Of a stretch of 64,000 bases of DNA, positions 1-64,000 are shown one piece after another. A program made the position numbers and the translations under genes. This DNA comes from Raja brachyura (taxonomy: Eukaryota): positions 30,876,001 through 30,940,000 of the forward strand of contig OY740783.1 of NCBI GenBank assembly GCA_963514005.1, in the 5' to 3' direction. Below the pieces are notes generated by a model that saw nothing but the letters and a program-made list of their open reading frames with translations, was not told where the DNA came from and made no database searches. Positions within the stretch are counted from its first letter, which is position 1. Each line of letters begins with the position of its first letter.

Positions 1-991
1 GTTTACTTGAGACACAAGAAACTGCAGATGCTAGATTCTTGAACACAACACAAAGTGCTGGAGGACTCTGTAGAGCACATGGAACATTGTGTATCTTCAT
101 CATTTATATAGATACAAATGGTATATCAGATCTGTTTTGATAGCATGCAAAACAAAGCTGTTCTCTGTGCCTCGGAACATATGACAATAATAAACCTAAA
201 CCTAAATGTCAGAGATGTATTCATACTCAATTCACACTCACACACTCAAAAATTAAACTAAACTAATTTGGAAGGGATCAACGAAACTGGAAGACAATGA
301 TAGATGTGCTCTCATGTTGATGACACAGATGAGAATTCAGTGAACCGGAATACATAAACACCAATGGCTATATAAAATGTAATGCTTGCTGTGTTAGACA
401 TATCAGTAAGCCTGCATTCATTGTCAACATATATATATAAAAATCCAGCACCGATTAGGCACATCTTATGTATGGAGGTGATCATTTATCAGCAGGAAAG
501 CAGTGATCAATTACATTGCCAAATTTCTGAAACAAACCATGAGCCCTTGTCAGATGGCTGATGTCACAGCTTCCAATACAACCCACACCGATCTTCTCTA
601 AAGCCACATGTAGTCTCCCTCAATGTAGGTCAGTGTTATTCCAAAAACAATTTTGCAGTAGCTTGTATCTTTTATTGCATCTGAACCAATCCTGTAAAAG
701 TGTATTACAGAGGGAAGCAATGCGTGAGACTGTTGGTGCATGAAAAAATAACCTTGTGGTTGCTGGTGTCACAATCAATGCATTCTTTACAGACACCCCC
801 AGGCAAACATGACGTGTTTATGTAGCCTCCTCGATTCCTCTTGTTTCTCTTTCTGATCCTCATTCAGCTCCTCGTCCCTCTTGTTCCTGTTCCATACAAT
901 ATAAGGTATAAGCCAGGGATGTCAATAGTTTGATCAGTTTATATCTATCCTTCCTATTGCTTATGCAGGTGTGGAATACTTAATTAGAATG

Positions 992-1146
992 AAGATAGAC
1001 ACAAAAAGCTGGAGTAAATCAGCGGGTCAGACAGTATCTTTGGAGAAAAGGAATAGGTGGCTTTTCGGGTCGAGACCCTTCTCCAGGTTACTCCTGCTTT
1101 TTGTGTTCATCTTCGGTTTGAACCAGAATCTGCAGTTCCTTCCTAC
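992..1146. mobile_element. Short fold-back Penelope terminal-repeat insertion, centre deleted
   Basis: Same family sequence with inverted ends. 14-bp TSD ACTTAATTAGAATG at 978-991 and 1147-1160. Confidence 0.8.
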
Positions 1147-1164
1147 ACTTAATTAGAATGGCCA

Positions 1165-1630
1165 GCGAAGATGGTGAGGTTGCTCAACATGCAGCAGTTT
1201 ATAGGAATCTTAATGGCAGCACTGATCAGTGCGTTAGGGCCCATAAAGAAACATACTAACCTTGAACCGTTATTTCATCACGTCAGTGGTCTAATCTATC
1301 AGATTTTTTAATGGCAGAATGGCTTTCATGTTATGCCTGTCGCCCATGCAAGAATGGGTTGCACCATAACTCATCAGCCATGTCAGCAGAGCATAATACT
1401 TCACACCTAATGATCATCCTTTGATTTGACATGATTACTGGAGTGCAACTGGCAGCAGACATCTGCAGTATGCAGGCATCGTGACTGTTGCCAGGATACC
1501 AGGCGTTGACATGCATGATTGGCTGCCAATTGTCACACACACAAACTGGGCCATAAGCAGGTGGAAAATTTGGTAAAATAAAACAGGACTGGCCAGCAGA
1601 ACGACACCCAGGACCATGGGGAATGTGCAG
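1165..1630 (-). pseudogene. PIF/Harbinger (HARBI1-like) transposase relic
   Basis: Minus strand, across frameshifts: FPMVLGV, FHLLMAQFVCDNWQPIMHVNAWYPGNSHDACIL (the 'Q.VCD....I..V.A.YPG..HD..IL' motif), ID*TTDVMK*RFK and NCCMLSN (cf. 'CC.LHN'). Confidence 0.72.
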
Positions 1631-1940
1631 TCCTAAAAATCCAAAACCTTCCCTTCCAGACCCAAAAAACTGGAGTACCTCAACCGGTCAGGCAGTAACT
1701 CTGGAGAAAGGAGAATGCAGTTCAAACCTATTTCTTCCTACAGTTGCTTCTCTCCTCTAAATTAATTGAATCAATGCCTATAGTGCTACACCAAAATATC
1801 TGGGAATATGCTCTTGTTTGTAACCTACCACTTGTCAAGTTGCAATAACCTTCGGTGCGACTTCCACTAACGGCTCGAGCCACAATGAAATAAATACTAA
1901 GTTAAATCAGGCCAGCTAATTTAAATTGGTGCCCGACTCT

Positions 1941-2075
1941 CAGTCTGAAGAAGGGTCTCGAACCGAAGCATCACCTATTCCTTTTCTCCAGCGATGCTGC
2001 CTGACCTGTTGAGTTCCTCCAGCTTTTTGTGTCTGTCTTCAATTGAAAGCAGCATCTACAGTTCCTCCCTATACA
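1941..2075 (+). mobile_element. Penelope terminal-repeat fragment with a degenerate hammerhead
   Basis: cagtCTGAAGAagggtctcgaaccGAAGcatcacc followed by the family tail. The core GAAA is mutated to GAAG. Confidence 0.7.
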
Positions 2076-2171
2076 TTTTGTCTTTCCCTGCAAAGTAAAC
2101 TGGAGTTAGCTACCTTTGATCAAAAACCTTCAATAATCTACTTTTTAAAAAGTGGATGACAAAATGTGAAC

Positions 2172-2448
2172 TTAGTTTAGTTTAGTTTAGTTTAGAGATA
2201 CAGCGCAGAAACTAGCCCTTTGGCCCACCGAGCCCACACCAACCCACAATCCCTGCACATTAGCACAATCCTTCACTAGGGACAAAGTCTTTTACATTTA
2301 CACCAAGCCAAATAATGTACAAACCTGTACGTCTTTGGAGTGTGGGAGGAAACCACAGTTCTCGGAGAAAACAGATGCAGGTCACGGGGTACAAACGCTG
2401 TACAGACAGCACCCGTACCAAAGATCAAACCCAGGTCTCTGGCACTGT
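2172..2448 (-). mobile_element. tRNA-derived V-SINE (HE1-like)
   Basis: (TTTAG)n tail and the reverse-complement V-domain (gtctttggagtgtgggaggaaacc). Confidence 0.8.
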
Positions 2449-2454
2449 TACTTG

Positions 2455-2785
2455 CATCTATAGGTATGTTAATAAGTTCTAGGAGCAGTATTGGGCCATT
2501 TGGGCCATTTGGTCCACTCTGCCATTCAATCATGGCTGATCTATCATTTCCTCTCAACCCCATTCTCCTGCCTTCTCCCTGTAGCCCATAACACCCTTAC
2601 TGATCAAGTATCTGTCAATCTCCGCCTTAAAAATATCTATTGAATTGGCCTCCACAACCGTCCGTGGCAATGAATTTCACAGATTCACCACCTTGACTAA
2701 AGAAATTCCTCCTTATCTCCTTTCTAAAGGTATGTGCTTTTATTCTTAGGCTATGGTCTCTGGTCCTAGACTCTCCCGCTAGTAC
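2455..2785 (-). mobile_element. CR1 LINE 3' fragment
   Basis: Reverse complement of the CR1 ORF2 end (GESRTRDHSLRIK...EIRRNFFSQ) and 3' UTR. Confidence 0.8.
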
Positions 2786-2786
2786 T

Positions 2787-3000
2787 ATGTTACACCACTT
2801 TCTCATCCATTTCCTACACACTCAGGGCAATTTACAGAGGATCATTAACCTACAAGCTTGCATGTCTTTGGGATGTGGGAGGAAACTGGAGCACCTGTAA
2901 GAGACCCAGACGGTCACAGGGAGAACGTGCAAACTCCACGCAGACCAAGCCCGTGTCTCTGGCGCTGTGAGGCATCAGCTCTGCCATCTATGCCACTGCT
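2787..3000 (-). mobile_element. HE1-like V-SINE
   Basis: V-domain reverse complement catgtctttgggatgtgggaggaaactggagcacc...ggtcacagggagaacgtgcaaactcc. Confidence 0.75.
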
Positions 3001-4477
3001 CCTCATTGTGATTCAGAAGAGAGAGATGCTACATAACCAGACTCTGCGGATTTGTTCTTCCAATGAAGGCAACCCTTCCTCATCCACCCTCTTCCCACAA
3101 TCCATACTACCTTGCTCAAAGAGGCAGTGGCTGCAAATGTATCCACATCTGACAGCAACTAATTGACGCAGAAGCCTTGAAGTCAGTAAGAAAAAGACCT
3201 CAGGATCTGCCAGCTGCAAATGGAAGCATCTGTAGAACACTTGTGGAAGTGTTTTGCCAAAAAACGCACACAACAACTAACCTGCAATCTGTGGATAATC
3301 CTATGTAATGTGATCATGCATGCAGTAGGGTAGGGGTACTTTTAGCTTCTGAGCCTGAATAATGTTAAGAGAGTGGCATCACCAGCATCCAATCAGTATG
3401 GCATATTAATTAAATTGATGATCTTGTGGGGATGCATACATGCATTTTACTCTTATTAATGTCATGTCGAAAGTCATCCATCACACAAATTCACCATATA
3501 CATCATGGAAGCCATTTTGAAATTTTAATGGCACCAGAAGAAAAGCAATAACCATGTATACACAGGTATTGCAGTAACATATGGCAGTATCGTTGACTTT
3601 TTTTTCAAGGTTTGACCATAATAAGAGAATAATTTTCAATCTGTAGTTGACAATAGGATGTTATTGTTTTGGCATCTATCTGACATGATCATAAAATTCA
3701 ACAACATTTGTTTACTTTTAAAACTTTACAAAAATGTATCTATTTTTGGCTCTTTATTTAAGGTAAATTTGTGATGAATATATAATTTGTGATGCATATC
3801 CAACCATTGGTTCCAAAATAAGCCATTGTTTCCAAGATTACATTATTCTAGCAGCTGTCCCTGTGATCCATGGCCATTGCCCATGTTCCCAGCCATACTG
3901 TATTGCAAGGCAAAATGGTCTTTAGTGCCACTTTCGTGCCACTTTCGTCAAAATAATGTTAGCCTGAGAAAGTTACCGTGCTCAACGTCCTTAATGAAAA
4001 GTGATTATTTAGAAGCACTTACCTTGTTTGCATTCATTCCACAATATGTGAGTGACAGTGAATTTTGGAAGCAAAGTATAATGTACAGGCACCACTAGAT
4101 TAAATATCACTGGCAACTAAGGGAGAATTTCCAGCCTACAAGATTTTGGTTTAAAATGCAGATACTGAAACAAAGGCAAGTATAATACAAATATCAAAAA
4201 TTTAATTGAATCGTTCTGGCTGATAACTTTTGACAGTATGGTCGTGTAAATGCTTCAGAACAAAACATTAACCCTGTTCTATTCTTATTTTGAACTATGC
4301 TATCACATAAAGCCAATTTGCCTTGGGAGACTTATGTAACTCTCAGAAAAATTAGTTTCAGTGGGCTGTGTAATGAGTTGATATCTCAAACAAGGTATTT
4401 TACAAACAAATTCTCACGAATAACTGGAAATACAGGCAGATAGTGGTTTCCAGTATATGTTGTTCAAACAATACAAT

Positions 4478-4550
4478 ATAAAATTGTTAAAAATATTGTT
4501 TAAAAAATTGTTTAAAATATTGTTAAAAAATTGTTAAATTGTTAAAAATA
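4478..4550. repeat. AT-rich minisatellite (~AAAATTGTT)n
   Basis: About six ATTGTT units separated by A runs. Confidence 0.75.
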
Positions 4551-5271
4551 TAGCACCGCAAAAACTTCAATGAACTTTCACGTTTTGTTCCAAGATTCCA
4601 TCGCATTTAAATTACAGATCTGAATATTTCAAGAGAGATTGGTCATTCGGTGGATGTTTACTGTTCATTTTCTTTGGTTATGTTGTCGACAATTAGGCCA
4701 GTTATTTATCATGATGATTGTGTGTTGAGAGAACACAGACATCCGTCTTTGGACTTTGAGAGTGTCATGGCTAACCTAATTTACTAAACAATATCTAAAT
4801 GACATATTTAGCAATAAGATGCTGAAACACTACTTTAAGTAGAAGAGGATTCCTGAGTTCTGCATTGTTTTCCCAAACTCTTTAAAGTTATGTACAGCTG
4901 TTGATGGTTGTTTATGCTGGCATTGCAGAGCAGCACCATGGGAATAAGGAATCTGATTTCAGTGAAACTGGAGAGCCCTTCAAAGAGGACGAGCACTATC
5001 CCAAACTGATGGACCCTCCACAGGAAAGGAAAAGGGATGAGGTAAGGAATTACACAGCGCTCTCACATTAAGCCTGAATGATCTCTTCCAAATTTATCCT
5101 CCATTCGGGGACATTGCAGACACAGGAACTAAACAATAAACTTTTAACCTGGCTTCAATTCACGACTTGATTCAACTTAGAAATGTAAATTCCACGTGGA
5201 TGGAAATATCTTAAATAGGGTCCATTTTTTTTCTATCAATACACAGATAAAAGGCAAAGTAGAGCAGGCAA

Positions 5272-5535
5272 AGGGGTGGCACAGTGGCATAGCGGTAGAG
5301 CTACTACCATACAGTGCCAGAGACCCAGATTTGATCCCGACTATGGGGGCTTGTCTGCGCAGAGTTTGTATGTTCTCCCCGTGACCTGCGTGTGTTTCCT
5401 CCGAGATCTTCGGTTTCCTCCCACACTCCAAAGACGTACAGGTTAGGGTAGTGTTAATGTGTGGGGATCGCTGGTCGGTGCAAACTTGATGGGCAGAAAG
5501 GCCTGTTTCCATGCTGTATCTCTAATCTAAATTAG
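5272..5535 (+). mobile_element. HE1-like V-SINE, near full length
   Basis: tRNA-like head (tggcatagcggtagagc...gatttgatccc), V-domain gagtttgtatgttctccccgtgacctgcgtg...ggtttcctcccacactccaaagac and a CR1-like tail. Confidence 0.85.
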
Positions 5536-5659
5536 ATGGTTAAAAATGTAGTACATGAACCTAGAACGTGGAGGCACCAGCAAGGGCTGGATGAACATGA
5601 CGGATCAACAACTGATTTATGGACCTTGTGTGGTCCTACCATGAACAGCTAAACAAATT

Positions 5660-5995
5660 GAATCTTTCTTTTGGAGTTTATAAGATCTTGTGGGGGCATG
5701 ACAGGTTGGTGTTGGAATGTTTCCATTAATGGGAGAATCTCCTACGAGGAGACATTGTTACAAATTAGAGAGCAATCAATTAAAACAGAAATGCATAGGA
5801 GCTTGCTCTCACAGGGGGTGGTGAATCTCTAGAATTCTATGCCCTCAAAGGTTGTAGAGACTGGTTCATTGAGTGCATTTAAAGAAGAAATAGATATTTT
5901 TTTGAAAGGCCAGAGAATTTGGCTTTGATGAACTGGTAGAGATGGGGACTAATCAGCCATAATCATATTCAATGGGGGAACAGACTTCAGAACTG
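5660..5995 (+). mobile_element. Old CR1 LINE 3' fragment
   Basis: Degenerate match to the CR1 ORF2 end (tgtttccattaatgggagaatc...cagggggtggtgaatctctagaattc). Confidence 0.6.
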
Positions 5996-7861
5996 CATAC
6001 GGCTATTTTTGAAATGTCTTTCTCCAAAAGCAAGAAGCTCGTATATGTTTAAAAAAAAGATTATATGGATAATAAAATGCATTTTTATAATTTAATTCCT
6101 CGTATGGTGCAAAACATACTTGGCTAATAAAGTATGATTATGATTATGATTATGATTAAATCAAGGAAAGCATAATCTGAAGAAGAAGAAAATACATTGA
6201 CCTGTTAAGTGTAAAATATAGAAGGATAAGTGCACATCAAGGAAACATCCTATTTCGTTTTTCATTTCTTGCAGTTTTTTTTGCGAGGATAATCTAATAC
6301 TCTTTCATAGGTTGTATTGAGATTACTTCCATCACCATTTCTGGAAGTGCTTTCCAGATCTTAACAACATGGTTAGTATTTTTTTGCTAATTTTTGAAAG
6401 TTACTTCAATCTGTGCCCTCTGACCCATCAACCACAGGAAATAATTCTGTCTTATTTTACCAAACCACTTCCTTGGAAACTTATGTACTCATATTTCAGG
6501 AATTCCTCCCTCCCTCGATCCTTAGCACTATTGTTTTTTTAACTCAATCTTAGAATAAATGATGAGCCTATTATTTTGCCTGTGAATTTTGCCTGCAATT
6601 TGCCTGTGAATTTCCCTTATTTGGTGGCCAGTATGATAAACTCATCAATATAATAACCCACCTATTTTCCTTAATGTTAATCAAATAGACTGTGTTTGAG
6701 CACTTAAGTGTCATCCATTGCTGTAACAGTTCTGTTGATCAGTACCCCCCATCCTGTCAGTCAACCCCCAACACAAAGTATAGCCAGGTCTATTGAATCT
6801 TTATGCCTCCCTCTGTTTGAGCCAGGTTTGTGAGGTTGCCAGTATATCATCAACCCAAGTGACTACTTGTCTTGAGGCTCAAGGGCCATATTTACTGTAT
6901 TCTGGATACTTACCACATGCACTCTGTATCCACCTTTGACTGGCTCACATTGACTCGATGAAATTAAGGAAAGCACTTTATGGCATTATTGCCGGATTCT
7001 CATTCAGACTGCTACTGACTCATTTTTTAAATTGTTCTGATACATATTCCATGTTTTTTGTTTTTACCAGTAGAGAACAAATTAGTGGATGCCAACATCA
7101 TGATGTTGAATCTGAATAATGAATTTGGTACTCAAAGTAAATATACGAAAATAATGTTTCTAATTATTTTCACCAGAAAACATTACACAGAAACATCAGA
7201 GTACATAATTGCTGTTATTTTTTGAATAGTCCAACATTTTTCATGCAGGTTAAATGTTGACATTGGGATAATTTGATCAAATCAAGTCGGCTTTAGAGTC
7301 ATAAAACATTTGAACTTTAGTCACCTTTTCTCATCCACATTTAGTATTGGCATTGTTGTAACAAGTAAACTCTGTAGAATGCAAATATCCTACTGATTTC
7401 AGAGCAGGCCATTTTAAATATTTAAACAAGCTATTCATCCACATAACACAACTGCCTTGATTTTCTACTTTGAGCACTTGTGTAAAACAGTGACTGCATT
7501 TGTGACACTGACAGCGGGGGGGGGGGGGGGGAGTTCTACCATATCATCCTTGGGTCTCATACACTCTATTTCCACCAGGCAGGAGAGCTGGGAGTTCAGA
7601 TTGAGATCCACAATATTGTGCAGAATGCTGATATAAATTATGGTAGGTCAATAACCGTGGGTTCCTCATTAGCTAGTTTGATACTTGCAATGGCAAATCA
7701 CACTGCTGCAAATTAGAAGAGTTCATAAGATGTGATACATGGATTTTAGCATGGGGTGACAAAGGCCCACATCACACATTGATTAAGAAGTTAAAAGCTC
7801 ATCAACATTCTAGGGGAAATAGCAAGTTGGATTAAAAATTGGATGTGGCAAAAAATCAAAG

Positions 7862-8180
7862 GCCAGAATGAGTCCCACCACAAATTGGAGGAGCAGCACC
7901 TCATATTTCGCTTGGGTAGTTTACACCCCAGTGGTATGAACATGAACTTCTCCAATTTCAGATAGTCCTTGCTTTCTCCCTCCTTCCCCTCTTTGCCTCT
8001 TCCTTTCTTCTTCCCGCTCGCCCCCCCACCCCCCACCTCCACACCCCCCATCTGAAGAACAGTCTCAACCCGAAACGTCACCTATTCCTTCGCACCATAG
8101 ATGCTGCCTAACCCGCTGAGTTTCTCCAGCATTTTTGTCTACCTTTGATTTTTCCAGCATATGCAGTTCTTTCTTAAACA
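7862..8180 (+). mobile_element. Penelope-like element 3' end: GIY-YIG C-terminus, terminal repeat and hammerhead remnant
   Basis: Encodes QNESHHKLEEQHLIFRLGSLHPSGMNMNFSNFR*, followed by CTGAAGA (8052)...GAAACGTCACC (8072). Confidence 0.8.
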
Positions 8181-9094
8181 AAGTGCATTGGTTGATGGTT
8201 GAATATCGCTTTACTGGGTGGAGGACTAAATACAGTGAGATCCCACTGTATTCCACTGTATGTTCAATGCTTTTTATGGTATGTTTTAAACAGACTAAGC
8301 TGAATGCACCATATTAGGATGATTGCAAACTACACTAAAATTGGTTATGTAGCTGATAGCATTAAAAAATATTGTAGGCTGCAGAAAGATATCTCCAGTG
8401 TTCAATCCTGACCTGACCTTGCACACTTTCCCTTGGGTTTATCTCCAGTTTCTCCAGTTTTCTCATGCAAACACAATAAGTTAGTTGGGTACTGGAAATC
8501 ACCTCTTAGTATCGACAATTGGCCAAAGAATGAAAGGGAAGTATGAGAGAAATTAAGTTGGGTTACTTTTTATGAAAAATGGCTTTTGGTTTAAATGAAA
8601 AGTATGGCAAGGGAGCTCGGTCCGATGTGCAACCTCGACTATGTGGGATTTCCAGACACTCCTCTGGCCTGGATGACTTCATCCACAGGAATGTTTGAGC
8701 ATCAGCCAGAGACATTCTGGTGCATCTGAGAAGCTGGGAGTTATATTGATAGCATATTAATACAAGTGGGTCATCACGCAGCTTACAGAAATCCTCAGAG
8801 ATGGAATGGATGGTCATCGGGCAGATGAAGAAAAGCTGGCAGTCAGGGAAGCCTCAGGGCACATCAAAGGATCGAACCATTTTTTCTGCAGTTGAAAATG
8901 GTCAGATTAAATGTTCCTTTGGAGAGAACAGCCCATAGCCCAATCCAAGTCCCTTCATTGTTGAGAGCTTGGTAGAAGATTAAAGAGCAGAATCTCTAAA
9001 GTTGAAATCTCCACTGCCTAGTGCTAGAAAGATAGGCCAGATTAATGCATGAGAAGATGATGCAGAAGGGAGGTCTTTCAATTTTCAGGATGAC

Positions 9095-9721
9095 AGGAAA
9101 AAAGTGAATGGCATGTTGACCTTCACAAGAGGAGTTGAGTATAGGAGCAAAGAGGTTCTCCTGCAGTTGTACAGGGCCCTCGTGAGACCACACCTGGAGT
9201 ATAGTGTGCAGTTTGTGTCTCTAAATTTGACGAATTACATTCTTGTTAGTGAGGGATTGCAGCGTAGGTTCACAAGGTTAATTCCCGGGATAGCGGGACT
9301 GTCATATGCTGAGAGAATCGAGCAGCTGGGCTTGTATACTCTGGAATTTAGGATGAGAGGGAATCTTATTGAAACATATAAGATTATTAAGGGTTTGGAC
9401 ACGCTAGAGGCAGGTAACATGTTCCCGATGTTGGGGAATCCAGAACCAGGGGCCACAATTTAAGAATAAGGGGTAAACCATTTAGAACGAGATGAGGAAA
9501 CACTTTTTCACACAGAGAGTGAATACTGGACACTTTGAAGAAAGAGCTAGATAGGGCTCTTAAAAATAGTGGAGTCAGGGGATATGGGGAGAAGGCAGGA
9601 AAGGGGTACTGATTGTGGATGACCAGCCATAATCACATTGAATGGCGGGGCTGGCTCGAAGGGCTGAATGGCCTAATCCTGTACCTATTGTCTATTGTCT
9701 ATTGTCTATTGTTGTCTATTG
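9095..9721 (+). mobile_element. CR1 LINE 3' end with (TATTGTC)n tail
   Basis: ORF 9104-9463 contains [12 protein letters not shown] (CR1 RT C-terminus). Near-identical to 21960-22609. Confidence 0.9.
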
Positions 9722-11114
9722 ACAGGGACAATCTCTTGGAATGGCGAACCTTTGCACCTAACCAGAAAGGTCCAGCACTTTTATGGGCCAGGGTTGGAGA
9801 TTGGGTTAGTGATGGATGTTGTTGCTGGTGTTGATAAGGATGTTTAAAACCAGATTGACAAAGAGTGGCACGCAGAGTAGGAGCACAGTAAAAGGGGAAT
9901 AACATTCATATAAAAGCTGAGTCTTTTGTGCATCCATACGGACCTGATGGGTTGAATAGTCACCTTCTGTATCAAAGTAAGTAAACAAGAAAGATGCAAA
10001 TGGAAAGAGTTGGTAGGAAATAAGTACCAATTAGAAATCAACTTAGATGAGCGTGACGTCATGTAAACAAGGCAAATAAATAAATAATCACTGTGAGAAT
10101 GCAAAGTGGTTTGGCCATACAGAGAGTTCTATGAATGCCTTTTTGCAGATCTCTGAAGGTAGCTGGCCAGATTACAAAAGTGATTCAGTGGGCACATGGG
10201 ATACATGTTTTCATCGGCTGAGGCGTAGAATCCAAGAGCAAAAAGGTTATGTGGTAACAGTGTTTAGTCTTGTACAGGTCTGGTGAAATAGCTGCTAAGT
10301 ATTCCCTTGTCAAATATGGCATTTTGGTTTAATTTAGAAATACAACATGGAACAGGCCCTTCACCCCACTGAGTCCATGCAACCATTGATCACCCGTTCA
10401 CACCAGCTCTATGTTATCCAACATTCTCATCCATTCCGTACTCAGGGTCAATTTTGCAACGGCCAAGTTAACCTTTCTGACTGCTAATTAAGCCATAAAG
10501 AGAAAGCAAATGTCTTCAGAGGATGCTGATTTATTGTTGACCAAATTCTTTGGAAGGTCTTTATGTGAGAATTAGATTCTTCCTTCTGAATATATAATGG
10601 TTATATGATCTGGTCTTTTGTGATGTCTGAATATAGGTTGAAATAAAGAGGCATTAAAACTTGTGCGGCTGTACTAAAATTTGGGTAGGGAAAGATAAAG
10701 AATCCACCCTGTAATAAAGGCTGTATTTTGACCAAGAAAAAAATATTTTGACATTTGAGCCATTTTTAAATATAGTTGCAATAGTCTCTTAAATGAAATT
10801 TCCAATTCACATTCACCACTATTTTCCATTGTACCATATTTGGTAAGAGCCATGGGTTGTAGTGACACATTTGTGAAGGATTGTTTCCCAACCACAATTT
10901 GGTCAGCTTCACTAGAATCTTCAGTTTTGATTTATTTCTTAATCTTATTAGATGAATTTTGAGGACAGGAGCCAACTGTTTCAACTGTACTAATGTTTTC
11001 AAACTAAGTCAAGTATATATAATGAAGATGTTTTTAAAGTTTCATTGAAGGTATAATTTTAAAACAATAGTTCAAATTGAAAAGGACTCAAGAGGGATCT
11101 TAGCAGAAATATTT

Positions 11115-11430
11115 TAGTTTGAGTCAGAAGATTATGTTTGTGTCTCATTCCAGAGAGTTAAGCATAAAACTTGATCTAACATTTCAGTTTCATACTGAAA
11201 CATTGTCAAGGGTGCCAAATTTTCCATGTAATTGACCTCTCGGGTAGATGTAAAAGATCCTATAGTATTATTCCATAAAAGAACAAGAGATTTATCCTCA
11301 TTCCCCAAACAATCTCTCCTCAGCCAACATCTCTACTCACTTTCGATGGTGGTGTTGACCTTTCTCCATGCTAATTACGTATATATTGTTGCCAATGTTC
11401 AACAGTAACTATGTTGAAATGCAACAGAAA
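11115..11430 (+). mobile_element. Degenerate Deu-domain SINE (SacSINE1-like)
   Basis: gagtcagaagattatg...ctctcgggtagatgtaaaagatcctatagtattatt matches the Deu core. Confidence 0.55.
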
Positions 11431-11524
11431 TTCCACCCATGTTTCAGATCTCTGCACAATTACAAATATTCTGCCTTTGCATGTATTTTACCTTTCCCTT
11501 CAGCAGAATTAATTCACCTTATCT

Positions 11525-11749
11525 TTTATGTGGAGGAAGGAACTGCAGATGCTGGTTTAAACCGAAGATAAATACAAAAAGCTGGGAGTAACGACCGGCA
11601 ATGGGACAGTGGGACAGGCAGCATCTCTGGAGAGAAGGAATAGGTGACGTTACGTGTCGAAGAAGGGTCTCCACCTGAAACGTCACCCATTCCTTCTCTC
11701 CAGAGATGCTGCCTATGCTGCTGAGTTACTCCAGCTTTTTGTGTCTATC
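11525..11749. mobile_element. Short fold-back Penelope terminal-repeat insertion
   Basis: Inverted arms around ...tcga|agaagggtctccacctgaaacgtcacc. 12-bp TSD TTCACCTTATCT at 11513-11524 and 11750-11761. Confidence 0.8.
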
Positions 11750-12489
11750 TTCACCTTATCTCTTGCCTTCTTCTTCATTCTCCCCTTTGATATGTTGTCA
11801 TCTGACATTTTAATAAAATATTTTTCTTCTTCTCAGATATCTCTTAACAATCTTTGAAAACTAGCATTCTGCTAGAGCTTTTCACACATTCACTAAGCTC
11901 TGATCCCATTAGTCACCCATTACCATGTTTTTGACAGCGCTTCACACCACCAATGAAACAGTCCTCGAGGGAGGCCTGAGCTTAATTTACAAATTACTAA
12001 AATTTAATAAAATTCAAGCTAATTTCAACATTTTTGCCTTTGCACCCATTTCTTTCGCCAAGGCTTTATCCTTTACTTTTGCCTTTTTGATTCATATCCG
12101 ATCTGGACTCCTACTAACTTCTTATGCTCTCCACATTTATTCCATGAATTGAATTGCCAGCATGACATTATATTTTGCTACTGCACTTGATTACCTCCTT
12201 TGATTTTGCTCAGGTACAACTCAAATTCTTTCTTTAAACCAAATGATGAGAGCCAGTCTGTAACTGTTTGGTGAAAATGCTCATCCTACAGAGTTGGAAC
12301 AACAGCCCTCTGTAGCTGCTTCTCAATGGCCAACAACATCATTACCATTCCTCTGTAGTTATTACCCTCATAATCTCCAAAACCTCCACAGCCTGTCTGT
12401 TCTTGCTCCTTCAAAAAGATTTTTCTCCATTTGATTAATTGCTAATTTCTTCCAAGTCCAATCCAATGACACTTGACCAATCCACCATC

Positions 12490-13260
12490 TTATGGTTTCC
12501 TGATTCCCATCATGTAATTTACCTCATAGATCATCTTGTACAAATATTCCACTTCATCCCCCACAAGGATTGCCTGAGGACCATTTTGCTTCCCCTCGAC
12601 CATGACTGAAGCATTCCTACTCCACTGCCCTTTTCCGCCTGGCTGAACTTGTTCTCTCACTGACCAATTTCTTTCACTCTGCACACTTCTTCCAGATAAA
12701 AGGTGTTGCTATGGGAACACAGATGGGTCCTGGCTATGCCTATCTCTTTGTGGTGTACATTGACGATTCTTTGTTTCACTCTAACTCAGATCTTCTCAAT
12801 CGCCTTTTTTTCCAGGATGTAGATTAATGTGTCAGTGTCCTTTACTCCCTTATCCTGAGCTGGATATTTTCATTAACTTTGGTATTAGTTTGCACCCAAA
12901 CTTCACCTATGTATTATACAGGAAGGAACTGCGGATGCTGGTTTAAACCGAGATAGACACAAAATGCTGGAGTAACTCAGCAAGATTGTCTATCTCCAAA
13001 TTTTTCTTACCTTTCCTCAGCTTCCCTAACTCCATTTCCAGGGATAAACCAGCTACCTTTACTGTGGGGTCTCTGCCCAACTATCAATTTTCTTGGTCAT
13101 TGGTACATCTCTTCTGACAAGCCCACTTTTTTAATATTCATATTTTCAGCTGTCTTCTATTTTCTTCAATCAAGGATTGCTCTACAGAGAGGGTTCAAAG
13201 TTACCCATTATATTCCTCTCTGCTCTCTTTCTTTTCCAGAACACCCCGAAAAAGATTCCC
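12490..13260 (+). mobile_element. Degenerate Penelope-like reverse transcriptase fragment, interrupted by a short terminal-repeat piece at ~12915-12985
   Basis: QIKGVAMGTQMGPGYAYLFV from 12693 is the PLE RT 'G.AMG..MGP.YA.LF' motif, preceded by LFRLAELVLSLTNF. Confidence 0.75.
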
Positions 13261-13285
13261 TTGCTCCCATCTTTGAACTCATTCA

Positions 13286-14063
13286 ATATAGACACAAAAA
13301 GCTGGAGTAACTCAACAGGACAAGCAGCATCTATGGTGAGAAGGAATGGTTCTTCAGACTGGTTAGGGAAATTAGAGATATAGACGGTGATGTGGAGAGA
13401 TAAAGAACAATGAATGAAAGATATGCAAAAAAGTAATGGTGATAAAGGAAACAGGCCATTGTAAGTTGTTTGTAGGGTGAAAATGAGAAGCTAGTGCAAC
13501 TTGGGTGGGGAGGGATGAGAGAGAGAGAATGCCAGGGCTACCTGAAGTGAGAGAAATCACTAATCATACCACTGGGCTGTAAGTTGCCCAAGCAAAACAT
13601 GAGATGCTGTTCCTCCAATTTGCGTTTAGCCTCACTCTGACAATGGAGGAGACATTGGACCGAAAGATCTGTTGAGGAATGGGAATGAGAATAAAAGTGT
13701 CCAGCAACCAGGAGATCAGGAAGGTTGAGGCTGACTGAGCGAAGGTGTTAAGCAGAACATTCCCTCTCTCTCTATCCCTCCCCAAGTCGCACTAGCTTCT
13801 CATTTTCACCCTACAAACAGCTAACAATGGTCTGTTTCCGTTATCATCGTCACTTTTTGCATATCTTTTATTCATTGTTCTTTACCTCTCCACATCACCG
13901 TCTATATCTCTCGTTTCCCTTATCCCTAACCAGTCTGAAGAAAGATCTCAACCCAAAATGTCACCCATTCCATCTCTCCAGAAATGCTGCCTGTCCCGCT
14001 GAGTTACTCCAGCTTTTTGTGTCCATCTTTGATTTAAACCAGCATCTGCAGTTCCTTCTTACA
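13286..14063 (-). mobile_element. Penelope-like 3' fragment with an inverted terminal repeat
   Basis: GIY-YIG C-terminal coding on the minus strand at ~13540-13755, flanked by ~250-bp inverted repeats (~13288-13531 vs ~13758-14030). Confidence 0.8.
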
Positions 14064-14224
14064 CATCCAACCTTCCCATTCAGTTGACCACCCCCCATTA
14101 TATCCAGGAATTCCAAGATGGCACCCAACACAGGCGACTATTTGCGTGGTAGCCACAGAAGCAGAGCTACAAACCCATATTACAATCACTCCACACGCTT
14201 AAATCTCTTTCCGTACAACAACAT

Positions 14225-14400
14225 TTCTTACTTTATTGGCTTTATCCTGCACTAAACGTTATTCCCTTATCATGTATCCATACACTGTAAATGGATCGAT
14301 TGTAATAATGTATTGTCGTTGTACTGACTGGTTAGCACACAACGAAAGCTTTTTACTGTACCTCAGTACACGTGACAATAAGCAAAACTGAAGCTGAAAC
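14225..14400 (+). mobile_element. LINE 3'-UTR fragment (Rex1/L2-like tail), related to 80-205 and 40680-40858
   Basis: Shared ...ttttcactgtacctcggtacacgtgacaataaa-(AAACT)n-type tail in all three copies. Confidence 0.55.
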
Positions 14401-14767
14401 AGTGTGATGCCTTCACTTTTCCCCTATTGTGTAGGCAAGTGGTAGAATCTGGAAAAAGTTGAAGCATAAATGGGTCCTTAATGTTTGGAGTCAACTCAGT
14501 GGCTCACAGATTTCCTCCCACTTGCCACTATGGCTATGGCACCCTTGATCTGTTACCATTAAACGCGTTATATAAATGAAATTCTTGTGCTTTGAAACAG
14601 CCCAGCATGAAAAAATAGAAATAGAAAAAATGAGCTGCAACTTTACACGAAAGAACACAATGCTGGAGTAACTTTACTCTAAATGTTAGAAGGATGAAAA
14701 GCAAGGAAAGAGTTGAAGATCGCCATGTAGAGGTAGGGTTAGGTTTATTAATTTAGCTCATTAAAAA

Positions 14768-15294
14768 TCTATCTATTTATTATATAACTAAAACTCTGAT
14801 TTTTATCTTCTGGTTTGGGCGGTTTTTCTGTTTGCGCAAAAACGGTACACGATAGTGCTACGATTTTTCACCACCTTACTCACCATTCTCCTGTGCTGCA
14901 AGTGGAACAAACTTTGTTCCGATCGATGGTATATTTTTTAAGTTATTAAAACTTTAAAATGTTTTTAAAAAATGCGCATGCGCAGATTGGTCTATTTTCC
15001 TGTCATTCACCGCCAAGCAGATTGCTCTCTTCTCCTGTCAGTCACCACCACGTCCAGGACGGTGACACCCCTTCCTGCACCATCACCGCACAGATTGGCC
15101 GCGTCCGCTGTCATTCACCGGGGAGGGGGAGAACCGCGAAAGTCTCCCCGGCCTGTGGCATTTGACCGCGGCGCTGAGGCTGGATCGAGGTCTGGGGTCA
15201 GCGCAGTTCTGGCCCTGCTTTGCGGGAGCGGGTTGGGGAATGGGTTGCATTGGGGGACCAGGCCTCCTGTGTGACAGGGACCCATTTAGTCTAG
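14768..15294 (+). mobile_element. Non-autonomous Helitron-like element
   Basis: 5' a|TCTAT..., 3' ...CTAG|t (15291-15294), with a subterminal hairpin cctgt-gtg-acagg. The 5' part matches 44388-44590. Confidence 0.65.
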
Positions 15295-17214
15295 TTAGAA
15301 ATTATACTGCAGATGCTGAAAATCAGAATAGAAATAGAAAATCTAACAAAACACAACAGATGGGCAGAAATACAGGACAAAGTTTTGCATCAACGAATCA
15401 TCGGTCTAAATGTTAAATCTTCACTTTCTGCCTGGCCTGCTATGGAGTACCAGTATTTTCTGTTTTCATTTAAGGATAAACTGGTGAAACCATGATCCAA
15501 TGTACTGCTTCCCTCTGGGTAATATATATTAATTTAATCAATGTTATAAAAATCTGTCTCCATAGATAGATTAAACTGATTGCTGGCCATTTTCAGATAT
15601 ATCCACAAAAACTGGTCCCCACATTTTTTAAGCATCATGGCATTTTTTACTTTTTTTCCATTAGGAGTTAAAATAAACTTTAATGCTCAACAAGTTTTTT
15701 GCTATAATCATTAAGAACATTTATATTTCTCATTGAGATCTTCAAATTTTCCAACCAAAAAGGGTAAATACCAGTGCGTAAGAAAATAAATTGAATCTGG
15801 GTTAAAATATTCATTGATAATTTGTGTGATACAAACTGGGAGCTGCAAAACTGAGATGCTTCTGTGCCATCAACAACAGGAGAGTACAATTACAATGTGA
15901 TAAGTTTACATAGCCAGTTTTCATTATAAATGATAATATAGGGATTTATCATAGAACACACTAACTGAAGGGTTGACAAACAATGTCCACCTATGGATCA
16001 TATTTAGCATTACTGGAATAAGTCGTATATTTCCAAGCTTGGCCTTGGAAGTCAAGTAACATGCTACAATTAAATTGTAGTAGGAAGATTTGGTTTAGAT
16101 GCTATGAAGTTCAAAATAATCCTCTTGCCGTTAAGAACTATTCATTATAGAAAGAGTACAATTTACCTTTCACAGTGTGTTGAAATTTTCAGATTAAAAC
16201 AACAGAACAAAAAAAAACACAGAATACACAGAGATGTCACCATTTTTGCAATTAGCCATTCAACCTGGGCAAGAAAGTTCATGTCAGTTTGCAATGCTGT
16301 CAAAGTATCCTCATTGCATGGATGATCTTGAAAAGAACGACATTTATGTCAATTTGAGCATTCATCTTTCACATCATTTACGGGACTGTGAGAAATTCCA
16401 GCCATCAGTTGGTACTCTGAATGAAGAAGAAAAACAAAAAGAGAAGCGGACCTTAAACACAGTGCAAAATAAATCCAGAGTGGTTTATTGACAAAAAGAA
16501 AGCAGTTGCAGACATATCAGAACTTCACCTCAATTCAATCTATTACAGCCATAAATGGGGCAGCAGAGAGAAAGAGGAGAAGCCTACCTGATCCCCGGCT
16601 TACTTAACTTCTCTTGCAGCCAATGCACTCCTCCAAGACTCTTCCGACTTAAGGTCACAAAATACTTCAGAGGTAAGATGATCAACAGAGATAACAGTTG
16701 ATTTGGATTTTCACTGCCTGCAATCAAAATTGTGGCGCATAAACATGATTTCTGAGAATATTACCAGCACAACAGGGATGACATTGGGATCTTGGGAAGT
16801 TGTCTTTCCAGAAACATTTACTAAATTATTAAAAGTGTCTAAAATGTGCGCCCAGCCCCCAGCAGAACTTAGAACAAGGCAGCAGCTGGAAAATTATGTC
16901 AAGATCAGACCATCTCTAGTCTCCAGTAACGGCCATGGCAGAGTTAGTAATATCAACAGTAAATTTAATTTACCTGGGTAGAAAGCCAGGCCACTGCCTG
17001 CCAATTGCCTGCTACAATCAACTTGTACATGTCCACCAGCAATAGGATATTTACCCAAGTAACTTATATCGATCCCGGCTCTTTTAGATCCCTGTTTTGG
17101 CCATCATGGTTCAGAAATTTTAAAAAGCAATATCCACTTTTGGGAACTGCAGGTCATTGTCTGGACAGGATGACACTGATGGAGCCCACATATTTATTTC
17201 AAGGATCATGTTAT

Positions 17215-17940
17215 TCTCATAATCATTATCATACTTTATTAGCCAAGTATGTTTTGCAACATACGAGGAATTTGATTTGCCACACAGCCACACCAATAAA
17301 AAGCAACAAAACACCCAAAATATATTTTAACATAAACATCCACCACAGTGACTCCTCCACATTCTTTACTGTGATGGAAGGCGAAAAATAGTTCAACCTC
17401 TTCCTCCTTTGGCCTCCAGTGGTCGGGGGCCTCTAAATTTCCGTTGACGGGACGATCTTACTCCCGTAGCTGGCGGCGAGCCCTCCTCATCAGGGCTATC
17501 AAGCTCCTGCATCTGGGGGGGGGGGGGGGGGAATCTCAGCTCCCCACGCCGGGCGATCTACCTCGGGTTGGTGCTAGTCGAACATTGTCCGGCTTTTGGA
17601 GCTTCCCAACGTCGGTCTCAACCCAAGACTGCGAGCCCTTGATGTTAAAGTCCACAGGCCACGGTTGAAGCGTTGATCCCAGGCAAGGAATCGGCTCCAA
17701 TGGTAAGTCCACGCCCAAAGTCAGTCCCAAGCAAGGCCTCGAGCTCCATGATGTTAGGCGGCAGAGCGACCGGAGATACGATACAGAAAACAATCGCATC
17801 TCTGACAATGTAAGAGATTGAATGAGGGTGGATATTTCCCCCCACCCCACCCCCCCCCCCCCCCCCACATAAAACTAACCAGAGAACATTAACACATACT
17901 TTTTAAACACACTAAAAATAACCCAAAAAAAGACAAATAG
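17215..17940 (-). mobile_element. Unclassified non-autonomous retroelement
   Basis: The left end is the reverse complement of the 3' tail seen at ~6090-6157 (cttggctaataaagtatgatt, (ATGATT)n). GC-rich body with poly-G and poly-C tracts. Confidence 0.45.
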
Positions 17941-17959
17941 AAGGACTTCTATTATCCAA

Positions 17960-18220
17960 GGTCAAAACACAAAGTGCTGAAGTAACTCAGGGGATCAGAC
18001 AGCACCTGTAGAGGGAATGGACAGGTAACATATCGGGTTGGGGGCCTTCTTCAGGCTCTTACCCAAGGTCTTTACTGGGCCATAGGAATATACACTTTAA
18101 GGTAGAAAGGAACTACCAATCTGTCTGAAAAAGGATCCCGACCCAAAGCGTTGCCAATCCATTTTCTCCAGAGATGCTGCCTGACCTGCTGAGTTACTCC
18201 AGTAATTTGTGTTTTTTCTT
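17960..18220. mobile_element. Degenerate fold-back Penelope terminal-repeat copy
   Basis: acacaaagtgctgaagtaactcag... inverted against ...ctgagttactccagtaatttgtg. Decayed hammerhead remnants on both strands. Confidence 0.6.
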
Positions 18221-20167
18221 AGCTATGACCCCTTGGTGACATTTGCACTCTGAGACATGGTCAAAGAATCCACTATATTTAGGAAAGGCTAAAAAAATCC
18301 TGTAGTTGGTGAATTGCCTCCCAACCAATCTTCCATTGTGATCTGCAATCCCCCAATGTGCTTACAGTAATTATCCATCAGATATTTGAAACGGTAACAC
18401 TCTATCTTTCTAGAATGCTCTTTAAGGAGACTGTGTGAGAAACAGGGGGCTTGATCACAATAATGAGGAACATCCCTTTATTGGTTTAGACAAACAGGTT
18501 GACCAAGGACAAAGCTGCATGGTACATCTTAGCTGCCTGATATGTTCCCCACTAGGGTACAATCTTCCTGTATATATCAAGGACAAAGTACATTTTGTAC
18601 TAATAGTCATGTTTTTTGAAAGAGAATAACTTTATTCCTGATCGAAAGAGGACGTGTTTTTCAAAAATATATAAACGTTGTCCCAATCTTGCTGCATTTT
18701 TGTAAATATCATGTATTCTTTCCATAAAATGTGGATCCAGGAATTGAAATATGTTTTTTTTTCCTGAAAACATAATACTATAAAAATAATTGTCAATGCA
18801 GCTATTTTATTGTTTAATTTAATTAACTGTAAAGATTTAATAGACTAAATTAACAGAGCATCTTTACTCTAATTAATTTAAGTATTTAATTTTAAGGTTA
18901 AATCAAATTCTTTATAGATTTGAAATAGCAAAATTCAAAACTGTTTGTTTATTATTTGTAAAATCAAACTATTATTATCCAGAAAAGTAAGTTAGCATTG
19001 ATTTTCTTTGCAATTTATGAACATTCGATATGAAATTGGTTAATAACAATGAAAAGGAACATCAGACGTTGTATAAAAATGGAGTTAATTTACTTTGAGA
19101 CTGTTTTGCTCTGGTGGCATTGACAGATTTTACTCTCTTCGCTGTTTCATCCCCTTCCATGTGTGCACATTTCAATGGTAAGAAAAACCACATAGCATCT
19201 GAAATTTATTCATTAACAAATCCCCTTAGTTGAGTTTCAGTCACAGAGTTTATCTTGCTCACTCTAAGAAAGTTTAACCTACTCAACATTAAACTTAAAT
19301 TAGAAATGGAAACCTTCCAAGTGATCCAGTTATAGCTAACTATTTTTGTCAAAACCCTAGAAATCACAGCTACAAACATGTAAACATTTGGAAATGCTTA
19401 GTTACAGCTCGATAGGTATTTCAAAGCTCCATAAAATCCTTGAACAAACAAAACTTGATTCTTGTCCATGTTTTTAAAATGTATTTTTGTTTTCTTCTGA
19501 TCTTTTTGGTTTTCCCCAGTGCCTTGACATGAACGAAAGAACAACGATATGAATATTTTCTCTCTCAATAGCATGAGGTGCACAAAAATATCTAGGTGAT
19601 ATTTCTTTCTCCTTGTGGGAAATCACCACACTGCTTATTCTTTTAACTCACTGTCAGCATAGTTGGGATCATAAACTCATCTGTGCGACACATGATCCTA
19701 CGGTTCATTTACTCTGAATTTTGACAAAAATAGTTACCGTAGCTGTGACTGGCTCACTTGGATACTTCCTGTTTAGCTACACAATATAAAATCAGACAAA
19801 AGAACATTCATAAACTTGAATTTTTACATGTTTTTGATGCTGCATTACCTCAGTTGTTCCAAATAATTTGTATTTTTTTAAAACGTAACCCTATATTTTA
19901 CATAAATATTGAATGTTTCAGTGCAATGCATATAATGTAGTTTGCTTGTGGAGCTTAAGTATAATATTTCAGCAAATATTGCTATCAAATAAATAATTTG
20001 TGACAATGAAGATGGAAAACTGATGCTTGGAGCATTTGTCTTACTTTATGGCAGGTCACAAAATGTTTCAAGTGGAGGATAAACATTCCATGAACAAACG
20101 TACTTATTCTATCATAAATGACAATAGTCCTTTGTGAACGCACATGCCATCTACTTTCAACTATGTT

Positions 20168-20472
20168 TTTTAGTTTTAGTTTCGGAGATACAGCATGGAA
20201 ACAGGTTCATCGGCCCATTGAGTCCATCCAGACCAGTGATTACTCATACTAGTTCTATCCACTAATTCTATCCTATACACTCGGGACGATTTACAGAAGC
20301 CAATTGAATACCAACCTACAGGTCTTTGGAACGTGGGAGGAAACTAGTGAACCCAGAGAAAACCCAAGTGGTCACAGGGAAAAGGTACAAACTCCGTACA
20401 GACAACACCCATGGACAGGATCGAATTCGGGTCTCTGGCGCCGTAAGGCAGCAACTATTCCACTGCGCCATT
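20168..20472 (-). mobile_element. HE1-like V-SINE
   Basis: (TTTTAG) tail, V-domain and tRNA head in reverse complement. Confidence 0.8.
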
Positions 20473-20475
20473 ATG

Positions 20476-21088
20476 CTTAAGGATGAACTGCAGATGCTGG
20501 TTAATTCGAAGGTGGACAAAAAATGCTGGAGTAACTCAGCAGGTGGGGCAGCATCTATGGAGAGAAGGAATTGGCAATGTTTCAGGTCGTGACCCTTCGT
20601 CAGACCGATGTCAGGGGAGGGGGCGGGACAAATAAAGAATGTACGCGGAGACAGTAGGACTAGTGGGAGAACTGGGAAGGGGGAGGGGATGGAGAGAGAA
20701 AGCAGGGGATACCTAAAGTTAGAGAAATCAATGTTCATTCCGCTGGGATGTAAACTACCCCAGCGAAATATGAGGTGCTGTTCCTCCAATTTATGTTGGG
20801 CCTCACTCTGACAATGGAGGAGGCCCAGGACAGAAAGGTCAGATTGGGAATGGGAGGGGGAGTTGAAGTTCTGGGCCACCGGGAGATCAGGTTGGTTATT
20901 GCGAACCGAGCGGAGGTGTTGGGCGAAACGATCGCGAAGCCTACGCTTGGTCTCACCGATGCAGACTGAGCTTGGTTAATGCGGACTGAACGGAGGGACT
21001 TCTCTAAGTTCAGGTAGCCCCTGCTTTCTCGCTCAATCCCCTCCCCCTTCCCAATTCTCCCACTGGTGCCTCTGTCTACATTCTTTCT
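20476..21088 (-). mobile_element. Penelope-like 3' end (GIY-YIG endonuclease plus terminal repeat with hammerhead) with an inverted segment
   Basis: Minus strand encodes (C)IGETKRRLRDRFAQHLRSVRNNQPDLPVAQNFNSPSHSQSDLSVLGLLHCQSEAQHKLEEQHLIFRWGSLHPSGMNIDFSNFR. Hammerhead ggt-CTGACGA-agggtcacgacct-GAAA-cattgcc at ~20573-20606 (-). 20996-21085 is an inverted copy of ~20635-20730. Confidence 0.85.
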
Positions 21089-21094
21089 TTGTTG

Positions 21095-22609
21095 TGTCTC
21101 TAGAAATCGTGGATGCATTGGTGATCATTTTCCAATGTTCTATAGATTCAGGATCAGTTCCTGTGGATTGGAGGGCAGCTAATGTTATCCCACTTTTAAA
21201 GAAAGGCGGGAGAGAGAAAACAGGGAATTATACACCAGTTAGCCTGACATCGGTGGTGGGGAAGATGCTGGAGTCAATCATAAAAGATGCAATAGCGGCA
21301 CGTTTGGATAGCAGTAATAGGATCGGAGCGAGTCAGCATGGATTTACGAAGGGGAAGTCATGCTTGACTAATCTTCTGGAATTTTTTGAGGATGTAACTA
21401 GGAAAATGGACAAGGGGGAGCCAGTGGATGTAGTGTACCTGGACTTTCAGAAAGCATTTGATAAGGTCCCACATAGGAGATTAGTGGGCAATATTAGGGC
21501 ACATGGTATTGAGGTGCTGACATGGATAGCAAATTGGTTGGCAGACAGGAAACAAAGTAAGGATTAACAGGTCCCTTTCAGAATGACAGGCAGTGACCAG
21601 TGGGGTACCTCAAGACTCGATGCTGGGACTGCAGCTATTTACAATATACATCAATGATTTAGATGTAGGGATTCGAAGGAACATTAGCAAATTTGCAGAT
21701 GACACAAAGCTGGGTGGCAGTGTGAACTGTGAGGAGGATGCTATCAGAATGCAGGGTGAATTGGGCAGGTTGCATGAGTGGGCAGATGCATAGCAGATGC
21801 TGTTTAATGTGGATAAATGTGAGGTTATCCACTTTGGTAGCAAAAACAGAAAGGCAGATTATTATCTAAATTGTGTCAAGTTGGGAAAAGGGGATGTGCA
21901 AGGGGATCTCGGGGGTCCTTGATCACCAGACAATGAAAGTAAGCATGCAGTTGCAGCAGGCAGTGAAGAAAGCGAGTGGCATGTTGGCCTTCATAACAAG
22001 AGGAGTATAGGAGCAAAGAGGTCCTTGCAGTTGTACAGGGCCCTAGTGAGACCACACCTGGAGTATTGTGTGCAGTTTTGGTCCCCTAATTTGAGGAAGG
22101 ACATTCTTGCTATTGAGGGAGTGTAGCATAGGTTTACAAGGTTACATGGGATGGTGGGACTGTCATATGCTGAGAGAATGGAGTGGCTGGGCTTGTATAA
22201 TCTGGAATTTAGAAGGAGATCTTATTGAAACATATAAGATTATAAAGTGTTTGGACATGCTAGAGGCAGGAAACATGTTCCCGATGTTGGGGGAGTCCAG
22301 AACCAGGGGCCACATTTTAAGAATAAGGGGTAAGCCATTTAGAACGGAGATGAGGAAACACTTTTTCACACAGAGAGTTGTGAGTCTGTGGAATTCTCTG
22401 CTTCAGAGGGCAGTGGAGGCTGGTTCTCTGGATACTTTCAAGAGAGAGCTAGATAGGGCTCTTAAAGATAGCGGAGTCAGGGGATATGGGGAGAAGGCAG
22501 GAACGGGGTACTGATTGGGGATGATCAGCCATGATCACAGTGAATGGCGGTACTGGCTCGAAGGGCCGAATGGCGTACTCCTGCACCTATTGTCTATTGT
22601 CTATTGTCT
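21095..22609 (+). mobile_element. 5'-truncated CR1 LINE, RT pseudogene
   Basis: YTPVSLTSVVGKMLESII, QHGFTKGKSCLTNLLEFFEDVT, YLDFQKAFDKVPH, GVPQ, FADDTKLGG. Frameshifts and stops present. (CTATTGT)n tail. Confidence 0.93.
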
Positions 22610-25600
22610 AAAACAGAGGGGTGAAGGTTGGAAAACTGAGGAAATAGTGAGGGAGAAGGAAAATGGAAAGAAGATATTGTGGAGAAGAGCGTGGGAAAAA
22701 TAAATTAATAACTCAGTTTAATAGGTCCTTGTCATTATGTGGGCACCCCATGTCAATCATCACAAATCACAGTGTTGGATTCAGGGATGCTGCGATATTT
22801 ATCATTGTTACAAGACACAGCTCATCAAAATCAGCATTGAGGGTCAATGAAAACAATGTCGATGTCTCAAGGGGGTCCCTTTAAGTCAAATATAGTTCCA
22901 ACTTTCTACACGATAATCTCCTTGTTTGACTATGCATTAACAGAGGTTGGTTGTCATGACCTTTCAGTCCAATTTCAGCCAATAGGTTAGATATGCACAC
23001 AGCACATGTTAATGCTGTCATTATATGCACAAAATATGATGAGGATACGGCACCCACATTAGGATGAATCATTATAGAAAGTGTCTAATCCAATTTCTAA
23101 AGCAGCATTTCAATAGGAAATGAGTGCGGACACTTCAAAATATGCACATGCTAATTTTGCACAATTTTGCATTAAAAATTACATATTTTTTACCTAATCC
23201 ATGACTGTCTGGAATGCAGAAAAATCATGAAAGATTTCCCCTTCAATTTTAAGTATGAAATAAACACACATAAAATCATTGGGTACAAAATCTTGTGCTC
23301 CGTGAGGATTGAATTAAAGCCTATAATTTAATGTCGGTTGCTGTTGTAGGTGATTTATGATATCAGCTAAACTGGCTAAATTAGATCATAACTAAGATCA
23401 CAATTGTGGCTAGATCCATGGGATATGATCTCCAGGTAAAAAATACTGAAAACCTTGTGATAAAGTGAAAATTAACTTGTTCAGTCGTCATAAACCAATA
23501 GTCCTAATTAATAATGAAGAGATTCACTGTATGCGATCCCCAAACCATTAATTAAAGAAAAATCCCCAAATCCCATGTGATAAAGCATTATTCAGTACTG
23601 TAAACTAGTGGTCTTGATTATATCACTGCAACTCGCTGCATGGTGTCCATTACTCTGTAGGGGTAGTTTTACAAGTGTGTGCTGCCAGCAGGAAGTCTTG
23701 CCTGCCAGCAACACATACTGGAAATTCATGACCAGTTTTCTCTTTACTGCGAAGCAAACAAGTGTTTTAGTTTAGATTGCAACATGTTTGCATTTAAAAA
23801 AAAATAATACACTGATACATTGTCAATATTGTTTTAATCTTTGTTTTTCAGAGATATAATAAAGAAAGGTGCCAGTCCAAAACTATGTCAAATGGATCTT
23901 TTCCAATTTAGTCCTAGTATCTTTCTTCAAAAAAAGCATGTTGATACAATACTAAGTCCAAATCTGGAGTACAGCCCGTTAAGTGTGCAAAAGGGAAGGC
24001 CTTGGACAATCGCTCACCTCTCACCTCTGACCTGTGACTCTGGCACCCAATTTGTTTTGAGCTGGAAAGCTGGAAAAGCGATGGCTGGCTGTCCTGTGCA
24101 CGAACAGGCAATTTATTCTTCAGGAACAGCTTGGAGAGAGATATCCAGTTCACCTGACCCCGTGTTGTTACAGAAACATCTGAACCCAAACTCATCTAAA
24201 ACTCAATCTAAATTACCATTGATTTTGTAGATACCCAATTTCAAATTTTGCATTCTTTCCAAAACAGGTTACCACTTCCTTTTCTTATCAGTTTTGAATT
24301 AATACAATTAAATAAAATAAAAATGATATCACTGTTTTGTGCACTTTTAAACTTAGTGCACAATGTTTTTCCCAAAATTGATGATACAATTACTGATGTA
24401 CAATTACTGATTATATAAATTGTTAGCAGTACTGTTTTTCTCAAATAAATCTTCACTTCATATGGTTACTGACTATGGAAAAAGAACATGTTCAATGTTT
24501 AGTATTGTCACTTTCAAGTTGGAATGCTCTTACTTAGTAAGAAGAATATCTTGGCATTCAGATAACTAGGATACCATGAATGTGATTAGTAAACACACAT
24601 GTTTGTAAGTACAAAATGCCATCTGCAATCACATTTTGGAAACTCCTGAGTAAAAGGGGCTTGCTTCAAGGAGAGAATTTTAATAGAGCTTCATAATTAA
24701 CATATTTTTTGCAACAAGCTTTTACCTGGTGCCTGAAATACGGTGGGGATGCAGCAACTGATCTTTGGACCATTGCAGACAAAGAACAGCAGCAATGAAA
24801 AATAATGGAGATTTCTAAAATCCTAAAAAGTTAGAGGAATAAAATAAAATTATTCTTTTATATTAATTTCGGAATGCACATTTCAACTAGAACATACAAT
24901 AATCTTGGTCATCTGCACAGTTCCTTATAAACTATTAGTGCACACTAAATTGCATCTTCAGTGACAAGATTTTTAAAAATTGATCATCTTGGGCTAAAAG
25001 TGATCCAAACTTCAATAAGGTAGGTCTGCCATGAGACGGGTGAATACAGCATTTTATTTTATTAAATGAAAACCCAGACAGAGTGTAAGTTAGCCATTGC
25101 CAAACATGCATGATTTAACAAGTAGTAATGCAACAACTCTATACTGACACAACCCCAGATAGGAAAGAGCATGTTCTAGAAATAGTATGCCTGGGGTTGC
25201 CTTCGTTTCAAAGGATTTTTTTTTTTGCAGTGCAATGAATTAATGTTTAAATATGTGTATTTTGCGAAAACTAAGGCTTTAATTATATTTGGTTCTACTA
25301 TAAATAGGATTTCAGCAAACAAGTATTGCGAAGAATTACAACATGATCTGATTATTGTGAGATGAAACAAACCTGTTCTGTAACTCACTTTGCAGATGTC
25401 TAGTTAGTCAATCAAGTGATCTGTAATCACAAACCCTGTCAGAAAATGAGTGAATAATGGGCTGTGATAAAATGGTGGGATTTTCTGGTGTGCTTGTTCC
25501 ATGTGGTGAATGCCATCTGTAATTGTCAGGTCCTGTTGGCTTTGTTCTTTATTTGAGCAGGGAAGTTAAACCATGTACTATTCTCCTCATCCACGGAATC

Positions 25601-26696
25601 TGCGCACAAGGACAGAAGAGATTGTAATGAGGATTGAGTTAACCAAAATATAATAGGAAAGCATTTTGAAATAATGTTAAGGGATAAATTCTATCTTTGC
25701 CGCATGGGCATTAATCTAGCAAAGCTTTGGAATGGAAATCAGATGTGCAATATAACAGACAGACTGTTATATTGTCTGCTCTGCTGCATTGCTGTCCATG
25801 TGGCAAAAAGTGAAAACCTACTCTAAAAGTTTCAACACAGCTAAACTAAATTATCACTAAAACTTTGCTGAACTGCACTCTGTCGAATAGTCCATTAGCT
25901 CTAGTTGTTGAAGGTTCAGCACCAAGTAAAGATTGACTTTTTAAATCGCATAGCTGTTAATCACTTGCACAGGCTGCACTACATTGGGGGAGTTTCGTTG
26001 GTATGGAACTGCTTCGATGATGTGCAGTTCAGAAATACATTTAGCCCAAAAATCCATGATGCATGGAGGGTACGTGTTGTGAGTGTTGAGATCTGCCTAT
26101 CATCGACCTTCACCGCTTACCCGCTTGGCCAAGTATTAATAGAATGTGCATGATGTTACTGGGAGGTTAATCAACTCCTCCTTCTTACTCTTTGGCAATG
26201 GTTTATGTATGCTCCTACTAAACTGCTGACAACAATATTATACATTATAAAAATAAAAATAAAAATATGTTGGTTTTCAAAGATCTCACGAATAGTCATG
26301 AACCTATAACGGAAATGCTTTATTGACTGAAATATGAAATTTATTCATCTTAAAATAGTTTGTTTAGAAACTGACCAATACATTCCATTCTGATTCAGCA
26401 AGAAATACAAAATATGTTGTAATATCTTTCATGGCCATATATTCCAAGCATTTACAGTTAAATATGTACTTCTGAACCTTTTGGGTCAATTTCCTTTCTG
26501 TAAATATGAGTGTAAAATACATTTTGGTCGACATCAATATTTGCAAAATTAGACACTATGTATAATCTACCAACCATTCAAGAAATTATTCCAGTTTAAT
26601 TTTTCCTTAAATGAAAGAGAGGAAAGTAGTGAGCTCGATGAACACACAATCCTATATCTTACAGCATTGTAGTGTGTTAGTCCATTAGTCTATTTA

Positions 26697-26996
26697 GGAT
26701 GGCACAGTGGTGCAGCGGTAGAGTTGATGCCTTACAGTACAAGAGACCTAGGATTATTCCTGACTACAGGTGCTGTCCGTACGGAGTCTTACATTCTTCC
26801 TGCGACCCCGTAAGTTTTCTCTGAGGGTTCAGTTACCCCCAACATTCTAAAGACTTGTTGAATTGTAGGTTAATTTGCTTCTGTAAATTGTCCCTAGTGT
26901 GTGTAGGATAGTGCTAGTGTACGGGTGATCACTAGTCGGCGTGGACTCAGTGGGCCAAAGGGCTGTTTCTATGCTAAACTAAACTAAACTAAACTA
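26697..26996 (+). mobile_element. HE1-like V-SINE
   Basis: tRNA head ggcacagtggtgcagcggtagag, V-domain and (AAACT)n tail. Confidence 0.82.
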
Positions 26997-27125
26997 CCTC
27001 AACAAGTGCAACTGAAAATGATGAAAAGCAAAATTAAAAAAAAATAAAACAGGTATGTTCTATGGTTACACAAAAAGCTGGAGAAACTCAGCGGGTGCAG
27101 CAGCATCTAAGGAGCGAAGGAGATA

Positions 27126-27160
27126 GGCAACGTTTCGGGTCGAGACCCTTCTTCAGACTG
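27126..27160 (-). ncRNA. Minimal type I hammerhead ribozyme motif, opposite-strand copy
   Basis: The minus strand reads cagt-CTGAAGA-A-GGGTCTCGACCC-GAAA-C-GTT-gcc, with an intact core and a GUU triplet. Confidence 0.62.
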
Positions 27161-27188
27161 AAGAAGGGTCTCGACCCGAAACGTCGCC
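27158..27188 (+). ncRNA. Minimal type I hammerhead ribozyme motif (Penelope-type)
   Basis: CTGAAGA (27158-64), A, stem II GGGT-CTCG-ACCC, GAAA (27178-81), C, GTC cleavage triplet. The palindromic ACGT replaces helix III, as in dimeric minimal hammerheads. The 5' strand of stem I is lost at the inversion point. Confidence 0.65.
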
Positions 27189-27951
27189 TATCTCCTTCGC
27201 TCCTTAGATGCTGCTGCACCCGCTGAGTTTCTCCAGGTTTTTGTGTAACCCTCGATTCTCCAGCATCTGCAGTTCCTTCTTTAACAAGTATGTTCTATGT
27301 TTCTGCCATTGTTATCACACCCTTCATCCTCCCATTTGTGAAAGAATTGAACACTTCCACTGACCTCATGATTCATGCATTATGTTTATGTAAACAAATG
27401 TTATGTTAAATGTAAAAATAAAAACTCACAATTAAAAAAACTGATAGGAAATGGCGTCATTTTTAAAATATTGCAGATGCATTTAGCCTTTAATTTTCAT
27501 ACAAAAATCTCAACATGTTTCCTGGCATATTAATATAATTGGTACTTTAATTTATTCATCACAATGTAGTTATACCCAAAATTTTATCTTTAACTCGTGA
27601 CAGTCTTGCTTAATTGCAGAGACTATCTTTTCAGGGTGTTACGCTTTCAAGACCTTTCGAATGAAAATACATCTATGAAAAGTATTTGGAAAGCAAACTC
27701 AGAACATTAGACATGAAATAGATGTCAAATGTATAAGTCATAATTTCATATCAACCTTTTCCCTTAAATGTCAATGCAAATAAAAATATGTCTGTAACAT
27801 TTTTGGATATACATCTTTATTGGTTTCATATGATAACCTTCTTGGCATAAGAATTTATTGCACATCTGTTCTGTGTTTTCTTTTTTATTAGAAGAAAGGG
27901 ATGAAACAAATCAACTCCCCCCCCCCCCCCCCACCACCCCCCCCCCCCACC

Positions 27952-28249
27952 CAGGGCTGGATCAACCATTAAGCAAAATAAGCACGTGCTTAGGGCATCA
28001 AGGGAAGGGGGGCACCACAAAAATGGACCTTGCAATTAAAAAAAGTAGGAGAAAACTTTTCAAATATAAATAAAGTGGAAGTATACAAAAATAAACATTA
28101 TTTTCCATCTTACTGTTAGTTTTGTTTCATTTTGAAAAATAAAAATGTATTTTATTGTTTATTATTAATTATATTTTGAATTACATATATATGGGGGCAC
28201 CAAAATCTTTTAAGTGCTTAGGGCCTCCATGGGTCTTAATCCGGCCCTG
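27952..28249. mobile_element. hAT-type MITE
   Basis: TIRs CAGGGCTGGAT / ATCCGGCCCTG, 8-bp TSD cccccacc / cccccgcc and internal repeated gtgcttagggc motifs. Confidence 0.75.
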
Positions 28250-28749
28250 CCCCCGCCCCACCACTAGTGCCGTCCCCTTTCCACCCCCATCCCCACCTCC
28301 CAACATACCATTCCGTTCCGAATGCTGCTCCATCTAGAATTATTAAAGGTGGGGTCTACCTGCAAAGGATTTATTGATTATTTCATAAGCTGTACTTAAA
28401 TGAATTTGGTTGAGAAAATGAGTTCTGCAAAAGGTTCAACGGCGTAAGGGAAAATATGAAAAGTTCCTGCCAATGTTGAAGTCATGCATTGCAGCTTGCA
28501 ATAAGAAAAGGACAAAGCACACATCTTTCATTCAAGCAGTTTCTAGTAAATAAGAGGAATGAAAATCAGGCTGCTGTAGTTATCAGTACACATGTGCAGA
28601 ATTGTAGATCAGCTGGATTTTATTTTCCATAAGGTTGAGTCAGTGGTCTAATTTAAAAAGTATTTCTTACCCTATATTTAACTACTCTTTCCTCCCCAGA
28701 AAATTGTACATTATTACCCGATCAAGGGGTCTGTCTATAGTTCCAAGAC

Positions 28750-29060
28750 GGGCAGCGCAGTGGCACAGTTGCTAGAACTCCTCACAGTACCAGAGATCTG
28801 GAATCAATCCTAACCTTGCTAACTATCTATGTGGAATTTGCACGTTCTCCCTGTGACCACGCGGGTTGCATCCAGGTGCTCGGGTTTCATCCCACATTCC
28901 AAAGAACATGCTATTTTGTAGGTTAATTGGCCTCATATAACACGGAATTAGTGTGCATTGGTGAACAATGGTTGGTGTGGACTCGGTAGGCTGAAAGGCC
29001 TTCTTCCATGTTGAATCATTCAATTTAATTCAATTCAATTCAATTCTTTTCAATTCAATT
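28750..29060 (+). mobile_element. HE1-like V-SINE
   Basis: tRNA head, V-domain and (AATTC)n tail. Confidence 0.8.
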
Positions 29061-30349
29061 TTATTTACTGGGAGGGTTTCACGAGCTTTGATGCACCCCA
29101 TATTTTTGTGATAGAGAAGCACCTGACATCAGCTATCTGAGCTTACAATTCCATCACTGAGGTTCACCCTTTAAGGAGCCATTGTGAATAAAGGAGCCAT
29201 AAATGAATAAACCTGGTGCTCTGGACATCAACAGATGACTACTTGAATATTTTTTTTTCACATATGGAATAGGTATATATAGCAGCTTCATGAAATGGTA
29301 TTAAAAAGCAATGTTATAATCTGAAAATAAATGTACATTAGGCATCAATTACTTTGATGTCCCTTTTATAGCATACATCCCTCATATAACAGAGAAAGAT
29401 TTTCACTTTTAATTGATTTTATTTGGTCTCTGGTCTCTTGAGTATCACAAACATTAAGTTATTTAATTATTCATTCTGCAAAAGAAATCACACTGATCAG
29501 TGTTCCAAACAGTGACTTAACAATTGTACAATGCAAAGGAAATTTGTTTTTTTATGTGGAGGAAAAAGAAACAAAGGCATGTTACCCTGGTTCATATGTA
29601 GACACATACATACGTATGCATACATACACATTCACATACACGTACACATGCATGCATATACATTGCTGCATTGCAAAGGACTAGTAACAAATCCATTCCA
29701 TGTTCATGATTACAAAGGTTTTTAGTTTTATTAGTAGTTTCTCACATGGGACCTTGTCAAAACCTTTCTGACACAAATAAATCACATCATTGTGAGTTCC
29801 TTGCCTACTTTGCTTGTAACATCTTCAAAGAAATTGAGGAGCTTTGTTAAACAGGAACTTCCATAATAAACTGCTCTAGCTGTTTTATTAGGTTTTGCTA
29901 TATAACTGTTTTGCCAGTTGACTTCTTAGCTTTCTTTCCATTATTTCATCAGCTTGTGATTTAGGGGCCAAGTTTGTTTCTCTTTTTAAAAAAAAACAAG
30001 TTCCTATTTGAAACCCAATCCTGTGAAGTTTCTCAAGGTTTGAATGTATCATCAATGCCAATCGAACATTTGAAATATGCAACTTCACAAATTTCTCTCC
30101 TAATTGCTTTGAAAAATGTAGAATGTGCATCCGAACAAAGGAATTCAAGGGGTGTCAACGTTCAATCCATTTATTCATGGACTATTGAATCAATAGATTT
30201 CAGAATCTATTATGGCATTTATTGTACAATCTTACAGGGCCTACACATTTTAACATCTCCATTCCAGTTGTTGGAGAGATGGAGCCATGCTAAGGGAATA
30301 ATATTGGGCATTAATAACAATTATTAAAGACTTTACAGTCAAAGTGTGA

Positions 30350-33025
30350 CTTACACCATGACCTTACACTGTACAATAAGGTCAGGTGTGATCTACATAA
30401 GCCTTTCAGGGATGCCAAGTGAAATAAACAAGTTAATCAAATGGATATCCAATGACTACGGTAGAGCCTACATATCACCAGGGCTAACAAGCCAAAGTCG
30501 GTGGTGATCTCTGTCAATGACACATCTCTTTCAGATGATCTTAATGCTCTTTGTGTCCATTTTGTACAGGCAAACAAAGCTTGACCTATGTCTTTACCAC
30601 CTCCCCCACTGGCTCTGTCCCACACATCTTGGTGGCAGAAGTCAACCTGCTTTTACAAGGGTGCACTCTTGGAAGGTAGACGGCCCAGATGTACAGCCTC
30701 GTCAGGTTCTAAAATTGTGCACCAATCAACCAGCAACAGTCTTTGCTGGCAACTTGAACCTATCATCTCCATTGTCTTTTGTTCCCATCTCCTTCAAGGA
30801 AATCTCCCATCATCCCAAAACACATATTCTTCCAGGAAACCTCCAATCCCCAAGCAAAATTAAGTAACCTGTCTCAAAGACTACTGCTCAGAAGTTCTAA
30901 CATTGACCAAAATGAAGTGCTTTGAAAGACTGGTAATGGCCCACATTTGCAACAATCTTCTGGATAATCCAAACACCCCACAATTTAAATACAGAATATG
31001 TGGGTCTCTGCAGGATGCCATCTACCTTTTAGAAACATAGAAACATAGAAAAATAAGTACAGGAGTAGGCCATTCGGCCTTTGAGCCTGCACCGCCATTC
31101 AATATGATCATAGCTGATCATCCAACTCAATATCCCGTACCTGCCTTCTCTCCATACCCCCTGATCCCTTTAGCCACAAGAGCCACATCCAACTCCCTCT
31201 TGAATATAGCCAATGAACTGGCCTCAACGACCTTCTGTGGCAGAGAATTCCAGAGACTCACCACTCTCTGTGTAAAGAATGTTTTCCTTATCTCGGTCCT
31301 AAAGGAATTCCCCCTTATCCTTAGACTGTGAACCCTTGTTCTGGACTCCCCCAACATTGGGAACAATCTTCCTGCATCTAGCTTGTCCAACCCCTTAAGA
31401 ATTTTGTAAGTTTCTATAAGATCCCCCCTCAATCGTCTAAATTTCAGTGAGTACAAGCCGAGTCTATCCAGTCTTTCTTCATATGAAAGTCCCGACATCC
31501 CAGGAATCAGTCTGATGAACCTTCTCTGAACCCCCCTAAATTTTACTACATTTAGCCCTGGATTACCTTGACAATAAGAACACCTATTTCAGAATGCTGT
31601 GCATTGACTATAGTTCAGCCTTCAACACCATAATTCCAAATAAGCTCATCCCTAAACCTCTGGAACTTGGCCTAGCGGATTCCATCTGTAACTGGCTTCT
31701 AGACTTCTCAACCGACAGACCTCGGTAGGTTAGAATTAGTCAGAACATTTCCCCCACCCAGACCCTCAACACTGGTGGCCCTCAGTCCTTTGCATTGCTC
31801 CCTGTACGCCCACGGCTTAGTGGCCAAATACAATGCCAGAAAGATCTTTAATTTCAAGAAAGATACCACTGTTGTAGGTCTGATCCAGAACAATAATGAG
31901 ATGAAGTACAGGAAAGAGATCAAGAACCTAGTGTCATGGTATCATGACGATAACCTAATCCTAAACATCAGCAAAACAAAAGGGTTGGTTATTGACTGAA
32001 GCAAGCAGGGGGGTGAACAAAACCCTGTCCTCTTCAACAGAGTTGTTGTAGAGAGGTCAACAGCCTTCACGTTTAGAGGAATCCATATCACCACAACCTA
32101 ACCTGCTCCCCTTGCATTTTTGAGATGATCAAGAAAGCACATCAGCATATTCACTTTCTCAGACATTTGTGAAAATGCGGCATGTTCACGGAATTTTCTT
32201 CAAGATTCAAGAGAGTTCATTGTCATGTGTCCCTGATAGGACAATGAAATTCTTGCTTTGCTTCAGCACAACAGAACACAGTAAGCATGACTACAGAACA
32301 GATCAGTGTGTCCATATACCATTATATAAATATATACACACATTAATAAATAAACTGATAAAGTGCATCTGCAGAAGTGCAACCTGCAGATGCACTAAAG
32401 AAGGTATTCTGATGGGATGCACTCAATCTGGTAAGGTCTCCTGAACCTGCAGAGAGTGATGAATGCAGCCTAGTCCATCACAGGCTCGTCATTTCCTTCC
32501 ATCCTGTCCACCTTCATGGTGCTTTGCATCAGGAAGGTTGAAAGTATCATCAAGGCTGCCTGTCACCCTGGCCATTCCCTTTCCTTTCTACTTCTTTCTG
32601 AAAGATACAGGAGCTTGAAAGCTCAATATTGCTAGTGTACGGGGTGATCGCTGGTTAGCGCGGACTCAATGAGCCAAAGAGCCTGTTTCCGCACTGTATC
32701 TCTACATTCTAAAGAAAAGCCCAGACTTAAGAACAGCTTTTTCTCCCACTGTCATCCAGCTCCTGAACCAATTACTTCTTTCACACCCCATTCTGCATTC
32801 TTAACTCTATCTCGTTTGCTTTTTCCGTCATTGCACCTTGATATTATTTTGCACTACTCGGATTTCACGCTACAATCTTGCACCATTCTACTGTTTTGCA
32901 CTAATTGTTGTATTTATTATTGTATTTATCATTACTGTGTGAATACTGCTTAATCTGTGAGCTTCATGTGAACAAGGAATTTCATTGCAGCCTGATGTAT
33001 ATGACAACAAATTACCTTAATCTAA
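30350..33025 (+). mobile_element. Degenerate Rex1/Babar-type LINE with nested insertions
   Basis: [38 protein letters not shown]...[16 protein letters not shown] and NISKTKGLVID. Interrupted by CR1 (31030-31535), a LINE tail (~32197-32368) and a SINE tail (~32630-32705). Confidence 0.8.
31030..31535 (-). mobile_element. CR1 LINE 3' end nested in the Rex1-like element
   Basis: Minus ORF 31127-31498 LSYEERLDRLGLYSL...FFTQRVVSLWNSLP. (TAGAAACA)n tail on the plus strand. Confidence 0.9.
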
Positions 33026-33479
33026 TTTGTCCATCTGTGCAAAATTGTTGAAATGAAACAACTACAGCTGAACAAAGACTTCAAAGAATACAGAAAAAAA
33101 TATCAACAAATTAAAACAAATTGTTGAAAATGTATGTGTAACAACCATATCAAACTCTTAACATCAAAATATTTATCTTAAAACAGCAAGCTAGTGAAGT
33201 AGTTAAGTATATTTTCAAATGGCAATAAGCATCCATTACAAGCCTACACAGTCCCACAGTTACATCAGCCACTCTTTGCCACATCCTGCATCCTGTAAGT
33301 AGCCCATTCACCGAGTTCCTACATCACCATCCACACATTACTTCTTTCCACACAGTTGCCTCTGAGTTGCCTTCTTCCTGAACTGTGGCTTCCTCTCCAC
33401 GTTGGTTAGATTGCATCTCATCAATTTGCCACATTTCTGCTCTCAATCCCTCTCTTCCTGGACAAGTAAAGGGTAATGT

Positions 33480-33900
33480 TTTGTTGGTTCGCAGCCGCTA
33501 ACCTACCAGTCTTTACAATCAACCGATCATCCTTCCTAATTTCCATAACTTCACCAAGATTCCACCACCAAACATATATTTCCTTCCTCTTCCCTTTCAG
33601 CATTTTGAAGGGACTGTTCCCTTTGTGATTCCTTAATCTGCTCTCATACAGGAATCTAAACACATCTTACACTTCTAATGTGCTACTTTTCTTGTTCACA
33701 ATATGCTCACCTCTATATTTTAGAAACTAAGCACAGATTAGCTAAGCACTTTGCAGAACACCTACTTTCAGCCTTCAGGGAGAACCCTAAGCATTATATT
33801 GCCTGCCACTTCCATTCTCATACCTCTGTCTGAGACTTTATGTTACAAAGAGACTCAGTGTTTAAAGAACCATAGCTCATCTCCTGATGGGCATATTGTG
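33480..33900 (+). mobile_element. Old Penelope-like linker / GIY-YIG fragment
   Basis: Degenerate 'DSTTKHIFP.LPLSAF.RD.SL.DSL' and LYILETKHRLAKHFAEHL (YIGET.R.L..RF.EH motif). Confidence 0.6.
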
Positions 33901-33961
33901 ACTTTCTAGAAATGCAACTTGAGTTATGGGCCCCATATCAAAGAAACTGGGTCATCTATCT

Positions 33962-34092
33962 GTAATCAAAACACAAAGTGCTGGAGGAACTCAGACATTT
34001 CCATTCCCTTGACAGATGCTGTTTGACCCACAAAGTTCCTCCAGCTCTTTGTGTTTTGCTAGATATTCCAGAATCTGCGGTTTCTTGTCTCA
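33962..34092. mobile_element. Short fold-back Penelope terminal-repeat remnant
   Basis: caaaacacaaagtgctggaggaact is inverted against agttcctccagctctttgtgttttg. Confidence 0.6.
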
Positions 34093-34371
34093 TCTACCTG
34101 TGATATTGGCCCCATTTTCCTAACTCCATTAGGATAGCCTATCTTGCCGGACTTGTTCTGCATCTCTGCATTTTGCAAATTTGCATTCCATTGCTTGTGT
34201 TCCCACTCTCTAATTCTCACACAGAGAAACACGCATATGTACACACTTTTCAATCTGTCTTCAGTTTGCATGCTACAGTTGGTAATGCAGATGCAATTTC
34301 TTTCAGCACTGCCGAAAGATATGTGTTTTTTTAGAAACAAAATGAGAAAACGCAAAACCCATGACAGTAAT

Positions 34372-34570
34372 GGCCCTGTCTCACGGTGCGAGTCCACCCA
34401 CGAGTGACCATGAGTGAAAGAAAAAAAACAGACTCGTGGTTGTGTACGAGATTCCAAGTTTATGTTCAAGAGTTTAACCGAGTTCCCACGTGTATGTCTA
34501 AGTTTGCCGTTTACTTCTCATTTCTGTGATGTTCCAAGTTCCTCTCCCGAGTTACTCTTGAGTCAACCAT
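34372..34570 (+). mobile_element. Left end of a Harbinger-like element, related to the MITE at 36661-37007
   Basis: ggccctgtctcacggtgcgagtccaccca resembles the MITE TIR gcccctgtcccacgatgcgagttcaccca. Confidence 0.55.
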
Positions 34571-36520
34571 GAATGAAGGTCTGTTTTAATAAGCAACAGT
34601 GTTAAAGAAGACATCTCCATCCTGCGGCTTTGAGTTAAAGATAGAATTCAGCACGGCCGCATCTATTGATATGACCTACAAAGGGAGAATGCGCACCGTC
34701 CAGTGCCAGTGCAGTTATGATTTGTTTGAAACACACATCACGTAGTTAGAAGACCAGCAGGCGGAGGTTAGCTATATTTTAATTGAATTTACTGCCAGGT
34801 CTACACACTGCGGGGAGACGGGAGATTAAATCTTTGAATGTGGACGGATGTCTCCACGCCTGCTCATTCTAAGCGGAATATATTTTTAGTTGCCTTTCAA
34901 GCCAGGCTTTGGTTTTATTCCTTGTTTTTGTTTATTCGCTCACACTTTTCGTGTGTGAGGGCGTGAGAAGTCCATGTCGGGTGCCGGCCGGCCGCAGCTG
35001 CTGTTCTTTCACATCAGTTGCACATCTGATTGTTGGGAGACGGAGCTCAGGGTTCGCCTGCTGAGCTGCTTTGGTGCCCAGGCGTGAGTTGAAGTGGAGG
35101 AAGGCTGGGAGGAGGATGCGTGGGCGTCATTAATCTGTCTGGGGTGACAAGGCTCTTGGGTTAGGCTGGGATCATTCTCTGTGGGATGATCTTAGTGCGG
35201 GACACTAGTGTAGGAGAGGTGTACTGACTGTGTGGGCAGACACTTTGGTAGTGATTGCCCACCAGTCTCAAAAGCCGCTGTGTCTCCCTGTCCCTCGGAT
35301 AGCAGGGGGCGATCAAACAGCACAATACCCCCCTCCCACTCCATGCCAACATGAAGGGCAACGATCCAAAGGCTTTAGCATCAGAAACAGTGAGCAGGCG
35401 ACAATCACCCGCCATAACGCGAGAGAGATCATACACTATTGTAGGTCTCCTTTGCACGTCAGTGTTTCTGTCTTTCTCCATATCATTGTTGGCCCTGTCT
35501 GTCGCCGCCCACACCCCCACCCCTCTGCTTCCCGGCCATGTGTGTGACCCCTTCCCTCCCCTCTCCAGCTCCCCGCCCATTGCACCTGGCACAGGGGCTT
35601 CGCACCGAAGCTCTCTCCCAGCATGGCGCCGGACCGGGGGGGCGGTCAGCGGGCATGCCAACTCTGCCACACCATGGGCCGCCGCCAACCAAGCCACCCA
35701 TCCCCCGTCCACATGCTCGGTAGAACAGGAGCCGAGACTGGGAACTGTACCGCCCTTGCCCACTCCCTCTGCAACTGCAAACAACCCCACTCTCCTGCTC
35801 ACCTAACCCGCTCATCCCTTCTCTCTGTGTATTGAAGGCGCTTCTGGGCTGCAGTGTGCAATAGTCACCAAAATACACTGTATCTTTAGAAAGGAAAAAT
35901 ACAAAATATGTCAATCCCACTGAATAGGCCTTAGTCATGGCGCTGTACAACATGGAAACAGGTGCTTTGGCCCAGCTTGGCCGTGTCGTCCAAGTTGGCG
36001 TCTTGGGGTAGTCCTATTTGCCTGCATGTGGCCCATAGCCCTCTAAACCCTTCCCATCCATTTATCTGTCGTTAATAACCTCAAGAAAATTCCTGCTTCA
36101 GTTTCCTGGGTCCAACTCAGAGAGAAGTCTCCCCCATTTCCAGGGTTAATTGCTCCACTGTTTATAATGCTCTCTGCATTATGAAGTCCTCGACAGTGAA
36201 CCCCATGGGGCAATCACTACCAAAGTGTCTACTCAGACAGTCAGTACACTTGTCTCCCATACTAAGTCACCCAAATCCCCCCCCCCCCTCCCTCCTCCCT
36301 GCCTGGGTTGCTCAAAGGACTTTGGGCTTGGTTTTGTTTTGGCACTATATTGTTTATTTTATTTATTGAACATTTTTAATTTTTTTTATAATTTAAGAAT
36401 TTTACTGTTCCATTTCTGAACATATGATAATAAAATACTCTTAACTCTCTTTTGAGATATCTTGTCCTTTGCATATCAGGTACAGCCTTCTTTCAGACAA
36501 ATATTGCAAACTTCATTTTT

Positions 36521-37090
36521 TTTAGTTTAGAGACACAGCGCGGAAACAGGCCCTTTTCGGCCCACCGGGACCACGCCGACCAGCGATCCCCGCACATTAA
36601 CACTAACCTACGCACATTAGGGACAATGTTTACATTCACCAAGCCAATTAACCTGCAAACCTGACACGATGCGAGTTCACCCAATTTAAAAAAAAATCAA
36701 ACTCGTGGTATGTACGGAGCGGGTATGTAGGGCCTCGTGAATGTCCCATAGCGGCTCGTAATGCTAACGGCATGTACTCAGAAAACGCGCTAACACGTGA
36801 AGCTTTATCAACACTGTGAAAAATGTCCAAGAGTTTCCCAAGTACCTGCCGTTAGTTGCAGCGTTTCCTGAGTACCTGCCGTTCACATTACGAGCCGCTA
36901 CAGGCCATCCATGAGGTCCTATGTACCCGCAACGTACATACCTCGAGTTTGATTTTTTTTTTAACTCGGGAGAGCTCTTGGGTGAACTCGCATCGTGGGA
37001 CAGGGGCGTAAAAGTCTTTGGTATGTGGGAGGAAACCAAAGATCTCAGAGAAAACCCACGCTGTCACAGGGAGAACTACAAATTCTCCCT
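36521..37090 (-). mobile_element. HE1-like V-SINE split by a MITE
   Basis: SINE tail and body at 36521-36660 resume with the V-domain at 37008-37090. Confidence 0.75.
36661..37007. mobile_element. Harbinger-like MITE with ~130-bp imperfect TIRs
   Basis: cacgatgcgagttcacccaa...aaatcaaactcg...agcggctcgtaatg is inverted against cattacgagccgct...cgagtttgattt...ttgggtgaactcgcatcgtgggacaggggc. Confidence 0.75.
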
Positions 37091-38139
37091 ACAATTATAT
37101 TGGTATAGTATTGTTGTTCTACTGCTGTGAATCATCTGTGCTGAATCCTGCATTTCTTTCTTTTAAAAATACAAATTAAGTGTTTCTGTGGGTTGACTTG
37201 AGGCGAATAAAGTATTCTGCCCGTTTTTAGTTAGAAAGTAGGATTTTACTTTTTCCCATTAATATTTTCCTTTTGTGGATCATTGTCACATAACATTTTC
37301 AATACACTTGAAAATACACTAACAATTTGGGGGGGGGGGGGGGAGGGGGGGGGGGGGTTCTGCAAATCCCAGCAGTTCACCGACAGAACCCCTCATCCAA
37401 GGTAAGAGGCATGCAGAAAAATTGCACAATAACAAAGTTCTTATTGTGGACAAGGTGAAAAATCTGGCAGGTCTCAAGAGTGAAGGCTTCAAAATGAGAG
37501 GATTCCAATTTTACCAGGATCTTTCACCAAGTCCCCAAGTCCTTATAAAATCCCACCAGCTGAAATGGCCAGGAGCTCTGCAGACAAAGATAATTGATCC
37601 CAGATGGACTGATTACCTAGTTGTCCCAGCAAGTGGTTCCTTTGGCATTTAAATACATTTTTGCCATGCTTTCTTATCCCTAGAATCCCTTGGGGAACAT
37701 GGTGGACAAGCTGTTAGTATCTCAATTGCAAGTATAAATCAGAACAAGTTACACTGATTCTCCTCGTGGCCCCACACCATGCCAATATAATTCCCCTTCA
37801 TCCTCAAAATTTGGGATGTTATTTAGGGTTTGCTGCGTGAAAGAATAAATCCTCCCATCATTGACAGCCACAGATTTAGATTGTTATTTCAGTTATAGCG
37901 AATAGAAGTATGGAAATGACAACTTTAACTTTACCACTGGATGTACTGAAACCAGACGCACAATATCCAATAGGTGCTTGATTTGGGGTAAGTTGGTGCC
38001 CATTTCATACATACTAACCTGACATGAGAAATAAGTGAAGAGAACCCTGCAGACACATACAGAATTATTTACTTATAAATGTATTGACAGTATACTTCAG
38101 CCAACCACTGAAGATATTAATCTAAGGTTGGACAAAATG

Positions 38140-38232
38140 TTTAAGAGGTAGACAAAAATGCTGGAGAAACTCAGCGGGTGAGACAGCATCTATAGAGCGA
38201 AGGAAATAGGCAACGTTTCGTGTCGAGACCCT
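38140..38232 (-). mobile_element. Penelope terminal-repeat fragment
   Basis: gtagacaaaaatgctggagaaactcagcgggtgagacagcatctatagagcgaaggaaataggcaacgtttcg matches the family. Confidence 0.65.
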
Positions 38233-38344
38233 GTTGGAGCTCACTCTATAATTGTCACAATAGGTTCTTTTACCTAGTTCCCATTCAGGAATCCAATTAA
38301 ACCTCTACCAGTGAACTGTTAAGATTTTTTCATTCATTTTTCAG

Positions 38345-38850
38345 GAACTGGACTTTGTTGCACGGCTCTTCTCGAACGGCCCTTGAGAAGATGGTGGTGA
38401 CTTGCATTCTTGAACCACTATAGTTATTCTTCTGAGGATATTCCCACCATTCAACTCTGGAGGGACTCCCATCATTTAAATCCTGCAACAGTAAAGGAAT
38501 GATAATGGTTTTTTTCATGTCAGGATGGTGAGTGACTTGGAGGGAAGAAGTAGGTGACGGTGTTCCATACACCTGCTACACTTGCCTATCTTGGTGATAG
38601 CGGTCATGGGTTTGAGCAATGTCATCCGAGCAGTCTAGATAAGTAACTGGAGTTCATTTTGAAAGCTGTGCACACTCTACCTTTGTGTACCAGTGTTTGG
38701 GGAAATGAATGTTTGGGGTGATCGATGAGATGCAGTCAAGAAGGCCAATTTATCCTGGGCGGTGTCAAGCATCTTGAGCATCGTTCATTGAAACTTAACT
38801 CGTTCAGGTCAATAGAGACGTTTGAATTGTGTCTTGAAAATTAGGTTATG
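38345..38850 (-). mobile_element. Old LINE (CR1/L2 group) 3' fragment
   Basis: Reverse complement of the elasmobranch LINE end ggttcaagaa...caccaccatcttctcaagggc. Confidence 0.55.

Positions 38851-64000: not shown

Follow-up and report, generated by a model that had tools for sequence, protein, structure and literature searches.

How does a genome come to carry a near-perfect palindrome that opens, on each of its strands, with the core of a hammerhead ribozyme? The question is raised by a locus in a 64,000-nucleotide stretch of Raja brachyura DNA, all of which was analysed and which is called the window below. An initial annotation had described two 93-bp arms around a single A, a hammerhead core at the start of each arm and a target-site duplication (TSD) of 12 bp, or of 17 bp with one mismatch, and all of this was reproduced (Table 1). 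The arms differ only at offsets 28 (27129/27185) and 80 (27077/27237), and the central base is A27157. Both open with CTGAAGA-A-GGGT(CTCG)ACCC-GAAA-C-GTH, which ends in GTC on the + strand and in GTT on the - strand, the latter through a C>T change at a CpG that is private to the window copy. The exact TSD reads GTATGTTCTATG. The TSD-bounded insert measures 223 bp (27064-27286) and is longer than the palindrome, because the right arm continues as a tail. The young age proposed for the insertion is upheld.

Table 1. Features of the insert and of an older related copy (positions in the window)
Feature	Position	Strand	Description
Older 5'-truncated copy of the same Penelope-like (PLE) type	20479..20975	-	GIY-YIG-type C-terminus, stop, ~105-nt 3' UTR, hammerhead, arm, tail
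Left TSD	27048..27064	+	12 bp exact at 27053-27064; final G common to TSD and arm
Tail-less arm	27064..27156	-	Inverted PLE leader, +1 to +93
Minimal hammerhead core	27129..27156	-	Ends in GUU; helix I of 2 pairs only
Junction AG-A-CT	27155..27159		Arm overlap at the inferred RNA 5' end (AGUCU)
Minimal hammerhead core	27158..27185	+	CUGAAGA 27158-64, bulged A 27165, helix II 27166-77, GAAA 27178-81, CGUC 27182-85; descriptor from the accessible part of PMC4209133
Tailed arm	27158..27250	+	Leader positions +1 to +93
PLE tail, 36 bp	27251..27286	+	Leader positions +94 to +129; compare PMC11167929 and PMC3846280 (accessible parts)
Right TSD	27283..27299	+	12 bp exact at 27288-27299; initial AACA overlaps the tail end

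We considered whether the palindrome was an artefact of the assembly. In the 2.7-Gb genome there are 56,976 exact matches to a 28-mer of the arm, and a search for head-to-head arm pairs returned 4,885 (reversed control: 0). The artefact is ruled out because these pairs have flanks and TSDs specific to each. The window palindrome is one of thousands of like insertions, not a rare event.

A Penelope-like origin, as given in the initial annotation for ribozymes of this kind, was borne out by the parent element. By extending the search with the sequence past the tail, we reached full-length units of 4.04 kb that stand in tandem and have an ATG at about +164, a YIDD motif, the motif CNRKRCYTC and a GIY-YIG-type end. 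At locus L279 three leaders are spaced 4.04 kb apart and at L278 three are spaced about 3.93 kb apart, the tandem or partial-tandem arrangement of pLTRs; the 3.8-kb spacing at L276/L277 was also considered as tandem elements and is a segmental duplication instead. Arm plus tail is 97.7% identical over 129 nt to the leader of the full-length copies in L279. A frame of 774 aa contains YIDD and YIGET..RF.EH, and neither of its Pfam matches, RVT_1 (E 4e-4) and GIY-YIG (E 9e-4), reached the curated cut-off. A PDB search with this RT-EN frame gave no match, and neither did a Pfam search of the endonuclease fragment in the window. When that fragment was used to find endonuclease loci, 26 of 30 carried the arm about 100 nt behind the stop. 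Since the 4.04-kb units share the leader and the endonuclease loci carry the arm behind their stop, we assign both arms to the 5' leader (pLTR) of a 4.0-kb EN+ Penelope-like element, which combines RT with a C-terminal GIY-YIG endonuclease as EN+ PLEs do. An inverted 5'-truncated copy, a 30-40-bp tail at one end and a TSD, likewise expected of EN+ PLEs, are all present. The linker motif CX2-5CxxC between RT and EN defines the Neptune/Nematis type in the accessible part of PMC8557442; CNRKRCYTC has this form and marks the parent element as Neptune/Nematis-type. At L279 (3501-4541 and 865-3189, - strand) the young full-length element has a long proline-rich region that separates the N-terminal part from the RT; in both tandem copies these parts are read in different frames.

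The PLE repeat also occurs in the window as over a dozen older copies, some as inverted pairs (11607-11723, 17964-18215 and 991-1114; 75-89% complementary). At 13428-13858, 84-nt inverted arms of PLE 3' UTR surround an apparent reversed endonuclease-end sequence, probably a longer inverted PLE junction.

We next compared the ends of copies across the genome. Single copies end outside at two fixed points, at about +129 (about 23/75, tailed) and about +94 (about 52/75, tail-less), by a manual count in which a few rows are arms whose partner missed the exact pattern. In pairs the two end points are combined: 45/47 and 47/50 pairs in two genome-order samples, drawn mostly from contigs C1-C2, consist of one tailed and one tail-less arm. 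If the ends were chosen independently, no more than 50% of pairs would be of this kind (p about 1e-11 for 45/47). We infer that the outer end of the tail-less arm (about +93/+94) is the inner fixed end point and the inner RT start site, and that the tail end (~+129) is the outer fixed end point and the outer RT start site. The TSDs of pairs are 10-18 bp long (mode 15, n=107) and 66% A+T. From the 140-row pair sample, 15 rows were dropped as duplicates (one of them, L029, may share only a flanking repeat) and 7 fell below the pair threshold. L109, a candidate tail-less/tail-less pair, looks like a young arm nested within an older copy.

The arms of a pair are copied from the same template. Among 116 pairs, the variant +42 G>A is present in both arms of 20 and in one arm of 4, with 4.6 expected from random pairing, and CpG decay at +15, +20 and +41 is mirrored in no pair (single-arm cases: 10, 8 and 6). 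Gene conversion is unlikely as the source of the matching arms, because CpG decay is never mirrored between them. The pairs are made afresh at each insertion site, since they have their own TSD, a centre that differs widely among copies in the genome-order samples, one tailed and one tail-less arm, and subfamily variants common to both arms. The earlier suggestion that the inversion is made during reverse transcription is upheld. Most young copies are single arms. Two arrangements stand apart. At L141 (590-960) both arms begin with GAGT, and the junction between them is filled with about 150 nt templated by neighbouring host DNA. At L143 (G000:C1:1532495-1532653) a tailed and a tail-less young copy, both reaching into the 3' UTR, lie tail to tail about 20 bp apart.

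The junction was placed correctly at the 5' edge of the ribozyme by the initial annotation. Across the genome the centre is A in 380 pairs and T in about 370, the latter estimated from 554 matches of which 20/30 loci were true T centres, with A and T patterns of different length. The tail-less arm reaches further 5' in 20/45 and 27/47 pairs and the tailed arm in 14/45 and 16/47, a few assignments being wrong at indels or in older subfamilies. Junctions at helix-II microhomology occur in both orientations (6 vs 5). Short single copies start between -3 and +1 in 26/46 cases and at the cut site in 1/46. In 17,088 exact copies the sequence starts at A(-3) after a non-template base, which is G in 7,103 and A or T in 9,985. 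G is modestly enriched at -4 and A is about equally common (68 among the first 100 A/T matches listed), so that an extra G lends a cap only modest support. The context CCAGTCT / TCAGTCT fits an initiator consensus, and transcription would start at A(-3). No shared upstream exon was seen in the short copies that would point to a splice-acceptor reading of CAG|TCTG. An internal promoter is described for Drosophila Penelope in the accessible part of PMC2377424. Because single-arm copies stop at the same place, the centre of the palindrome most likely marks the transcript start and not ribozyme action; the hammerhead would stand at the centre because it forms the first 31 nt of the RNA.

The reading that we favour, with a probability of about 0.65, is that the 223-bp insert consists of two head-to-head leaders made in a single insertion event by twin target-primed reverse transcription. 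The PLE endonuclease would cut both target strands about 15 nt apart. Priming would then occur twice on a single RNA, from one target 3' end at the outer internal start site (~+129) and from the other at the inner one (~+94). Both cDNAs would run to the RNA 5' end at A(-3), probably a capped start, without a jump to the RNA 3' end, and the hammerhead would usually be uncut when the RNA is copied. The cDNA ends, both AGACT-3', could pair over 5 bp around an A:A mismatch at the centre, which would be repaired to A or T; the annealing therefore predicts both A and T centres. Such a two-ended model also predicts strict tail/no-tail pairing, a same template, symmetric junctions and an A/T centre ratio of about 1:1. 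For both arms to copy the same 93 nt, either strand displacement is needed or an intact RNA has to be used again. In the accessible part of PMC11167929, a lizard PLE protein (PAc) nicks and extends both strands in vitro, two internal start sites bound the tail, and the protein is predicted to dimerise. Against twin priming, Frangieh et al. report there that start sites do not differ between the strands, in an assay that leaves coupling of the sites aside. Among the openly available papers covered by a literature search, none puts forward twin priming for PLEs. All evidence for twin priming comes from finished insertions. Remodelling of the centre after insertion could give the two-sided variety of junctions from a fold-back product, and matching arms would likewise arise if two RNAs came from a single dominant source locus.

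A more general proposal, to which we would give even odds, is that PLE insertion is an obligate two-ended priming by a protein dimer on one RNA, with one fixed site per strand. The tail would then be the distance between subunits and the inverted pLTR the second cDNA. The cDNAs would end at the RNA end, mostly the capped start (AGACT annealing, A:A mismatch) and rarely the hammerhead cut, which would yield GATAGGCCTATC-centred pairs. If so, the latter pairs would preserve, in the genome, traces of germline cutting by a minimal hammerhead.

The initial annotation had instead suggested fold-back or template switching at the ribozyme end. On the fold-back reading the tailed cDNA, having come to the RNA end or stalled at the ribozyme, would fold over, copy itself to about +94 and be resolved by the endonuclease, and later deletions or flips of the centre would add variety. 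This would account for matching arms and a one-sided tail; self-priming is proposed in the accessible part of PMC3846280, and in that of PMC8557442 the general PLE scheme attributes the tail to endonuclease resolution. Helix II can also fold into a hairpin in the cDNA, and 5/11 helix-II junctions have the fold-back orientation, but 6/11 have the opposite one. A fold-back that copies the tailed cDNA cannot reach further 5', and the longer tail-less arm in 47/92 pairs thus speaks against it. So do the 380 A centres, as common as T, since with a right-hand tail fold-back yields a T centre alone. A stem of 2 bp closed by a 1-nt loop is an implausible primer, and TSD-bounded single copies have their outer end at +94 as well. 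With single copies, moreover, stopping at the same place as pairs, we consider fold-back unlikely and do not favour the ribozyme as its cause. Twin priming might also take place on two RNA molecules, held by the protein dimer or paired via the ACGU palindrome of the hammerhead. The symmetry of the junctions fits this equally well, minimal hammerheads act as dimers (PMC4209133, accessible part), and in 2/50 short pairs (L317, L356) one arm runs from the cut site and the other from +1. It is quite improbable in view of the subfamily variants common to both arms, at about the rate that leaves CpG decay alone, the nearly strict tail/no-tail pairing, and pairs in which both arms start from the rare +29 point.

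Two further readings were considered. The palindrome might be a mini-element of fixed sequence, SINE-like, MITE-like or built on a double ribozyme, that spreads as a unit, and the 223-227-bp layout was found in 40/40 scored best matches; those matches, however, were selected for their likeness. In the genome-order samples the centre varies from copy to copy, pairs come from several subfamilies, the two arms mirror rare variants, and single arms prevail among young copies. A MITE would have a fixed internal sequence and a short TSD of fixed length, in contrast to the variable centres and 10-18-bp TSDs seen here. Variable centres and same-template arms in each pair led us to reject the mini-element, which is largely refuted and very improbable. 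It is scarcely credible that the insert is a dsRNA or cruciform element selected by the host near a COUP-TF gene. A hairpin is predicted (-186 kcal/mol as RNA, as the initial annotation expected of a transcript, and -120 as DNA), and the COUP-TF gene begins about 33.6 kb downstream, but the genome has about 4,900 young pairs nearly identical to this insert, and its two arm differences resemble ordinary decay. Read-through RNA would, on this folding prediction, form a long hairpin that masks both hammerhead cores. Among the contigs listed from 24 sequencing runs, whose RNA status was mostly a guess, none covers the palindrome, which is uninformative about its transcription. We regard the window copy as young and neutral; most likely it is a functionless, dead by-product of twin priming.

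The arms contain the minimal type I core (CUGANGA / GAAA / UH, helix II, G10.1-C11.1) and the palindromic positions 15.2-16.2 (ACGU), which permit a dimer helix III, as the initial annotation had stated. Helix I has 2 pairs in the family (AGU/GCC or AGU/ACC) instead of 4-5 bp and is nearly absent in the window copy, where A27157 cannot pair with G27186 on the + strand and only 2 pairs form on the - strand. The + strand core is predicted to be cut after 27185, in the window copy without a helix I. The suggested Rfam check did not find the motif: a search of the 64-kb window returned no hammerhead among 9 matches at E<=1, and its miRNA matches are hairpin noise below gathering scores. In the folded leader the hammerhead had a pair probability <0.01, so the predicted fold does not favour the ribozyme. 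Among 81 older copies, core positions are conserved at 0.94 vs 0.86 for the downstream leader (p=0.016), but many flank positions are equally invariant.

Copies starting at +29, the cut site, number 204 vs 117 at the +31 control, and are tens of times rarer than those at -3. With 1/46 short single copies and 204 matches against about 17,000 at -3, we rejected the cleavage site as the usual RNA 5' end. Among the first 100 +29 matches listed, 6 are pairs with both arms from +29; five of these are tail/no-tail pairs with a TSD of 8-16 bp and one has a stutter. In an unbiased sample of 50 short pairs, those with both arms from +29 (3/50) are no more frequent than TCGA-centred ones (3/50), and ACGT centres account for 1/50. 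Two stutter arrays repeat leader +29 to +90 inside single insertions (L288-L292, G000:C1:74835269-74835564; L294-L297, C1:117724518-117724730), and they look as if the RT, having run off an RNA end at the hammerhead cut site, had started again from the inner start site. In L317 and L356 the tail-less arm extends to +1 and the tailed arm starts from +29, which would fit cleavage between two priming events, or a 1-nt microhomology. Rare hammerhead cleavage of the leader RNA is plausible from these sequences, and the copies give a hint on minimal hammerhead cutting in vivo.

Several known systems resemble the insert. In the twin priming of L1 attributed to Ostertag and Kazazian, both target strands reportedly prime on one RNA and the arms are joined by microhomology. 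The two L1 arms derive from separate, non-overlapping stretches of the RNA, begun at variable internal points, whereas here the same 93 nt are copied from fixed sites. In rotifer Penelope elements the inverted pLTR is about 37 bp shorter than the direct one and tail-less, which is explained by self-priming (PMC3846280). Pen2/Pen2a of Adineta vaga share with the insert a head-to-head pLTR that is 36-37 bp shorter without a tail, a TSD, a pLTR hammerhead and partial tandems. In contrast to them, the Raja brachyura insert has two leaders only and no coding sequence, and about 4,900 young pairs permit statistics against self-priming. PAc (Poseidon, Anolis carolinensis) is alike in its two internal RT start sites around the tail, the nicking and extension of both strands, its AT-rich targets and a hammerhead that is not needed in vitro (PMC11167929). 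Here, however, both start sites precede the ATG (~+164) and so belong to the 5' UTR, and the linker is Neptune/Nematis-type; the accessible text of the PAc study makes no assignment of one site per strand and leaves inverted pairs unexplained.

Minimal hammerheads reside in pLTRs and are weakly active as dimers (PMC4209133, accessible part). They share with the present motif the core, a bulged base after A9, G10.1-C11.1 and the palindromic 15.2-16.2 without helix III, and Schistosoma pairs on opposite strands are noted 100-700 bp apart. Differences are a helix I of 2 bp here (4-5 bp described), a helix II of 4-5 bp and the apparent position of the motif at the very start of the RNA. Non-LTR retrozymes, in the accessible part of 10.64898/2026.07.22.740005, also have a type I hammerhead and are PLE-related and non-coding. 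They form tandem monomer arrays, whereas here an inverted pair is cut directly from the leader of an autonomous PLE, and no tandem array of hammerhead monomers was found at the window locus.

The element type, the layout (inverted pLTR, one-sided tail) and the ribozyme are already known. Our analysis adds the A/T symmetry of the centre with its explanation by annealing, the two-sided reach counts and the cut-site-centred pairs. The locus is ordinary, and its thousands of siblings bear on how PLEs make inverted pLTRs and one-sided tails. PLEs are the closest mobile relatives of telomerase, and the published suggestions for these features are self-priming and endonuclease resolution.

The surroundings of the insert contain further features. 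At 60888-62756 (+) the window carries COUP-TF (NR2F) exons, with a DNA-binding domain that matches COUP-TF1 (E 2e-46) and a ligand-binding exon recognised by eye at 62139-62756. The stretches 9053-9463, 20980-21567, 22095-22514 and 31127-31588 are what we take to be CR1/L2-type LINE RT and C-terminal fragments. Two unrelated MITE-like inverted-repeat elements lie at 36680-36969 (109-nt arms) and 44081-44237 (55-nt arms), the latter adjoining an (ACAT)n tract.
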